This document shows positions 1-64,000 of a stretch of DNA of 64,000 nucleotides, piece after piece; positions within the stretch are counted from its first letter, which is position 1; every line of letters starts with the position of its first letter. The position numbers were made by a program, and so were the translations under genes. This stretch comes from Promethearchaeota archaeon (GTDB lineage: Archaea > Asgardarchaeota > Lokiarchaeia > Sigyniarchaeales > SOKP01), in contig JAEOTZ010000072.1 of assembly GCA_016839585.1 (NCBI GenBank), positions 64,001 to 128,000 of the forward strand, given 5' to 3'. The notes beneath the pieces are model-generated. The model saw nothing but the letters and a program-made list of their open reading frames with translations, had not been told where the DNA came from and did not search any database.

Positions 1-92
1 TATTACTTAGATTTGCCAATAATTAATATTGAAAAGGATTTTAAGAGATTTTTAGAAATTTTTAATATTAAATAAATTGATAAAAATAAATT

Positions 93-2021
93 TTATTCAA
101 AATTTTTCCAAACTCTAGCAAACTGATGACATAAAAACTTGAAATCTTGTAAATTTTTTTTCCCTTCAGTATTTGAGAGAAAAAATTCGCTTAATTTTTC
201 ATAGACTTCAGTTTCATTTGAAAGATTATTTACTGAATCCTTAATCATCGAGATAAAGTTATGAATTGGTAAAATAATTTCAAATAATAACCATTCTTCA
301 AAAAAGATTTGATCTGAAAGAGATTGTATATTATAAGTGATCATAATTTGCGTCAAGTCTTCCATTGTATAAAAATATTTATCTGGAATCTCAATCTTAT
401 AAGTTTCCAGATCTTTTTTAAGCTGTTCCTTATTTAAACTGATAATATAATCTGGCCAAACATCATCCGAATAGTTTACATCTTGGAAAACAAACAATTC
501 TAAAACTCTTAAGGCTATATTTTTACCAATATAACGACTACGTGGATCAATGAAATTCTTTGATGCTTCATCTGGAGTGGGTTGAATAAATATTTTCTCT
601 ATTATTACATAAAGAATTCTACAAATATGGTCTGCAATAATATTAAAATTAAATGGAGTATTATTTGGATCCTCACATAAGGCTTTATTTTCACGATCCA
701 TCAGATCAAAAAAGTTTGAATTTAAACTCTTTAAAAAAGCCCTAAAAAATCCATAGTTTAATTGAGAAACATTTTTATTAAATATTTTTTGAAAAAATAG
801 ATCGATATCATCTATATTTGAAGCGATAGATAAAAAATTCAAAAACTTACCAATATTTTTAATTGAATTAGAATCAATAACATTATGTACTCTTTTATTA
901 TACTGATTTAATGTCGTTTTAAATATTTCAGGTAAAAATAATAAATCACTTACTTCTAAGGCTTCAAGACCAACCCCAAAATAATATTTCATATATAATA
1001 AAAATAGATTTAATTGAGATTTTGCTGATGGAAGGTTATTTGCTTGAAATGTAGCATATAAAGTAGATTTTTTGTCAAGAAAATTGAAAATTTTAATTAT
1101 TGAATTTTTTTTCTCTACACTATACTCCATATTAGCTAAAAAACTTTTTTTAATAATATCAATTTTGGAAAACACAGAATCTTCTACTCGAGATCCAACA
1201 AAATTAATAAAATCTAAAATGGGAGAAAAACTTTGTAATAATTTACATTTTCTATAGAAATAATACAACAAGTCAACTAAATTTTCTTTTGAATTTGGAT
1301 ATTCTTCTAAAGCAATTTGATATAAGTTCTCTCTTCCTTTCAATAATTTGTTATAAAATTCTTCTGGAACCCCCCTAAAATATTTAAGAAAATAATATAA
1401 AACCATGTTATAATAAGAGTTAAAAATTGCATCTTTACTATCCTTTATTATTATCATAAAATTCAGATCCAAACCTTTTTCTTCTTCTTTAACGTTAACA
1501 CCATCAAGTAAAATAAAGATTTTTTTATTAATTGTCTTTCTGATTACGGTTCCTAAAAGTCGAATAAGTAAATATAGATATCCTGCTGGAAATGAAAAGA
1601 TATATAATAAATCTTCTTGTATGCTGTTAGAAATATTATCAAAATATTTCTTTACTTCTAGAGTTAAAAAATAATTATATTCTAAAATTAAAATTTTCTC
1701 AGAGATTTTTTCTTTAATTATTATTTTTAATGAGTTTTCATTAATTCCAAAAAAATTTTCAACAAAATACTTAAAAAAATCATGAAAATTCTCATAAAAA
1801 AAGGTGGTAAATGTTTTTTTTAATACTTTTTTTTGATTTTTTAACTTAAAATCATTCCATTTTGCTTTAATGTCTTTTTTAAATTGTTCAAACTGATCTT
1901 TTTTCCTTTCTAAAATTTCAATAAATATGTCTGTTTCCGTTTTGTAATTGGGACTTTTCCCTATAGCTCTTTCTTCTATGAAATTTAAAATATCTTGTAA
2001 ATCTTCAATAGCCATTCTCAA
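93..2021 (-). CDS. Hypothetical protein, about 640 aa, predicted mostly alpha-helical (start may be ATG at 2015)
   Basis: Long ORF in AT-rich DNA; no motif recognised. Confidence 0.75.
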   Translation of the reverse strand: MRMAIEDLQDILNFIEERAIGKSPNYKTETDIFIEILERKKDQFEQFKKDIKAKWNDFKLKNQKKVLKKTFTTFFYENFHDFFKYFVENFFGINENSLKIIIKEKISEKILILEYNYFLTLEVKKYFDNISNSIQEDLLYIFSFPAGYLYLLIRLLGTVIRKTINKKIFILLDGVNVKEEEKGLDLNFMIIIKDSKDAIFNSYYNMVLYYFLKYFRGVPEEFYNKLLKGRENLYQIALEEYPNSKENLVDLLYYFYRKCKLLQSFSPILDFINFVGSRVEDSVFSKIDIIKKSFLANMEYSVEKKNSIIKIFNFLDKKSTLYATFQANNLPSAKSQLNLFLLYMKYYFGVGLEALEVSDLLFLPEIFKTTLNQYNKRVHNVIDSNSIKNIGKFLNFLSIASNIDDIDLFFQKIFNKNVSQLNYGFFRAFLKSLNSNFFDLMDRENKALCEDPNNTPFNFNIIADHICRILYVIIEKIFIQPTPDEASKNFIDPRSRYIGKNIALRVLELFVFQDVNYSDDVWPDYIISLNKEQLKKDLETYKIEIPDKYFYTMEDLTQIMITYNIQSLSDQIFFEEWLLFEIILPIHNFISMIKDSVNNLSNETEVYEKLSEFFLSNTEGKKNLQDFKFLCHQFARVWKNFE

Positions 2022-2198
2022 ACAAACATTAAATTGAAATGTTAAAATCCAATATAAAACAACCCTTAATATTAAAAAGTATATATAATATTTAATAAAA
2101 TTTAGAAAATAAAAATATTAGTTAACAATAAAAAACCTGTTAATATCTGCTAAAGTTGAAAAAATTTTATTATTTTCTGAGATCAATCTATAGGTAAA

Positions 2199-3236
2199 TT
2201 AAAAAATTTTTGTAATATCATCTGTCTCAGAATACTCTAAAGTTTTTATTTTTCCATCTTTTTCTTCAATCTTTAATCCTTCTTTTTTGGTTTTAACTTC
2301 TCCTATTATTTCAGCATCTATTCTATTCTTTCTTAATAAATTAATTAATTCAGATGAATCTTTTTTTTCTAAAGTAATCAATAAAGAACCGGAAGATATC
2401 GTATTTAATGGGTTGAGATTAAAAGTTTTACTTAACTCTAAAGGCTCTGGAAGAATTTTTATTTTTTTTTTTAATATTAAAGCACCTGTATTAGAAGCCA
2501 TCGCCATTTCAGCAATACCAGTGGCAAGTCCTCCTTCAGTTGGGTCATGCATTGATTTAATATGAAAATGCTGATTAGCTAAAAGAGCTTCCTTTAAAAC
2601 ACTTATACCTGGATTATAAAGATAATTCTTACATTTTTCTATAAAATCGGAAGAATACTCCTTTTCTAACAGTAAATTTTCTTTTTCTCGACCAATAATA
2701 GATGTTCCTTCAATAAAAACGCCTTTAGTCAATATTAGAACATCACCGGGTTCTGCTCCTGATGTTAAAACTAGTTTTTCTTTCTCAACTTCCCCTAATA
2801 AAGAACCAATTACAATAGGTCTTTCAAGTCCTAAGGAAATTTCTGTGTGACCTCCAATAACAGTTATATTCATAGCTTTACAAGTATCATGGATGCTTTT
2901 ATATATATCTTCAATTAATTCAATTGTTGTACCATTTTCTGGTAAAAGAATTGTTGATTGAAACCATTTTGGTTTTGCTCCCATACAGACAACATCATTA
3001 ACATTCACATTTACAGCATAGTATCCAATCTCATTTGTTGTAAATGTAATAGGATCTGTTTTTGCTACTAGATATTTATTACCAATATCAATAACCGCTG
3101 CATCTTCTCCGATTTTAGAGCCCATAATTACTCTTTTATCTTGATTTATTAAATCTGAAGCAAAATCTTTTAGCATTCTAGCTAAGTATTTATGTTTGAG
3201 TTTCCCAACTGTGAAACTATGGTTATTATTTGTCAT
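2199..3236 (-). CDS. AIR synthase (PurM)-like family protein, HypE-related
   Basis: GKL..., GEDAAVID, KTDPIT, VNVND, GGHTE, GD.LILTK and MHDPTEGG motifs. Confidence 0.85.
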   Translation of the reverse strand: MTNNNHSFTVGKLKHKYLARMLKDFASDLINQDKRVIMGSKIGEDAAVIDIGNKYLVAKTDPITFTTNEIGYYAVNVNVNDVVCMGAKPKWFQSTILLPENGTTIELIEDIYKSIHDTCKAMNITVIGGHTEISLGLERPIVIGSLLGEVEKEKLVLTSGAEPGDVLILTKGVFIEGTSIIGREKENLLLEKEYSSDFIEKCKNYLYNPGISVLKEALLANQHFHIKSMHDPTEGGLATGIAEMAMASNTGALILKKKIKILPEPLELSKTFNLNPLNTISSGSLLITLEKKDSSELINLLRKNRIDAEIIGEVKTKKEGLKIEEKDGKIKTLEYSETDDITKIF

Positions 3237-3421
3237 CGATTATCATTATATTAATTTGGTTATAAAATCTCTTAATTTATTAAAAAATAATCCTATAAAG
3301 CTTAATAATATCTGAGAAAAACATAAAGAATTCATCACAAAAATTATATTTACCCTTAAAGGTTAATTATATTTATAAATTAGATATTTAATTCAAAACT
3401 GAAAAAAAAATTAAAAAGGTC

Positions 3422-3991
3422 TTGATAGCTATGAGTTTTGCTAAATCATTTGGATTGAGCTTAGTTATTTTTATTGGTCTAAATGTGGTGTTTTTCTTTA
3501 TTGGATACGCACTCATTGATGGCGGATTAGATGCGTTTTTCACTGCTTTAGAAACTGACTTATCAGTTATTCTAGAACCATTATTTGGACCCTTATTTGG
3601 TCCAATTATTGCAGGGGCACTTTTAGGGGATCCTTTAATTCCAGATACAGGAATGGGACCTGAATCAATTTTATACACTGTTTTAGTAGTATCTGATCTA
3701 GAATTAGGTTTTATCGTATTACTGATTGGCTATATTGCAGCTCCTTTAGTTGCTGCTATACTGGCAGGAAGATTCGCAGAGAATAAGATTGAAGCCTTAT
3801 TAGGATGGTTTTTAGCTACTATGGTAAGTGCTGTTATTGTTGTAAGCTGGAGAATCTATGTTCTGAGTGATACAGGTTATCCTGCAGGTTCTATAATAGA
3901 TTTCGCGATTTTCACAACAGGATTAGGTGCTATAATTGGTATCTTTTATAGTTGTTTTGCTTTACTTTTCACATCAACAGAATATTTTTAA
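3422..3991 (+). CDS. Multi-pass membrane protein of unknown function (start probably ATG at 3431)
   Basis: Four or five hydrophobic segments; T-tract follows at about 4015-4022. Confidence 0.75.
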   Translation: MIAMSFAKSFGLSLVIFIGLNVVFFFIGYALIDGGLDAFFTALETDLSVILEPLFGPLFGPIIAGALLGDPLIPDTGMGPESILYTVLVVSDLELGFIVLLIGYIAAPLVAAILAGRFAENKIEALLGWFLATMVSAVIVVSWRIYVLSDTGYPAGSIIDFAIFTTGLGAIIGIFYSCFALLFTSTEYF

Positions 3992-4070
3992 ATCTAAATA
4001 TTCATTAATACATCTTTTTTTTCTATTACTAAATACTTTATTCTAAAAATAGAAGATGAATTTAATTATA

Positions 4071-4373
4071 TTAGGTTTTTCTGAGTATTTCTTTTAAGTA
4101 TAGTTTCATGAAATACCTTTGGCTATTACAGAATTCGAATTTTTGCTTTGTTGTCAAAGTTGAACAATTTAATAAGATAAGATGAAGGCTTTTGATAATA
4201 TCGAAATTATCGTCCAAATCATTTATAATTTCTTTGTTTAATTGATTATGAGAATTTTCTTTAAATTTTCTCTTTAATTGAACCTCTTTCTTATCTAGGC
4301 TTATTAATTCCTTAATTTTATAATTTTCTTTTACACTTTCAAATCTCTTGTTGTTAATTCTACCCGAACTCAT
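4071..4373 (-). CDS. Small hypothetical protein
   Basis: 100-aa ATG ORF with protein-like composition. Confidence 0.5.
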   Translation of the reverse strand: MSSGRINNKRFESVKENYKIKELISLDKKEVQLKRKFKENSHNQLNKEIINDLDDNFDIIKSLHLILLNCSTLTTKQKFEFCNSQRYFMKLYLKEILRKT

Positions 4374-4984
4374 ATCTCATCTTATCAAAATTATCATTTA
4401 ATTTCCTTATTTTTTATAATAATATTCTTAAGTTTCAGATTTAATACCCAAATAGAATGTATATTCCGATAGATTCATTATTTACAATGACATTTATGGA
4501 AAAAGTACTTTTTTTCTCAGATTTTACATATACTATTATTTTACTTATATAAATTTGATAGCGGAGCTTTTATTAATGGATTAATAAAATAATTTCTGAT
4601 TAATTCAAGAAATTTTCATGAGACTGAATTCTATATAGAAATAGGAAAGAAGGATAACAAAATTCAAATCTAAAATAAAATAAGTATTTTGAGGGCGAAA
4701 TCCAATGTGAGATTGAAAGTTTTGTTTCCCTTCTTATTAATTGCTTTATACTTACCTTTAAAAACTAAACAAAAAAACACTGGAATTATATAAATGTTTA
4801 AGATAAGAGAATTCACGAGAAGGTTTAGGTTTTCAGAAAATTTAAGGTTTTAAGAGATTTTCTCATAAAGTTTTTTTTAATCCTTCTCGCAGTCCTCTCT
4901 ATAAAATAAGTTAAAATAGTGATCAATTCAGTAACTAGAAGTTTTAAAACAAGTATTTAAATGGCAAAAACGAATATGAAAAGG

Positions 4985-5230
4985 TTATTCATTTATATTT
5001 TCCTTAATAAAGCAAATTGGAATAGTTGAAATCATAATTAGAATTCCAGCAATCATGATTATTATTTCAGTATCAATATGGTTAAATAAATATGTACCCA
5101 TAGGAGTGAAAACAACATTAGCAGCTATACTAAATAAAGCCATTAATTGATAATAGAAGACTTTGTTTTGAGAAAGTTCCATCATTATTGAAAGCAAACT
5201 CAATAATAAAATAAAAATTAAGGGAAGCAC
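4985..5230 (-). pseudogene. Probable C-terminal remnant of an MFS-like transporter
   Basis: Three hydrophobic helices ending ...PICFIKE, resembling the last MFS helices; an in-frame stop lies about 15 codons upstream and there is no N-terminal half. Confidence 0.4.
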
Positions 5231-5506
5231 CCTTAATTGTAAATATAAAATGTTAAATTCGAATTTAATAGTTCATTAAAAGGAACTGAAATTCGAATTT
5301 CACTGCCATTTAGGGAACTGTCTCTCCACCAAAATACATTATAATAAACCTCCTCCCGTTAACCAATGTGTAGACAACCTTATCTACAAAAATATATTTC
5401 TAGATTTATTTTTAAAGTACTCGAAAAAATAGTTAAATAATTAATAAAATATTAAATATGGTTTTGCTTAATTGTATCTGATTAGGTAAAAAATATAGAA
5501 TTCATC

Positions 5507-8500
5507 ATGCTAAATCTTAAAATTTTAGAAGATTTTTCATTTGAAAATGATATTGATAATTTAGATAATATTTTTCAGATTATACTTATAGAACTAAAAA
5601 ATTACCTAGTTTTAAATCCTATCTTAGAAAATGTGAAATTTCTTTACAAAAGTCCCAAAGAATCTGAAAATTTAAGAAAAAATATTTTCAATATAGGAGT
5701 TGATAGACATTTTGAAAGTGGAATTTTAGTAATTGAGGTTTTTGAAAATTATATACAATTCCTACCAATAATTTTATTAAGAGAAATATATAATTCTTTT
5801 ATCCCTGAAGCCATAAAAGAAAATGAAGATATTCAATTTATTATAAATCAAATTGTTCTAAAAGATTTATCTAAATTACGTAAAATTTCTGAATGGAAAT
5901 CCCTACTTAATAAAAACGTAGTTACTTATGAATTATTAGTTTCACAACTTAATAAATTAGATAAATTTCTTAAATTACCTGGAGCTATACAATTTATTTT
6001 TGAATTTATGCGTAGAAATGTTCCATTAATTGAAGAGGGAATGGAGGATATTTATTATAAGATTTTTAAAGAATACGCGTTTAAAACGTCTAAATCTATA
6101 AACGATGATGATATTATCGAGACTTTAAGAGTCTTAATTAACATCTTTTATGATACAGAAGGCTATAAGTACTTATATGATTATCAAAACTTATTTGATG
6201 AAATGAAATCAAATGGAATAATCCAATCTGAATTAAGTAAAAGAAAGTTCACTGAAAATATGAAATGGATTAATAACTTTTCCTACATTTCCCCATCCTA
6301 TCAAATAAATTGGCAAGCATTAAATTTGGTAACAGTTATTTTCAATTTTAAATTTAATCCATTTCTAGAAAAAATAAAAATCTTTAAATTCATTGAACAA
6401 TCTCCATTTCTTATATCTCCCAAATATTCAATAAATAGTAAAATCACAGAAGTATTAGGTTACTTTCTGGTTCCCAAGGTTTATTTAGATGATTTAATAT
6501 CTTTTATTGAGAAGTTATATGATTATGGATATATTCTCGAAAAAAATTATCTTATTCTTCAGAAAATTTCAAACTTCTTGAATTTGAATTATTTTAGAGA
6601 ATTTCATAAGATTAAAAGAAAGATCATTAATTTAAATCATAGAAAATATGAAAAACAATACGAAATTTCATTTGAAATGGAATACAAACCTTCTTTTTAT
6701 GAATCAAAATTATCACTATTAGATTGGATTATTCTTGATAGACTACTCTATGTTTCAGTTACAGGATTTACATTTGAGAAAAGATCAGAAACATTAAATT
6801 ATTTAAAATCCGATTTAGAAGATGAAATTTTAAGTCAAAGTGTGTTAATTGAAAGTATAGATGAAAAATTATCAAAGATATATAACTCTCCAAATCTTAA
6901 AGAAGAAATTATAGAATTCTTAGATTATTATAATAAATTTGGATTTTTTTACGTTAAAGAATTATTAAAAAATCTTTTACTTTGTTTAAATTTAATAGAA
7001 AAGATTCTATTAGAAAATTTAGAAATTAAAAGCGAATATCTACTTTTAGAATTCTTGAAGAAAAATGGTATTTCTCAATCAATTGAAGAAAATATTATAT
7101 TTACTGATAGCAACATAAATAGAATTATTTTTAATGTATTTATACCCCTTTATATCAAATCAAAAGAAAAATTTAGACAAGAAGTTCGAAAGTATCAATT
7201 CCTTTATGAGTTTTTTATATTATGCAGTGATCTAAAAATTTTTAATCCGAAAGCAATGAGACAGATAATTGAAAACTCAGAATTAGGGAGAAGAATTAGT
7301 GATACAAAAAGGGAGAAATTTGAAATGTTCTATGATACAGAAAAACCACATAATATTACGATTCAAGTGATTGATGATAAATTTAAAGAATATCTCAACC
7401 AAAGTACCCACACTCCAGTAATTAAACCTATTTTAATTAACACAATTTATACAAGTGCCTTTTCTAAATATTTTCCTACCATTATTCTCAAAGATACAAT
7501 TGAAGCTAGGGATAAGTTGGATAAGATAAAATTATTTTTTCCAAGAGCTCTTATCATGTTTGTTAAAGATCTAATTTCTAATGAAAACTTAATTATTACA
7601 CAACTTTATCTCCCCAATTTAAAAGTAAAAGAAAAGAATATTTTTATTTCAATTCTTCATAGCATTTTTAAAAAAGATTTAATTAAATTTTCAAGATTTC
7701 ATTCCAGTGGAGAGATTGAATTCTATTCATTAAGAAATTTTTATAATTTTGATAATAAAAAATTCTTTTATACAAAAGATTTATTTGAACAATATTTTCT
7801 TTACTCTAGACAGCTTTTTGGAAAAGAGTTAAAATTAAATCAAGAATCCTATAATAAAATTCAAGGAAAATTTTGGTCCAAAGAAAGAGAAATGTTAAAT
7901 TTAGTTGAACAAATAAATATCAGATTCTCAAAGGAAAATATTGATCTTAACATTTCTAAATTAAATAATCTATTAGTATTTCATTATGATTTACAAAATT
8001 ATTTGTTAGATCGGGAGATATTTAACGGTGAAAAGTCAAAATATTTTTTTAAAAATTATATAAAGTCTATTAAATTTTTACCTGCTCTTCAATATTTTGG
8101 ATTTGGTCAATATTATGTATATATCTATCCCTATAACTTAGATGAAATAGATTTTAGACTTCTGTTGGACAATTCATTTCAAAAAGTCCAGTATCCAGTA
8201 TTCATGGATAAATCGACTTCGATATTCATAAAATATCTATGGCCATATCGAAATCCAAACTTATCATATATACACTGGCTCGCCAAATCGAAAAAGGATA
8301 TTCGAGAGTATTGTATATTCTTCATAAAAAAGATTTACCAACTCTTCCATTTTAACTATAATGTCAGTTCAAACAATTGGATTTATGATTCGAATAGGTT
8401 CAAAATATACATGCAAAATATCCTCTACAATCCTAATTATAAGGTTCAAATTTCAAAATTAAAGGAATTTAATGTAGGTAATTTAAATATCTCTCATTAT

Positions 8501-9115
8501 AATGGTCCAGATTCATCCGATTTTGAAAATTTAACAAAAATTTATAATTGGCATTCAATCGATATTAAATCATATATACTTACAAAAAAATTATCTATGA
8601 TTAATCCTATTATTGATCTTTTAGAAAAAGGCTTAATTTTTCCATATTTAAATTTAAAAAATCTGGATTTATTAGAAAAAATCTATATCATTTTGCCAAA
8701 CGTAAAGCAAGAATTAAATAAGCAGTTAATAGAAATATTTAGTTTTTTCAATTTAGGATTTATTTATGAAATTGAAGGTGAATACTTTATATATGGAATA
8801 TCAGAAGAGGTAAAATTTGAAAATGGTTTAATGATAAAATTATATTTTCCAGATTGTGATCTTAATGAATTTATTAAATTATTTGAATTACTATTCCACT
8901 ATTTAAAAATAGAACATTATCTCATTTTAAATGATTTAGTTGATGGAAAAAATTTACTTAAATCGATTTATAGAAATTTAAATTTCTTAAAAGATTATAA
9001 TCCATTAAAAAATTTAACATGGAATCCAAAAGATAAGATTTGGATGAATAATAAGCTTTTTAATGAGATATTTGAACCAATTTACCATGATCTAATCCCT
9101 GAAGAAAAAGATTAG
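5507..9115 (+). CDS. Large 1202-aa protein with about four degenerate Lrp/AsnC-like (wHTH + RAM) repeats
   Basis: Recurring units: YISPSYQINWQALNL, VIKPILINTI, IKSIKFLPALQYFGF, LLEKGLIFPYLNLKNLDL, each followed by beta/alpha segments. Confidence 0.6.
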   Translation: MLNLKILEDFSFENDIDNLDNIFQIILIELKNYLVLNPILENVKFLYKSPKESENLRKNIFNIGVDRHFESGILVIEVFENYIQFLPIILLREIYNSFIPEAIKENEDIQFIINQIVLKDLSKLRKISEWKSLLNKNVVTYELLVSQLNKLDKFLKLPGAIQFIFEFMRRNVPLIEEGMEDIYYKIFKEYAFKTSKSINDDDIIETLRVLINIFYDTEGYKYLYDYQNLFDEMKSNGIIQSELSKRKFTENMKWINNFSYISPSYQINWQALNLVTVIFNFKFNPFLEKIKIFKFIEQSPFLISPKYSINSKITEVLGYFLVPKVYLDDLISFIEKLYDYGYILEKNYLILQKISNFLNLNYFREFHKIKRKIINLNHRKYEKQYEISFEMEYKPSFYESKLSLLDWIILDRLLYVSVTGFTFEKRSETLNYLKSDLEDEILSQSVLIESIDEKLSKIYNSPNLKEEIIEFLDYYNKFGFFYVKELLKNLLLCLNLIEKILLENLEIKSEYLLLEFLKKNGISQSIEENIIFTDSNINRIIFNVFIPLYIKSKEKFRQEVRKYQFLYEFFILCSDLKIFNPKAMRQIIENSELGRRISDTKREKFEMFYDTEKPHNITIQVIDDKFKEYLNQSTHTPVIKPILINTIYTSAFSKYFPTIILKDTIEARDKLDKIKLFFPRALIMFVKDLISNENLIITQLYLPNLKVKEKNIFISILHSIFKKDLIKFSRFHSSGEIEFYSLRNFYNFDNKKFFYTKDLFEQYFLYSRQLFGKELKLNQESYNKIQGKFWSKEREMLNLVEQINIRFSKENIDLNISKLNNLLVFHYDLQNYLLDREIFNGEKSKYFFKNYIKSIKFLPALQYFGFGQYYVYIYPYNLDEIDFRLLLDNSFQKVQYPVFMDKSTSIFIKYLWPYRNPNLSYIHWLAKSKKDIREYCIFFIKKIYQLFHFNYNVSSNNWIYDSNRFKIYMQNILYNPNYKVQISKLKEFNVGNLNISHYNGPDSSDFENLTKIYNWHSIDIKSYILTKKLSMINPIIDLLEKGLIFPYLNLKNLDLLEKIYIILPNVKQELNKQLIEIFSFFNLGFIYEIEGEYFIYGISEEVKFENGLMIKLYFPDCDLNEFIKLFELLFHYLKIEHYLILNDLVDGKNLLKSIYRNLNFLKDYNPLKNLTWNPKDKIWMNNKLFNEIFEPIYHDLIPEEKD

Positions 9116-9150
9116 AAAATTATTAAAAAATTCTTTTATTTTCAATATTA

Positions 9151-10632
9151 ATGGTTGAAGATCAAAAATATTTCGAAGAATTTGATTCATTATTTTACCC
9201 CAAACATATAGCTTTTATTGGAGCATCAGAGAGTTCTACTTTTGGGTCAATGATGTATTTATCTGCTTTTAAGGATTCAAGATGGAATAATAGTTTTTAT
9301 CCCGTTAATCCAAAACATACTAAAATAATGGAATGGAAATGTTATCCTACTGTTTTAGATATCTCTCACCCTATAGATACGGCTTATATTTCAGTTAAAA
9401 CACAGATTATCCCAAAAGTAGTTAAAGAATGTGTTGAGAAAGGTGTAAAATGGTTAATAGTTTTTGCTTCTGGATTTTCCGAAACAGGAGATCCTGAAGG
9501 AGAAAAATTGGAACAGGAACTTAAGGAAATAATTAAAGGCTCCAAAACAAGAATTATTGGTCCAAATTGTTTAGGTCCTTATAATGCAGAAATTGGAATG
9601 GCATTTACATTTGCTTCTCAAAAAGGGATACCTGGCTCAGTTTCTTTCATGTCTCAGTCTGGAGGTCATTTAAGTCAGTTATTAGATATTGGATTTAAAA
9701 GGGATATTAGATTTCGTTATGGAGTTTCTTTTGGAAACCAAATAGATCTCAATTGTGTCGATTTCTTAAAACATTTCCGTCAAGATCCTAAAACTAAAAT
9801 ATTAGCTAGCTATTTAGAAAGTTTCGGTTCCAGTAATGGACGTGGGTTTTTTTTAGAGCTTAAAAAAACAACAAATATTAAACCAGTAATATTATGGAAA
9901 GGAGGATATACAGATGATGGCTCTCGAGCAGCTTTTTCTCATACTGGAGCAATTGCTACTGATCAACGTTTATGGGCATCGATGGCTAAGCAGACTGGAG
10001 TTTTAATTGTAAAGGATAATGAACAATTTTGGAATACGATTAAAACATTTGAACTTTTATTTCCCCAATATTTTCCAAATGGAAGAAACGTCGGAATAGT
10101 AACTCCAGGAGGAGGATCTTCTGTAAATATGACAGATTTATTTGCAGATCATCTATTAAATGTGCCAGAATTAACCCTTGAATCTCAAGAAAAATTAAGT
10201 AAAATATTACCTAAAGAAAACGTAAATATTAAGAATCCTGTTGATCTTGGAGCGTCTGGTTTTGTTCTCAATATATTTATAGATTGTATTAAAAATGTAG
10301 TTAATGACTCCAATATTGACATAATTGTTGTTCCCTTGTGGCCCCATCATCTTTATAGCCATGTTTTTAAAAGAATGATAAAAGTTCAAAAAAATACCTT
10401 AAAACCTTTTACATTTTGTTTACCTAGTATAGCAGATTCCTTTGAATTAGCACAAAGATTTAAACAAGTGAAAAAGATACTGCATGAATATCGAGTTCTC
10501 TATTTTTTTTCGCTTCGGGATGCTGCAAACAGTCTTTCTTTATTATGTGATTATGTTGATTTCTTAAAATCTCGTAATATTGAAATAGAAAATAAGCAAC
10601 AAGTTTTAAATAGGAGTTTTCTTAAAAAATAG
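9151..10632 (+). CDS. Acyl-CoA synthetase (NDP-forming) alpha subunit / acetate-CoA ligase family
   Basis: CoA-binding IAFIGAS...YPVNP, ASGFSE, RIIGPNCLG, SQSGG, phospho-His in SHTGA, NPVDL. Confidence 0.9.
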   Translation: MVEDQKYFEEFDSLFYPKHIAFIGASESSTFGSMMYLSAFKDSRWNNSFYPVNPKHTKIMEWKCYPTVLDISHPIDTAYISVKTQIIPKVVKECVEKGVKWLIVFASGFSETGDPEGEKLEQELKEIIKGSKTRIIGPNCLGPYNAEIGMAFTFASQKGIPGSVSFMSQSGGHLSQLLDIGFKRDIRFRYGVSFGNQIDLNCVDFLKHFRQDPKTKILASYLESFGSSNGRGFFLELKKTTNIKPVILWKGGYTDDGSRAAFSHTGAIATDQRLWASMAKQTGVLIVKDNEQFWNTIKTFELLFPQYFPNGRNVGIVTPGGGSSVNMTDLFADHLLNVPELTLESQEKLSKILPKENVNIKNPVDLGASGFVLNIFIDCIKNVVNDSNIDIIVVPLWPHHLYSHVFKRMIKVQKNTLKPFTFCLPSIADSFELAQRFKQVKKILHEYRVLYFFSLRDAANSLSLLCDYVDFLKSRNIEIENKQQVLNRSFLKK

Positions 10633-10808
10633 TTCAGTTTATAGAACTGATTTTATAATATTTATTGTTTTTTTTATCACAAGTTTCTTCTCTTGAATAG
10701 AGAAAATGTTGAGAAGGTTTGTCAAAAGTTAAAACTATTCTCAAAAAAATAATATCTTTCTTTAAAAGCAACTCTTTTCACATAATCTCTCAATTATTTG
10801 ATTGAAAA

Positions 10809-11318
10809 CTAAAATTTTAAATTTTTATCATGTTTACGAGCCCAATTTAAAAGTATTTTGCTTTTTTTTGGAAAATTAAGTGTTAATACTTTTGCTGCTA
10901 TCTTTCTTATAGTTGGGCTCTCATCTGAGAGCAAACAATCCTGAAGAATTTGAAAAGCCTCATCATTTTTTAAACCCAATAATTCAAATGCTAGGATACT
11001 ATTTTCTCTAACTTCTATTTGATCACTATTTTCAATAAAAAATTTTAATAGATCAGTTGCTTCATTTTTGTTTAACTTCTTTGTAGTAACATAATCATAA
11101 ACTTTTGCTACGTCTAAGTCCTTATTCAAGAATTCCAGAGCATCTTGATATATTAATTTAGATTTAGAATTTTCTTCGATTTTTAATTTTTGAATTAAAT
11201 CAAATGGACAATCATGATTTTCTGGCAATCTATGATTTTTACAAAATATCATTCCGCAATATTTACATCTATATAGCAGTTTACTAATTTTAATATTACA
11301 ATAATAACAATTCGCCAT
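10809..11318 (-). CDS. AN1-type zinc finger + HEAT repeat protein
   Basis: CYYC-x9-CKYC-x4-CKNHRLPENHDC; C-terminal HEAT-like LLSDESPTIRKIAAKVL. Confidence 0.85.
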   Translation of the reverse strand: MANCYYCNIKISKLLYRCKYCGMIFCKNHRLPENHDCPFDLIQKLKIEENSKSKLIYQDALEFLNKDLDVAKVYDYVTTKKLNKNEATDLLKFFIENSDQIEVRENSILAFELLGLKNDEAFQILQDCLLSDESPTIRKIAAKVLTLNFPKKSKILLNWARKHDKNLKF

Positions 11319-11535
11319 TTTTATTCAATTAATTTAATAGATAAGTAAGTATAAACCTTTTTTATAAAAATTTTTTTCTGCCTAATATATTAATTCAGCC
11401 TTGATAATTCTTAAATCTTTGAATTGTTTAGGGTATTATAGAAAAAAACCAAATTTTTAATTCAATTTACAATTAGACTACACATACTTATTCAATATTT
11501 TATTAGGAAGAAATAAAGAATATGGAGAAAATGAT

Positions 11536-12993
11536 ATGGCTCGACCAAGTCCGTTAGAAATATATGCACTTTTAGATAAGTCTAATTGTAAAGAATGTGG
11601 ATATGATACATGTATGGCATTTGCTACAGATATTCTCGAAAGAAAAATCAAAGTTCAAGATTGTACTCATTTAATGCAAGAGAGAAAACAATTTAAAAAT
11701 CGAGACAAATTAATTAAACTTATAACGCCTCCGCAGAGACCTGTTACTATTGGTGTTGGTGATAGAGCAGTTACTATTGGGGGTGAAGAAGTTTTAATGA
11801 GACATCAACTTACTTATTATAATCAATCAGCAATATTTATAGAAATTGCGGATGATGATTCAGACTTAGAAGATATTGTTAAATACCTTACAGATCTTAA
11901 AATAGAAAGGATAGGGGATGTACTTACGCTTGATGGTCTTGCTTTAAGAAATGTTTCTGGTGATAAAGAACAATTCAAATTAGCAGCGAAAAAAATTGCA
12001 GAACTTTCGAATCTTCCAATTATGTTATGCTGTTTTAATGCAGATATACTATTAGAGACTGCAGAAGAAATTAAGGATAAAAGACCATTGCTCTATGCGG
12101 CAACTAAAGACACTTGGGAACAGGTAGGTAAATTTGCGGTTCAAAATGTTCTCCCTGTAGCTATAGTTTCAAGTAATTTAGATGAATTAATGTCTTTAAG
12201 TGCTACTTTACAAAAATTAGGTGTTAAAGGAATTATCTTAGATTCGGGTACTTTCTATGGTTCTGGTAAACTTTCAATTACTTATGATAATATCATGCAA
12301 TTAAGGAATGCTGCTATAAATAAAGAAGATCCTAATGCTAGTTGGCCTATAATGGGAGTACCTGCAGCTTATTGGAATCAAGTAAAAGTGGAAAATGATA
12401 AAGATCTATGGCTACATCAATATCAAGAAATTATAATGGGTGCTATAATGGAGTCAATAGATACTTCATTAATTGTGATCCATGCAGGGCAAAACAAGAA
12501 GGATATTTGGGCTCTCTTAGCCTTAATGACCTTGCGACAAAGTATTTTTTCTGATCCAAGAATTTATCCAGCTGTAGATCCTGGACTATATACAATTGGG
12601 GAACCAGATGATATGGCACCTATTTTTGTTACCAGTAATTATAGAATGACAAAAATCCCAGTAGAACAAGATTTACAGGGTGCTAATATTGATTGTTTGC
12701 TCTTAGTTGTTGATTCCGAAGGAATTGGTATTGAAAGTGCTGTAGCTGGTGGTCAATTCAATGCTGGTGGTATAGCTGAAGCCGTGAAAGAATTTGGTGC
12801 TTTTGATAAAGTTAAACATCGAATATTAATTATTCCAGGTATGGCTGCAAGATTAAGTGGATCTTTAGAAGATGAGGCAGATGCCTTTGTACTAGTCGGT
12901 CCCCGTGACAGCTCAGGTATTCCAAAATTTATGGAAACCCTATGGAAACCAGAAGAATGCATGAAAGAATACGAATCTTGGGAAAAGGAATAA
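11536..12993 (+). CDS. cdhE: Acetyl-CoA decarbonylase/synthase gamma subunit (corrinoid Fe-S protein large subunit, CdhE/AcsC)
   Basis: NCKECGYDTCMAFA Fe-S motif; IGGEEVL.RH; IFSDP; IIPGMAARLSG.LE; VGPRDSSGI. Confidence 0.92.
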   Translation: MARPSPLEIYALLDKSNCKECGYDTCMAFATDILERKIKVQDCTHLMQERKQFKNRDKLIKLITPPQRPVTIGVGDRAVTIGGEEVLMRHQLTYYNQSAIFIEIADDDSDLEDIVKYLTDLKIERIGDVLTLDGLALRNVSGDKEQFKLAAKKIAELSNLPIMLCCFNADILLETAEEIKDKRPLLYAATKDTWEQVGKFAVQNVLPVAIVSSNLDELMSLSATLQKLGVKGIILDSGTFYGSGKLSITYDNIMQLRNAAINKEDPNASWPIMGVPAAYWNQVKVENDKDLWLHQYQEIIMGAIMESIDTSLIVIHAGQNKKDIWALLALMTLRQSIFSDPRIYPAVDPGLYTIGEPDDMAPIFVTSNYRMTKIPVEQDLQGANIDCLLLVVDSEGIGIESAVAGGQFNAGGIAEAVKEFGAFDKVKHRILIIPGMAARLSGSLEDEADAFVLVGPRDSSGIPKFMETLWKPEECMKEYESWEKE

Positions 12994-13047
12994 AAATTCT
13001 TCTCTTTTTTCTATTTTTTTTAATATAAGAAATTTAACAATCTGAAC

Positions 13048-13716
13048 CTAAATTAATGACTTTATTTTATCAATGGTTAATTCTTTTATAGAATTAATAA
13101 TAATAATAATAATATGATCATCTTTATATCCTTTTAATTGATGAGCTGAATGGTTTCCTGTAAGTACTCCTATAAATGGGCAATTCAAATTATTTGAGAG
13201 CATAACATCTTTAGGATGGTCTCCAATTATAATGAATTTATTATTAGGATAATTATTTAACAATATTTCTTTTAATTTTGGGTCCAATTTCCCAAGGTTT
13301 TTTCGATCTTCAGTTTCACCTAAGATATAGTCAAAAAAACTATAAATTTTTAAATATTTTACTATTTTTTCTGCCATTTCTTGCTTTTTTGAAGTAATTA
13401 TACCTAATGAAAAATTATACTCCTTTAGTTCTAACAATTTTTTTTTAACACCAGGTAATAATTTTGATTGATAGATTCCTTCAGTTCCGTAATACTCACG
13501 GAAGGCTTTAGCTAGTATTGATGGATTCAGATTTGAAACGCTAGCAAACATTTCTTCCAATGGTGTCCCAATCATCTTTAGGATTGTAATTCTTTCGATT
13601 TTAGGAAAATTAAACTTCTTTAAGGCATAGTTAAATGAATTTACAATTCCTTTTCTATTATTAATTAAAGTGTTATCTAGATCAAAGCTTAATACTATTT
13701 TTTTATTAATCTTCAT
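13048..13716 (-). CDS. HAD superfamily hydrolase (phosphoglycolate phosphatase-like)
   Basis: FDLDNTL, ITSK and IGDHPKD motifs. Confidence 0.88.
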   Translation of the reverse strand: MKINKKIVLSFDLDNTLINNRKGIVNSFNYALKKFNFPKIERITILKMIGTPLEEMFASVSNLNPSILAKAFREYYGTEGIYQSKLLPGVKKKLLELKEYNFSLGIITSKKQEMAEKIVKYLKIYSFFDYILGETEDRKNLGKLDPKLKEILLNNYPNNKFIIIGDHPKDVMLSNNLNCPFIGVLTGNHSAHQLKGYKDDHIIIIIINSIKELTIDKIKSLI

Positions 13717-13745
13717 AAAAGGATTTAAAAAAGGAATTAATTTAT

Positions 13746-15398
13746 CTAATAAATTTTAAAACCTCTAAATAATTTTAAAAGATACATAATTTCCTCAGAA
13801 CTTTCTATTAATCTTCTCAAATTATAAGGAAAACTATTTAATTCAACCTCTTTCCCTTCAGAAATCGTATTAATCATTATTTTTATTATTTTTTTATATT
13901 TTTCAACTGTATTATCTTCAAAGTCTATTTCTGAAATAATTTCCCAAGCTTTATCTAGTTTTCCATTCAGGATACATGATATAGAGGCTAAAACATAACT
14001 ATGTACAATATGAGATTCCCCAATTTTCTTTAGATTAGCCGCTTTATAATAGTATCGATATAAATTTTTTACCATTTCTCTTAAAAGAAAATCCTTTGCA
14101 TCTTCCAGTTGCTCATAAAATTTTATGCTTTCCAAAATAAGAGTAGCTGCTGTAAAAAATTGCTTGTTTTTCAATCCTTCTTCAGCAATTTTATTTAAGC
14201 CTCTTATAATTTGATTGAATATCCCAAATCTATTAAATTCTAAGTTTCCTTCAACAGCCATATCATAAGCATTTAAATAACTTTCTGTAGATTCGTTTAG
14301 ATTATCTATCTTCCAATAATTATCGCCTGCTTTTACAAAATGCTTATATGCCATTTCAAAATTTTCTAATTCTTTAAAAATATTAGCACCATCAAAAAAA
14401 TTAACTGCTGCTTGATTAAAGTCCCCTTCCTTCTCTAAGTAATTTCCTGCTAAAATAAAACAAGAAGCACATTCAATAAGATTATTCTGTATTTCTCGAT
14501 AACATAATCCTGCACCCCGATAATATCTCGCTATTTTATGGTAGTTTTCTTTTTTCTTCTCAATAGCTTCAGCTAAATCAATATAAGCTCCAGCTTCTCT
14601 TTTTGAATATTTTACGAAACGATCATCATCATCTAGAATTTTATACAAATTTTTTAATATTTGACATATTTGAGCTGTTGTTGTACTATTATTTTTTTCT
14701 TTTAATTTAGTAATCAAATCAGAAAAGAATTCTATTCCATCTAAGATAACTTCTTTTGCTTCATTATACTCGTCTATTTCTTCATAGCAAGAGAAAATTT
14801 GTTGATAAGAATAAGATAGCAAATCATAAAAATTATGATTTTTTGAAATCTTGATTACTTTTTCATAATGTTTTATAGCATTTCTGAAATTAGAAGTTTT
14901 TAGATAAAGACTTGCTATGTTTTCATAATTTCGAGCTAATTTTCTTGTTTCATTAAACTCGCTTAAAAGGTTAGTTTCTTGTTTTAGAAATTTAATACTA
15001 TTTGTTATATGCTTTTCTTCTTGTTTACTATCTTGGAACTTTTCATGGTACAAATCTGCAATCCTTAAGTATAATTCAGCAATTTCATGTAACTTTGCTT
15101 GAAATTTATAATCAATAATCTGTTTCTCCCAAAGCTTAATAATAATTTTATATAATCTAAGAGATTGGTTAAAATCGAGTTCCTCAATTAATCCCGCAGC
15201 AGAATATAAAAATTCTCCCGCTTCAAAATACTCTCCTGAAAAAGCTATTTCATTTGAAAAATTTATCGAAGAAGATACGATTTTTTTTATCGATTTATTT
15301 CTTTCTTCAGGATCAGTAATTATTTTAATCTTAGATTCAGATTTTCTGAGTTTTTCTAAAAAATCTGAATAGTCTATGAATTCATCCTCTTCGATAAT
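13746..15398 (-). CDS. TPR/alpha-solenoid protein resembling SNAP (NSF attachment protein); about 550 aa if started at ATT 15398
   Basis: Frame stays open upstream of the track's TTG (15053) to the TGA at 15411-15413; SD GAGGAGA at 15406-15412; repeats such as ARYYRGAGLCY, ASCFILAGNY, AVNFFDGANIF, YKHFVKAGDNY. Confidence 0.75.
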   Translation of the reverse strand: MIEEDEFIDYSDFLEKLRKSESKIKIITDPEERNKSIKKIVSSSINFSNEIAFSGEYFEAGEFLYSAAGLIEELDFNQSLRLYKIIIKLWEKQIIDYKFQAKLHEIAELYLRIADLYHEKFQDSKQEEKHITNSIKFLKQETNLLSEFNETRKLARNYENIASLYLKTSNFRNAIKHYEKVIKISKNHNFYDLLSYSYQQIFSCYEEIDEYNEAKEVILDGIEFFSDLITKLKEKNNSTTTAQICQILKNLYKILDDDDRFVKYSKREAGAYIDLAEAIEKKKENYHKIARYYRGAGLCYREIQNNLIECASCFILAGNYLEKEGDFNQAAVNFFDGANIFKELENFEMAYKHFVKAGDNYWKIDNLNESTESYLNAYDMAVEGNLEFNRFGIFNQIIRGLNKIAEEGLKNKQFFTAATLILESIKFYEQLEDAKDFLLREMVKNLYRYYYKAANLKKIGESHIVHSYVLASISCILNGKLDKAWEIISEIDFEDNTVEKYKKIIKIMINTISEGKEVELNSFPYNLRRLIESSEEIMYLLKLFRGFKIY

Positions 15399-15671
15399 CT
15401 TAGTATCTCCTCAAAAAAATTAATAACTATGCATAAAAATTAATATAAAAATAAAAACAGTTTGTTTTCCTTCTTAAAGTTTAGAAAAATTTAAAAAGAG
15501 GTTCCAATAATGTGGAATTTTAATTTACACATATAAAATATACTGAATTATTTTTACAAATAGGAAGATTTCGAATATATTTGATACAATTAAAATTAAA
15601 GAATTAATTATAAATATAAGAACGATTATATAAATATTAATTAAAATCAAATTATTGAGTAGATCAAAAAG

Positions 15672-15881
15672 ATGAAACAAATTTCTGAATTATTGGAAAC
15701 AGGTATCTATGAAACGTTAACAATAGAGAAAAAAATGACTGTTGGCGATTTATTAAAGGAATTAAATCTTGAAAATAAATACTTTGGAATTCTAGTAGAT
15801 GGAAAACGCGCTGAACCTAATACTATCATTACTGAAAAATCTGAAGTTGTGGTCTTGCCTCATATAGCTGGAGGATCATAA
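15672..15881 (+). CDS. ThiS/MoaD-family (SAMP/ubiquitin-like) sulfur carrier protein
   Basis: Beta-grasp pattern TVGDLLKEL...ILVDG...VVLPHIAGG followed by one extra Ser. Confidence 0.88.
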   Translation: MKQISELLETGIYETLTIEKKMTVGDLLKELNLENKYFGILVDGKRAEPNTIITEKSEVVVLPHIAGGS

Positions 15882-15926
15882 CGTTTAAGTTAAATAAAAA
15901 TTTTTATTCTTCTTCTTATTTTTGAG

Positions 15927-15954
15927 ATTCTTATAATTCAATTCTTATAATTCA
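15927..15954. repeat. 14-bp tandem duplication (ATTCTTATAATTCA x2)
   Basis: Direct repeat read from the sequence. Confidence 0.8.
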
Positions 15955-16175
15955 ACATTTCTCCTTCAAGTTTAAAAGAAGATCTAAGATAATAAAACAA
16001 AATCTTTTTAGACTTCAGAGTTTTTATATCAAGATCAAGACGTTTATCCCAGATAATATTACCTTGAACATCATAACCTTTTAACAATTCCTAGAATGAA
16101 TTATAGTTATCCTACTAACCCATTCTATTTAAAGGAAAAAAAAAGAATGATTTAATTAGAATTTACAAATAACTT

Positions 16176-16817
16176 TCACAGACTTTGGGCTGATTTTGCA
16201 AGTGATTTCCCACAATTTGTGCAAAATTTCTTCTTTACTTTTAATCCAATTCCACAATAGGGACAAAAGTTAGTAATTTGAGGTTTTCCAGTAATTTCTG
16301 CTTCGGTTTGTGCTGATGGTGTAGTTTTAGGAGGGATTTCTTTTAATTGGTCTGGGAATCCATATAATATGATAATACTATAAACGCATATCCCCGTAAC
16401 GACTAGATCACCAAATAAATGCGCTATTAATATTCCACTAGTTAATTCTGCTCTTGCTAAAAATATAATTGCCCGAATTTCCAGAAACAAAGATATACAT
16501 GTGAATATTAGTACTATAATAGTCACAGCTTTACTTTCTTTTAATACAAGTGTTAAAACACCAAAGGTTACACTTATAGCAAGATAAACCACGCCTATAA
16601 AAATCATTGCAAGCCAAAAGAATAATCCTGCAATTATTTCTGCTGTTGCTGCTACAATAAGTTCCCCTAAATTAGTAGCATTGTAATCAAGACCGAAATT
16701 AAAGAGAACTATTAATGCTTTTAACCCATTTCTTGAGAAAGCCATTAATAAAATAGTGATAGAAAATATAAGTATTATGACACCAGCAATGGTCTTTAAA
16801 ATTTCCACTTTATTCAT
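16176..16817 (-). CDS. Membrane protein with C-terminal double zinc ribbon
   Basis: Four or five TM helices; FCPYCG...FCTNCG. Confidence 0.85.
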   Translation of the reverse strand: MNKVEILKTIAGVIILIFSITILLMAFSRNGLKALIVLFNFGLDYNATNLGELIVAATAEIIAGLFFWLAMIFIGVVYLAISVTFGVLTLVLKESKAVTIIVLIFTCISLFLEIRAIIFLARAELTSGILIAHLFGDLVVTGICVYSIIILYGFPDQLKEIPPKTTPSAQTEAEITGKPQITNFCPYCGIGLKVKKKFCTNCGKSLAKSAQSL

Positions 16818-17005
16818 GTCAAATAATCACACTTTTTCAATTAATTTGTTAAAATTTTTTTAATTAATGGATTATAAGAAAAAACTAAGATATCTCTTAA
16901 TTTATAAATTTCTAAAATAGTGTTAAGAAAATTAAATATTTATTTAAAATTATATGAGTCTAATCGCATTGAAATATATTTTTAGCTTTAAATTTTTTAG
17001 AAATT

Positions 17006-17986
17006 TCATTTAAGCTCAATTCTTAGAAGATCTTCTGCCAATATTGTGTTTGGAAAAATTTCTTTAGCTTCTTCGAGTAATTTTAAAGCATCATCTTGGT
17101 ATCTTGCTGAAATATGTGTCAAGATTAATTGTTTAGCATTCATTTTTTTAGCATCAAGGGCAGCATCAACAGAGGTAGAATGTTTCTTCTCTTTAGCAGT
17201 TTCAGCTAATATCTTAGAATATGTGGCTTCATGAATTAAAACATCAGAATCTTTTCCTAATTCTATTAGAGAATCGCATGGTGCCAAATCTCCAGAATAA
17301 GTAATTTTTCTACCTGGTCTTTTTGGACCAACAATTCCTTCTTTTACAGGGTTAATAATTTTTCCATTAAATTCAATCTCTAAACCTTCTTGAAGTTTTT
17401 TCCATGTTCTACTCTCAGGAATCCCTAATTCTTTAGCTCTTTCAGGATTAAACTTTCCGTAACGAGGATTTTCAATAAAAGAATATGCATAAGTAGTTAT
17501 CGAATGGTTAACTAGTGCGAATCTTATTGAGAAATATTTTGACTTATAAATTAAATTATCTTTTATTTTTACAGTATCTTTGGGATCCTCAGTATCTAGG
17601 CCTTCAAATTCTATTAAATTATTATTAATATGATCAATTTCTACAATTTTAATTGGATATTTAGCTTTTAAGCCTAGGATTTTTTTATGAAGATATATAT
17701 AAAGGAAAAGATTTTGAGGACCAAAAATGGTAAGAGGTGCAGTCCTTTCATTTAGACTTAATCGAAATAAGAATCCTGGAAGACCTATAATATGATCTCC
17801 ATGAAAATGCGAGACTAAAGCGATAATAGGCTTATTGAATTTCAAGCCGGCTTCAGCAAATCTACGTTGGAAATCTTCTCCGCAGTCAAATAATAAAATT
17901 TTATTTTTATATCTTATTGCTATCGAGCTTAGATTACGGCTTTTAATAGGTGTAGCTGCTGCTGATCCTAAAATAATGAGTTCCAT
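17006..17986 (-). CDS. rnz: Ribonuclease Z
   Basis: LFDCGE, SHFHGDH, exosite GKFNPERAKELGIP, YSGD, IHEATY, HST, LTHISARY. Confidence 0.95.
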   Translation of the reverse strand: MELIILGSAAATPIKSRNLSSIAIRYKNKILLFDCGEDFQRRFAEAGLKFNKPIIALVSHFHGDHIIGLPGFLFRLSLNERTAPLTIFGPQNLFLYIYLHKKILGLKAKYPIKIVEIDHINNNLIEFEGLDTEDPKDTVKIKDNLIYKSKYFSIRFALVNHSITTYAYSFIENPRYGKFNPERAKELGIPESRTWKKLQEGLEIEFNGKIINPVKEGIVGPKRPGRKITYSGDLAPCDSLIELGKDSDVLIHEATYSKILAETAKEKKHSTSVDAALDAKKMNAKQLILTHISARYQDDALKLLEEAKEIFPNTILAEDLLRIELK

Positions 17987-18010
17987 AATGACTGTTATTT
18001 AGTGTTAGTT

Positions 18011-19312
18011 TTATTTTTTTCTTAACACTGAAATCTCTAACCTTTGTTCGGCATTTTGCTTTTTTAGATCTTCAATTAAGCTTTTAAGTTCCTTCAATCT
18101 TAAAGTTAAATTAGGATCTTCTGCTGAAGCTGGTGGCGGCTGACTCTGAGGTTGAATATAACTACCTTCTAATTTTTCTTGTATTTCATTAATTTTCTTG
18201 TCTTTTAATCTAATTTGAGATTCTAGTTGTTTATATTTACCTTTTATTTGGACAGCTTCGTTTTTAATTGTTTCAATTTCTCCTTCTCTTATTTCAAGTT
18301 GTTTCTGTAGAAATATAGCCATCTCTCTTTGCATTTTTAATTGTCCTTCCAATTCACTTTGAGGTTTAGCTTGCTCTGGTGACTTTTCACCATCGTACTG
18401 CTTAAGTTGCTCTTGAAGAGATCTTATTTGATTTTTAGCCTTATTCAGTTTGTTTTGCAAATCTTGTAAAACTTCAGAAGGAGCACCAGATTGTTCTGTA
18501 TCAAATTCTACTTCAACCTGTTGTATTGTAGATATATCACTCCTTAAATTTTGGATTTCTATATCTCGTTTTTCTAAAAGTTCTTTTAAATCATTAATCT
18601 CACCTGTTAACTCAGGCTCTTCCGCTACTTTTTCTCCCTTTTTTTCCTTCTTTTTGAATTTTTCAAGTTTTTTGTTTAAATCTTGTACTTGTCTTTTAGA
18701 TTTATTTAGTTGGTTTTGAAGATCTTCAATTAAAGTTTTCTGTATTGAAGCACTTTCTTTATCTCCATCAGCAGCATTTATTAAACTCTGATTCAATTTT
18801 GAAATATCTGATTTTAGTGTAGCAATTTCTTCTTCTTTATCTTTCAGTATTTCACTAATTTCTGCTTTGTTATCAACTTGTCTTTTTAAATCATTAATAG
18901 TTGAGCTTTGTTTATTTATTTTATCTTGTAATTCATTTACTAAAGCATTGAGAGGAGATTTGGGTTTTAAATCTTCTATTCGAATAACCGAAGAATTAGA
19001 TTTTTTTTTTGTAAATTTTTCAAGTTTTTGTTGAAGCTCTATATTTTCTTTTCTTAAAAATCCCATTTTATCTTTTAATTCTCTAATTTGCTTATCTTTT
19101 TCCTCAATTCCTAAAGAGTGTATTGAATCCATTGCTTGCATTTTTTTACTCTTTTTTGTACTAACTGCAGAAGGAATAACTTCTTCTTCCAAATGCATAA
19201 TATGATCTTCGAGTTCTTCGATTTTATCGAGTAAATGGAGAATTTCTTGTTCTTTTTTCTCCAAATCCTTCTCTAATTGATTGATTCTATCTTTTAGAGG
19301 ATCTTTCGACAT
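18011..19312 (-). CDS. Long coiled-coil protein
   Basis: Heptad-rich K/E/Q/L composition along the whole length. Confidence 0.8.
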   Translation of the reverse strand: MSKDPLKDRINQLEKDLEKKEQEILHLLDKIEELEDHIMHLEEEVIPSAVSTKKSKKMQAMDSIHSLGIEEKDKQIRELKDKMGFLRKENIELQQKLEKFTKKKSNSSVIRIEDLKPKSPLNALVNELQDKINKQSSTINDLKRQVDNKAEISEILKDKEEEIATLKSDISKLNQSLINAADGDKESASIQKTLIEDLQNQLNKSKRQVQDLNKKLEKFKKKEKKGEKVAEEPELTGEINDLKELLEKRDIEIQNLRSDISTIQQVEVEFDTEQSGAPSEVLQDLQNKLNKAKNQIRSLQEQLKQYDGEKSPEQAKPQSELEGQLKMQREMAIFLQKQLEIREGEIETIKNEAVQIKGKYKQLESQIRLKDKKINEIQEKLEGSYIQPQSQPPPASAEDPNLTLRLKELKSLIEDLKKQNAEQRLEISVLRKK

Positions 19313-19453
19313 CTTGAAAAATTACCTTTATTCCTTAAAATAAAATTTTCTTATATTTTACTTATACAATTTTAGTAATTAAATTTTAACTAATATGATA
19401 ATTTTTAGTTGTGTGAAAAAGTGGTCAATTCTCTATTCATATTAAAATTAGAC

Positions 19454-21367
19454 TTAATAAAGATTAAAATCTTTAATATTAAATTTGTTAATCTTTTTCA
19501 TAATTGGAATAAGACTCAAAATATTGAAAATTATAAATGCTATAAACAGGAATGAAAGAAGAATGAATGGTAAGTATAATGGTGGTAAAGATACTCGCTC
19601 AAACAAGAAGACTGAGTTAATAATCATTCCTATTCCTAAACATAATAAAAGAGCAGGGATGATGATAAAGAGAGATTCCAAGAATAATATTTTTTTTAAA
19701 GACTTATTCTTTGATCCTATTGCCCGCATAATGAGAAAATCTTTAGCATTTTCAATGATTCCTCCTCGTTGATAAAAATTCAATATTAAAAGAGACACGA
19801 AAGCTATTATCAGGATTAAAATTATCGGGTATAATGATAAATTAAATAAATAATCTATATTTTTTTTGAAAATAGCGTCTAACTTTAGATGAATAAAATC
19901 TGCACCCAAATTATTAGTTATGTTAATGATTTCATCTATAATAATATTATAACTTCCAGATTTTAGTTTTAGTATAATTAAGTTGATTTCATCGTAAGTA
20001 AAATTTAATAGCTCACGAGATTCATTCAATCCAATATAACCAGCATAACCATTAAAGAAACTATCAATTAATACACCACAGATACCTGGTCTAAATGTTT
20101 TATTTAAACCCATAATCTCTAGATATTGATCTAAGGGATACTCAAAGAAATTGTATGCTAATCCATCTCCAATTGTCATATTTGCAAAAGAATCATCATT
20201 TGTAAAAAATCTACCTTCAAGTTCAAAATTTTGAATAATCTTCTCAGGATTTACTCCTATTATTGGAAAATTTCCAGTTCTTTGTTTTCCTACTGTTATA
20301 TATTCACCATCAATTATAATATGTCCATCCAATTCTTCAACATCATAAAAATTTATTAATCTCTCGTCTATCTTTTCAATATCATCAATTGTTTCCAGAT
20401 TATTAATGTCACTGAAATTAAAAATGTATTTTGTGTCTGTAAGATTTATTGTATCTTCATCAACTATTATTCTTGGATTTGAAAACATTTTATACATTAA
20501 GGAATAGTTATATACAACATCTTTGTGACCAATAACAACAATATTCTCACCCTGGGATTTTCTAATCCACTCCTGAGAAGAACTAGTTAAAACAATAGTG
20601 CCTAATCCCAAAGTAAAAATTATAAGAGAAATTAAACTAAAAACAATGATATATCTTCTAAATTCTCCCTTTCTTCTTATATTATTAATTACTGAAATTT
20701 TTAAATTAAATCCTAGTTTTGAAAGCCACTTTGGAACTAAACTTAATCTTTTCTTAGCATGAAAATTATAAGGTATATCTGCTGAAAAAGTTTTAATTAT
20801 TTTTTGAGCTCCAATTTTCCTTAAAGCATAACCAGTTACAAAAAAAATACCCAAAATACAAGAAATGAATATAATAGGTGTATAAAACCAATCAATTTGA
20901 AAATTTATAGGAACATTTAATAAAAACATGATTAAAGTAAATATTCCAAATGATATCAAGCCCAGAATCCAGCCAAGGATAAAACCTAGTATAAAAATAA
21001 TAAATGCTTCGAGAAGATAAAAGCTATATAATTTCCCTGGTAGGGTACCCAACGCTTTCATTATTGCAATATCTCTTTTCTTATGGATAATTAACGTAGT
21101 TGTAATGACAACAACTACAACTATTGATAAAATGATTACTAAAACAAGTACTAAAGAAATAAACTCTTTATATACTAAATTAATTGCACCTGTAAAGAAA
21201 TAGTTATTTTTTAAACTGGTAGATATTATCATATTTAAACCAAATGAAGATGTGAAATATATTAAAAATTCTGTTAAAGCAATTACCAAAACAATAATCA
21301 GTAAATAAGGGATGGTGGTATCCCTCTTTCGATATATATCTTTTAAAACAAAATCAAGTGAAGTCAC
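19454..21367 (-). CDS. ABC transporter permease, FtsX/MacB-like (two FtsX domains)
   Basis: KRDIAIMKALG and DFLIMRAIG motifs; large extracellular loop. Confidence 0.9.
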   Translation of the reverse strand: MTSLDFVLKDIYRKRDTTIPYLLIIVLVIALTEFLIYFTSSFGLNMIISTSLKNNYFFTGAINLVYKEFISLVLVLVIILSIVVVVVITTTLIIHKKRDIAIMKALGTLPGKLYSFYLLEAFIIFILGFILGWILGLISFGIFTLIMFLLNVPINFQIDWFYTPIIFISCILGIFFVTGYALRKIGAQKIIKTFSADIPYNFHAKKRLSLVPKWLSKLGFNLKISVINNIRRKGEFRRYIIVFSLISLIIFTLGLGTIVLTSSSQEWIRKSQGENIVVIGHKDVVYNYSLMYKMFSNPRIIVDEDTINLTDTKYIFNFSDINNLETIDDIEKIDERLINFYDVEELDGHIIIDGEYITVGKQRTGNFPIIGVNPEKIIQNFELEGRFFTNDDSFANMTIGDGLAYNFFEYPLDQYLEIMGLNKTFRPGICGVLIDSFFNGYAGYIGLNESRELLNFTYDEINLIILKLKSGSYNIIIDEIINITNNLGADFIHLKLDAIFKKNIDYLFNLSLYPIILILIIAFVSLLILNFYQRGGIIENAKDFLIMRAIGSKNKSLKKILFLESLFIIIPALLLCLGIGMIINSVFLFERVSLPPLYLPFILLSFLFIAFIIFNILSLIPIMKKINKFNIKDFNLY

Positions 21368-21380
21368 TTTCTAATACCAT

Positions 21381-22139
21381 TTATCCTTCATTTCTTTTAG
21401 TTAATATATCTTCCTTTACTATTTTCCCATCATCAAATAGTAGAATTCTATCTGCTAAAGCTAGCAAATAATCATCATGAGTAGCAATAATAATTGTGAC
21501 ATCATCATTCTTTAAATCATTAAAAAGATCTCTAATAAACTGACTTGTTTTTTTATCTAAATTAGCAGTTGGCTCATCGGCAAGTATAAGGGGAGGATTA
21601 TTTGATAGAGCTCTAGCAATTGCAACTCTCTGCTGTTCTCCAGCTGATAATTGAAATGGCAGGTGTTCTCTGCGTTCACCTAATCCCATTTTTCTTAATA
21701 AATTAACTGCACGTTCTCTTTGCTCTTTAAATTTCATACCTGCAAGATTCATTGGAAACATAACGTTTTCCTCAGCAGTAAGAGTACTTATAAGATTATA
21801 ATTTTGAAAAATGAATCCTGAATTTATTAACCTAAACGTTGCTAGCGATTCTTCTTTCATATCAGAAATTTTGATGCCCAGATTGTAAATTATTCCTTTG
21901 TTGGGGGTATCTAATCCACCTAATAAATTTAATAGAGTTGTTTTTCCTGCTCCAGAAGGTCCTTTAATACAAAGAAATTTACCATTCCTAATTTTTAAAG
22001 ACACATTATCAACTGCTCTAACAATAAATTCACCTATTTCATAATCTTTAACTAAATTCATAGCAATAATGTGATAATTCTTTATCTCATCTAACTCTAA
22101 AGCACCATCTTCTTCTTCAAATTCTTCTTTTACTGTCAA
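21381..22139 (-). CDS. ABC transporter ATP-binding protein (LolD/MacB type)
   Basis: GPSGAGKTT, LSAGEQQR, LADEPTANLD, ATHD. Confidence 0.95.
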   Translation of the reverse strand: MTVKEEFEEEDGALELDEIKNYHIIAMNLVKDYEIGEFIVRAVDNVSLKIRNGKFLCIKGPSGAGKTTLLNLLGGLDTPNKGIIYNLGIKISDMKEESLATFRLINSGFIFQNYNLISTLTAEENVMFPMNLAGMKFKEQRERAVNLLRKMGLGERREHLPFQLSAGEQQRVAIARALSNNPPLILADEPTANLDKKTSQFIRDLFNDLKNDDVTIIIATHDDYLLALADRILLFDDGKIVKEDILTKRNEG

Positions 22140-22351
22140 GATTTCAAAATTATTAGAGTTTAATTTAAATTAAAAAGGTTTTTCAAAGAAGATAACAATT
22201 CTTCAAAAATTCTATTTAAAAAATTAATAACAAATTTTTATAATTTATGTTTAAAATTAAATTAAGTTTAAATATTAAAATTTCATATTTATCTTTTAGA
22301 GGGAAGACTGAGAAAATAAAATATTTATAATATCCCCTAATTTCCTAATTA

Positions 22352-22460
22352 AACACCTGCGCAATTCGCGCCAAGGATCAAATGGTACTAAATTTTATCC
22401 CAAAGTTTTAAGCTACATGCTTAAGATTTTGATTTTCTCTTCTTCCTTCTTCTCTTTTTT
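22352..22460 (+). ncRNA. Candidate structured small RNA or leader with three hairpins
   Basis: TATA-like TTTATAA at about 22324-22330; GCGC/GCGC stem; GGAT..ATCC stem; 13-bp stem 22401-22431 with two G-U pairs; pyrimidine/T tract 22433-22461. Confidence 0.35.
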
Positions 22461-22574
22461 TAGTTTTATATAAAACGTTTTTTTAGTAAAAATAAGATTT
22501 AAAGGAGAAATTTAATTTAACATTTATAATAATTAGGGAATAAATTATATATATATAAGAAATAGTAGATTTTT

Positions 22575-23207
22575 ATGGATTTTGAAAAATTAACGGAACT
22601 TATAATTGAATTAGAAGTGGATGATATTGCTGATGCAGTAAAGGAAGCATTGGATGAGGAAAAAGATCCTTTTGATGTTTTGAATGCATTAACTAAGGGA
22701 ATGGATGAAGTTGGGCGTCGATATGAAGAAAAAGATTATTATTTAACCGAATTGGTACTAGCGGGAGAAACTATGAAGGAGGCTTTTACTATTTTAAAAC
22801 CAGCTTTAGCTGCTGTCGATAAATCACAAGAGAAAGTTAAAATAATCATTGGTACCGTAAAGGGGGATAATCATGATATTGGTAAAAATATATTAGGATC
22901 ATTGCTCTTGAGCTCTGGTTTTGAAATTTATGACCTTGGAATGGATGTTGATGAAAAAGCAATTGTTGAGAAGGTTAAAGAAACAGGAGCAACTATTATT
23001 GGATTAAGCTCCCTTCTTACGATGACTGTTGAACACATTAAAACTGTCCATGAAGCTTTGGTTGATGCTGGGCTCCGTGATAAAGTTAAATTAATTGTTG
23101 GGGGCGCTCCTTTAAATATGGAACTTGCTAAAAGACTTGGAGCTGATGATTTTGCAGATGATGCCGTGGAAGGTATAAAACATATCAAGAAGTTAGCAGG
23201 GATGTAA
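22575..23207 (+). CDS. Corrinoid (B12-binding) methyltransferase cognate protein, MtbC/MttC-like
   Basis: B12-binding_2 cap domain plus DNHDIG..I, SSLLT and VGGAP motifs. Confidence 0.92.
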   Translation: MDFEKLTELIIELEVDDIADAVKEALDEEKDPFDVLNALTKGMDEVGRRYEEKDYYLTELVLAGETMKEAFTILKPALAAVDKSQEKVKIIIGTVKGDNHDIGKNILGSLLLSSGFEIYDLGMDVDEKAIVEKVKETGATIIGLSSLLTMTVEHIKTVHEALVDAGLRDKVKLIVGGAPLNMELAKRLGADDFADDAVEGIKHIKKLAGM

Positions 23208-23477
23208 AAGTAATTTAGCTATTTTCTTATTTTTCTCTTTCCTCCTTAATATTACAATTTTTTCAATCTGGATTTATAAATTATAAAGAACTTTTTTTAA
23301 GTATTTTATATCTTTTCTACGATTAGTGTTTATTTTAATTAAAATATAATGAGAACATTTAAACTCTTTTTAAATTGTTTATATCTTAAGATTTAATCTA
23401 AATAAATTATCCCTTCCAATATATGATTTTTAAAAAATATTTTAGAATAGAATAAAAATTTAAAGGAGGTTTAAAAA

Positions 23478-23732
23478 TTGAGTGAGAAAGATAATAACGA
23501 TGTTGAATATGATGAAGAATTAGATACACGAGGTTTATTTTGTCCAGAACCTCTTTTCGAGGTTAGGAATTTAAGTGAAACCCTTGAAGTAGGGCAATGT
23601 TTTAAAGTGATTGCTGATGATCCTGCTGCTGAGGAGGATCTTACGCGGTGGGCTAAGAGGACAGAGACACAATTAGTAGAGTTTAGAAAGGATGGGGACG
23701 ATTTAATATTTTATTTTAAAAAAGTAAAATAA
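23478..23732 (+). CDS. tusA: Sulfurtransferase TusA family protein
   Basis: LDTRGLFCPEP...ADDPAAEED; SD GGAGG upstream. Confidence 0.9.
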   Translation: MSEKDNNDVEYDEELDTRGLFCPEPLFEVRNLSETLEVGQCFKVIADDPAAEEDLTRWAKRTETQLVEFRKDGDDLIFYFKKVK

Positions 23733-23737
23733 AAGAG

Positions 23738-24109
23738 ATGAGAAAAAAAATGGAAGAAAAACATATTCTTTATGTTCAAACAAGTCATGATCCAGAAAGA
23801 CAATATAGTCCTCTTGTTTTAGCTCAAACTGCTAAGGCAATGGATATTAAAGCTACTGTTTATTACTTAGGTACTGCTTTAAGAATATTAAAACCTGGAG
23901 AGGCTGAAAAGATAAAACTTGGTGATTTTCCCAGTGTTAAAGAAATGATTGATAAAACATTAAATATGGGTATTGAAATATTAGTATGCGAAGCTTCAAA
24001 GCGAATGTTAGGTTGGGAAAAAGCGGAGCTCATTCCAGGCATTAAAATTGTAGGTGCTGCAACTTTAAATGATTTAGTCTTAGATGCTGATGCAACACAG
24101 TGGTTTTAA
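23738..24109 (+). CDS. DsrE/DsrF-like sulfur relay protein (start possibly ATG 23750)
   Basis: LAQTAKAMD...YYLG...GIEILVCEAS...VGAATL. Confidence 0.85.
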   Translation: MRKKMEEKHILYVQTSHDPERQYSPLVLAQTAKAMDIKATVYYLGTALRILKPGEAEKIKLGDFPSVKEMIDKTLNMGIEILVCEASKRMLGWEKAELIPGIKIVGAATLNDLVLDADATQWF

Positions 24110-24175
24110 TATTTATTTAATTGAGATAATTATATAAATTATTAATTAAAGAATTTTATAATTGAGGAGGTAAAA

Positions 24176-25369
24176 ATGAGTATATATCTGGATTATCAAG
24201 CAGCAAAACCAGTTGATGTAAGAGTAGTTTCAGAGATGACTATATACTTTAATAACAAGTTTGCTAATCCATCTTCTTTACATTGCGATGGGGATGAAGC
24301 AACTGATGCATTAATTGAATCTCGCCAAAAAATTGCTGATTTTATTAATGCTCCAAACACATCAGATATAATTTTTACATCAAGTGCTACTGAATCAAAC
24401 AATCTAGCACTTATAGGTTCAGCAATGAGAAATAAAAAGAAAGGCAACCATATAATTATATCCGAGATTGAACATATATCCATATTAAATATCGCTAAAT
24501 ATTTGGAACGTGAAGGTTTCAAGGTTAGTAGAGTTCCCGTAGATCAATTTGGAATTATTAAACTTGAGAAGTTGGAGAAATTAATAAATGATCAGACAAT
24601 TTTAATTTCAATCTCTACTGCGAGTAATGAGGTTGGATCTCTTCAACCAATAAAAGAGATTAGTGAAATTGCGGCAAAAAAGAATGTTTTATTTCATACT
24701 GATGCTGTAGCTAGTGAAGGTGTTATTCCGATCGATGTACAAAAAGTACCGATAGATATGATGACCTTATCTTCGAATGATATTTATGGACCTAGGGGTG
24801 TCGGAGCACTTTACTTAAAAAAGGGAGTACGTATAAATCCAATAATAATAGGTGGCGGTCAAGAACGAGGATTGAGATCTGGTTCAGAAAATGTCCCTGG
24901 TATCGTAGGTTTTGCTAAAGCAGCTGAAATTATGAGAGAAGAAATTAAAACAGAAGTAATAAGGCTAAAAAGTATGAGAGACAAACTGATTCAAGAAGTA
25001 TTAAGTAGAGTTCCAAATTCGTATTTAAATGGACATCCTGAAAAACGACTTCCTAATAATGCACATTTTAGATTTGATTATATTGAAGGAGAATCATTAA
25101 TATTATCTTTAAAAGATCAAAAAGTAGCTGCTGCCACGGGTTCTGCATGTTCATCAAAGACCTTAGAACCATCTCATACATTAATTTCAATGGGTTTATT
25201 ACATGAAGAGGCTCATGGCAGTTTATTATTCACATTAGGCAGGTTTACAAAAGAAGCTGATCTTGATAAAGCAATAGAAGTTTTACCTGGAATTGTTAAA
25301 CGTTTACGATTATTATCCCCTTTAACGCCTCCTGAATTAATAAAAAAGTATAATGAGGTGAATGATTAG
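24176..25369 (+). CDS. iscS: IscS/NifS-family protein with Asp in place of the PLP Schiff-base Lys
   Basis: ANPSS.H, FTSSATESNN, HTDAVA, SSNDIYGPRG (canonical S.HK.YGPKG), RSGSEN, GSACSS. Confidence 0.92.
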   Translation: MSIYLDYQAAKPVDVRVVSEMTIYFNNKFANPSSLHCDGDEATDALIESRQKIADFINAPNTSDIIFTSSATESNNLALIGSAMRNKKKGNHIIISEIEHISILNIAKYLEREGFKVSRVPVDQFGIIKLEKLEKLINDQTILISISTASNEVGSLQPIKEISEIAAKKNVLFHTDAVASEGVIPIDVQKVPIDMMTLSSNDIYGPRGVGALYLKKGVRINPIIIGGGQERGLRSGSENVPGIVGFAKAAEIMREEIKTEVIRLKSMRDKLIQEVLSRVPNSYLNGHPEKRLPNNAHFRFDYIEGESLILSLKDQKVAAATGSACSSKTLEPSHTLISMGLLHEEAHGSLLFTLGRFTKEADLDKAIEVLPGIVKRLRLLSPLTPPELIKKYNEVND

Positions 25370-26168
25370 AATGAAATCTACACAATATACTGAAAAAGTG
25401 TTAGACCATTTTAGAAATCCAAGAAATGTTGGAGTAATAGAAAAACCAGATGGGTATGGTAAAGTTGGAAATCCTGTTTGTGGAGATTTAATGGAAATCT
25501 TCATTAAAGTGGGTAAAAATGATTCTGGAGAAGAAGTAATTGATGATGTTAAATTTAGAACTTTTGGATGCGGGTCTGCAGTGGCTACATCCTCAATGGT
25601 AACTACAATGGCTAAAGGGATGAAAGTTGATGATGCTTATAAAATAACTCGAAATGATGTTGCTGATGAGTTAGAAGGATTACCCCCAATAAAGATGCAT
25701 TGTTCAAACTTAGCGGCTGATGCCTTAAAAGCGGCTATAGATAATTATAGAACCAAATCAGACCCTTATGTCGAAATTGAGGCTAGAGCTTGCTCAGTAC
25801 CGGATATTAAAATAATTCTTGGTGAGGATGAGTTTCTTGGAAAAGGAGTTTATAAGAAAGTTGATGATTTGTCTGAATTTAATGGAAAAAGAGTTTTAGT
25901 GGTAGATACTGGAGATAAATCCTTAGAGCTTGCGATGAAATTAACTAAACATACTGGGAGAGTTGTAGTATTAACTTCTGCTAAAACTACACCTGGTTCA
26001 GAAGAATTAAAGAAAAAATTGAAACTATCAGATGTTAAAATCTTACACGAATCAGAGTTATTAGAAATTCAAGGTACTGATGATGTTGAAAAAGTAATAA
26101 TTCAAGATTTTGATGAAGATGAAAAATATGAATTATTCGTTGATACAGTCATCATACTTGAAGTTTAA
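25362..26168 (+). CDS. iscU: IscU/NifU scaffold fused to a degenerate thioredoxin-reductase NAD(P)H-domain (start probably ATG 25371)
   Basis: YTEKVLDHFRNPRNVG, GNPVCGD, FGCGSA, KMHCSNL; C-terminal GEDEFLGKGV...KRVLVV. Confidence 0.9.
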   Translation: MIRMKSTQYTEKVLDHFRNPRNVGVIEKPDGYGKVGNPVCGDLMEIFIKVGKNDSGEEVIDDVKFRTFGCGSAVATSSMVTTMAKGMKVDDAYKITRNDVADELEGLPPIKMHCSNLAADALKAAIDNYRTKSDPYVEIEARACSVPDIKIILGEDEFLGKGVYKKVDDLSEFNGKRVLVVDTGDKSLELAMKLTKHTGRVVVLTSAKTTPGSEELKKKLKLSDVKILHESELLEIQGTDDVEKVIIQDFDEDEKYELFVDTVIILEV

Positions 26169-26377
26169 GCAATTAAAAATTTTTTTTATTACTATTTCTA
26201 ATGAATTTTCAAATTATAAATAAAAAGCTCTTATAACTATAAAAGTCATGGATGTCAGCTCATATAATCTTTAAGTTATAATAGCGAGTTTTAAATTTAA
26301 ATGCAATTTATTTATTCTCAAAAGTAGTGTAAAAATCATACATAACTAAAATTAAAACAGATCGAGAGAGTGTTAAA

Positions 26378-28771
26378 ATGGATCGAGAGAGAATTGTAAT
26401 TGTTGGTGGAGTTGCTGGAGGAGCCTCTGCGGCAGCAAGGTTAAGGAGATTACGAGAGGATTTAGAAATTGTCATGTTAGATAAAGGTCCGTATGTTAGT
26501 TTTGCCAACTGCGGGCTTCCATATTATGTGGGAAATGTAATAAAGGATCGCGAGTCTTTAGAACTAGTCTCACCAGAGATGTTCCTAGAAAGGTTCAATA
26601 TTGATGTTAGAGTTAATAATGAAGTAATTTCAATAGATAAAGAGAAAAAGCAAGTCAAAGTCAGAGATTTAAAAAAATTGTACGAATACTTCTTAGATTA
26701 TGATAACTTGATTTTAGCAACTGGCTCAAATCCTATTGTACCTTCTTTTAATGGTCTTGAGGATGTACCATATTTTACAGTATGGTCTATACCCGATGCT
26801 GTAAAAATTAGAGATTATGTTGAAAAACATAATATAAAGAATGCTGTTATCGTTGGTGGTGGCTTTATTGGATTAGAAATGGCAGAAAACTTAGTTGAGA
26901 AGAGAGTGAAAGTAAAAATAGTGGAAATGCTAGATCAGGTAATGCCACCAATAGATAAGGAAATAGCGCAATTTATTCATCAAGAATTAATATTAAATGG
27001 AGTTTGTCTCGTTTTAGAAGATCCCGTAGATTCCTTTGGAAGAACTGAAGCTGGCCAACCTTTTGTTAAAACCAAAAGTGGTCGTGTTATAGAAACAGAT
27101 CTGATAATTTTATCAATAGGTATTAGACCAGAAAGTAAGTTGGCTAAAGAAGCAGATTTAGAATTAACAGAAAGAGGTTATATAAAGGTTAATCGTAGAA
27201 TGTTAGCATCTGATCCCAGTATTTATGCTGTTGGAGATACTATTCAAGTTCAGCATTATCAAACAAATCAACCAATATCTATAGCCTTAGCAGGTCCAGC
27301 AAATAAACAAGGGAGAATTGCGGCAGAAAATGTTGCCGGAAGAAATTTAGAATATAAAGGAATTTTGGGAGCATCTGTAGTTAAAATTTTTGATGTCACT
27401 GTTGCTTCTGCAGGTTTAACAGAAAAACAACTAAAAAATACCACTATTAAATATGAAAAAATATATGTACATCCAAACAATCATGCTGGTTACTATCCAG
27501 GAGCTATACCAATAACGATTAAATTAATTTTCGAAGTACCTAGTGGTAAAGTTCTTGGAGCTCAGGCTGTTGGAGGTCAAGGTACAGAAAAAAGAATTGA
27601 TGTCATCTCTACTGTAATTAAGTTTGGTGGGACAGTTTTTGACTTGGAAGAATTAGAGTTAACTTATGCTCCTCCGTATGGTTCTGCAAAAGATCCAGTA
27701 AATATGGCAGGATTTGTTGCGGCAAATTATCTTAGAGAAGATATGCCTATTTGGCATTGGCATGATATTAATGAAGTTAAAACTAATGGAGGTATATTAT
27801 TAGATGTTAGAACCAAAGAAGAATATGCAGCTAGAACCATCGAGGACTCAATGAACGTACCAATTGAAGAATTAAGAAAACGATTAAGTGAAATACCTAA
27901 TAATGGGCCAATCTACGTCTATTGCGAAGTAGGATATAGAAGTTATTTAGCTACTAGGATTCTTTTACAAAGTGGATTTAAAGAAGTCTATGAATTAACC
28001 GGAGGATTTAAAATTTTTGAAATGGCAAATGCTACCACAGAAGAAATAATGGCTGCATGTGGAGGATCCGAAAACGTTATCGAGGAATTTGTACATGAAA
28101 AAGCTATTGAAACAGATAATTATGTAGAAGTTGATGCTTGTGGATTATCCTGTCCAGGACCTCTCAATGTGTTAATCAAATCACTTGATACATTACCTGA
28201 AAATAAAAAATTAAAAATCTATGCTACTGACCCAGGATTTAAATCTAGTGTTGAAGCCTATTCTAAATTAAATGAAGCTGTAAAATTATTACATCTTGGA
28301 AAAGAAGAAGGGAAGTTAGTAGCTACTTTAGAAAAAGTCCAGCCCACTATAGAAGTTATACCTACTGTTAGAAAGAAAACTAGAAAGGAATTAAGACCTC
28401 CTGATGCACCTCCGATTTCAGATATTAATGTTGATGAATTATATGAACGAATTGATACTGAAGATGAGCCAGTACTCTTAATTGATGTCAGAACCTCACA
28501 GGAATTTTATGGTTCAGGGGGTCATATAAAGAATTCCAAGTTAATTCCCTTAGGAGAATTATTAAATAATACAGATGTCATAAAAGATTATAAGAATGAA
28601 GAAATAGTTGTGATTTGTCATTCCGGGTCTCGCTCTATGATGGCAGCTCAATTGTTAGCACAGGCAGGATTCAAGGACGTTAGAAACCTCTTAGGGGGAA
28701 TAATGATATGGCACCGAAAAGGTTATCCCGTAAAGTTAGAAGAAGAAAGAATGGCAGGAACATTTTATTGA
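26378..28771 (+). CDS. CoA-disulfide/persulfide reductase fusion: CoADR-rhodanese-TusA-rhodanese
   Basis: GGVAGGAS, SFANCGLPY, GGGFIGLE, YAPPY; rhodanese YCEVGYRS; TusA DACGLSCPGP; rhodanese ICHSGSRS. Confidence 0.92.
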   Translation: MDRERIVIVGGVAGGASAAARLRRLREDLEIVMLDKGPYVSFANCGLPYYVGNVIKDRESLELVSPEMFLERFNIDVRVNNEVISIDKEKKQVKVRDLKKLYEYFLDYDNLILATGSNPIVPSFNGLEDVPYFTVWSIPDAVKIRDYVEKHNIKNAVIVGGGFIGLEMAENLVEKRVKVKIVEMLDQVMPPIDKEIAQFIHQELILNGVCLVLEDPVDSFGRTEAGQPFVKTKSGRVIETDLIILSIGIRPESKLAKEADLELTERGYIKVNRRMLASDPSIYAVGDTIQVQHYQTNQPISIALAGPANKQGRIAAENVAGRNLEYKGILGASVVKIFDVTVASAGLTEKQLKNTTIKYEKIYVHPNNHAGYYPGAIPITIKLIFEVPSGKVLGAQAVGGQGTEKRIDVISTVIKFGGTVFDLEELELTYAPPYGSAKDPVNMAGFVAANYLREDMPIWHWHDINEVKTNGGILLDVRTKEEYAARTIEDSMNVPIEELRKRLSEIPNNGPIYVYCEVGYRSYLATRILLQSGFKEVYELTGGFKIFEMANATTEEIMAACGGSENVIEEFVHEKAIETDNYVEVDACGLSCPGPLNVLIKSLDTLPENKKLKIYATDPGFKSSVEAYSKLNEAVKLLHLGKEEGKLVATLEKVQPTIEVIPTVRKKTRKELRPPDAPPISDINVDELYERIDTEDEPVLLIDVRTSQEFYGSGGHIKNSKLIPLGELLNNTDVIKDYKNEEIVVICHSGSRSMMAAQLLAQAGFKDVRNLLGGIMIWHRKGYPVKLEEERMAGTFY

Positions 28772-28893
28772 TCTAAACTTCTGGATTTTTTATTAAAAAT
28801 AAGTATAAAAGTTATAATTAGGGTAAAATATTTTAAATCAAAAATATTCATTTATTACGAAATTTCCAAATTACAATTAGGAGGTTAAAAATT

Positions 28894-29484
28894 ATGAAAG
28901 AAACTACTAAAAAATTATATACCGCATATGTTGGAGAATCACAAGCAAGAAATAGATATAATTATTTTTCTAAAATTGCGAAAAAAGAAGGATATGTATT
29001 AGTGTCTAAAATTTTTGACGAAACATCAGATCAAGAGAAGGAACATGGTAGCTGGTTTTATAAAATGCTGCAACAGTTCAAAAAGGAAGAACCCTTTGAT
29101 GAAATGAAAGTACTCCCTGATGCAGAATTTCCAACAACCCATGGAACTACAATCGAGAATTTAAAATCTGCAATTAATGGCGAAAATATGGAATGGCAAA
29201 CACTTTACCCTGATATAGTTAAGACTGCTGAAAAAGAGGGGTATCCTGACATTGCCAAAAGAGTAAGTGCAATTATAAAGGCAGAAAAACATCACTCTGA
29301 GAGATATGGTAAGCTTCTTAAGTTGGTTGGTGATGATGCCTTCTTTAAACGAGGAAAGAAGGTCGTGTGGGTCTGTATGGAATGCGGTTATGAGGTAGAA
29401 ATGGATGAATTACCAAAAGATTTCAAATGTCCATCTTGTGATCACCCTAGAGAATATTATAGAAAGAAATGTGAAGATTTTTAG
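28894..29484 (+). CDS. rbr: Rubrerythrin
   Basis: GESQARNRY, E.EH, E.HH, WVCMECGY...CPSCDHP. Confidence 0.95.
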   Translation: MKETTKKLYTAYVGESQARNRYNYFSKIAKKEGYVLVSKIFDETSDQEKEHGSWFYKMLQQFKKEEPFDEMKVLPDAEFPTTHGTTIENLKSAINGENMEWQTLYPDIVKTAEKEGYPDIAKRVSAIIKAEKHHSERYGKLLKLVGDDAFFKRGKKVVWVCMECGYEVEMDELPKDFKCPSCDHPREYYRKKCEDF

Positions 29485-29584
29485 AAAAAATTTAGTTATT
29501 TTTAATTTAAAATGAAAATCATTAAATAGAAAAATATATGTGATAAAGCACAAAATAGTTAAATCTCAAATTGGTTATTAAAAA

Positions 29585-29974
29585 ATGAAACGAAAAGATA
29601 TATATAAGTGTGAAATTTGTGGAAAAGTAATTGAGATCCTTAATCCAGCAGCACCCGAAACAATCTGTTGCGGTCAACCTATGACATTAATGGAGGAGCT
29701 TTCCAAAGATTGGAAACTAGAGAAGCATGTCCCAAAGATCACAATTGAAGGCAATAAAGTAACTGTTGATGTGGGTATTTCAATGGGAACTCCTCATCCA
29801 ATGACAATGGAACATTGGATTATGTGGGTTGAGATAATGTGCAAAGATGGTTGCTACGAAAGAAGATTTTTAAATCCTGGAGATGAGCCTAAAGCAACTT
29901 TTACTGTTGCAAATCCAGAGGGTCTCATAGCAAGGGAATATTGCAATATCCATGGATTATGGATATCTAAGTAA
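29585..29974 (+). CDS. dfx: Desulfoferrodoxin (2Fe superoxide reductase)
   Basis: YKCEICG...CCG, EKHVP, HPM..EH.I.W, YCNIHGLW. Confidence 0.95.
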   Translation: MKRKDIYKCEICGKVIEILNPAAPETICCGQPMTLMEELSKDWKLEKHVPKITIEGNKVTVDVGISMGTPHPMTMEHWIMWVEIMCKDGCYERRFLNPGDEPKATFTVANPEGLIAREYCNIHGLWISK

Positions 29975-30096
29975 GGATACTAACAAATTAACCTTTTCTT
30001 TTTTTTTATTATTTAAAAATTAAATATTTAAAGTTTAATTTTAATTATGACACTTATAATTATTTAATAGCAAGAGCTTATTTAGAAATATTATTT

Positions 30097-31452
30097 ATGT
30101 TAATTTATTTACAAATTTTTGTTATAAGTTGTTTTCTTGTCGTTATTATTGCCCTCTTTCGTGAGAAGACAGATTTTTTAACATATAGCATCGCAGCTAT
30201 GCTAGCAGCAGCTACTGCAACATTTCTTTTTTCACCGGAATCCTTCTCTATTGATGAATTTATTCTTGCAATAGATTGGCCAGTTATTTTTTTCTTAATT
30301 TCTTTATTTACGATAGTTGTTATTTTAGAGGAACAGTTAATTTTTCAGGAAATAGCGTTAAGAATCACTAGAAAATTTAGTACAAATACTCGAAAATTTT
30401 TTTGGGTAATTTGCTTAATTTCAACATTCAGTGCTGCGTTTATTGAAGATGTTTCAGTAACTGTAATTTTCATTCCCATGATTATTAGTACAAGCGAAAA
30501 GATGAGAATTAATCCTACTCCAATACTTCTAGGAATGACTATTTGTATTAATCTTGCCGCAACTTTAACTCCGTTCGGGTCTGCGCAGAATATATTAATA
30601 GCAAACAAATTTACACTTTCAACGAGCTGGTTTTTTACAAATTTAGCAGCATTTTTTATTATTGGTACATTGCTGACTCTATTTCTTCTGGATTATTTCG
30701 TTCTTAGAAAGCATTTAAAAGAGATTTGGGTTCCACATTGTGAAGAATATGAAGAGCCATTAGAAACTGAACACTTAGAAGAACATGAGTTAATTATTAT
30801 GGAAGATTCAATTAATCCTAAGATTTTTTATCGCAATTTAATTAGTTTATTCATTTTTTTCATAATGTTAATTATCATTCCAGACATTTTATTTATAGGG
30901 TTATTAGGAATGTTGTTGTTTGTATTTATTAACCCACGTAAAGGAGAGGCTGATAGAAAGAAGCCAGACATTTCTTATTACTTTTCTAAAGTAGATTTTA
31001 AATTACCTTTCTTTTTTATAAGTTTATTTATTTTGGTATTCTGTTTTGACAAAGTAGGGCTTATCGGCATCATTGAAGATTTTGTAGTAACAATTTCTCC
31101 AAATAATCTTTTCTTACTATGCATATTTGTATTAATTATAACATCTATTCTTTCAGGATTTCTTGATAACGTTCCTGTTACAGTTCTTTTTATCCCAGTC
31201 ATACAAGTTTTAATAGCTTCTGATTTTTCATCAATCCCATTGTTAATAGCATTCATATTAGGGATAAACTTAGGAGGGAACTTTTTACCACAAGGCTCAG
31301 CAGCGGATATGATGACACTCGAATTATCTACAAAATATTGCGTAGACGGGATGAATTATAAAAAACTGCTAAAGATTGGAGGGTTATTTGCCTTATTCCA
31401 TATAATTCTTGGTATTGGATATTTAGCATTAATTATTTTTATCTTCTTTTAA
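30097..31452 (+). CDS. ArsB/NhaD/SLC13-family (P-protein-like) transporter
   Basis: SAFIEDV, LTPFGSAQN, SGFLDNVP, NLGGN..P.GSAA. Confidence 0.88.
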   Translation: MLIYLQIFVISCFLVVIIALFREKTDFLTYSIAAMLAAATATFLFSPESFSIDEFILAIDWPVIFFLISLFTIVVILEEQLIFQEIALRITRKFSTNTRKFFWVICLISTFSAAFIEDVSVTVIFIPMIISTSEKMRINPTPILLGMTICINLAATLTPFGSAQNILIANKFTLSTSWFFTNLAAFFIIGTLLTLFLLDYFVLRKHLKEIWVPHCEEYEEPLETEHLEEHELIIMEDSINPKIFYRNLISLFIFFIMLIIIPDILFIGLLGMLLFVFINPRKGEADRKKPDISYYFSKVDFKLPFFFISLFILVFCFDKVGLIGIIEDFVVTISPNNLFLLCIFVLIITSILSGFLDNVPVTVLFIPVIQVLIASDFSSIPLLIAFILGINLGGNFLPQGSAADMMTLELSTKYCVDGMNYKKLLKIGGLFALFHIILGIGYLALIIFIFF

Positions 31453-31477
31453 AAAAAATGAGGTTTTAGATTACCAG

Positions 31478-32029
31478 ATGAGGAAAAATAAAGCTATCTT
31501 TTTAGACAGAGATGGCACAATAATTGAAGATAAAAATTATGCTTATAAAATTGAAGATTTAGAACTTTTACCGGGAGTGGTAGATGGTTTGAAATTATTA
31601 CAAAGGTATTTTATTTTTTTCATAATAACAAATCAATCCGGGATTGGAAGAGGTTATTATACAGTGGTGGATTTTCATAAATTTAACAATTATCTCATTA
31701 AGCAATTAAAAGAGCATAGTATTAAAATAGAAAGAACCTATTTTTGCCCTCATTTAAAAGAAGATAATTGTGAATGTAGAAAACCAAAAACAAAATTTAT
31801 TGATACTATAGTATCTGATTATAATATAAATATAGAAAATTCTTGGATGATTGGTGATCACCCTTCAGATGTTCTCTGTGGTATTAATGCAGGATGCAAA
31901 ACAGTTTTTCTCTTAACGGGACACGGTCGAAAACACATTCAAGACTTAGAAGAGAATGAAATTGCTCCAAATATCATAACTAACAACTTTTTGAAAGCAG
32001 CAAGAGAAATAATTAAAGAATTTAAATAG
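31478..32029 (+). CDS. HAD-IIIA phosphatase (GmhB/histidinol-phosphatase-like)
   Basis: FLDRDGT, ITNQSGIGRG, CPH...CECRKP, MIGD. Confidence 0.9.
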   Translation: MRKNKAIFLDRDGTIIEDKNYAYKIEDLELLPGVVDGLKLLQRYFIFFIITNQSGIGRGYYTVVDFHKFNNYLIKQLKEHSIKIERTYFCPHLKEDNCECRKPKTKFIDTIVSDYNINIENSWMIGDHPSDVLCGINAGCKTVFLLTGHGRKHIQDLEENEIAPNIITNNFLKAAREIIKEFK

Positions 32030-32135
32030 CCAATTCAAATAAAATTAAGTGGAATAGTTTTATTAAGAGATTAGTATAAAAGGGTAAATTATTATTAATT
32101 AAAAAAACATAAAATAATTTTGGTATAAGAGTACT

Positions 32136-32606
32136 TTGCTTATTAAAAAATTAAATAATGCTACTCTATGGAATAAAATCCAGAAATTGAGAGAAATTAT
32201 TAAGTCAATAGACAATTTCAAACAAAGAAAATGTTGGAATTGTAGCAAGGAGTTAAATATTTATGATTTTTTAAGTGATAATGTTGATCTTACTTTAGAA
32301 TATTTAATAAAACTATGGCAAACCGATTTAGTTGAGTTTCATTGTTGTGAATGTTTTAAAAATCTAAAGATAAAAGAATTAGAAAAATTTAATATGCAAA
32401 TAGATACAAGAACTTGTTCATTTTGTAAGAAACAATTAAATATATATGAGTATAGTAAATATTATAATTATTTAAAGATAGGAGAATTAAAATCTATTTG
32501 GTTCGACGAAAATCATAAGATTTTTTGCGATAAAATATGCTTAAGAAAATTCTATAATATAAAGGGTATTTCTCCAACAAGAATAAAAAAAATAAGTAAA
32601 AATTAA
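32136..32606 (+). CDS. Cys-rich protein with a duplicated zinc-finger-like domain
   Basis: CWNCSKELNIYDF...W...FHCCEC and CSFCKKQLNIYEY...W...FCDKIC. Confidence 0.7.
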   Translation: MLIKKLNNATLWNKIQKLREIIKSIDNFKQRKCWNCSKELNIYDFLSDNVDLTLEYLIKLWQTDLVEFHCCECFKNLKIKELEKFNMQIDTRTCSFCKKQLNIYEYSKYYNYLKIGELKSIWFDENHKIFCDKICLRKFYNIKGISPTRIKKISKN

Positions 32607-32624
32607 ATGATTTATAGGATAAGT

Positions 32625-33803
32625 TTACCCTCTCTTTTTTCCAAGATAAGGCATTGCGTGTTCATATCTTTTCATGACAAATCTAGAGATAACAATCCTC
32701 TGTATTTCTGAAGTTCCTTCATAAATTTGGTATAATTTTGCATCTCTAAATAATTTCTCAACTGGGTATGTTCTAAGATACCCATATCCACCAAAAATTT
32801 GTATAGCTTCAGTAGTTACATTCATAGCAACATCAGAAGCAAAAGCTTTGGCAATTGAGGAACTCAAATTATTATCCATTCCTTGATCAGCCTCCCATGC
32901 CGCTTTGTAAGTTAATAATCGTGCAGCTTCAATATCTTTATACATATTAGCGATCTTTTCTTGAATTACTTGATAATTTCCAATTGGACGACCGAAAGCT
33001 TCCCTCTTTTGAGCATAATCGATAGAATATTCCATTGCTGAACGAGCACATCCAACTGCAAATGCACCTATTGCTGGACGAGTATGAGCGAAGGTTTGCA
33101 TAGCTAAAACAAAACCTCTTCCCGGTTTAGCAAGGATATTTTCTTTTGGAATTCTAACATCTTTTAAACCCACTGAGACTGTATTTGATGATCTTTGACC
33201 AAGTTTAGGTATGTGTTTCCCTAATCTTACACCTTCACTTTTTGTATCTACAATAAAGGCAGCAATCCCCTTATGTTTTTTCTCCGGATCAATGGTTGCA
33301 AATACAGTAATATAATCAGCGTATCCCCCATTAGTTATCCAAAATTTATTTCCATTTAAAATATATTCATCTCCATCTTTTTCGGCATGACATTTCATAC
33401 TAGCAACATCAGAACCCATTGCTGGTTCAGAAGTGGCAAAAGCTATTAATTTAAATTTTTTTACTAACTCAGTTAAAATCCTTTGCTTTTGTTCTTCATT
33501 TCCTCCAATAACAATTGGCTCTGCTCCTAGATTATTATCAAAAACAGAAGTTGCAATACCAGGGCAAGCAGAAGATATTTCTTCTACAACAATACAAGCA
33601 TCTAATAAACTATAACCCGGTCCACCATACTCTTTAGGGATCCCTAAATTTAATAAATTCTCCTCCCACGCCTTTTTGATGACATCTAATGGAAATTCTT
33701 CTGACTCATCATATTTTTGCGCCACTGGTAATACCTCTCTTATAGCGAATTCTCTTGCTTTTTTCTGTAAAGCTTTTTGTTGTTCAGTTAAAATAAAATC
33801 CAA
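32625..33803 (-). CDS. Acyl-CoA dehydrogenase (short-chain type); likely start TTG 33803
   Basis: SEPAMGSD, LNGNKFWITNG, REAFGRPI, IFGGYGY, IYEGTSEIQR; GAGG SD upstream of TTG GAT TTT. Confidence 0.93.
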   Translation of the reverse strand: MDFILTEQQKALQKKAREFAIREVLPVAQKYDESEEFPLDVIKKAWEENLLNLGIPKEYGGPGYSLLDACIVVEEISSACPGIATSVFDNNLGAEPIVIGGNEEQKQRILTELVKKFKLIAFATSEPAMGSDVASMKCHAEKDGDEYILNGNKFWITNGGYADYITVFATIDPEKKHKGIAAFIVDTKSEGVRLGKHIPKLGQRSSNTVSVGLKDVRIPKENILAKPGRGFVLAMQTFAHTRPAIGAFAVGCARSAMEYSIDYAQKREAFGRPIGNYQVIQEKIANMYKDIEAARLLTYKAAWEADQGMDNNLSSSIAKAFASDVAMNVTTEAIQIFGGYGYLRTYPVEKLFRDAKLYQIYEGTSEIQRIVISRFVMKRYEHAMPYLGKKRG

Positions 33804-33819
33804 ATTTTTTAACCTCTTA

Positions 33820-35025
33820 TTAACCCATCTTTTCAATTAATTTATCTATAATTTCTTTGAAATCCAAATCCTCTGGTTTTGGAACAAATTTGATTTCAAT
33901 TGTCTCATCCAGAACGTCTATTTTAGTGGCTTTCATAATTTCAGCAATTTCTTTCACAGCACCTCCACCCCAACCATAGGAACCGAAAGCTAAGCCAATC
34001 TTATTCATTGGCTTTAAACCTTTTTGATAAGAGAGATATTCTGCAACTGTAGGATACAATCCATTATTTAATGTCGGACTTCCTACTAAAATTGCCCTAG
34101 CCTTCATAGCTTCTGTTATTACATCAGAGTAATCTGCATTAGTTAGTCTATATCTTTTTACCGGAATGCTTCTATGACTAATCTCTTTAAATAATGCTTT
34201 GGCAATTTTACTTGTGCTTTCCCACATTGTATCATAAACAATTAAAACACTGTTTTTATCGATCTCACCCGCAGACCATTTCTTATAAGCGTCAATGATC
34301 TTGCCAATGTTACTCCTCCAGCAGACTCCATGGGAAGGACATATTATATCAATAGGCAAAGCACCCACTTTTGGTAATGCTTTTGCTATTAATCCAGATA
34401 AATGGAGTAAAATATTCGCATAATATTTTTCTGCTTCTTCCATAACCTCACATAAGTCATTTTCATCATCCCAACGTTTGGATGTAGCATAATGTTGGCC
34501 AAAAGCGTCATTGCAAAAGAGTACATTTTTACCGTTCTCGTCAGACATAAAAGAAACCATTGAATCAGGCCAATGTATCATTGGAATTGGTACGAAGGTA
34601 AACTTTTTACCGTTCCCTATATCTAAAGTATCACCTTCCTTGACAGCTCTTATTTTGTTAAACAGATCTTCTTCAACCTCTTCATGAAAATGTGCCTTTA
34701 ATGCATCGACTCCTCTTTGAGATGCGATCAATTCAGCATTTGGTAAATGCTTAATTATAAGTGGAAATGATCCAGAATGATCCATTTCAACATGGTTTGT
34801 TATATAATAATCAATTTCTGCTGGATCACATACAGCTTTTATACTTTTTAAGAAAGATTCAAAATATGGGCGTTTTACCGCATCAATTAATACAGTTTTT
34901 TCGCCTTTAACAATATAGGCGTTATAAGAACTCCCCCGATGAGTTGAATATCCATGAAAGTTCCTTACTTCCCAATCTATATATCCAACATAATAGATAT
35001 CTTTCATTAATTCTAAATGTGTCAT
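33820..35025 (-). CDS. fprA: Flavodiiron protein (FprA)
   Basis: GSSYNAY, NHVEMDHSG, HWPDSM, DAFGQH, PSHG, flavodoxin domain DTMWEST...FGSYGW. Confidence 0.95.
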   Translation of the reverse strand: MTHLELMKDIYYVGYIDWEVRNFHGYSTHRGSSYNAYIVKGEKTVLIDAVKRPYFESFLKSIKAVCDPAEIDYYITNHVEMDHSGSFPLIIKHLPNAELIASQRGVDALKAHFHEEVEEDLFNKIRAVKEGDTLDIGNGKKFTFVPIPMIHWPDSMVSFMSDENGKNVLFCNDAFGQHYATSKRWDDENDLCEVMEEAEKYYANILLHLSGLIAKALPKVGALPIDIICPSHGVCWRSNIGKIIDAYKKWSAGEIDKNSVLIVYDTMWESTSKIAKALFKEISHRSIPVKRYRLTNADYSDVITEAMKARAILVGSPTLNNGLYPTVAEYLSYQKGLKPMNKIGLAFGSYGWGGGAVKEIAEIMKATKIDVLDETIEIKFVPKPEDLDFKEIIDKLIEKMG

Positions 35026-35168
35026 TTTTCTTTCACTTTTATTATTTTAGGATTTAGTTGATATTTATTATATTTTAAATCAAGTTAAAAAGTTACTTTC
35101 TATCAATTATAAAATTTTATAGAAACCAAGTAATTAAAAAAAAATTATTATTTAAGAAATGTTAAAAA

Positions 35169-35306
35169 TTAGTCAATTTTTTCAAACATATCTTTTCCAA
35201 CACCACATACTGGACATGTCCAATCATCTGGTAAATCTTCAAATTTGGTACCTTCAGCCTCTTCATCATATACGTATCCACAGGCTTGACATTCCCATTT
35301 TCCCAT
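35169..35306 (-). CDS. Rubredoxin, 45 aa (absent from the ORF track)
   Basis: Manual translation [45 protein letters not shown]; GGAGA SD upstream. Confidence 0.95.
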
Positions 35307-35399
35307 TAGAATCTCCTTAATTATTTTAATTTTAAAAATTTTTATGGATTTAAATTTGAGTATTGTTAAAAATATTAAGCTAATATTTTATAAAAATGT

Positions 35400-35552
35400 T
35401 TAAGAAATTGATACTTTTTCAAACATTCTTTTAGAGCTTCGGCATTTTGGACATTTAAACTTAGCATCATCTTGTTCTTCCAATGATTTCTCTTGTTGCT
35501 CATCGATATATAGGAATTTACACTTTTTACATCTATATGTCGCCAAGTACAT
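35400..35552 (-). CDS. Rubredoxin-like protein, 48-50 aa, divergent (absent from the ORF track)
   Basis: Manual translation MYLATYRCKKCKFLYIDEQQEKSLEEQDDAKFKCPKCRSSKRMFEKVSIS; GGTGA SD suggests a possible TTG start at 35546. Confidence 0.85.
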   Translation of the reverse strand: MYLATYRCKKCKFLYIDEQQEKSLEEQDDAKFKCPKCRSSKRMFEKVSIS

Positions 35553-35731
35553 TCACCATCATATTTTTATTTCTTAAACTTATTTTTTTATTTTTTATAT
35601 TTAAGATATTTCAAATATCTAGCCAATTTTTAGAATGTAGTTATATCTTTAATGTTAACTATTTTTAATCGTTGAATTTAAAAAATTATTTTATAAAGAA
35701 GATAAATAAAAATAAATTAAGATTCAAAACG

Positions 35732-37078
35732 TTAATCTTTTATTTTAAATTCATCTTTTGGGGCTCCACATTCAGGACATTTGAAATTTTGAAGTAAATC
35801 TTTGAAAAGAACATCCATTTTAGCCTCATCATACTCCATACCACAGTTCGAACAGATATAAGTGTATAATTCTAATAATTTTTTCAACTCATCTCTGTTA
35901 ACATCTTCTTCCATCTTATTATACACGAAAGGCATAGCTTTATTTTCACCAAATAGAATTGCTCCTTTAAGTTTATTATCTTTTAAGACTAATTTTTGAT
36001 AGCAGCAATCTTTTTTATCAGCTTTTTTAAGAATCTCCCAGCTCCCCCCTTCTTCCTTAGTAGGATCTATCGTTCCTATTGAAGTTAATTCTAATCCAAC
36101 AATTTTGAGCGTATTTTTGGGAGTAGTTCCCTTATAATCTGTTTTTTTAAGTCCTAGCACAGATGAAGCTGCTATTTTTGATTGTTCCATACAGGCAGGA
36201 ATAATGCCCCAAATTTGATTTTTATATTCTATACAATCCCCAACAGCATAAATATCTTTTTCACTAGTTTCTAAAAATTCATTTACAATAATGCCTTTAT
36301 TTGTATGAATATTTACTTCTTTAGCTAAATCTATTGTAGGTCTTATACCTGCTTGTATTAAAACAATATCAGCATCTAATGTTTGTCCATCTTTTAATTT
36401 AATCCCAGTGACTCTACCATTTCCTAAAATTTCTTGAGTAGCAGCATCTAAGACTACTTTTATTCCGCGGCTTTCAACCTCTTCTTTTAACATAGTACCA
36501 CATTCTTCATCTAGTTGTCTTGGTAATAATCGAGGGAAGAATTCTACAACTGTGGTTTCTAAATTGTAATCTTTTATTTGATTAGCCAGTTCTAGACCAA
36601 GTAAACCCCCACCAATAACAATTGCTTTCTCGACTGCAAATTTCTTTATGTAATCTCGAATTTCTAAAGCATCATTTATGCTCCGCAATGTGAATACTCC
36701 TTTTTTTTCTGTTTTCATTTCTGAAGCATTTTTTATTGGTGGAATGTTAGGAACACTCCCCAATGCCAGAATGAGTTTATCATATGAAAAAGGGGTTTTC
36801 TCTCCCTCAATATAAATAATTTTATTGTTTGGATCAATTTTATTTACCTTTTTATTCAGACTTAATTTCAAATTTTTATTCTTGTACCACTCATCCTTAA
36901 AAACAATTAAATCGTCAATTCTAACTTTTTTAGAAATTAATTCCGGTAATTTAACTCTTGTATAGTAAGGATAATTTTCTTGGGTGAATATCTCAATCTC
37001 TATTTCATTATTAAGATATCTAATATTCTGTGCTGTAAATGTCCCGGCAACATTGTTCCCTATAATTACAACTTTCAT
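35732..37078 (-). CDS. NAD(P)H:rubredoxin oxidoreductase (NirB/NROR-like) with C-terminal rubredoxin domain
   Basis: FAD/NADH motifs GGGLLGLE and YAVGD; C-terminal YICSNCG...FKCPECGAPK. Confidence 0.9.
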   Translation of the reverse strand: MKVVIIGNNVAGTFTAQNIRYLNNEIEIEIFTQENYPYYTRVKLPELISKKVRIDDLIVFKDEWYKNKNLKLSLNKKVNKIDPNNKIIYIEGEKTPFSYDKLILALGSVPNIPPIKNASEMKTEKKGVFTLRSINDALEIRDYIKKFAVEKAIVIGGGLLGLELANQIKDYNLETTVVEFFPRLLPRQLDEECGTMLKEEVESRGIKVVLDAATQEILGNGRVTGIKLKDGQTLDADIVLIQAGIRPTIDLAKEVNIHTNKGIIVNEFLETSEKDIYAVGDCIEYKNQIWGIIPACMEQSKIAASSVLGLKKTDYKGTTPKNTLKIVGLELTSIGTIDPTKEEGGSWEILKKADKKDCCYQKLVLKDNKLKGAILFGENKAMPFVYNKMEEDVNRDELKKLLELYTYICSNCGMEYDEAKMDVLFKDLLQNFKCPECGAPKDEFKIKD

Positions 37079-37152
37079 AAATGTTACAGTCTTACCATTT
37101 TATATTAAAGTTTTTGTTATAAAATGTTAATCTTAGTGTAATTAGAGCTTGA

Positions 37153-37986
37153 ATGAACATGTTCGAAATTAAAAATATATTCAAATCTCCATACAAAATA
37201 ACTATGATAGAAACAAAACAAAAAATACTCAATAGAAAAATAATAAAAATTGACGAGGATCTTTGTACGGGTTGTGGAAACTGTGTTATTACCTGTGCTG
37301 AAGGAGCTTTGGAAGTTATAGATGGAAAAGCTAGAGTAGTAAACGAAATTTTCTGCGATGGATTAGGAGCATGTATAGGAGAATGTCCTGAAGGAGCTCT
37401 TGATATTATTGAAAGAGAAGCGTTAGAATTTGATGAGGAAGCTGTTGAAAAACATTTAGAATCATTGAAGCATATGGAAAAAGAGATGAATGCGATTGGA
37501 GAAAGTACTACAAATGAAGCGCCACTTCCTTGTGGTTGTCCCTCTTCAAAAACAATAGTATTTAGTGATATAAAGGAAGAAACAGAGGTTGCTGGAAAAA
37601 TTACTTCAACATTACGACAATGGCCTGTTCAAATGCATTTAATCTCTCCTATAGCGCCATATTACCATGGGGCAGATGTTGTCCTTTCAGCAGATTGTGT
37701 TGCATACTCGTATGGTGATTTTCATAGGGACTTTCTAAAGAATAAATCTATTGCTATTGCCTGTCCTAAACTGGATCAAGGTCGAGATATTTATATCGAA
37801 AAAATTAAAGCCTTGATAGATGACGCTAAAATTAACACTCTAACTGTTGCGATGATGGAAGTTCCTTGTTGTTCGGGATTATTAGCGTTAGCCCAAGAAG
37901 CAGTTAAGAGAGCAAATCGAAAAGTTCCAATAAAATTTATTATTATTGGCATAAAAGGAGATATTTTAAAAGAAGAATGGATCTAA
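37153..37986 (+). CDS. 2x[4Fe-4S] ferredoxin-domain protein with Cys-rich C-terminal domain (start probably near 37204)
   Basis: CTGCGNCVITC, CDGLGACIGECP, CGCPS, QWPVQ, ADC, CPKLD, MEVPCC. Confidence 0.85.
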   Translation: MNMFEIKNIFKSPYKITMIETKQKILNRKIIKIDEDLCTGCGNCVITCAEGALEVIDGKARVVNEIFCDGLGACIGECPEGALDIIEREALEFDEEAVEKHLESLKHMEKEMNAIGESTTNEAPLPCGCPSSKTIVFSDIKEETEVAGKITSTLRQWPVQMHLISPIAPYYHGADVVLSADCVAYSYGDFHRDFLKNKSIAIACPKLDQGRDIYIEKIKALIDDAKINTLTVAMMEVPCCSGLLALAQEAVKRANRKVPIKFIIIGIKGDILKEEWI

Positions 37987-38001
37987 TTTTTTTTATTTTT
38001 T

Positions 38002-38655
38002 TTAGAGTTCAAACATAACCTTTTTCTTAATTATCTTCCTCAGCATAACTGATAAGGCAGATTTTGATTTCCCTAGTTTATTAGCTAATTCTTCTAAGGA
38101 TATGTTTCTAGGAATCTCAAAAAATCCTAAAGAAATTGCCTTATCTAGAACATTAGATTGATCATAAGTTAATTTGTGTTTGTCATCCTCTAGGATATAA
38201 GGCGATTTTCCAATCCTTAAAAGTTCAAAATCAATATTTCTTTGCTCGAAAAGCGTCAATAATCGATCAATACTTTTTCTACTAGATATTAGACGCCAAT
38301 AGGCATAACCATCTTTAACTCTTACTGGAAAATTTATTAGAACTCCACATTTAATTACGGCATACAATAGATATGGGTCCTTGGTTTTTACGTTAAACTT
38401 AACTTTTCTAACTTCTTGCTCTAAAATACTAAATTCAAATACAGATGGATGATTTTTGATTTCTTGAATGATCGAATCTATGTTATAATGCATTATCTCA
38501 ATTATTGAGTTTCCTATTGATTTTTCCAGATCATAAGGAAGAAAATATGAAATCTCCATTTTCAGATCAGGAAAATTTTCAAAGAGTTCTGAAATCCATA
38601 ACCCATCTGGAAATTTTATCTTGATTCTAGCTAAGCTCGATTTACTTGAATCCAT
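38002..38655 (-). CDS. Bacterio-opsin-activator-like HTH-10 transcriptional regulator
   Basis: LTYDQSNVLDKAISLGFFEIPRNISLEELANKLGKSKSALSVMLRK. Confidence 0.88.
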   Translation of the reverse strand: MDSSKSSLARIKIKFPDGLWISELFENFPDLKMEISYFLPYDLEKSIGNSIIEIMHYNIDSIIQEIKNHPSVFEFSILEQEVRKVKFNVKTKDPYLLYAVIKCGVLINFPVRVKDGYAYWRLISSRKSIDRLLTLFEQRNIDFELLRIGKSPYILEDDKHKLTYDQSNVLDKAISLGFFEIPRNISLEELANKLGKSKSALSVMLRKIIKKKVMFEL

Positions 38656-38740
38656 CCTTAATTATTAGTGTTTAAGAATTTAAAACTTTTTTTTAGATAT
38701 TAACAATATATAATTATATTATTAGCTAAATTGTATTATA

Positions 38741-39337
38741 ATGGTTGAAAATCAGAATTTATTGTTAGGGATATGCGGAAGCCCGAGAAAACAAGGAACT
38801 GAGTATGCAGTCCAGTATGCTTTAAATTATGCTAATGAAAAGTTTGGATTTGAAACAGAATACTGGACTATAAGAAGTAAAGATATTAACTTTTGTATTC
38901 ATTGTGATTATTGTATTAGAGAGAAAAAAGGTTGTGTTCATGAAGATGATCTGCAAGAACTTTATCCAAAAATTGAAACTGCAAAATTTTTACTCTTTGG
39001 AACACCAGTATTCCAAGGAAACTTATCTGGGCAACTAAAAACGGTAATGGATCGATGCCGTGCTTTAGTAGCAAAAAGTCCAAATGTATTAAAAGGTAAA
39101 GTTGGAGTGGCTCTAGCAGTTGGTGGAGATCGAAGTGGAGGGCAAGAAATTGCTATTAGAAGTATATTAGATTTTTATCAGCAAAACCATATTCATTCAG
39201 TCTCAGGTGGAGCTTTTGGAGCTAATTTGGGCGCAAGTCTATGGAGTAGGGATATGGGTAAACAAGGTATCGAACTAGATGAAGAAGGACTGAGAACATT
39301 ACGAAAAGTAATAAAAAGATTAGCAGAATTTAAATAA
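38741..39337 (+). CDS. Iron-sulfur flavoprotein (Isf)/flavodoxin family
   Basis: GSPRK.GT, CIHCDYC-x5-C, GTPVF, GGQE. Confidence 0.9.
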   Translation: MVENQNLLLGICGSPRKQGTEYAVQYALNYANEKFGFETEYWTIRSKDINFCIHCDYCIREKKGCVHEDDLQELYPKIETAKFLLFGTPVFQGNLSGQLKTVMDRCRALVAKSPNVLKGKVGVALAVGGDRSGGQEIAIRSILDFYQQNHIHSVSGGAFGANLGASLWSRDMGKQGIELDEEGLRTLRKVIKRLAEFK

Positions 39338-39476
39338 TGAAATAAATTTAAGAAAATTGGACTCCTTATTCTTTTTAACTCTGCAAAAACACTTTTTAAT
39401 TAAATAAAATAAGCAAAATTTTTATTTATTCAAGTGCCCTATTCAATGGGTTTTAGCTTTAAGTAACCAAATTGAG

Positions 39477-39971
39477 GTGGAACTTATGGATTATATGACG
39501 TCATGTATCATTCTTAGTAATCTTGTTTGTATTCCTGCTATGGGTTTGCTATTATGGCAAATGGGTTGGAAAAACTGGTCAAAGTGGTTATTAATAATAC
39601 CATCAATCGCTTTAATGGATTTAGATCATTTTTTATTAACGAATGTACCTGGTTTTGGAGCTGAACCAGCATCTGGTCAGAAAATACTGCATGTTGCTCA
39701 TACTTTTGAATTTCTTGCTCTAGAGATAGTTCTAATCTTAATATATTTCCTATGGGTGGATCCTCGACAAGACCGTAATATAAAAACTTGGTTTTTTCCC
39801 TTATCCCCAGATTACTCTAAGCAATGGAAATATTACCTCGCATGGACAGTACGTATCCTTATTTTCGGTTTAATAATTCACTGGCTTCTGGATTTGGTCA
39901 TTTATACAGTTCATCATAAATGGGACTATCTATATGTTTCACTTGTAGAATACTTTTTACATCCAACTTAA
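39477..39971 (+). CDS. Membrane protein, metal-dependent hydrolase-like (YdjM-like)
   Basis: DLDH...LHVAH...HWLLD in a TM context. Confidence 0.6.
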   Translation: MELMDYMTSCIILSNLVCIPAMGLLLWQMGWKNWSKWLLIIPSIALMDLDHFLLTNVPGFGAEPASGQKILHVAHTFEFLALEIVLILIYFLWVDPRQDRNIKTWFFPLSPDYSKQWKYYLAWTVRILIFGLIIHWLLDLVIYTVHHKWDYLYVSLVEYFLHPT

Positions 39972-40029
39972 TGAGAAATAAAATAAGGTTATCAGAATTT
40001 AAAAAATAAACAAAAAAATTTAAAAAAAA

Positions 40030-40323
40030 TTATTTTACTCCAAATAATTTCTTAGCCTCTTTTTCTCTGAGGCCAGAAATACCCCAAAGCTCCTTAAACC
40101 AGTATTTTCCTTTATGTATTACTACAGGGGTATTCACAATACATCCATCAGCATCACAAAACGTTGTTAGAAAATTATCATCGTGTAATAAGTTATGTAC
40201 AAACTCTTCGTCATTAATATCTCGTTCAACGTATTTAACATCACGTTCATCCAACCACTCTTTTAATTCATGACATCTCGAACAATCAGTTTTTGTAATT
40301 AATAAAGGTGTTTTTGCTTCCAT
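40030..40323 (-). CDS. Glutaredoxin-like protein
   Basis: CSRC, cis-Pro TP, insertion FCDADGC. Confidence 0.8.
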   Translation of the reverse strand: MEAKTPLLITKTDCSRCHELKEWLDERDVKYVERDINDEEFVHNLLHDDNFLTTFCDADGCIVNTPVVIHKGKYWFKELWGISGLREKEAKKLFGVK

Positions 40324-40530
40324 ATTTATAAAATAAGCATATATAGTAAAAAATCTTTATCTTCTAAATTATAAATTTAGCAAATGTGAAAACAATTTTC
40401 AATGGATTTAGAGAAGAAAATCTTATAAATCATATAAAAATGTCAAAATTTAATATTTTAAAAAATAAAAGGATAAAATCAATTTCTCTTAACATTCTTT
40501 TTCATTTTCAGAATTTTTTAATAATTTATT

Positions 40531-41022
40531 ATGATCAGATTCTTATTTTTCAAGTTGCTTTTCTTGATTAAGATGGATCAAAAAACTCAAAATGAAGCTT
40601 TTAATAAATACATAAAACAGTTATTTGAGGGTTCCAGTTGGAAAGAACGGGCAATAGCCGCTCAAAATATTGGTAATTTAAGAGAAGGTAGAGCAACAAA
40701 TTTGCTTGCGAGAGCTTTGCAATCTGAAAATGATCCTGTTGTTATCAACCGAATTATTGAAGCAATGGGAGAGATTAGGGACGCGAAAGCAACTATACTA
40801 ATTATTAATTTCTTAAAGAAAGAATTAGAAAAACCTGAAGAAAGTCAAGATAAAACTAGATTATTTATAATTATTGAAAGTTTAATGAAAATTGGAGATA
40901 AAAGAGCACTTGAGCATTTAGGTATTTTATTAGAATCTTGCCACAGTGATATTAAACAATTGACAGAGGAAGCATTTGAGTGTATTGATCCAAATTGGAG
41001 AGAAAATATTGAAAAGAATTAG
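40531..41022 (+). CDS. HEAT-repeat protein (start probably ATG 40573)
   Basis: WKERAIAAQNIG, IIEAMGEI, IESLMKIGD repeats. Confidence 0.8.
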   Translation: MIRFLFFKLLFLIKMDQKTQNEAFNKYIKQLFEGSSWKERAIAAQNIGNLREGRATNLLARALQSENDPVVINRIIEAMGEIRDAKATILIINFLKKELEKPEESQDKTRLFIIIESLMKIGDKRALEHLGILLESCHSDIKQLTEEAFECIDPNWRENIEKN

Positions 41023-41078
41023 CTTTTAAAAAGAAACTAAATCTAAAAATTTTTTAAAAAATATGGGGTAATAATATT

Positions 41079-41381
41079 ATGTCTGAAATTATAGATAAGG
41101 TGGCCAATACCGTTGAAGGTTCCAATAAGAATAGAGATATTACAATTTTAACATTATCTACTTGTATGTGGTGTAAAAAATGCAAAGCATGGTTGAAAGA
41201 CCGAGATGTTCACTATAAGTATGTAGATGTTGATAAAATTGATTTTGAAGATAAATCGAAAATATTAGAATATTTGAGAGAGACTTATCAATCAAGAATC
41301 TCCTATCCATTTATGATCTGTGATGATGAATTTGTGGTAGGTTATAATCCAAATAAATATGAAGAATTGATGAAAGCATGA
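41079..41381 (+). CDS. Glutaredoxin/NrdH-like protein
   Basis: LSTCMWCKKC, SYP, VVGY. Confidence 0.88.
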   Translation: MSEIIDKVANTVEGSNKNRDITILTLSTCMWCKKCKAWLKDRDVHYKYVDVDKIDFEDKSKILEYLRETYQSRISYPFMICDDEFVVGYNPNKYEELMKA

Positions 41382-41391
41382 AGGGATAAAT

Positions 41392-41754
41392 ATGGAAATG
41401 GAAACTAAAGAAGGAATGATGGAATATTGTAATAAAGTTTGTAAAACTAATAATTGGATCTTAAATAAGGATAAAAATACTCTAAATGATTTAATTGATG
41501 GTTTGGTAGAAAATAAAAAAAGTTATGATTATCAATCCTGTCCTTGTAGACTAGCCTCTGGTAATAGAAATTTAGATAGAGATTTAATTTGTCCATGTGA
41601 TTATGCAAAATTAGATATTAAAGAATATGGGGCATGTTATTGTAATTTATATTTACGTCCAGATTTCTATGAAACTATAGAAAAGGAGTTTGTTATTGTT
41701 CCTGAAAGAAGACCGGTTGAAAAGGAAAAAGCTGTATTAGAATATTTTAAGTAA
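41392..41754 (+). CDS. Ferredoxin-thioredoxin reductase catalytic subunit
   Basis: CPCR, CPC and CYC motifs; VPERRP. Confidence 0.92.
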   Translation: MEMETKEGMMEYCNKVCKTNNWILNKDKNTLNDLIDGLVENKKSYDYQSCPCRLASGNRNLDRDLICPCDYAKLDIKEYGACYCNLYLRPDFYETIEKEFVIVPERRPVEKEKAVLEYFK

Positions 41755-41900
41755 AATCTTTGTTTAAATAATGTTTTTTTATTAAGTCATCCAAGTATTA
41801 ATTAGCCTTTTAGAACCTTTATTGAATACATAGATTCCTAAATTCAAATCAATTTTTTATAAATAAAATCCTTAAATAGTTAGTATTATCATTTTATAAT

Positions 41901-42056
41901 ATGCCAGATAAAGAAATATCAGATGATGAATTAGAAGAAGAATTAGAAAAAGCTTTTAGGGCTAATGAAGCTAAAAAGGATCACTGTGGAACCGCTATAC
42001 CTTCTAGTAAGGAAGTTGGAATTCAAAGGACTAACGTAAAACTAAAAAAAGAATAG
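41901..42056 (+). CDS. Small 51-aa acidic/basic protein (absent from the ORF track)
   Basis: MPDKEISDDELEEELEKAFRANEAKKDHCGTAIPSSKEVGIQRTNVKLKKE; TATA-like TTAAATA about 25 nt upstream; T-tract downstream. Confidence 0.65.
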   Translation: MPDKEISDDELEEELEKAFRANEAKKDHCGTAIPSSKEVGIQRTNVKLKKE

Positions 42057-42145
42057 GTTTATTATAGTTTTTATTTTTTTTTCTTTTTAATTTCCATTAA
42101 GAACTCTTAGAATTCTTTTATTAAAAAATTAATTAAAAGCATAAG

Positions 42146-43198
42146 TTAATCTAAAAGAGTTAATGTTGTCTTTGCGCCAATCTCATCAAATTCAGAAGGT
42201 TCCATTTTTAATTCTTTACTCGTAATTTTATTTGCGATAGAAGCCGCAAAAATTGCCCACGGGCAAATTGCGTTTGTTAATTCCTCTTTAGTCATTACAC
42301 TTCTCACTTGAGCAGTAGAACAATTCACAGATTCGATTGTAAATGTCTTTTCCGATTCCCATTTAATTTTAATCTTTTCAGCCATACCAATCTTTTCTGC
42401 CATTCTCATAAATTCTTCCAGCGCATCAGATAAATTCATTTTTTCAAGTTTCTTCATATCAAATCCAGACATGGTCATCATTCTTTCAATAAATTCATAT
42501 GTTCTTGGAACCACATATTTAAAAAGAGTTGGTGTACCAAGTAATTCCTTAGCAGATTTTTCATAACCAAACGTAATTCCATGAAGTATAAAGGCAATCT
42601 GATTAAACGCAAATCGCCTTCTCTCTTTGGTAGTTGATCCTTTTTTGATTAAAACTATAAAGAAAAGAGCAATTCCTCCTATAAATGGAATAATAGCAGC
42701 CCATAAGAAATTTCCTGGAATAAAATTTATTGTAATTCCCTCTGAATCCCAATTAGGCTTAACAACGTAATAAAAATTAAAAAGGCTTGTCCAATGTGAT
42801 AAACTCCATCCTATAAAGCCAATTGGACCCAAATACTGACCAAATTTATAAATTTCATCTTTTTTAAATCTTGCGAATATAAATTTTATTGATACAAGAA
42901 TAAACGCGACAAATCCTCCAATCCAAGAATGAGTCCAAACCCCTGACGGACGGTATAATAAAGGATCCGAATCAATAATATGGAGGGAAAACATATAAAG
43001 ACATTGTATAGTTATAGCGTAAAATATAGACACTTCTACCCATCCAAATCTTTTATGATATTTTACGATTGTAAAATCTCCCTTCATTAGGTTTAAATCT
43101 CTTATATTATATAATCCAATAAAATCATTGGCTAATACAAAGCAATATCCTATAATAGTTTGTAATATCATAAATTCAATCCATAATTCCATACCCAT
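42146..43198 (-). CDS. Membrane protein (5 TM, His-containing) with C-terminal V4R-like domain
   Basis: TM segments with YHKRFG and THSWIGG; C-terminal FTIESVNCST...ICPWAIFAAS...GAKTTL. Confidence 0.65.
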   Translation of the reverse strand: MGMELWIEFMILQTIIGYCFVLANDFIGLYNIRDLNLMKGDFTIVKYHKRFGWVEVSIFYAITIQCLYMFSLHIIDSDPLLYRPSGVWTHSWIGGFVAFILVSIKFIFARFKKDEIYKFGQYLGPIGFIGWSLSHWTSLFNFYYVVKPNWDSEGITINFIPGNFLWAAIIPFIGGIALFFIVLIKKGSTTKERRRFAFNQIAFILHGITFGYEKSAKELLGTPTLFKYVVPRTYEFIERMMTMSGFDMKKLEKMNLSDALEEFMRMAEKIGMAEKIKIKWESEKTFTIESVNCSTAQVRSVMTKEELTNAICPWAIFAASIANKITSKELKMEPSEFDEIGAKTTLTLLD

Positions 43199-43327
43199 TT
43201 AAATATACACCTAATTCAATATCTTATTTGAAAATAGAGATAAGAGACGATTATAAAATTAAATAATTATAATCATATATATTAATTTTCTAGTTATAAT
43301 TTATATGGATTTGACTAAAAAATAATT

Positions 43328-44434
43328 TCATTTAAGTTTTTCATATATATTTGCACAAATAGCTTGAATAAATTCGAAATTATTAAAATCCCGAGTATTC
43401 CCAATTAAGGTCAGAGCAAAATTATTAAAATTCATACATATAGTAGCTAATCTTTCTCCTCCAATACTTGCATTAAACAATGTTCTATTATATATTTCTT
43501 CACTAACTTTCTTAGAAGATGTTAAAAAGCTTATAGTTTCTGGAATATAATCAGAACAGTCATATGTTGCATCAAAAATATTTGAAAAAAAGACTTTACC
43601 CATTAAATCGACTAAATATATTTGTTTAATATAGGGATCCCATTCTAAACTTTCAAATTTTTCTGTTAATTTCTTAGGTTTTTTAAGGTATTTATCTTTA
43701 TCTTTAAAAAATTCTAGTGCTAAAAATTCTTCTTCAAAGCTTTCTAATAATTGATATTGTCTGACAACCAGAATCATGTTTCGAGGCTCAACTAAAAGAT
43801 TTTCATTACGAGCTGTATTAAGAAGAATCCAATTTAATTTTTCATTAAGATTATTTTGATATAACAATTGAGCAGATTTCAGGATCAGGGGAATAAGAAA
43901 ACTAATTTTATCTTTATTTACATATTGTTTAGCATGGATATAAAATATGTTACCCCCTTTCGGTTCAAGAAGTATTATAGCTTTCAAAGACGTTCCTTCG
44001 TCAATATTTTTTATAGAATCATTCAATATGTCTAAACCATGTGATTTTATAATTTCTTTCACATTTTTACCAAATATTTGATACTGTGATACTAAACCAT
44101 CAAATTTTTTATTAAGACTATCGACAAAAAGGTGAGTGAATTTTTCCATAATATCATGAATGACTGCGTGTAATAATTCTATTAATTCCTCATTTTTTGT
44201 AGTAATTACAAAAGTTAATTTTTGAAATAGCTTGTTGTATTTCTCAAATATAATCTGAGTTTCTTTTAATTTTAAAGATTTAATATCTTCACCTCTTTCT
44301 ACCGTAGCAAAACTATTTATCGCAGTCAAAAATCCACTAAGTAGATCATCTTTACCATTACCTTTATAACTCTCTGGATGCCAATTATATAAAAGCGCTC
44401 CAGATTCATTCATAATTAATAAATCATCAATCAT
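43328..44434 (-). CDS. Protein with three tandem longin/roadblock-like domains
   Basis: Three units starting IDDLLIMNESGALLY, LKAIILLEPKGGNIFY, IKQIYLVDLMGKVFF; longin signature DLLSGFLTAINSFA. Confidence 0.7.
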   Translation of the reverse strand: MIDDLLIMNESGALLYNWHPESYKGNGKDDLLSGFLTAINSFATVERGEDIKSLKLKETQIIFEKYNKLFQKLTFVITTKNEELIELLHAVIHDIMEKFTHLFVDSLNKKFDGLVSQYQIFGKNVKEIIKSHGLDILNDSIKNIDEGTSLKAIILLEPKGGNIFYIHAKQYVNKDKISFLIPLILKSAQLLYQNNLNEKLNWILLNTARNENLLVEPRNMILVVRQYQLLESFEEEFLALEFFKDKDKYLKKPKKLTEKFESLEWDPYIKQIYLVDLMGKVFFSNIFDATYDCSDYIPETISFLTSSKKVSEEIYNRTLFNASIGGERLATICMNFNNFALTLIGNTRDFNNFEFIQAICANIYEKLK

Positions 44435-44605
44435 CTTTACTATCGACTTTAAGATTTTATAATTTGATAAAGTTTTTTAATTAAAAAATTAACTCTTGTT
44501 TTTATAAATTATACTTCTAGAATCCAATTAATTATTAATTTCTCTATAAAACTTTTAAAATGAAAAACAAACTTTTAATAAAGTCCACCTATTTCATTTT
44601 CTTAG

Positions 44606-45598
44606 GTGTTTGTAGTGGAAGAGAGAATAAAAGGGAGAAAAAATTTTCCAACTGATGAAGTAGACCCCAAAAATTTTCTTAGTGATGCAGAGGTAAAGGA
44701 TCTAATGAAAAAAAGAGGAGATTTTAAATTTTCTCACGAAGACTATTTAAAACTATATAATTGCGTTCACTGCGGAGAATGTGAAACTGAAGATTTTCGA
44801 TTTCTCTTAAAACAAAAATATATTGAAGATGGAAATACATTTGAAGGTAAAGAAGAGATGATTGAATATTTTGAGAAGTTTCGATCACCATATCCTACTA
44901 ATAAAATGCGTATAAAAAAACCTAAAGATATTCCAGATACCTCAGAAACACTATTTTTCATGGGATGTTTATCGACAATACGTATCCCGAGATACACGGA
45001 ACATGCACTTCAATTTCTTCTCAAGAATAAGGTAGATTTTACAATTTTAAATAAGGAAATTTGTTGTGGTTGGCATTTATTAGCAAGTGGATTGAAATCT
45101 GAGTTTGAAGTTTGTAAAAAAGAAAACATCAAAATTTTTCAAGACTATAAGAAAATAATTTGTCTATGTCCTGCTTGTTACCATCTTTTTAATGTTACTT
45201 ATAGACCAGAATTAGATGACAATATCGAAATAGATTATATAGCAAATTATTTGAAACCGGCTGAACAAAAAAAAACGGGGAGAGTGGGAATTCAACATCT
45301 CTGTCAACTTATAAATAGGGGTAGAGAAGGAGTAGATAGTTTTGTCAACAATATTCTTAAGAAGAGCGGATATAAGGTAACTGATGTTCCACATTGGTGT
45401 TGTGGTGGTGGAACTGGTTGGATGGGACGCACAGACATAATTGAAGCTATAGCTCGTAAAAGAATGAACGATTTTGATCGAGATGATATCGATTTTGCTA
45501 CTACATACTGCCCAAGTTGTTGGTGGATTTTAGCCAGATTTAGCAAAATTTGTAAGATTAAGCCAAAAGCTAAGGATTTATTCGAATTATTATTATAG
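44606..45598 (+). CDS. CCG-domain Fe-S oxidoreductase (HdrD/GlpC-like), paralog 1
   Basis: CVHCGEC, FMGC, EICCG, CPAC, WCCGGG, CPSC. Confidence 0.85.
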   Translation: MFVVEERIKGRKNFPTDEVDPKNFLSDAEVKDLMKKRGDFKFSHEDYLKLYNCVHCGECETEDFRFLLKQKYIEDGNTFEGKEEMIEYFEKFRSPYPTNKMRIKKPKDIPDTSETLFFMGCLSTIRIPRYTEHALQFLLKNKVDFTILNKEICCGWHLLASGLKSEFEVCKKENIKIFQDYKKIICLCPACYHLFNVTYRPELDDNIEIDYIANYLKPAEQKKTGRVGIQHLCQLINRGREGVDSFVNNILKKSGYKVTDVPHWCCGGGTGWMGRTDIIEAIARKRMNDFDRDDIDFATTYCPSCWWILARFSKICKIKPKAKDLFELLL

Positions 45599-45607
45599 GA
45601 GGGGCAC

Positions 45608-46591
45608 ATGAAGGAAGAATATACATGCCCCTGTCGGGAAGTTGACCCGATTAATTTTCTTGAAAATGAGGAAGTTGACTGGTTAATTAAAAACCGGAAA
45701 AAATTTAAATTCCAACAAGAAGATTATTTAAAACTTTATAATTGTATTCATTGTAATGATTGTGGCACCTCTGAGCAACGATTTATTTTAAAACAGAAAT
45801 TTTTAAAAGATGGAAATAAAATTGAAGGTTTAAACCATACTATAGAAAAATTAAAGAAATATGGAACTCCTTTTCAATACAACAAAAGTCGAATTAAACA
45901 CATTGAAGGAGTATCTGAGGAAAGTAATACTTTATTATATTTAGGTTGCTTTACAATAGTTAAAACCCCTCGTTATGGAGAAAGCATTATAAAATATCTT
46001 TTGCAGAATAATGTTAAATTTTGTATTTTAGAAGAAGAAATTTGTTGTGGTTATCCTATATTATGTACTGGAGAACTAGATACATATAATCATTTAGTGG
46101 AAAGAAATTTAGAGCTATTTAAGTCAAAAGGTTTTGAAGAAATAATCACCGTTTGTCCTAGTTGTTATATGGTATTTAAAAAACATTATAGTAATAGTAA
46201 TATTAAAGTGAAGTATTTTACTGAGTATTTTAAACTTCCAAAGAGTAAAAAATCTGGAAACCTAATAATACAACATGCCTGTCCTTTAAAAAATGGGGAA
46301 ATCCCTAATATTGCAGACGATATTGAAGATCTTTACAAAACTATTGGGTATAATGTATTAAATTCTGTACCAAGAAATTGTTGTGGAGGTGGTGTTGGTC
46401 ATCAATTACGAACTGAAATATCTGAGGCAATTGCTCTAAAAAGAATGGAAGATTTTAAATTAAAATTACCTAATGAGAATAATAATTATATTACTACTTA
46501 CTGTCCTGATGCGTATTGGATATTAAAGGTATTTGGGAGAAGGGCTAAGATAGATTTTAAACTAATAAATATGTGTGATTTACTTAAATAG
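45608..46591 (+). CDS. CCG-domain Fe-S oxidoreductase (HdrD/GlpC-like), paralog 2
   Basis: CIHCNDC, YLGC, EICCG, CPSC, HAC, NCCGGG. Confidence 0.85.
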   Translation: MKEEYTCPCREVDPINFLENEEVDWLIKNRKKFKFQQEDYLKLYNCIHCNDCGTSEQRFILKQKFLKDGNKIEGLNHTIEKLKKYGTPFQYNKSRIKHIEGVSEESNTLLYLGCFTIVKTPRYGESIIKYLLQNNVKFCILEEEICCGYPILCTGELDTYNHLVERNLELFKSKGFEEIITVCPSCYMVFKKHYSNSNIKVKYFTEYFKLPKSKKSGNLIIQHACPLKNGEIPNIADDIEDLYKTIGYNVLNSVPRNCCGGGVGHQLRTEISEAIALKRMEDFKLKLPNENNNYITTYCPDAYWILKVFGRRAKIDFKLINMCDLLK

Positions 46592-46640
46592 TTAAAGGGA
46601 AATTTAAATTTATTACAATAACTTTTTAATTTGATTAATC

Positions 46641-47801
46641 TTGGAACCGAATTTGATTGAAATCAAAGAAGATGTGACAATAAACCACAAAAAATTCACT
46701 TTAAAAGAGTTTGGAGGAGCGTTTGGAGATTGGGGTACGTTAATTCCATTTATTATAGGGTATATATCAATTGTAGGTTTGAATCCTGCTGGGATCTTTT
46801 TTACTTTAGGGATTACTAACATAATTCTGGGAATTCGATTCAATTTACCACTTCCAGTTCAGCCTCAAAAAACTATTGGAACAGTTGCCATTAGCGAAAA
46901 ATGGGATTCAAATATGGTGATCTCGACTGGATTCGGAACTGGAGTTATATGGTTCCTGCTTGGGTTTTCAAAGAAATTGAATAAAATAGTTGAAAAGGTT
47001 CCTATTGTTACAGTGCGAGGCATTCAACTTGGTTTAGCATTTATTTTAGGGTGGACAGGTATTCTTTTATTCAAAGACAATCTAATGCTTGGTTTTTTTT
47101 CAATTGTTATAATCTTGATATTAATAAATAATAAACCCATCCCTTCAGCAATAGTTCTTGCACTATTAGGTATAGCATTAATATTTTTCACTGGCTCTGT
47201 TCAATTTTCAGAAATTAAATTTGGTTTACCGATATTTGATTTCCAAATTCCAACTTTAAAAAATCTTCTATTTGGTATGCTTTTTGCTGGAATTGCTCAA
47301 TTATTTTTAACACTAACAAATGTTATGATCGCTACAGTAGTACTTATCAAGGACTTATTTCCTGAAAGAGAGCATGAGGTTGATGCAAATATTTTATCAT
47401 TTAATATGGGAGCTATGAATTTAATTAATCCTTTTTTTGGAGGTATGCCTTTATGTCACGGATCTGGGGGATTAGCGGCTCAATATGCTTTTGGAGCTCG
47501 AACTGGGGGATCCATGATATTAGAGGGGATAATGGAATTAGTACTTGGCTTATTCTTGTCAGAGACTCTATTTATACTTTTTAATGAATTTCCTACTGCT
47601 ATTTTGGGAGCAATGTTACTCTATACTGCTTTTTTATTGGGAAAACTCTCTTTTAAAGAATTTAAATTAGAGGTATTTCCTATAATTTTAATCGCAGCAA
47701 TATTAAGCTTTATTTTTAACATAGCAATTGGCTTCATAGTAGCTCTAATATTATTTTTCATTTTTAGAAAAAAAATTGAGAAAACTAAGCGTAATCATTA
47801 A
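46641..47801 (+). CDS. Putative molybdate/sulfate transporter (MOT1 family)
   Basis: EFGGAFGDWGT, PLPVQPQK, MPLCHGSGGLAAQYAFGARTG. Confidence 0.9.
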   Translation: MEPNLIEIKEDVTINHKKFTLKEFGGAFGDWGTLIPFIIGYISIVGLNPAGIFFTLGITNIILGIRFNLPLPVQPQKTIGTVAISEKWDSNMVISTGFGTGVIWFLLGFSKKLNKIVEKVPIVTVRGIQLGLAFILGWTGILLFKDNLMLGFFSIVIILILINNKPIPSAIVLALLGIALIFFTGSVQFSEIKFGLPIFDFQIPTLKNLLFGMLFAGIAQLFLTLTNVMIATVVLIKDLFPEREHEVDANILSFNMGAMNLINPFFGGMPLCHGSGGLAAQYAFGARTGGSMILEGIMELVLGLFLSETLFILFNEFPTAILGAMLLYTAFLLGKLSFKEFKLEVFPIILIAAILSFIFNIAIGFIVALILFFIFRKKIEKTKRNH

Positions 47802-47946
47802 AATTTATCTTTTAAATTATTAATGGGAATTTATTAGGTTTTATTCAAGAAATATTCAAAATTAGGTTTTTTTATAATTTAAACGAATAATTCTTTTAAG
47901 TATGAAAGCAAATAATCATAATAGATTGAACTATATTGGGTGATTT

Positions 47947-48639
47947 ATGTTATTTTCACAAAATGAAATGGATAATATCAAAAGAGAAATGTCTAAATTA
48001 AAAGAAAAAATTGTACTTAAATTATTTACTGATTTTAAAACTCAAGAAGATGGCACAAAACTAAGAAAGTGTATGGCTTGTGAGGGAACACATGAGTTAT
48101 TAAAAACTTTGGAAAAGCTTTCTAACGGGAAATTGACAATAGAGGAATTATCTACTGAAGAGAATGAAGAAGAAGCAGAAAAATATAATGTTACTAGAAT
48201 TCCTGCTATATTATTTGTTGATGAAAATGGCAGAGAAATAATTCGATATTCAGCTCACCCTACTGGAGCTGAATTTGTACCTTTTCTCAACAGCATTCAA
48301 TACTTTTCAGGAGTAAGACCTTATTATGCAGATCAAATCCTTACTCATCTGAAAAAAATATCAAAGTCAAATATGAAAATTTTTATAACTCCTACATGCC
48401 CTTATTGTCCGGTAACTGTTCCAGTTTTAACCTTGTTCGCAATAGTTTCTAAAGGTAAGATTTCAGCGGAAGTAATTGATGTTAATTTGAATCCTGACAT
48501 TGCTATGAGATATCAAGTCCAAGGCGTTCCCATGACGGTCATAAATGAAACAGAAGTTATTAACGGAATGTTTTCCCCTCAAGATTTACTAGATAAACTT
48601 ACTAAAGGAGAAAGAGATTTTGGAGGGATGTATGCATAA
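47947..48639 (+). CDS. Protein disulfide oxidoreductase (PDO/AhpF N-terminal-like), paralog 1
   Basis: Two thioredoxin folds with CMAC and CPYC. Confidence 0.9.
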   Translation: MLFSQNEMDNIKREMSKLKEKIVLKLFTDFKTQEDGTKLRKCMACEGTHELLKTLEKLSNGKLTIEELSTEENEEEAEKYNVTRIPAILFVDENGREIIRYSAHPTGAEFVPFLNSIQYFSGVRPYYADQILTHLKKISKSNMKIFITPTCPYCPVTVPVLTLFAIVSKGKISAEVIDVNLNPDIAMRYQVQGVPMTVINETEVINGMFSPQDLLDKLTKGERDFGGMYA

Positions 48640-49322
48640 TGTCTCAAGATGATAAGTATAGAGAAATTATCAAAAGAGAAATGGCTAAATTAAAGAAGCC
48701 TGTTAATTTAAAAGTTTTTACATCCCAAAAAGTTCAACCTGGTGGAACAAAAATCAGAGCATGTATGGATTGTGGAGAATTTATGGCTTTATTGAGAGTT
48801 TACGAAGAAAATTCAAACGGAATGTTAACGATTGAAGAACTATCAATAGATGATAATCCAGAATTTGTAAAGAAATTCGATATTACACGCGTTCCAACAA
48901 TAATTTTCATTGATAATAATGGAAGAGAATTAATCAGATATTTAGCAGCACCAAAAAGAGGAGAGATTCAACCTTTCATTCAAGCTATATTTACCTTTGC
49001 AGGAGCTCCAAATTATTATGAAGCTACTATAAAACAAAATCTAGATAGAATACCACCATCAACTATTAAAGTAATGATGACAGAGACTTGTCCTTATTGT
49101 CCTCAGGTAATAGCAATCAGTAATTCCTTCGCAATTGCATCTGAGGGGAAGATCAGAACAATAATCATTGATATAATGGCAAATCCCGACATTGGGCAGT
49201 ATTATGATGCTGCTGGTGTTCCTTATACCATTATAAATGATCAAAAAACCTTGGTTGGAATGGTTGGACCTAATGAAATATTACGAGCATTAATTGGAGG
49301 TAATATACATGTTCAATATTGA
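48639..49322 (+). CDS. Protein disulfide oxidoreductase, paralog 2
   Basis: CMDC and CPYC; TAATG overlap with the upstream gene. Confidence 0.9.
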   Translation: MSQDDKYREIIKREMAKLKKPVNLKVFTSQKVQPGGTKIRACMDCGEFMALLRVYEENSNGMLTIEELSIDDNPEFVKKFDITRVPTIIFIDNNGRELIRYLAAPKRGEIQPFIQAIFTFAGAPNYYEATIKQNLDRIPPSTIKVMMTETCPYCPQVIAISNSFAIASEGKIRTIIIDIMANPDIGQYYDAAGVPYTIINDQKTLVGMVGPNEILRALIGGNIHVQY

Positions 49323-50253
49323 TATGGAAAGCATTGATTTAGAAAAAACCTATGATTTAATTGTTTTAGGAGGAGGTCCAGCTGCAATTGGATGCGCTAT
49401 TTATGCTGCTAGATTCGCAATGGACGTACTCGTCGTAGGTAAAACTTTTGGAGGTTTAATTGCTACAACTCATATTGTTGAGAATTATCCTGCGATTACT
49501 TCAACAAGTGGTCAAGGTTTAATGGATATGTTTAAGGATCATATGGATTCACTTAATATCCCATATATATCAGATGAGATACGGAGTATTGAAAAAATTG
49601 ATGATCATTTTGAACTGAATTCTTTCTTTCAAAAATTTAAAGCTCATACAGTTTGTATAGCCACTGGATCAGAAAGAAGGAAGCTTGGTATTCCAGGAGA
49701 AGAAGAATTTGCAGGTCGAGGTGTTTCATACTGTGCTACATGTGATGGTCCTTTTTATAATAATAAAATTGTATGTGTGATCGGTGGCAGTGATTCTGCT
49801 GCTAAAGAAGCATTATTTTTAGCACAAAATGCAAAAAAAGTGTACATTATCTACCGCGGTGAAGAAATACGTGCTGAACCAATTAATAAAGAACGAGTCT
49901 ACTCAAATGATAAAATTGAAGTTATTTATAATACAAATGTAGTAGAAATTAAGGGGGATAATTCTGTAAATTCAGTTATTTTCGATAATGGTAATAAATT
50001 TGAGATTGAAGGTGTTTTTATTGAGATAGGTTCTACTCCAAATTCAGATTTAGCGAAACGGATTGGAGTAAAAACTAATGAAAAAGGTGAAATTATCATT
50101 AATAGAAAATCTGAAACAAATATTCCAGGTATTTATGCAGCTGGTGATGTTGCTGATGCTCCATTTAAACAAGCAATTACTGGAGTAGCTGAGGGGGTAA
50201 TTGCTGCATACTCTGCTTTTGATTATTTTAAGGGAATGAACATCGAATACTAA
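49309..50253 (+). CDS. trxB: Thioredoxin reductase (likely start ATG 49309)
   Basis: GGGPAA, GVSYCATCDG, GGSDSA, YAAGD; GGAGGT SD at about 49296-49301. Confidence 0.93.
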   Translation: MFNIDMESIDLEKTYDLIVLGGGPAAIGCAIYAARFAMDVLVVGKTFGGLIATTHIVENYPAITSTSGQGLMDMFKDHMDSLNIPYISDEIRSIEKIDDHFELNSFFQKFKAHTVCIATGSERRKLGIPGEEEFAGRGVSYCATCDGPFYNNKIVCVIGGSDSAAKEALFLAQNAKKVYIIYRGEEIRAEPINKERVYSNDKIEVIYNTNVVEIKGDNSVNSVIFDNGNKFEIEGVFIEIGSTPNSDLAKRIGVKTNEKGEIIINRKSETNIPGIYAAGDVADAPFKQAITGVAEGVIAAYSAFDYFKGMNIEY

Positions 50254-50381
50254 AACAATTTTATTAATTTTCTTAAAATTATATTATCTTTTTTTAGCCC
50301 TAACTTTTAAATAATTCTTTTAATATGGATAATTAGATGATGTAATTTGAATTTTACAGAAATCAGTAAAATTAATTCAAA

Positions 50382-50783
50382 ATGAAATTGATAAATTTTG
50401 CTGGGTTAATGCTTTTAAGTAGTGGACTGTTGATTTTCATTACACTTTTTTTTACTTTTATAAGATCAAGACCTTTTAATGAGGCAATCCTCCTTAGTGT
50501 TTTTATAAGTATTGTACCCTTTTTCATATCAGGCTTTTTAATTGAGATCTATTATGGGTGGAGCGGTCTATATAGGGATATAATTGATGATGCTCAAATT
50601 TATTTTCCTAGATTTAAACACGAATTTAAAGATGTTAAAGAAATTCAGAAAATTTTAAAAGAAAAAAGAGAAGAATTAGGTTCACTCAACAATGTCCATT
50701 TTAAATCATATATTGTCGATATAATGAGAAAAGATTTAAAATGTGAAATAAAATATTTGAAAAGGCAACTAACTAAGGAATGA
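50382..50783 (+). CDS. Hypothetical membrane protein (2 TM)
   Basis: Two N-terminal hydrophobic helices and a charged tail. Confidence 0.6.
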   Translation: MKLINFAGLMLLSSGLLIFITLFFTFIRSRPFNEAILLSVFISIVPFFISGFLIEIYYGWSGLYRDIIDDAQIYFPRFKHEFKDVKEIQKILKEKREELGSLNNVHFKSYIVDIMRKDLKCEIKYLKRQLTKE

Positions 50784-50808
50784 ATTAGTTTAAAATAAAT
50801 ATTTATTT

Positions 50809-51567
50809 CTAAAAGATAAAAGGAATAAGTGCTTTCCTATTTTTGGGATAATCTTTAAAAGTTTTGAGATACCATTTGTGATTACTTCTTGCTCTCGGTC
50901 CTAAATTGGCAGTAGTCCAGATTGCAAAGACTAATCCTGGTAGTGACCATGTCATAATCGCCCAACCATACCACTCTATTATTTCCCCTAAATAGCTAGG
51001 ACAACTTATAAATCGAAACATACCTCCATGAGGGATCTTAAAATCAGTTTCACCGGGGATACGTAGATTTCTGATTATATGATCAGAATGTATATGCATG
51101 AAAAAACCAGTAAAGAAGAATAATATGCCAATAATAAACATTGGGGTGAGAAACCAGCTTGTTTCATAGCCTCCTGAAAGCTTATTAATCCATCGTCCCT
51201 GAAGATATGCATTTGCAGAATTAAATATCATCCCAAAGAGAATTATAGTTATTGGCATTGGTCGTTTCCCTCTTATTAAACTGGGAAAAATAAATGTCCG
51301 GTATCCATAATGCATGAACCATAACCCCGAAAATAGAAGAGTCATGAATTTAGTTTGGTAATCTCCTATTATATAAAAGATAGCATAAAGAAATACTGTT
51401 GGAATTTCCATTATTACCCAGCCTAATTTATCATTAATGCTTGGTCCCCATTTTTTAGATATATGTTGTCCATATCCTGCTGTTATTTTTAATAATGATA
51501 TAAAAACAAAGACTGCAATTATGATCATAACAACCATAAACCAATTGAAAAAAATACTATCATCCAT
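50809..51567 (-). CDS. 3-oxo-5-alpha-steroid 4-dehydrogenase (SRD5A/DET2-like steroid 5-alpha-reductase)
   Basis: AGYG, GWVIMEIP, HYGYR, HSDHIIRNLR.PG, IP.GGMF..ISCP.Y.GEIIEW, NLGPRA..NH.WY. Confidence 0.9.
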   Translation of the reverse strand: MDDSIFFNWFMVVMIIIAVFVFISLLKITAGYGQHISKKWGPSINDKLGWVIMEIPTVFLYAIFYIIGDYQTKFMTLLFSGLWFMHYGYRTFIFPSLIRGKRPMPITIILFGMIFNSANAYLQGRWINKLSGGYETSWFLTPMFIIGILFFFTGFFMHIHSDHIIRNLRIPGETDFKIPHGGMFRFISCPSYLGEIIEWYGWAIMTWSLPGLVFAIWTTANLGPRARSNHKWYLKTFKDYPKNRKALIPFIF

Positions 51568-51624
51568 TTTTATAAACCTTTTAATTGCTTAATATAAATC
51601 TTCTCTTAATAATAACAAAAAAGA

Positions 51625-53175
51625 TTAATCAACAATGTCTTTATAACAATCTTCTGGATAGAAGTTATCTTCATCGTTAGTATGGTTTGGGTACCAAGCT
51701 TGGGCAAAGAAAGGATTTTTCCTTGCTTGTTCATCAAAATTCCATGGTGGAGGTAAGCATTCAGGGCACCAATGACCTGCTTTAAGGACAGTATATGGTC
51801 TCAATTCAAATTCATGACCAAATGCACATTTCCATTTGAGCTTAGAGTAAATATCTCCATCCCATTGAGTTGATAGACATTGACCACCTCTGAATTCTGC
51901 AGCTCCGTTTATGTCTTTTAAATCCAGTTTCTCCTTTGATTCATCGTACCCATGTTTGAGTGGATGCCATACTGGTTCAGGATGCATTTGAGGCATGTCC
52001 ACACCCCAGTCTGAAATAGACTCAAATTCCTCATAAGAACCATAAAATGAAGAGATTCTCATATCCATCTTATTTTTATACCAATATAATGTTCCTGTTT
52101 TATCCATTGCTAATTTTCTTAATTTTTTATAAGTGATTTTTTGAATCTTTTTCTTTAACCATGGAATTTTATTACTCAAATAAGTTACGATCTTCAAGTA
52201 AAACGGTCTATTCTTTCTTAAAATTTTAAAATACTCTTCGATAGAATCATTCCAATTATTAATGTATTTATTAAGTTCCTCGCTGTCATCAAAATATTGC
52301 ACATGAAAGTTTCTTAAGGCAAACCAACGACGCTGAGTTACATCATCAATTTTTCCTACACCATTCATTTCCATTGCTTCATTTAAAAAGTCATAGAATG
52401 TTATCCTGCAGGAGGGTCCTCCACCCATATTATAACATCTTCTCCAGAAGTCAGAGTCTTCTGGAACATCTAAACAATTAATTAAACCTTTACCCGCATC
52501 TTTTGATGTATTATTTTCCATAAAGGTATTAATTGGTTGATGGAACATAATTGGATCCATAAGAGACATTATATCAGGAATCATAATAAATGTCTGACGG
52601 AGTGAAGCCCAGTACTTAAGGTTAGATTCACAAAGTGCCATTTCTCCATTAATTTTTGTGATAGCATAGAAATCAAACACACTGGGTTTGATAGGATCAC
52701 CGATCCTACCATGATGAATAGGAGGTAAGCGATCACCCGTTGCTGCAACAGTTCCTATATATACAAATTTGATATGATCTGCACCTCCAGGTTGAGATTC
52801 TATCGCTTTAATGATATATTCAATGGCAGTTGTATTTACAGCTTTAGCCATCTCTGGATTACGGTCTGCTGCAGGAGGAATAAAACCCATCGGACAAAGA
52901 CACCAATCAATCCCTTTACAAGCTTCTTCAACATCGTTATAATTGGTAGCATCTCCCCAAATAATTTTTAATCCTTTTCCTTCTACTATACCTTTTCCAG
53001 GAATGGGCTTAATCCCACATTTTTTTTCATAGGGCTTAAAAATTTTTTTATTTTTCTTAGAAGGATGTTGAAGTAAGACAATATTATATTTATCCTTTTT
53101 TACCCATAAATTTTTAAATGCTTCAAAACCCATAGAACCACTTGCACCAGGTAAGAAAACTGTTTCTTTATTCAT
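51625..53175 (-). CDS. Extended SDR (3-beta-HSD/epimerase-like) with C-terminal zinc-ribbon domain
   Basis: GASGSMG, YAITK; WKCAFGHEF...HWCPEC. Confidence 0.8.
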   Translation of the reverse strand: MNKETVFLPGASGSMGFEAFKNLWVKKDKYNIVLLQHPSKKNKKIFKPYEKKCGIKPIPGKGIVEGKGLKIIWGDATNYNDVEEACKGIDWCLCPMGFIPPAADRNPEMAKAVNTTAIEYIIKAIESQPGGADHIKFVYIGTVAATGDRLPPIHHGRIGDPIKPSVFDFYAITKINGEMALCESNLKYWASLRQTFIMIPDIMSLMDPIMFHQPINTFMENNTSKDAGKGLINCLDVPEDSDFWRRCYNMGGGPSCRITFYDFLNEAMEMNGVGKIDDVTQRRWFALRNFHVQYFDDSEELNKYINNWNDSIEEYFKILRKNRPFYLKIVTYLSNKIPWLKKKIQKITYKKLRKLAMDKTGTLYWYKNKMDMRISSFYGSYEEFESISDWGVDMPQMHPEPVWHPLKHGYDESKEKLDLKDINGAAEFRGGQCLSTQWDGDIYSKLKWKCAFGHEFELRPYTVLKAGHWCPECLPPPWNFDEQARKNPFFAQAWYPNHTNDEDNFYPEDCYKDIVD

Positions 53176-53309
53176 TTTGGATTTACTCGAGTCTTACCTC
53201 CATTCTTGGTTTTATTAATCATTCTTATAATATCTTCTTCTAAATATGATTTATATTTAATAATAATAAAGAATTAAATTTTATTCTCTAAAATATATAT
53301 GTTATTATA

Positions 53310-53549
53310 ATGAGTGAAGCTGAAAACAAAGATGTAATAGAAAGTTATAAGTTTCACCACATTGACACAGGTAAGTGTCGTCAATGTAAAGAATTTTCTT
53401 GTGAAGAAGCTTGCTTTAGAGGAATTTATAAAGTAATTAATAAAGAGACAGTTCCTAAATCAACTGTTATACAAAAGCGAGAGGATCACTGTGTTAAATG
53501 CCATATTTGTACAACAGCATGTAAATTAGGAGCTATTACTATTGATTAG
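53310..53549 (+). CDS. 2x[4Fe-4S] ferredoxin
   Basis: CRQCKEFSCEEAC and CVKCHICTTAC. Confidence 0.85.
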   Translation: MSEAENKDVIESYKFHHIDTGKCRQCKEFSCEEACFRGIYKVINKETVPKSTVIQKREDHCVKCHICTTACKLGAITID

Positions 53550-53596
53550 ACTTTATACGTCTTCTATATATATTAATTATTCGATAAACTTATAAT

Positions 53597-53620
53597 TTAT
53601 AAATTGTTATAAATTGTTAG
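53597..53620. repeat. 10-bp tandem repeat (TTATAAATTG x2, plus partial) upstream of an Lrp gene
   Basis: Seen directly; helical-turn spacing would suit a regulator or promoter element. Confidence 0.5.
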
Positions 53621-53671
53621 CAATCCTATTCTAAAAGAATAGTAATAAAAAAACTTAATTAAAATGTTATT

Positions 53672-54211
53672 ATGATTAGTCAAAAGTTAAAATTAGACGA
53701 TATAGATCGTCAAATTATTACATTAGTACAAGAAGATCCGAATTTAACTCATACCCAAATTGCAGAAAGAATAAATCGTAGTCAGCCTACAGTTGGGATG
53801 CGTATTAAAAAACTTGAAAAATCGGGTATATTACAATTCCAACCTGGGATCAATTTTAAAAAAGTAGAATTGTTTTTAGCAACAGTGGAGATCAATTCAA
53901 GTAATCCTGAAGAAATTATGGAAATGGCAGCTTATTGTCCTTTCATGCTTAACGCTTTCAGATTGAGTGGAGAACATAATATTTGCATTTTATTAGCAAG
54001 TTCTAAACTTGATAAGCTTGATGCTATCGTAAATTACCATTTTAGAAAAAATCCAGAAATATCTTCAGTTTCATTGGAAGTTGTGACTGATATTGCTAAA
54101 GATTTTATATTGCCAATCGACTTTGACTCTGAACATCATGAACCCAATGAAGAAGTAGGTTGTGGAGAGAAATGCAAATATAAGCTAGCCAAGATGCAAG
54201 GTAAAACCTAA
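53672..54211 (+). CDS. Lrp/AsnC family regulator
   Basis: LDDIDRQII...SQPTVGMRIKKLE; RAM domain SGEHN. Confidence 0.92.
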   Translation: MISQKLKLDDIDRQIITLVQEDPNLTHTQIAERINRSQPTVGMRIKKLEKSGILQFQPGINFKKVELFLATVEINSSNPEEIMEMAAYCPFMLNAFRLSGEHNICILLASSKLDKLDAIVNYHFRKNPEISSVSLEVVTDIAKDFILPIDFDSEHHEPNEEVGCGEKCKYKLAKMQGKT

Positions 54212-54219
54212 TCAAATTT

Positions 54220-54789
54220 TTAATCTTCTTGTTTAAGCTCATTAAACTTGAATCTTGGTAAATCTTCTTTAAGATTGCATTCAGGACCGCAGTATCTACC
54301 ATCAAAATTCTCAATCGTGAAATCAATTGGGACTACGAAATCATGGATAGATTCTATTAAAATATTTGTTTTTACATTGATTACATTAGGGTCTCTTCTA
54401 AAACATAAATCTACTAATTTTTCGATTGTTTGTAAATCTGAAGCGGCAATAAAACAGAATAAATTAAATTCCCCAGAAATTTTAAATGCATGATTAATAA
54501 AGGGGCAATTTTCTATTTTTTTTACAATATTTTCAACATCTTTAGTTGAGATATAGGTAATAGCAACTTTGATATCAACTTCTTTTACATTAAATCCAAC
54601 TTGCTTTGTTAAAAGATGTTTTCTTTCCAATTTAATGATTCTTGCACCTACTGCAGGCTGGGATTTTTCAATCTCTTTAGCTATATCAGAGTGAGTTATA
54701 TCTGGGTTTTTCTCAATCATTTCGATGATCTTCTTATCGGCATCATCAATGCTTAATAATTCATTAAAACTTTTTTTCTTCATGTCCAT
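54220..54789 (-). CDS. Lrp/AsnC family regulator (convergent paralog)
   Basis: IDDADKKII...SQPAVGARIIKLE; SGEFN. Confidence 0.92.
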   Translation of the reverse strand: MDMKKKSFNELLSIDDADKKIIEMIEKNPDITHSDIAKEIEKSQPAVGARIIKLERKHLLTKQVGFNVKEVDIKVAITYISTKDVENIVKKIENCPFINHAFKISGEFNLFCFIAASDLQTIEKLVDLCFRRDPNVINVKTNILIESIHDFVVPIDFTIENFDGRYCGPECNLKEDLPRFKFNELKQED

Positions 54790-55054
54790 TTTATTTCATA
54801 ACCTCACGTTAATTTAAACTTATTTTTAATAAATTTAAATTTTTTTAAGAGCTTAGTTATAGAAATTAATACTATTAGAGATAAGCATTTTAATTTATAA
54901 ATATTAACCATAAAAATGATATATTCAACTTGGATTTATACTGTCAAACAACAATTTAGAACTTATTCGAATTTAAATTTATAAGTAAAATTAAATTGGA
55001 ATTTATTAGTTGAATATATTTACTTTAAAAAAAAAGCATTTAAAATATATATAG

Positions 55055-56968
55055 ATGGTAGAAATGGATGGAAAAAGAATTTCTTATCATGATTCAGTTT
55101 TAAAAGTGTATGAAAGAATTAAAAAAGATGGAGTAATAAATATTTGGGACCGTTTTGAGCAACAAGGGTTTGGTGGCGTTCCTGATAAACGATGTCCTTT
55201 TTGTTTAAAAGGAGCTAGATGTGATTTATGCTCAAATGGTCCATGTCGAGCAGATGCTTCAATCGATAAGAGAGGAGTATGTGGTATTACTGCTGATGGA
55301 ATGGCAATGCGTATGATGCTTCTGAGAAATATAATGGGTGCTTCTACTTATCATTATCACACAGAACAAACTATTAAAACTTTGAAAGCAACAGCAGAAG
55401 GAAAAACACCATTTAAAATTTCAGAACCAGAAAAGCTTAAGAGCTTTGCAAAAAGACTTGGTATTGATGATTTAGACTCTGAAAATGGATTAGCTATTCG
55501 CCTATGTAATTTTGTTAAAGAGGATTTTAACAGACCTTATGATCAGCCAAGTAAAATTGTTGAAGCTTTAGCACCAAATGAAAGGAAAGAAACATGGAAG
55601 AAACTTGGCATTTTTCCAGGAGGTATTTATGGAGAGATGATGCTTTCTTCAAGCTCTTGTCTGACTAATGTTGATGGTTATTATGCTAGTTTAGCTCTTA
55701 AAGCTATGAGACTTGGAATTTCTATGGCTTATCAAAGTCAGATAATTAATGAATTTTGCCAAGATATACTGTTTAACATACCAAGGCCCCATAAAATGCG
55801 TGTAAATTTAGGAGTTTTAGATCCTGATTATGTTAATGTTTTACCTAATGGACATGAACCATTTTTAGGATTTGCTATGGTTCAAGTTGCCAGAAAACCA
55901 GAATGGCAAGATAAAGCAAAGGCTGTAGGTGCTAAAGGTCTTAGGATAATAGCCAATATTGAAACAGGACAAGAAATGATACAAAGATGGGAAATGGATG
56001 ACGTTTTCTATGGGTTCACAGGTAATTGGATAATGCAGGAAGCTATTTTAGCTAGTGGTTGTATTGATATTTTTGTATGTGATATGAACTGTTCGATGCC
56101 TATTGATCCAATTTATGCTGAGAAATACAAATTTAAATTAATCCCTGTAAGTGAAGTAGTAGCTTTCGAAGGAATAACAGAAAGAGTAGATTATATTCCT
56201 GAAGAAGCAGAAAGACAGGCAGAACAACTTTTAATGATGGCAATTGACAACTTTAAAGAGAGGAGAGCGAATGTTGAAGCTGTTACAGGATTGGATATGA
56301 GTGAAGCAATGGTTGGATTCTCTACTGAGAGTATCCTTGATGCACTCGGTGGAACTTTAGATCCATTGCTAGATGCTATAAAAAATGGTTCTATAAGAGG
56401 AGTTGCTGGATTAATATCTTGTACAAGTTTAAGGGATTTTGGTCAAGATGTTCACACTATTAATATAGCTAAGGAATTGATCAAGAAAGATGTATTAGTT
56501 CTATCAATGGGGTGTGGAAATGGGGGTTTGCAAGTAGCAGGACTTTGTTCTCCAGAAGCAAAAAATCTAGCAGGTCCAGGACTTAAAAGTCTTTGCGAAA
56601 AACTCGGAATACCACCAGTTTTAAGTTATGGAACATGCACTGATACTGGTCGTGTAGCAGATCTTATTGCAGCAGTTTCAAATGCTTTAGGAGGAGTTCC
56701 AATCCCAGATTTGCCTATCGTGGCTGCTGCTCCCGAATACATGGAACAGAAGGCTACAATTGATGCTGTCTTCGCGCTAGCATTTGGATTATATACATAT
56801 GTGAACCCAGTGCCTACAGTTACAGGTGGTCCCGATCTAGTTAAACTTTTAACTGAAGATTGTAAAGATATTACAGGTGGTATTTTACATGTCGAAACAG
56901 ATGCAATTCAAGCAGTTAATTCTATGTTAGAACATATTGAAATAAATAGGAAAAAATTAGGTATATAA
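55055..56968 (+). CDS. cooS: CooS-family (Ni-CODH/HCP superfamily) protein with atypical C-cluster
   Basis: CPFC...CDLCSNGPC...CG; NGHEP; IETGQE; DMNC; SCT; GCG; GTCTD; EQKA. Confidence 0.9.
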   Translation: MVEMDGKRISYHDSVLKVYERIKKDGVINIWDRFEQQGFGGVPDKRCPFCLKGARCDLCSNGPCRADASIDKRGVCGITADGMAMRMMLLRNIMGASTYHYHTEQTIKTLKATAEGKTPFKISEPEKLKSFAKRLGIDDLDSENGLAIRLCNFVKEDFNRPYDQPSKIVEALAPNERKETWKKLGIFPGGIYGEMMLSSSSCLTNVDGYYASLALKAMRLGISMAYQSQIINEFCQDILFNIPRPHKMRVNLGVLDPDYVNVLPNGHEPFLGFAMVQVARKPEWQDKAKAVGAKGLRIIANIETGQEMIQRWEMDDVFYGFTGNWIMQEAILASGCIDIFVCDMNCSMPIDPIYAEKYKFKLIPVSEVVAFEGITERVDYIPEEAERQAEQLLMMAIDNFKERRANVEAVTGLDMSEAMVGFSTESILDALGGTLDPLLDAIKNGSIRGVAGLISCTSLRDFGQDVHTINIAKELIKKDVLVLSMGCGNGGLQVAGLCSPEAKNLAGPGLKSLCEKLGIPPVLSYGTCTDTGRVADLIAAVSNALGGVPIPDLPIVAAAPEYMEQKATIDAVFALAFGLYTYVNPVPTVTGGPDLVKLLTEDCKDITGGILHVETDAIQAVNSMLEHIEINRKKLGI

Positions 56969-56986
56969 TTTTTTTTAATTTTTTTT

Positions 56987-57949
56987 TTATATTATACTTC
57001 TAAATGTATTAATAACAAAAATTAATATAGTAAATCCGATTAAACCAATCACAAATTTTATAGGATCTCCTTTTTCTTTTTCTGGAATAACTTCTCTCAC
57101 GATTAAATATAAAATAACACCTGAAATGAAAGAAAAGAAAATATAAAGGAGTTCTAAATTATGGGGTAAGATTGATTTTAGGACAAAGCCAATAAAAATT
57201 CCTGTAAGTGCTGAAGTTGCTAGAATATACTTTTTTATAGGTTTTATATCATGTTCTATTGTCTCATAAATTTCCAAATCAGTAAATATGATATGTGCCT
57301 CTGATCTCTTTGTTATAACTGTTCGAAACCAAGCAAATATAAAAAAAAGAATCCCAGCTACTAATTCGATACTTAAAAGACCAACTAAAATAAGACCTAC
57401 AAGAATATGATAAATATAATCAGTAAAATATCTGAAATTAGTTAATTCTTTACTAATATGATTTTGAATTTTTGTTTTATATTTTTCAATTTCATTCTTC
57501 ATTTCTACTTCTTGTTCCTTCAAAATTAAGAGAGTTTGAGAAATCTCTTTTAAAGCAGCATCATCTAATTCTTTATGTGATAATTCCCTTGTAAGGATGT
57601 TTTCCATATTGTCTTCTACTGCTTCTAATGTATTCTCTTTTGTAATTAGTTTCCGCATTTTTTTCTGGGTTTTTGATTCAACTTTTTGTAAAATTAATTT
57701 TTCGGATATATGAATAAAAGAAAATCCTATTAAAACAAAAAGGTACTCAAAAAGTTCTGAATGAAATGGAAATTCTGGTAAATTCTCACCAATTTCGGGA
57801 AGGACAACAAGAAAAAAGTAAGAAATAGATATTCCTGCTATAAGGGAAGCGTGTAATTTAATTATTTTATGTTCGTAATAATCAGAAATAAAAAAGAATA
57901 CTCCAAAAATTAAAGAAAGAATAATAACCATTATCAGACTGTCTGTCAT
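56987..57949 (-). CDS. ZIP-like membrane transporter with cytoplasmic coiled-coil insertion
   Basis: SLIAGISISYFFLVVLPE and FISGVILYLIVREVIPE ZIP-like segments. Confidence 0.65.
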   Translation of the reverse strand: MTDSLIMVIILSLIFGVFFFISDYYEHKIIKLHASLIAGISISYFFLVVLPEIGENLPEFPFHSELFEYLFVLIGFSFIHISEKLILQKVESKTQKKMRKLITKENTLEAVEDNMENILTRELSHKELDDAALKEISQTLLILKEQEVEMKNEIEKYKTKIQNHISKELTNFRYFTDYIYHILVGLILVGLLSIELVAGILFFIFAWFRTVITKRSEAHIIFTDLEIYETIEHDIKPIKKYILATSALTGIFIGFVLKSILPHNLELLYIFFSFISGVILYLIVREVIPEKEKGDPIKFVIGLIGFTILIFVINTFRSII

Positions 57950-58055
57950 TATTATTGTTATTATTTTTAAGATTTTATAAAGTTTTTAATATAAAGTCAT
58001 AAAAGTGAAATTTAATTTATCAACTTAGGAACCATATTCTTAATGGTGAATATAA

Positions 58056-58958
58056 ATTCAATTTTTAATTATTACTTCAAGCGAAGATATTGCTTCGATG
58101 AATATTCGTAGTAAATTAATCAATTCAAAAGCCTTTGATTTTGAGGAAACTGAATATTTTTGGCATAAAAATTCGCTCTTTGAATTTAAAGGATTTTCTG
58201 GCAAGAAGGAACAAAATCTAAATTTTGATGCTGATCAAATATATCTTGGTTTAACAAAAGAATCCCTTATATTTTTGAATGATTTAAATTTAGCTAAATC
58301 TAAAATTAATCCAGATTTAATTATTTTTGCCAGTCGTCATAGATCTGAAGCTCAACGACCTGCTTTTTTAGCTCATCTTACCGGTAACTGGAGTAGCAAA
58401 GCTGAATTTGGAGGTAATCCTCGTGAATTATCTTTGGCAAGTGCTCTATTATTTAAAGCAGGATTTTTATCTTTGATAGAAAACTCAAAATCTACAGGCT
58501 TAACTAATTTTTCGACGGATATTGAAGTGACTCATCATGGTCCTACTACTTTACAGAAACCATTAATTTTTCTGGAACTAGGAAGCACTAAGGAGGAATG
58601 GAATAATAGCGAAGCTGGAGAGGTTGTAGCTAATTCTATTATTAATGCAATTTATAAATATTTAGATTTTAAGAAAAAAAAAGATCATCAAATTGGCTTA
58701 GGATGGGGAGGTACTCATTATGCTCCTAATTTTCATAGATTAGTAATAAATAGTACTGTCGCCATGTCTTTTATATGCCCTAAATACTATATACAAGAAC
58801 TAAATAGGGATTTGATTTCACAAATGATAGAAAATACCCTTGAAAGTGTTGACTATTTTATTATTGATTGGAAAGGCACTAATTCCGAAGATAAAAAGCA
58901 TTTGATTCCTTTATTAGAAGAGTTTGATATCCATATTAAAAAGACTAAAGAGTTTTAA
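58056..58958 (+). CDS. dtdA: D-aminoacyl-tRNA deacylase (archaeal DTD2/GEK1 type); likely ATT start at 58056
   Basis: SRHRS, HLTGN, EVTHHGPT, ELGS, GGTHY; conserved N-terminus LIITSSEDIASMNI lies upstream of the track's ATG 58098. Confidence 0.9.
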   Translation: MQFLIITSSEDIASMNIRSKLINSKAFDFEETEYFWHKNSLFEFKGFSGKKEQNLNFDADQIYLGLTKESLIFLNDLNLAKSKINPDLIIFASRHRSEAQRPAFLAHLTGNWSSKAEFGGNPRELSLASALLFKAGFLSLIENSKSTGLTNFSTDIEVTHHGPTTLQKPLIFLELGSTKEEWNNSEAGEVVANSIINAIYKYLDFKKKKDHQIGLGWGGTHYAPNFHRLVINSTVAMSFICPKYYIQELNRDLISQMIENTLESVDYFIIDWKGTNSEDKKHLIPLLEEFDIHIKKTKEF

Positions 58959-58987
58959 TCACCAGAAGATTTTAAATATTAAAAAAA

Positions 58988-59857
58988 TCAACTAGCTTCG
59001 TTTTTTATCTTTTCATAATATTTAATTAAATTTTTTAGTACATAGTGAGTAGGAGAATATCCTTGAATTGCTGATTTCGCCAAAACTTTAATGAGAAAAT
59101 CGCGATGTTTCACATTCTTATCAGGAGTGACATTTAATTCTCTAATATTATAAAAGCTGCGTACAAATAATGTTGGCCAATCAATAAGGGCTTGTAGTGT
59201 TTGACTATATTGTTCTTTACCGTCTTTACTTAATTCTAATTCCTTATTTAATTCATAAAAATTACTTTTTCCTTTCTTTTTAATCTTTATTATTCCATCT
59301 GCTTTAATTTCATTCATAATTTTATTTAAATCGGCAGATTTTACATTCTTAATATTTAACTTTTGTAGACTATCAAGGATCTCAGATGTTGTTTGGCCTT
59401 TTAACTTAATTAACACATAATTTCTTGCTATAATATTATATTTTAAAGGAACAGATTCATGATCTATTTTATTATATTGTATTAAATTGCCCAAAATCTG
59501 TTTTGCAACGAAATATTTAAGAATAATCTGATCATCTTCAGAAAAATCTTTTTTAAACAAATCAGAATTAAAATAATGATTATATAAGGTTTGTAATAAT
59601 GATTTTATGGAATAAAATCCATCAACTACAGATTCTTCAACATTTTTCAAAACACTGATTCTGTAATTAACATCATTAAGGAATTTTTCTTTGTCTAAAG
59701 GTATTTGGCGAACAATATGAGGTTTGCTATTAAGAGGTTTTAAATATTCATCCCATTTTTTTTTAAAGCGATAAGATTGAGTTTTTACTATATTTGAGAG
59801 TTTATGTACAACTTCTAAAAGTTTATTTAAAAATTCCGCTTCAGAAACTTCAGTCAT
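58988..59857 (-). CDS. Hypothetical protein with possible winged-helix segment
   Basis: LNKIMNEIKADGIIKIKKKGKSNFYEL resembles a wHTH recognition helix plus wing. Confidence 0.6.
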   Translation of the reverse strand: MTEVSEAEFLNKLLEVVHKLSNIVKTQSYRFKKKWDEYLKPLNSKPHIVRQIPLDKEKFLNDVNYRISVLKNVEESVVDGFYSIKSLLQTLYNHYFNSDLFKKDFSEDDQIILKYFVAKQILGNLIQYNKIDHESVPLKYNIIARNYVLIKLKGQTTSEILDSLQKLNIKNVKSADLNKIMNEIKADGIIKIKKKGKSNFYELNKELELSKDGKEQYSQTLQALIDWPTLFVRSFYNIRELNVTPDKNVKHRDFLIKVLAKSAIQGYSPTHYVLKNLIKYYEKIKNEAS

Positions 59858-60039
59858 TCAAGAAATACCTTAACTCTATTACTCATATTTTTTTAAGATT
59901 TTTTTTAGAGATAATAATATTAAAATCTGAAAATTTTTAAACTTTAGAAAAAACTTTAACAAAAATTAACTGTTATATTGAATAAAAAGAATTAGTTAAT
60001 AAGATTTAAATTGATACTCTCAAATAAGGTAAAAAAAAC

Positions 60040-60429
60040 ATGAAGATTGACCATATCGCAATAGCTTGTAACTCCGAATTTGACTCAGATAAATTTTTTA
60101 CAGATTTATTAGGTCTGAAAAAAGTGAGAAAATTTATGGTTTCATCAGAACTAATAGTAAAATTTTTTGGAAGAAAAAAAGAACAAGAAGTTATCCGATA
60201 TGAAAATGAGAACTTAAGTGTGGAAGTATTTATAATAAATGATAATAGAGAAGCAAAGGACATTTATACTCATTCTTGTTTGACAGTAAAAAATCGAGAT
60301 AGGCTTGTAGAAAAAGCATCCTCGATGGGCTTTACTGTGATAAAGGTTCCGAGGAAGAATAGTAATGATTATTATCTTTTTATTAAAGACTCATTCCAAA
60401 ATCTTTATGAAATAAAAGAAGAATTGTAG
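60040..60429 (+). CDS. VOC/glyoxalase family protein
   Basis: IDHIAI...FFTDLLGL...HSCL...FIKDSFQNLYEI. Confidence 0.85.
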   Translation: MKIDHIAIACNSEFDSDKFFTDLLGLKKVRKFMVSSELIVKFFGRKKEQEVIRYENENLSVEVFIINDNREAKDIYTHSCLTVKNRDRLVEKASSMGFTVIKVPRKNSNDYYLFIKDSFQNLYEIKEEL

Positions 60430-60469
60430 TAATTATATTAACTTCTTATATATAGGTAGATTTTATAGA

Positions 60470-61291
60470 TTATTCATCCCATACTGCTGATGCGAGCAAA
60501 TGTTCAATTCTTGTTTTCCTTGGTCTAATAAACTCTGTATGATGCTCTTTTCGTTCTAATAATAAACTCTTCTCAAGATTAACTGAGCTAACCATATACA
60601 CTTCTAAATCCCCCTCATCAAGATAAATATGATTAAAACTAGGGGTATCATCAGCTCGAACTTTGTTTGAAGCCGAAGTACCACAGTAAAGAAATGTTGT
60701 ATTAGATGAATTTTCCCAAGATATAACATAAGCATGAGGAACATGGCGATGCCCCATCAATACTAAATCAATTTCAAATAGTTGGGTAAATTCTAAGATT
60801 TCACCAGCATCTCGAACGGTAGTAAATTTTTGTCCAGACATGGGAATGGGTATCAAATGATGATGTAATGCCATTATTCTATTTTCTAAGTTCTTATTAA
60901 AACATCTCCCTACCCAGTCGAGTTGTTCATCCCCAACCATTCCTTCAGCCATGTCATCTCTAGCGGAACAAACTCCAACGACGATAGTATCTTTATCTTC
61001 AATTATCATTCTAGATCTTCGTGGTCCAATAAGTTTCTCAAAAAATATAAGACCTGAATTTTTTGCATCATGGTTACCTGGTACTGCAATAAATTTAGTA
61101 ATCTTTTTTATTTGATCAATATATTCGATCACTTTTTTGAATTGAACAACTCGACCCTTGTGAACTATGTCCCCAGTGCATATGACGACATCGGGTCGAT
61201 TATCTTTAATATAATGGATTATATTTTCCATATAATCAGGGACAAACTCCGACCCATAGTGAAGGTCGCTTATCTGTATGATTTCTACCAT
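60470..61291 (-). CDS. Calcineurin-like metallophosphoesterase (CpdA-like)
   Basis: SDLH, TGD, PGNHD, HHH, GHRH. Confidence 0.92.
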   Translation of the reverse strand: MVEIIQISDLHYGSEFVPDYMENIIHYIKDNRPDVVICTGDIVHKGRVVQFKKVIEYIDQIKKITKFIAVPGNHDAKNSGLIFFEKLIGPRRSRMIIEDKDTIVVGVCSARDDMAEGMVGDEQLDWVGRCFNKNLENRIMALHHHLIPIPMSGQKFTTVRDAGEILEFTQLFEIDLVLMGHRHVPHAYVISWENSSNTTFLYCGTSASNKVRADDTPSFNHIYLDEGDLEVYMVSSVNLEKSLLLERKEHHTEFIRPRKTRIEHLLASAVWDE

Positions 61292-61457
61292 TATTTCTCG
61301 CCATTTTTATGATGATTAAAAAAATGAATAATCTCTACAATGTAATTTATTATGCTCAAAACTATTTATTTTTAATTAGTTTTTTAAAAAATAGAATGGA
61401 ACTTTAAATTTCAAAAAAAAAAAAATAATTCAGTTAATAAAATTAAAATTAAAAAAT

Positions 61458-61670
61458 TTAACTATAACTTTCTAATTTAAGCTGAAAAAAATTACTATTA
61501 ATTTGGTGTTTCAATTTTCGCTGTTTTGTTAATTGTTCAAGACTATTCACGTTTCTACAATAATCGCAAATACCATCTATAAAAACATAGCGAACTTTTC
61601 CACATTGGGGACACCAAAACTCTTCTTTAAATATTGGTTTCATACTTTTATTCACATCACTTTTATTCAC
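61458..61670 (-). CDS. Small zinc-ribbon protein
   Basis: WCPQCG...GICDYC. Confidence 0.6.
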   Translation of the reverse strand: MNKSDVNKSMKPIFKEEFWCPQCGKVRYVFIDGICDYCRNVNSLEQLTKQRKLKHQINSNFFQLKLESYS

Positions 61671-61845
61671 TTAATATAAATAAAAAAGAAATTAGATATA
61701 AGCTCTCTCACCATATTCTATAAAGTCTATATAGTCTATATAGATATAAAAAATGGTTTGAAGGATGATTTACAATGAAATTTAAAAGTTTTTGTTAAAA
61801 ATGTAAAAAATATATAAGATAATAAATACAAATTTAAATGATAAA

Positions 61846-64000
61846 TTAAGCTCTAAAGAAATTTTCTTTTATATGTTGTAAAACCTTTACAGAGGATACT
61901 CCTTTTTTAGTTATGAATCCTTGCCCAAAATCGGCTTTACCTCCACCTTTTCCATTAAAATGTTTAACTGTTTTTGATACTATAGTCCCAATATTAATAT
62001 CAGATTTCAATAATAAATTCCGCCCTGACATGGCCATAAGTATAATGCCTTCCTCGCTTTGATTTGAAATAAATGTAATGGAATTTGGTTCCTTTTTCAG
62101 AAGTTTCTGGCTCAAATTCTTTAAATCCTCTGTGTTTAAATTATTTGTTGATTCAAAAATTAACTTAGTATTTTGATAATTCTGAGCATTTTTTATCATT
62201 TTTTGAATCGATTCATCACTAAATAAATCCTTGATGTCAGACAACTTTTGTTTTCCTTCTACCCATTCATCATAAAGTTTTTGAATTTTACTTGGCACAT
62301 TATCTTTTTTAATACTTAAGAATTGAGAAATTTCTGTTAGCACATCACCTTCAAATGTTTCAGAGGAGGTTAATTGTAAATCACTCTCATTTACTTTACC
62401 AGATTTAAGTGCTCTATTGACATTTCTCCACTTTTCAAATAATTCTTTTACTCGTCCTACGAGTTGCTTACGATCAACATTAAACAGAACCTTTAATTGA
62501 TCAAGAATTTTTTTATGCTTTTGCCTTAACTTTTCTGTAGCCTCTCCTGCTGTAAAAGTAAGCCTAACAATGCCATCTTGAATCTTCTGTGATTTTGTAA
62601 TGTGTATATAACCTGCTTCAGAAGTGTTATTTAGATGTGTACCTCCACAAGCCTCTACTTCAATATTTGGGATTTCTACAATTCGTATTTGCTTGCCAGG
62701 CACAGCTCCACCTTGATATATTGTCATTCCATATTTCTTTTCTGCTTCAGAGCGAGGAATAAAACTAAGATTTAGATCTATCGCTTTATCAATGATTTTA
62801 TTAGCTTTTTTTTCGATTTCATTTAATATTTCTCTCGAAATTTGTTCATTGTGAGTTAAATCGAGGGAACTACTCTTAAGTGTCTTCTTTGCTCCCGCTT
62901 GATTAATATGGCTACCTAAAACTTCACGAGCAGCTGCATTTACAATATGAGTAGCAGTATGGTGTTGCGAAAGTTGTTTACGCCAATTTTTATCAACTTT
63001 GATTTTAACTATATCACCTTCTTTAAATTTTGGCTTCTTTTCAAGAACGTGAATTACATGATTACCTTGTTTAAAAACATCGTAAAATTTTTGACCATTA
63101 ATATCACCTATATCATGGAGTTGTCCTCCAGAAGTAGGGTAAGCAACTGACTGGTCTAAAACAACCATATTATCGATTATTTTCAAAACTTTAGCGTTAT
63201 TAGATATATTAGTATAATCATAATAATACAACGATTTGGTTTCAGGTATTCCTGCTAAATCTAATTCAATTTCTTTTTGGGTTGCATGAATCTGCTCAGT
63301 TTTTTCATGTCTTTCTACGACCAAACTATAGAAATTATCAGGTATCTTTACTATTTTATTAAATTTTTTGGCAGTTTCTTTTACCAATTCAGGATTAATA
63401 CCATTAGAATCATATAATTCAATTAAAGTTTCAATAGTAATTTCTCCTTTTTCAAATTCTTTTTCCAATATTCTTTTTGCTTTTTTCTTGTTAGCATAAT
63501 ATTTCTCCTTTTCAACATTCAAAATTTTCCTAATTTCATTCAAATGTTCTGAAACTTCTGGAAAAATATCTTTTAATTCTTTAGCATGCCAATCACAGAC
63601 ATCAGAAATATCGATATTCCAATTAAATTTATCTATAAAGCTTATCGCACGTCTAAAAATTACTCTCAGGTTATAACCCCCTCCCACATTAGAAGGAAGT
63701 TTCCCATCATTAATAGCAAATAGTAGACTTCTAGCATGTTCTGCTATAGAATATAAAGCGGTCATTGGTAGTATTTTATTTATAAGTTCATTCGGATCCA
63801 TATTTAATTCATTCCCAACTCTTTGCCATGCAGAATCCATATCATCAACTTCATCAATGTTTAAAAAGGCAGAATAACGGGAAAATCTATTATATAAGTG
63901 CAAATCTAAATCGATATTGGTGATTTCTCTTAATTTTGACAATACATAAGGAAATATTGCCTCATACATATTAGGGGTTCCCTGCGAGAACCAAGCAACT
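61846..64000 (-). CDS. alaS: Alanine--tRNA ligase (5' end beyond the window)
   Basis: Frame open to the window edge (VAWFSQGTPNMYEAIF); PSNVGGGYNLR, YPTSGGQ, editing-domain HHTATH and EACGGTH, GGG DHHA1 tail. Confidence 0.95.
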   Translation of the reverse strand, partial: VAWFSQGTPNMYEAIFPYVLSKLREITNIDLDLHLYNRFSRYSAFLNIDEVDDMDSAWQRVGNELNMDPNELINKILPMTALYSIAEHARSLLFAINDGKLPSNVGGGYNLRVIFRRAISFIDKFNWNIDISDVCDWHAKELKDIFPEVSEHLNEIRKILNVEKEKYYANKKKAKRILEKEFEKGEITIETLIELYDSNGINPELVKETAKKFNKIVKIPDNFYSLVVERHEKTEQIHATQKEIELDLAGIPETKSLYYYDYTNISNNAKVLKIIDNMVVLDQSVAYPTSGGQLHDIGDINGQKFYDVFKQGNHVIHVLEKKPKFKEGDIVKIKVDKNWRKQLSQHHTATHIVNAAAREVLGSHINQAGAKKTLKSSSLDLTHNEQISREILNEIEKKANKIIDKAIDLNLSFIPRSEAEKKYGMTIYQGGAVPGKQIRIVEIPNIEVEACGGTHLNNTSEAGYIHITKSQKIQDGIVRLTFTAGEATEKLRQKHKKILDQLKVLFNVDRKQLVGRVKELFEKWRNVNRALKSGKVNESDLQLTSSETFEGDVLTEISQFLSIKKDNVPSKIQKLYDEWVEGKQKLSDIKDLFSDESIQKMIKNAQNYQNTKLIFESTNNLNTEDLKNLSQKLLKKEPNSITFISNQSEEGIILMAMSGRNLLLKSDINIGTIVSKTVKHFNGKGGGKADFGQGFITKKGVSSVKVLQHIKENFFRA

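Follow-up and report, generated by a model that had tools for sequence, protein, structure and literature searches.

In canonical systems, TusA is a sulfur acceptor from IscS, and an IscS–TusA complex is documented in E. coli. The IscS2 protein of Archaeoglobus fulgidus was reported to have no desulfurase activity and to bind PMP, not PLP, and its cysteine is a cluster ligand; the sulfur source of the IscS2–IscU pair was left open, with free sulfide proposed (PMC8918507). PDB entry 4R5F is the D199K mutant of this protein. Related minimal systems can run on free sulfide alone, and a review of the MIS system states that its electron donor and accessory factors are unknown (PMC13066941). DsrE3 proteins take up sulfur from polysulfide and donate it one-way to TusA in vitro (PMC11094781). 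We found no published description of linkage between tusA or dsrE and a Lys-less iscS–iscU pair.

The locus described here lies in a 64,000-nucleotide stretch of DNA (the window) from a Lokiarchaeon, a Promethearchaeota archaeon. As the sequence-only reading had reported, five open reading frames occupy positions 23478–28771, all on the plus strand. A GGAGG ribosome-binding site precedes tusA (23478–23732), which is followed after 5 bp by dsrE (23738–24109) and, after a further 66 bp, by iscS (24176–25369); the iscU reading frame (25362–26168) shares its first 8 bp with the end of iscS. The fifth gene, a CoADR–rhodanese–TusA–rhodanese fusion (26378–28771), is separated from iscU by a 210-bp spacer (26169–26377) and is followed by rbr (28894–29484) and dfx (29585–29974). 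The conserved unit is the four genes at 23478–26168, namely tusA, dsrE, a Lys-less iscS, and an iscU extended by a degenerate NADPH domain of the TrxR type.

The 397-aa IscS is a class V aminotransferase of the IscS/NifS group (Aminotran_5, PF00266, E 1.7e-73) that, as had been claimed, lacks the PLP lysine. The sequence SSNDIYGP (residues 199–206) stands where IscS and NifS carry S-x-H-K-x-Y-G-P; Asp202 (codon 24779–24781) occupies the lysine position, the preceding His is replaced by Asn, and the loop cysteine is kept (GSAC325SS). Scores against the NifS/IscS models TIGR03402 (468 bits) and TIGR02006 (406 bits) both lie under the equivalog cut-offs. Its top hit in the PDB, A. fulgidus IscS2 (4EB5/4EB7/4HVK; E 4.3e-139), shares the SSND motif and outscores any Lys-bearing enzyme by about 125 bits; SSND202IYGP aligns with SSND199IYGP of 4EB5 and with SxHK of the Lys-bearing enzymes. 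The cassette belongs to the Lys-less IscS–IscU kind typified by A. fulgidus IscS2–IscU, and the exchange of Lys for Asp had already been published for that type (PMC8918507). Among order-level IscS orthologs scored for the pattern SSNDIYGP plus GSAC[ST]S, 24 of 26 carry it. Across 62 IscS-probed loci of the clade, the lysine column holds Asp in 61 and Ser in one, and Cys325 is present in all 62. A 207-sequence tree, in which the A. fulgidus sequence is not among the tips, places all Lys-less Asgard IscS in a single, purely Lys-less clade of 50 tips (support 0.998); the Ser variant, from Odinarchaeum, falls inside it together with the Asp-type sequences.

The two upstream genes encode small sulfur carriers, and every carrier cysteine is conserved. 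TusA (84 aa) has the TusA fold (PF01206, 66.7 bits, E 1.7e-18) and a CPxP-type motif, G-L-F-C-P-E-P (23532–23552), with the active-site Cys22; C22, P23, and P25 are invariant across 20 orthologs. Its score of 49 bits is under the E. coli TusA equivalog cut-off of 78 bits. DsrE (123 aa) has the fold of its family (PF02635, E 2.8e-14) and a sole cysteine, Cys84, within V-C-E-A-S-K (23984–24001), which is invariant among orthologs. Among solved structures, its nearest relative is 3MC3 (SSO1125, DsrE3A type; E 4.8e-16), in which the cysteine is aligned, and by likeness to this structure the protein is a candidate DsrE3-type carrier. The gene is single-copy in the window's genome.

The iscU reading frame encodes 268 residues. 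The scaffold domain (residues 1–140; 25362–25781) contains NifU_N at residues 8–133 (E 2.3e-46), scores 190.8 bits against TIGR03419 (cut-off 187.9), matches PDB 7c8m (E 2.3e-57) and 4eb5_C, and is modeled by AF2 at a pLDDT of about 90. All 45 sequences compared share the ligands C40, D42, C70, H113, and C114. Beyond a disordered linker (residues 134–149), the tail (residues about 150–268; 25782–26168) gives weak TrxR matches over residues 150–265 (TIGR01292, E 3.8e-14; PDB 2zbw, E 9e-09). AF2 models it as a confident separate domain, and Foldseek aligns it with the NADPH domains of 2zbw, 3lzw, 2q7v, and 3f8d over 113 to 129 columns. The CxxC is lost (Y-K-K-V within GKGVYKKV, 25839–25862), as are GxGxxG (D-T-G-D-K-S within VVDTGDKS, 25899–25922) and HRR (T-S-A), and the tail contains no FAD domain; it has the NADPH-domain fold only and is not a low-Mr thioredoxin reductase. 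The tail is a homologous domain that cannot act as a reductase by itself; it probably serves in docking or regulation. Members of the window's order and of families f9 and f21 retain it; f5, f6, f14, f15, and f18 lack it.

We tallied gene linkage over IscS-probed loci, comprising 59 informative loci of the Lys-less clade and 31 Lys-bearing loci. The tusA gene lies directly upstream of the Lys-less iscS at 54 of the 59 loci and dsrE at 30, with one or both at 55, whereas neither stands directly upstream of a Lys-bearing iscS at any of the 31 loci, same-genome paralogs included; most of the counted loci are kin, and the tallies reflect inheritance of one old arrangement, not many independent events. 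The four Lys-less loci with neither carrier gene adjacent belong to f6a, f20, and f18 (two loci). In a separate metagenomic lineage of 65% GC, tusA is directly upstream of the Lys-less iscS at all six loci. The arrangement goes beyond chance: each of the order's four families, as well as several Asgard families outside it, has the four-gene core, its gene order constant while the flanks change. The expected co-occurrence of Lys-less IscS with sulfur-handling genes held for tusA and dsrE but not for the CoADR–rhodanese fusion, which was found in four genera of one family. The Asgard-wide linkage of tusA and dsrE suggests a sulfur source for "dead-enzyme" IscS–IscU pairs.

The 797-aa fusion contains Pyr_redox_2, Pyr_redox_dim, two Rhodanese domains, and TusA (Pfam), and residues 4–550 match 3ICR (E 1.5e-170, over residues 4–548), 3NTA, 8A56, and 6PFZ. 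It has the domain order of the CoADR-RHD/Npsr/CoAPR group, with a single redox cysteine (C45) followed by rhodanese C516, and both the TusA cysteine (C592) and that of the second rhodanese (C747) are present. Cysteine-based sulfur sites, noted earlier for all five genes, are in place in each. At 497 bits, the fusion is under the NCBIfam CoA-disulfide reductase equivalog cut-off (578.8 bits). The protein probably reduces CoA persulfide or polysulfide in an NAD(P)H-dependent manner and brings carrier domains of its own.

The reading that we consider best, with a probability of roughly 55%, is a relay in which sulfur passes from DsrE to TusA, on to IscS Cys325, and finally to IscU. Polysulfide or low-molecular-weight persulfides of sulfidic sediment would load DsrE Cys84, from which sulfur would move to TusA Cys22 and then to IscS Cys325, located at the IscU assembly site, where it would be reduced and incorporated into a cluster. 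In the A. fulgidus pair that typifies this kind, IscS does not desulfurate cysteine; its loop cysteine instead provides the fourth ligand to the [2Fe-2S] cluster that assembles on IscU. The lack of activity in the A. fulgidus ortholog, the one-way transfer from DsrE3 to TusA, and the E. coli IscS–TusA complex come from the literature; the direction of transfer from TusA to IscS, and Fe–S clusters as the output, are what we infer. Against the relay, adjacency gives no direction, four Lys-less loci have neither carrier gene adjacent, and in 15 of the 18 congeners dsrE stands alone elsewhere in the genome, not in the cluster.

Two other accounts place the origin of the sulfur differently. If the Lys-less IscS–IscU pair built clusters from free sulfide, TusA and DsrE would be outlets to other pathways, among them tRNA thiolation and molybdenum cofactor synthesis, or would act as a reactive-sulfur buffer near the scaffold. 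Flow in E. coli does run from IscS through TusA to the DsrE-family complex TusBCD, a naturally occurring TusA::IscS fusion (P0153) retains the lysine, and sulfide is plausible in the marine sediment from which the genome came; it is also the published proposal for the A. fulgidus protein (PMC8918507), and MIS and SMS systems can use it (PMC13066941). As outlets, TusA and DsrE would draw sulfur from the IscS–IscU complex or from another desulfurase. We nonetheless regard this account as unlikely: an IscS unable to make persulfide has nothing to give TusA, the carrier genes are linked to the Lys-less clade and to none of the 31 Lys-bearing loci able to feed them, and the published DsrE3–TusA transfer goes toward TusA, not away from it. 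The second account retains the carriers as ferries to the Lys-less pair but has the persulfide made by a canonical desulfurase encoded at another site of the genome. The window's genome encodes such a Lys-bearing NifS/IscS (SAHKIYGP, contig C3:75373–76482), SufS-type enzymes with S-x-HK and RxGxxC occur in genomes of f9, f15, and f5, and in f15 a SufS-like gene directly follows the Lys-less iscS, at the usual position of iscU. Since every cassette genome examined also carries a canonical-looking desulfurase, the sulfur could in the end still derive from cysteine. We find this less probable still; the canonical genes have no link to tusA or dsrE except in f15, and the Lys-bearing NifS adjoins an IscU of its own at 12 of 31 loci, which suggests a separate, self-sufficient line. 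The same genes bear on the label "cysteine-independent" that the sequence-only reading had attached to the system: because the organism retains the canonical NifS/IscS along with another IscU and a SufB homolog, and the cassette genomes of other families have SufS-type enzymes with the lysine, the label does not apply to the organism.

That reading had also made the fusion part of the unit itself, supplying the cassette with (poly)sulfide-derived sulfur at the expense of NAD(P)H, in a five-gene module for Fe–S assembly and repair tied to the O2-defense genes rbr and dfx. The fusion is related to persulfide reductases (3NTA, 8A56), the cysteines of its TusA and rhodanese domains are intact, and in the genera that have the full four-domain form (g1, g12, g14, and g16, four of the six sampled in the window's family), it adjoins the cassette whenever contigs allow. 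Its distribution and its spacing from iscU make the five-gene account improbable. The fusion was not found in g13 or g15, two genera with the cassette, nor in family f9, where CoADR-Rhd occurs in 0 of 27; searches in f14, f15, and f5 gave distant Nox-like matches only, and family f7 has CoADR-Rhd and lacks the Lys-less IscS. The spacer contains a T8 run (26180–26187), terminator-like for archaea, 12 bp past the iscU stop, together with AT-rich sequence and TATA-like boxes, and 13 of the 18 congeners have an HdrD-like gene on the opposite strand in this gap, in some cases accompanied by an OsmC-like gene. The fusion gene appears to be transcribed separately, and the proposed five-gene unit is not supported. 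The position ahead of rbr and dfx is real in the window, but these genes travel with the fusion and lie next to the cassette in the window's family only. These data indicate that the fusion is a family-specific add-on, an accessory neighbor outside the conserved core and dispensable to the cassette; it may act on the cassette's sulfane-sulfur pool, as supplier or detoxifier.

Set beside the described systems, the cassette is closest to A. fulgidus IscS2–IscU (4EB5, 4EB7, 4HVK), with which it shares the SSND motif, Asp at the lysine site, the loop cysteine, and an IscU domain like 4eb5_C. The A. fulgidus proteins were published as a pair alone, with free sulfide proposed, whereas in the window tusA and dsrE stand ahead of the pair, and the IscU has an extra TrxR-like domain. 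The MIS system of archaea and anaerobic bacteria (MisS–MisU) likewise combines an IscS-like and an IscU-like protein without chaperones or ferredoxin and coexists with a SufB/SufC-type (SMS) system, as in the window's genome (PMC13066941); characterized MisS proteins, the M. acetivorans enzyme among them, are PLP-dependent desulfurases, whereas the window's clade is Lys-less and carrier-linked. The neighboring fusion aligns end to end over residues 4–550 with CoADR-RHD, Npsr, and CoA-persulfide reductase (3ICR, 3NTA/3NTD, 8A56) and with A. fulgidus NoxA-3 (6PFZ) at E values from 1.5e-170 to 1e-100, sharing Cys45, both dinucleotide motifs, and rhodanese Cys516; the C-terminal TusA (C592) and second rhodanese (C747) are extra. 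The carriers of the cassette have the same families and active-site cysteines as E. coli IscS–TusA–TusBCD and as the DsrE3–TusA cascades of sulfur oxidizers (Metallosphaera, Hyphomicrobium, Thioalkalivibrio). In E. coli, sulfur starts at an active IscS and exits toward tRNA, whereas the cassette's IscS is predicted to be inactive; in the sulfur oxidizers, it goes to sHdr or Dsr systems, whereas the only obvious in-operon sink of the cassette is IscU. With an inactive IscS and IscU as that sink, the flow would have to run toward IscS.

The stretch from 23478 to 28771 holds five ORFs, all in the same orientation, which Pfam and NCBIfam assign to TusA (84 aa), a DsrE-family protein (123 aa), an IscS/NifS-type class-V aminotransferase (397 aa), an IscU protein (268 aa) whose NifU_N/IscU domain is followed by a weak thioredoxin-reductase-like region, and a CoADR-rhodanese-TusA-rhodanese fusion (797 aa). 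The first four genes (23478-26168, plus strand) lie close together, with gaps of 5 bp and 66 bp and then an 8-bp overlap between successive genes; the fusion gene occupies 26378-28771 (plus strand). The PLP-lysine position of the IscS is Asp202, because the motif S-x-H-K-x-Y-G-P reads SSNDIYGP, and the loop cysteine is retained (GSAC325SS). The ORFs, the family assignments, and this motif bear out the sequence-only reading of five co-oriented genes with a PLP-lysine-less IscS. Downstream lie rubrerythrin (rbr), desulfoferrodoxin (dfx), and a CitMHS transporter, and upstream a corrinoid-binding protein and an ABC transporter. The corrinoid-binding protein (210 aa, B12-binding and B12-binding_2; 22575-23207, plus strand) is encoded ~270 bp 5′ of tusA and keeps this place in most loci of the family, beside a divergent ABC transporter pair (19454-22139, minus strand). 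Metatranscriptomes provided one run with a small share of the locus, comprising short contigs from relatives; none spans a gene junction, and cover of the iscU-CoADR spacer is zero.

We compared ~15 kb around the IscS orthologs of 27 relatives. The order tusA-dsrE-iscS-iscU::tail is kept in each of the order's four families amid unrelated flanking genes, and the SSND and GSAC motifs persist in nearly all of the 27. Within the genus, 15 of 18 loci have no dsrE in the cluster, and those genomes carry it as a solo copy elsewhere, 83-93% identical and with variable neighbors; in the window genome, the clustered dsrE is the only copy. At the solo genes of two congeners (loci L077 and L084, ~8001-8357), the tblastn match starts ~60-90 bp 5′ of the first in-frame ATG/GTG/TTG; these genes have either an unusual start codon or a shorter N terminus. 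The best 80 matches of a DsrE scan over the genome contigs were all from Asgard archaea.

Sampling 150 Asgard genomes across the phylum added eight families with Lys-less IscS; most have Asp at the lysine position, and Odinarchaeum has Ser. The gene is preceded by tusA and dsrE together in families f9, f14, f15, and f5 and at one f6 locus, and by tusA without dsrE in f21; neither carrier gene is there in f18, in f20, or at the second f6 locus. At one f6 locus (L154, G042:C10), dsrE and the Lys-less iscS follow a tandem array of three tusA-like genes; this genome also has another Lys-less iscS-iscU pair (L153), which lacks carrier genes. Four other families have Lys-bearing IscS-IscU loci; neither these nor 18 Lys-bearing paralog loci from the genomes that carry the cassette showed an adjacent co-oriented carrier gene.

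A pooled tally was set aside because the DsrE-probed loci in it bias it toward DsrE adjacency; the figures used are restricted to IscS-probed loci with duplicates removed. Among 62 distinct loci of the Lys-less clade, 59 were informative upstream; IscU followed downstream in 51/60 and the tail in 44/60. The 33 distinct Lys-bearing loci, 31 of them upstream-informative, had IscU downstream in 12/31 and the tail in 0/31. Synteny of tusA and dsrE with Lys-less IscS, proposed earlier as a check, holds across Asgard: TusA is directly upstream in 54/59 and DsrE in 30/59 loci, versus 0/31 for each at Lys-bearing loci. Most counted loci are kin, so the tallies show that an old arrangement has long been retained rather than that it arose independently many times. 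Inside the Lys-less clade, a metagenomic lineage of 65% GC (P0121 type) has tusA directly 5′ of iscS at six of six loci; dsrE and iscU were not found near iscS at these six. In the literature library searched, we found no paper on the linkage of TusA/DsrE or on the tail of IscU, and nothing relevant on the A. fulgidus locus.

A FastTree phylogeny of 207 IscS/NifS sequences contains one purely Lys-less clade of 50 tips (support 0.998), holding all 46 Asp sequences together with two Ser, one Ala, and one Pro. Its sister is a group that includes the Asgard Lys-bearing paralogs. Lys-less sequences outside this clade, such as the bacterial P0156 group and the locus sequences L174 and L186, represent separate, smaller losses. 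Lys-less representatives from outside Asgard are P0124, P0132, the P0156 group, and P0159. Three NifS/IscS-like paralogs, L174 (G033:C1:2026958-2028100), L186 (G152:C52), and L228 (G164:C4:330685-331767), have AAPT, DAHV, or no HK motif at the lysine site; they fall outside the main Lys-less clade, adjacent tusA or dsrE was not found, and they look like independent lysine losses. The DsrE-probed loci contribute Glu variants (SSNE), among them relatives 91-92% identical to the window IscS; SSNE was seen in close relatives at L070, L071, L074, L119, and L134. The position seems to require an acidic residue rather than Asp specifically. Natural fusions among the nearest IscS/NifS representatives comprise TusA::IscS, Se/S-carrier::IscS, IscS::IscU, and Rrf2 regulator::IscS (P0153, the TusA::IscS fusion; P0222; P0157; and P0129/P0201/P0268).

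The CoADR fusion was earlier counted as part of the same system, set before the O2-defense genes rbr and dfx, and several observations speak against this. A T8 run lies 12 bp past the iscU stop, and a 210 bp AT-rich spacer precedes the CoADR start. In 13 of 18 congeners, an opposite-strand HdrD-like gene (Fer4_8 and two CCG domains) occupies the iscU-CoADR gap, at some loci together with an OsmC-like gene; the window has neither. The HdrD-like protein has 377 aa and the OsmC-like proteins 181-196 aa; at L040, they are encoded at 10022-11155 (minus strand) and 11267-11821 (plus strand), respectively, and the HdrD-like gene has the same place in L039, L041, L042, L044, L046, L050, L051, and L053. 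Of the family's genera, g1, g12, g14, and g16 have the fusion after the cassette, and g13 and g15 do not; in a search of the whole phylum, the complete four-domain protein turned up in these four genera only. CoADR-rhodanese was not found in 27 genomes of f9, a family having the cassette with tail; f7 has a two-domain CoADR-rhodanese and lacks Lys-less IscS. We rejected a genus-level reading of the adjacency, which is family-level (4/6 genera). All four cysteine sites of the fusion are intact, and its N-terminal 550 residues match the characterized CoADR-RHD/Npsr/CoA-persulfide reductase family (3ICR, 3NTA, 8A56, 6PFZ). We read the CoADR gene as a family-specific accessory or neighbor in a thiol and oxidative-stress neighborhood (HdrD-like, OsmC, rbr, dfx); the CoADR-rhodanese enzyme and the oxygen-defense genes should not be counted in the system.

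All ligand residues are retained in the IscU domain, which has matches among solved IscU structures. AlphaFold2 (45 sequences) predicted two confidently modeled domains with a disordered linker between them (residues 134-149; mean pLDDT 83.7). By Foldseek, over 113-129 columns at 25-31% identity, the tail resembles the NAD(P)H domain found in thioredoxin reductases and in TrxR-like ferredoxin-NADP reductases; the colinear alignment with TrxR runs from shortly before CxxC through the end of the NADPH domain. Because CxxC, GxGxxG, and HRR are all substituted and the FAD domain is missing, the tail is a homologous domain that cannot serve as a reductase alone; its candidacy as an active reductase was rejected on these grounds. 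Phe173 of the tail is nearly invariant and occupies what we take to be the Trx-docking Phe-Phe site of E. coli TrxR. The tail is present in the order, f9, and f21 and absent from f5, f6, f14, f15, and f18.

The window genome (3.45 Mb, 99% complete) also encodes, on contig C3, a Lys-bearing NifS/IscS with SAHKIYGP and GSACSS and, 8 kb away, a stand-alone 127-aa IscU; a SufB homolog and three more distant NifU_N proteins are present as well. The organism therefore keeps canonical machinery, and the label cysteine-independent does not apply to it as a whole. SufS-type enzymes with the S-x-HK lysine and RxGxxC cysteine occur in the cassette genomes of f9, f15, and f5. In f15 (L156 and L157, G063 and G052; L221:1462-2676, minus strand), tusA-dsrE-Lys-less iscS is directly followed, where iscU would stand, by a SufS-type desulfurase with S-I-HK lysine and RSGMFC cysteine.

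Because the Lys-less IscS cannot form a persulfide of its own, keeps its loop cysteine, and adjoins both carriers and IscU, the simplest reading makes it the acceptor in a DsrE-TusA relay, in which sulfur would pass from DsrE to TusA, then to Cys325 of IscS and to IscU. E. coli TusA binds IscS, and the two are naturally fused in P0153; a complex prediction for IscS and TusA scored 0.00, which counts neither for nor against binding. The window DsrE is closest to 3MC3, a structure of the DsrE3A type, and its cysteine aligns there. Carriers of the DsrE3 type form homotrimers, have a single conserved cysteine, and pass polysulfide sulfur to TusA in essentially one direction (PMC11094781). The direction of the relay does not follow from gene adjacency, and possible alternative sources are a canonical desulfurase elsewhere in the genome or free sulfide, the latter being the published guess for the A. 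fulgidus IscS-IscU cluster, whose sulfur source is called an open question (PMC8918507). The exclusive, conserved TusA/DsrE3-like linkage to the Lys-less clade makes the relay a concrete hypothesis, testable in vitro with four small soluble proteins.

We consider it quite unlikely that the cassette is a self-contained, sulfane-sulfur-fed Fe-S assembly line with all gaps of the minimal system filled in cis. DsrE and TusA would then take over sulfur input from cysteine desulfuration, and the tail, keeping only the TrxR surface for docking thioredoxin, would bring a thioredoxin-like reductant to IscU for conversion of persulfide to sulfide. For the minimal MIS system, both accessory factors and electron donors are described as unknown in a review (PMC13066941).

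Lys-to-Asp IscS is already a known kind, the A. fulgidus IscS2 type. This protein (4EB5, 4EB7, 4HVK) is the best solved match to the window IscS (E 4.3e-139), SSND is common to both, and 4R5F is its D199K mutant. A. fulgidus IscS2 is described in a review as an inactive, PMP-bound desulfurase paralog that may only lend a cysteine ligand to the IscU [2Fe-2S] cluster (PMC8918507). The Asgard lineage is also interesting with regard to the evolutionary roots of Fe-S biogenesis in eukaryotes; were the self-contained line real, it would give Asgard and other anaerobes a third way for sulfur to enter Fe-S biogenesis, in addition to cysteine desulfurases and to free sulfide.

Follow-up and report, generated by a model that had tools for sequence, protein, structure and literature searches.

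A lysine-less IscS encoded with IscU, TusA and DsrE in an Asgard archaeon is probably a non-catalytic partner of IscU

Lysine-less IscS proteins and related systems

IscS of Archaeoglobus fulgidus, a thermophilic sulfate reducer, is described in two papers as having no desulfurase activity because its lysine is changed to aspartate, and as ligating the IscU-bound [2Fe-2S] cluster through a cysteine (PMC7585200; PMC8918507). An initial annotation of the DNA analysed here, made from the sequence alone, had named this precedent, and both papers state it. According to the second, the protein binds PMP non-covalently, and PMP is still bound in D199K, an existing Asp-to-Lys revertant (PMC8918507). 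Because PMP persists in this variant (4R5F), a single reversion of this kind is unlikely to restore activity. The PDB holds the A. fulgidus protein alone (4HVK), with IscU D35A (4EB5 and 4EB7), and as D199K (4R5F). Pagnier et al. in 2015 are said to have described both A. fulgidus IscS copies as being without the lysine. A recent review listed the sulfur source of the A. fulgidus pair and the reason for PMP binding as open questions (PMC8918507).

Methanosarcina acetivorans IscS1 is also reported to be without the catalytically essential lysine, and a role like that of A. fulgidus IscS has been proposed for it; the genome pairs it with a catalytic IscS2, and IscS1 is uncharacterised because the recombinant protein was insoluble (PMC7585200). 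The archaeal minimal iron-sulfur system (MIS, MisS-MisU) can use sulfide, according to a review (PMC13066941). In E. coli IscS, K206A and Q183E each abolish activity and R354K retains it (PMC9978102). Cys19 of E. coli TusA lies about 4 Angstrom from Cys328 of IscS, and binding of TusA and of IscU to IscS is mutually exclusive (PMC2854127). In the literature on Asgard archaea or Lokiarchaeota with IscS or TusA, no description of the lysine-less IscS arrangement reported below was found.

The lysine-less IscS and its active site

A gene for an IscS of this kind was found in a 64,000-nucleotide stretch of DNA (the window) from an Asgard archaeon which, unlike A. fulgidus, is a mesophilic inhabitant of marine sediment. 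The gene and the positions discussed below are as follows.

24176..25369, + strand: lysine-less IscS/NifS-type gene (P0001), open frame of 397 aa
24206..24208, + strand: Lys11 codon, a clade-specific basic residue at the position of E. coli Thr13, where Thr is near-invariant in Lys-type proteins
24695-24715, + strand: HTDAVAS motif of the iscS translation
24710..24712, + strand: Ala179 codon, aligned with E. coli Gln183 (PLP phenolate hydrogen bond)
24770-24799, + strand: SSNDIYGPRG motif of the iscS translation
24776..24778, + strand: Asn201 codon, aligned with E. coli His205
24779..24781, + strand: Asp202 codon (GAT), where canonical enzymes have the PLP Schiff-base lysine (E. coli Lys206)
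25139-25156, + strand: GSACSS motif of the iscS translation
25148..25150, + strand: Cys325 codon in the GSACSS mobile loop, aligned with E. coli Cys328
25226..25228, + strand: Leu351 codon, aligned with the active-site arginine, E. coli Arg354

The ATG is preceded by a GGAGG ribosome-binding site at a distance of 6-7 nt. Residues 3-364 matched PF00266 (Aminotran_5; Pfam, E 1.7e-73), the class-V aminotransferase family and fold, and the whole protein matched many solved IscS, NifS and NFS1 chains in the PDB over their full length. The best solved match was A. fulgidus IscS2 (4EB5/4EB7/4HVK) with an E-value of 4e-139 and 467 bits, and the second distinct solved protein scored 342 bits; identity to E. 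coli IscS was about 45%. The protein fell under every NCBIfam equivalog cut-off: 468 bits against 530.75 for NifS, 406 against 643 for IscS, and 295.8 against 304 for the IscS subfamily NF002806, which the Lys-bearing IscS paralogue from the same genome cleared with 370.

The initial annotation had claimed that aspartate (GAT at 24779-24781) replaces the Schiff-base lysine, that HTDAVAS replaces the HTDAVQ of canonical enzymes, and that the GSACSS cysteine loop is intact. All of this held in an alignment with E. coli K-12 IscS, which reads SGHKIYGPKG, VDATQS and GSACTS at the aligned motifs, and Asn201 fell on His205 in the same alignment. A. fulgidus IscS2 shares the SSND, D-A-x-A-S and Cys-loop motifs. 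The likeness between these two proteins includes SSNDIYGP, with Asn-Asp for His-Lys, Ala and Leu at the Gln183 and Arg354 positions (4EB5 alignment), the Cys loop GSACSSKTL, a lysine within an N-terminal S-A-K-P segment, and a partner gene for IscU.

Canonical type I desulfurases (E. coli IscS, 1P3W/3LVL; NifS; NFS1) have in common with the window's protein the fold family, the long mobile Cys loop and the IscU partner, but differ in the residues that are replaced here. The loss is a linked set and not one residue: Ala replaces Gln183, Asn replaces His205, Asp replaces Lys206 and Leu replaces Arg354. What is new here is that the active-site arginine is also gone, with Leu351 in its place. Since E. 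coli R354K is active, the weight of this last change would hang on the replacement of arginine by Leu or Val.

Conservation of the linked substitutions

Residues at the linked positions were counted in 83 members of the lysine-less clade and 142 Lys-type relatives. Position 202 was Asp in 74 clade members, Glu in six and Lys in none, and Lys in all 142 relatives. Asn occupied position 201 in 80 of the 83, where the Lys-type relatives had His (118 of 142) or Ser (19 of 142). The Gln183 position was Ala, Pro or Ser throughout the clade (83/83) and Gln in 137 of 142 relatives, and the arginine of the Arg354 position was found in 0/83 versus 141/142. In other words, the Lys-bearing relatives (142/142) depart from the lysine-less clade at the same linked positions. 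The loop cysteine corresponding to E. coli Cys328 was kept in 82 of the 83, in a loop as long as that of E. coli IscS. The residue pattern was repeated in an unrelated metagenome sample (12/12 lysine-less versus 68/68 Lys-type loci), including arginine at the Arg354 position (0/12 versus 68/68).

A set of 76 lysine-less sequences, made up of the window's protein and 75 relatives (73 of them from MAGs of Asgard or unclassified archaea, the other two from contigs that are filed under bacterial MAGs), had 70 Asp, six Glu and no Lys at position 202. About 75 Asgard orthologues from many studies have Asp or Glu at 202, Asn201, and loss of both Gln183 and Arg354. Comparison with 14 orthologues gave dN/dS values of 0.04-0.14, indicating strong purifying selection, with exchange between Asp and Glu at 202. 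Contigs from two other sediment samples of the same study ran over the Asp202 codon without any difference. Because of the conservation among orthologues, the dN/dS values, the contigs from other samples and the linked differences from Lys-bearing relatives, Asp202 cannot be attributed to chance or to assembly error. The absence of key catalytic residues is what would be expected of a decaying pseudogene or of a sequencing or assembly artefact, but the frame is open over its full length, and identical substitutions under this level of selection in about 75 MAGs have already refuted that reading, to which we assign next to no probability. Two metatranscriptome libraries also yielded short contigs, one of 98 nt matching iscS exactly and one of 230 nt matching dsrE with 2 differences; these are a weak hint of expression and too little for an operon transcript.

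In phylogenetic trees built without the A. fulgidus sequence, the window's IscS fell in a starred clade composed entirely of lysine-less proteins (99* in FastTree, 97* in IQ-TREE). FastTree splits the two lysine-less groups, and two independent origins of lysine loss were considered on this account and not upheld. IQ-TREE placed both groups on one side of a branch with an SH-aLRT of 64; as this branch is weak, a single origin is neither shown nor rejected.

His104, Asp180, Thr76 and Ser203 of E. coli (His100, Asp176, Thr72 and Ser199 here) were kept in 83/83 clade members, and E. coli Asn155 is also kept in the lysine-less IscS. In these enzymes His104 stacks on the ring, Asp180 contacts the pyridine nitrogen, and Thr76 and Ser203 bind the phosphate. 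Their retention agrees with the non-covalent binding of PMP that has been reported for A. fulgidus IscS.

The entire B6-binding cup is retained, which could mean that some cofactor-dependent activity remains.

Retention of the cofactor-binding His, Asp, Thr and Ser together with the nucleophilic Cys is also what would be expected of a working cysteine desulfurase in which PLP is held non-covalently or through another lysine. Lys11 would be an example, since 73 clade members have a basic residue at position 11 (Lys in 65, Arg in eight) in place of a conserved Thr, which is found in 130 of the 142 Lys-type relatives. However, eight of these members have Arg and not Lys, and the second lysine-less group retains Thr at this position. 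Gln183 and Arg354 are gone too, neither K206A nor Q183E of E. coli IscS is active (PMC9978102), and two papers report the A. fulgidus orthologue and its D199K variant as inactive, with PMP and not an aldimine (PMC7585200; PMC8918507). It is therefore very unlikely that the protein is a working desulfurase.

A further reading is that the protein uses PMP for some other reaction, on a substrate outside the alpha-amino acids, and that its Cys loop does not serve Fe-S assembly. Lysine-less PMP enzymes, such as the ColD dehydratase, are known in this superfamily. The strict conservation of the B6 pocket, alongside replacement of the aldimine-forming and amino-acid-handling residues, would suit such an enzyme, as would an acidic residue, Asp or Glu, being maintained at position 202, and PMP was contained in A. 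fulgidus IscS (PMC8918507). Against this, the lysine-less iscS is tightly linked to iscU, with overlap, in nearly all loci, the crystal complex of A. fulgidus IscS and IscU has its cluster ligated by the IscS cysteine (PMC13066941; PMC8918507), and Pfam assignments of the neighbouring genes gave no candidate substrate pathway near the lysine-less iscS. Such chemistry appears improbable.

It is most likely that the gene encodes a non-catalytic IscS of the A. fulgidus IscS2 type that acts as a partner of IscU, a reading that includes the case in which sulfur is fed by carriers. As judged from the A. fulgidus work and the E. coli mutants, the protein would form no internal aldimine and turn over no cysteine. 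A B6 vitamer, PMP, probably still sits in the pocket without a covalent bond and has a structural role there; its amine would face the conserved acidic residue. By extrapolation from the A. fulgidus protein, to which the similarity is high (see the best solved match above), the Asgard members as a whole are probably inactive. NCBI and JGI list orthologues under the names 'cysteine desulfurase', 'NifS' or 'IscS'; the expectation in the initial annotation that a 'cysteine desulfurase' label would be wrong was well placed, in that this naming is probably wrong as to activity.

Gene neighbourhood and a possible sulfur route

The lysine-less iscS lies in a conserved cluster with the gene order tusA-dsrE-iscS-iscU, which is followed in the window by a gene for a multidomain flavoprotein.

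23478..23732, + strand: tusA, 84 aa, sulfur carrier with a CPxP cysteine (Pfam TusA, E 1.7e-18)
23738..24109, + strand: dsrE-like gene, 123 aa, candidate sulfurtransferase (Pfam DsrE, E 2.8e-14)
25362..26168, + strand: iscU fused to a degenerate thioredoxin-reductase NADPH-type domain (NifU_N, E 2.3e-46)
26378..28771, + strand: CoA-disulfide-reductase-like flavoprotein with rhodanese, TusA and rhodanese domains (Pfam Pyr_redox_2, Rhodanese x2, TusA)

The start of iscU overlaps the stop of iscS by 8 nt. The N-terminal domain of IscU matched archaeal IscU 7C8M (E 2e-57) and keeps the three Cys, the Asp and the His (CGD, GCGS and HCS motifs). Residues from about 150 to 265 matched a TrxR/FNR NADPH domain (E 9e-9), and this extra C-terminal TrxR-like domain sets the protein apart from A. 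fulgidus IscU, a 153 aa chain in the PDB. The flavoprotein matched the NCBIfam model for CoA-disulfide reductase with an E-value of 4e-149, under the cut-off; most loci of the window's family have a CoADR-rhodanese gene downstream, and its product may belong to a sulfur relay.

Neighbours of the window's iscS-iscU pair were tusA, dsrE, and genes for CoADR-rhodanese, rubrerythrin and a corrinoid protein. Beside the pair at the window's locus there was no hscA/hscB, fdx or iscA, and this locus differs from canonical type I loci both in that respect and in having tusA and dsrE in the cluster. It can be likened, by description, to MIS, a two-gene iscS-iscU pair in an anaerobic archaeon with no chaperones or carrier proteins; however, the description of MisS is that of a cysteine desulfurase, while the window's IscS is without the catalytic residues.

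Linkage to sulfur-carrier genes was widespread. Of the 75 close loci, 71 had a tusA upstream of their lysine-less iscS, and the remaining four had no upstream DNA; dsrE occurred at roughly half of these loci and at the majority of the distant Asgard ones. The TusA cysteine was invariant in 77/77 linked homologues, and one DsrE cysteine in 46/46. Across Asgard families, tusA or dsrE was linked to 12 of 15 lysine-less versus 0 of 5 Lys-type loci. The corresponding numbers in the metagenome were 6/12 and 0/68 (Fisher 3e-6, with kin that are not independent); the order of the carrier-linked loci was different there (iscS-iscU-dsrE-tusA), and two lysine-less loci with full 4-kb flanks had no carrier gene.

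A canonical Lys-bearing IscS is encoded elsewhere in the same genome, so a desulfurase is available to the organism. This is a contrast to what is said of A. fulgidus and a likeness to M. acetivorans, in which lysine-less and catalytic IscS also occur in one genome. The idea that genomes with the lysine-less protein as their sole IscS are devoid of any desulfurase was rejected: all five Asgard genomes of this kind that were checked have SufS-type genes with the His-Lys pair and the active-site Cys. Given the Lys-bearing IscS here and SufS in those five genomes, a cysteine-independent route is not required.

The Lys-bearing paralogue, together with four further NifU_N-family genes in the genome, would also suit a regulatory decoy, which would bind IscU (or TusA), deliver no sulfur, and thereby reduce or divert the flow from the catalytic IscS; sulfur acceptors in E. 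coli do compete for one IscS surface (PMC2854127). A pure decoy would have no need of Cys325 and the long loop, which are strictly kept (82/83), and the gene is encoded with its own IscU and not with the catalytic paralogue. Some complete Asgard genomes, furthermore, are without a Lys-bearing IscS-type paralogue to regulate. A decoy function is accordingly given very little probability.

If the protein is a non-catalytic partner of IscU, it would be expected, as in A. fulgidus, to assemble with the IscU of the overlapping gene into an (IscS-IscU)2 complex, in which Cys325 would reach across and supply the fourth ligand to the nascent [2Fe-2S] cluster. Its sulfur would not come from its own chemistry; the gene linkage suggests that persulfide may be delivered by TusA and DsrE, and these may receive it either from the CoADR-rhodanese protein encoded downstream or from the canonical IscS of the genome. 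Cys325 would then be the likely persulfide acceptor, the reverse of the transfer from IscS to TusA in E. coli. The closeness of TusA Cys19 to IscS Cys328 in E. coli is a precedent for such contact; the mutual exclusion of TusA and IscU on E. coli IscS and the two metagenome loci with no carrier gene speak against the relay. Free sulfide of the sulfidic sediment would be an alternative source. We put forward tentatively, as a possibility that falls short of an even chance, that the protein is a dedicated persulfide receiver, with sulfur passing to Cys325 and on to IscU from TusA/DsrE, themselves loaded through CoADR-rhodanese and environmental sulfane sulfur or by a separate desulfurase.

The known picture of this kind of lysine-less IscS is unchanged by these data. 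They indicate that the A. fulgidus IscS-IscU pair is not a one-off oddity and that such proteins are almost always encoded with TusA and DsrE, a linkage that offers a concrete sulfur route open to testing. The linked substitutions may explain why a single Asp-to-Lys revertant failed to rescue the A. fulgidus protein, and they provide an annotation rule against the name 'cysteine desulfurase': no Lys206, no Gln183 and no Arg354, with Cys328 kept. If the persulfide-receiver route is correct, it would answer where an A. fulgidus-type IscS-IscU obtains its sulfur, and it would be a distinct form of Fe-S assembly, cysteine-independent at the scaffold, that occurs widely among Asgard archaea and also in other anaerobes.

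Identity, conservation and selection

The reading frame at 24176-25369 (+) was open, encoded 397 amino acids and had GGAGG immediately 5' of its ATG. The initial annotation had described an IscS with aspartate in place of the Schiff-base lysine, an HTDAVAS motif and a whole GSACSS Cys loop. Translation and alignment to E. coli K-12 IscS, which was taken from the annotated genome and served as the reference for residue equivalences, confirmed all of these elements, since each motif and residue was found where it had been placed, with Asp202 opposite Lys206:

24695-24715, +, HTDAVAS
24770-24799, +, SSNDIYGPRG
24779-24781, +, GAT codon of Asp202, aligned with E. coli Lys206
25139-25156, +, GSACSS of the Cys loop, equal in length to the E. 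coli loop
Asn201, aligned with E. coli His205
Ala179, aligned with E. coli Gln183
Cys325, aligned with E. coli Cys328
His100, aligned with E. coli His104
Asp176, aligned with E. coli Asp180

The protein was assigned to Aminotran_5 in Pfam (E 1.7e-73), and its top match among solved structures was A. fulgidus IscS2 (4EB5/4EB7/4HVK; 467 bits, E 4e-139), followed by 4R5F, the engineered D199K variant; the next distinct solved protein scored 342 bits. The same SSND motif appeared in the structure-match alignment, in agreement with the earlier statement that A. fulgidus IscS shares the Lys-to-Asp change, and the two proteins had S-S-N-D-I-Y-G-P, D-A-x-A-S and G-S-A-C-S-S-K-T-L in common. In NCBIfam the protein fell under all curated cut-offs (NifS, 468 vs 530.75; IscS, 406 vs 643; an IscS subfamily model, 295.8 vs 304), and no lysine-less subfamily model was matched. 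In NCBI and JGI the orthologues carry the names 'cysteine desulfurase family protein', 'cysteine desulfurase NifS' or 'Cysteine desulfurase IscS', the kind of automated label that had been anticipated.

The window has a G+C content of 28.8% and comes from a 3.45 Mb genome that is 99% complete. The closest relatives, 66-94% identical, came from MAGs of Promethearchaeota (Loki-type) and other Asgard archaea. Among 75 Lys-less relatives, two of them on contigs assigned to bacterial MAGs, the Lys206 position was Asp in 69 and Glu in 6, the His205 position was Asn in all 75, the Gln183 position was Ala, Pro or Ser, and the Cys was invariant. Pairwise dN/dS against 14 orthologues was 0.04-0.14, Asp and Glu exchanged at position 202 with GAT, GAC, GAA and GAG all in use, and contigs from two further sediment samples of the same study were identical around codon 202. 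The lysine-less state is conserved and under selection. Sequencing error or a pseudogene was ruled out by the conservation, the dN/dS values and the identical contigs, and a decayed gene fits these data less well than a maintained IscS without cysteine turnover.

FastTree on 164 rows put the window's protein in a 16-row clade (starred, 99), every row of it lysine-less; six other lysine-less rows formed a second group, likewise a starred clade, and the Lys-bearing paralogue from the same genome was placed away from the window's clade. IQ-TREE with 74 rows supported both lysine-less groups at 97; a weakly supported branch (SH-aLRT 64) has the two on one side, which neither demonstrates nor rejects one origin of lysine loss. 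One sequence nested in the second group (P0014) kept His205-Lys206, yet had Ala183 and Leu354, and is an apparent intermediate.

Substitutions linked to the lost lysine

Residues were compared between the window's lysine-less clade (83 sequences) and 142 Lys-bearing relatives, with the second lysine-less group (n=6) as a further set.

Residue retention, E. coli IscS numbering (lysine-less clade; Lys-bearing relatives)
Lys206: 0/83; 142/142
Gln183: 0/83; 137/142
Arg354: 0/83 (Leu 51, Val 20, others 12); 141/142
His205: 0/83 (Asn 80); 118/142
His104: 83/83; 142/142
Asp180: 83/83; 141/142
Thr76: 83/83; 124/142 (Ser in 18)
Ser203: 83/83; 97/142
Cys328: 82/83; 140/142

At Thr243, Ser was the only replacement. 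The loss of Arg354, unnoticed in the initial annotation, is the chief addition to it. A separate, unrelated sample of 80 IscS-like metagenome loci gave the same division: all 12 lysine-less sequences were without Gln183 and Arg354 and kept the Cys, and all 68 Lys-bearing sequences had Gln and Arg. A column-by-column contrast added Thr12 to Ala, Thr13 to Lys/Arg, Ser323 to Ala and Val338 to Thr as signatures of the clade. The second of these is Lys11 of the window's protein (24206-24208), a position with Lys in 65 and Arg in 8 members of the clade vs a near-invariant Thr in Lys-type IscS; A. fulgidus IscS2 likewise has Lys there.

In E. coli IscS, H104Q, D180G, Q183E, K206A and C328S each leave no activity, and the conservative change R354K does not abolish it (PMC9978102). 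Two individually indispensable residues are absent from the window's protein, and residual desulfurase activity fits less well than its loss. The substitutions were selective: contacts to the cofactor ring and phosphate were retained, and catalytic and substrate contacts were substituted. This pattern is consistent with non-covalent binding of a B6 vitamer that could not be used on cysteine. In line with the initial annotation, A. fulgidus IscS is reported to have no desulfurase activity and to give a Cys ligand to the [2Fe-2S] cluster, there on IscU D35A; its pocket is reported to hold PMP instead of PLP, in wild type and D199K alike (PMC7585200; PMC8918507). The linkage of four changes offers a simple reason why D199K alone recovered no PLP aldimine, and the carboxylate kept at 202 may, we suggest, pair with the PMP amine. 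A new PMP-dependent chemistry would also make use of such a pocket, but fits the data as a whole less well.

Gene neighborhood and sulfur carriers

The gene lies in a cluster on the forward strand:

23478-23732, +, tusA, first in the cluster
23738-24109, +, dsrE, between tusA and iscS
25362-26168, +, iscU, sharing 8 nt with the 3' end of iscS
26378-28771, +, CoADR-rhodanese-TusA-rhodanese gene, 209 nt after iscU

The last encodes a 797-aa protein with a CoA-disulfide-reductase-like flavoprotein module, a rhodanese, a TusA and a second rhodanese; most of the loci in the window's family had a CoADR-rhodanese gene 3' of iscU, ~200 nt to ~3.7 kb away. Many Asgard loci have three further genes with tusA-iscS-iscU (22575-23207 and 28894-29974 in the window): upstream, one for a B12-binding corrinoid protein, and downstream, one for a rubrerythrin and one that we tentatively take to encode desulfoferrodoxin.

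Among the close loci, tusA was 5' of the lysine-less iscS in 71 of 75, the remaining four being without upstream DNA, and a carrier gene was present in 0/5 Lys-type loci. Of the loci in other Asgard families, 12/15 lysine-less vs 0/5 Lys-type ones had tusA, in most cases together with dsrE. The metagenome loci had tusA and/or dsrE in 6/12 lysine-less vs 0/68 Lys-type cases (Fisher's exact test, 3e-6, with related sequences not independent); several of the 12 had truncated flanks, and two with full flanks had no carrier gene. Their usual order was iscS-iscU-dsrE-tusA, unlike the Asgard order. The TusA CPxP cysteine was invariant in 77/77 linked homologues, as was one DsrE cysteine in 46/46. The cysteine of E. 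coli TusA docks ~4 Angstrom from IscS Cys328, which a long flexible loop allows to reach both TusA and IscU (PMC2854127).

The ~130-aa C-terminal domain of IscU matched the domain that binds NADPH in thioredoxin reductases and in ferredoxin-NADP reductases of the TrxR type (E 9e-9 in the PDB; E 4e-14 for TRX_reduct in NCBIfam), without the CxxC and the Gly-rich loop. Among the loci examined, the window's family and families f7 and f18 had it together with lysine-less IscS; it was not found in f3, f12 or f13, or beside Lys-type IscS. At the f13 loci of two single-contig Asgard genomes (L101/L195 in G012; L102/L196 in G023), tusA-dsrE-lysine-less iscS lay ~600 nt before a SufS-type gene that has His-Lys and the motif RSGxxC, and no IscU was detected. 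A full tusA-dsrE-iscS-iscU(+C-domain) cluster was also found on a contig filed in a bacterial MAG (L077, DATKTP010000110.1, labeled Candidatus Deferrimicrobium); its IscS was sister, at a starred node, to a sequence from Helarchaeota, which reflects either misbinning or recent transfer. Sediment metatranscriptome contigs from two libraries matched dsrE (23781-24010, 230 nt, 2 differences) and iscS (24463-24560, 98 nt, exact), a weak hint of in situ expression, as DNA carry-over is possible.

Other desulfurases and the proposed role

The same genome encodes a canonical IscS on a different contig (G000:C3:75373-76482; loci L001 and L087) with HTDAVQ, SAHKIYGPKG and GSACSS, a SufB-like gene ~3.4 kb away and a plain 120-aa IscU ~8 kb away; the genome has five NifU_N-family genes in total. 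A 406-aa class-V-like reading frame with a CSGHK motif (G000:C19:8174-8956, L004) looks, as judged from its sequence, like a candidate Sep-tRNA:Cys-tRNA synthase (SepCysS). Both lysine-less and Lys-type copies were present in 26 of 29 other sampled genomes of the window's family. The lysine-less gene was the only IscS-type gene in several near-complete Asgard genomes, and 5/5 of the lysine-less-only genomes checked had SufS-type genes that encode both His-Lys and an active-site Cys. Lysine-less IscS thus co-occurs with a presumably catalytic desulfurase in all genomes examined, and gene content therefore forces no cysteine-independent route.

The residues for aldimine formation and cysteine turnover have been lost, IscU is still encoded as a partner and the Cys loop is kept, and this state is ancient and selected; a decoy regulator fits that combination less well than a working partner of IscU. 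By analogy to the A. fulgidus structures, the protein would assemble with IscU as (IscS-IscU)2, with Cys325 as a ligand of the nascent cluster. The gene linkage suggests that TusA and DsrE may deliver persulfide sulfur, with Cys325 the probable acceptor; free sulfide would be an alternative source.

Proteins of this kind are already known from A. fulgidus (IscS2) and M. acetivorans, whose IscS1 is reported without the Lys (PMC7585200). In the literature collection searched, no paper was found to describe lysine-less IscS in Asgard archaea or to tie lysine-less IscS to TusA/DsrE. That the window's protein is of this known kind is sound and well supported; the joint loss of Arg354 and Gln183 is a useful refinement, and the tusA/dsrE linkage gives a lead, open to testing, on where the sulfur comes from.
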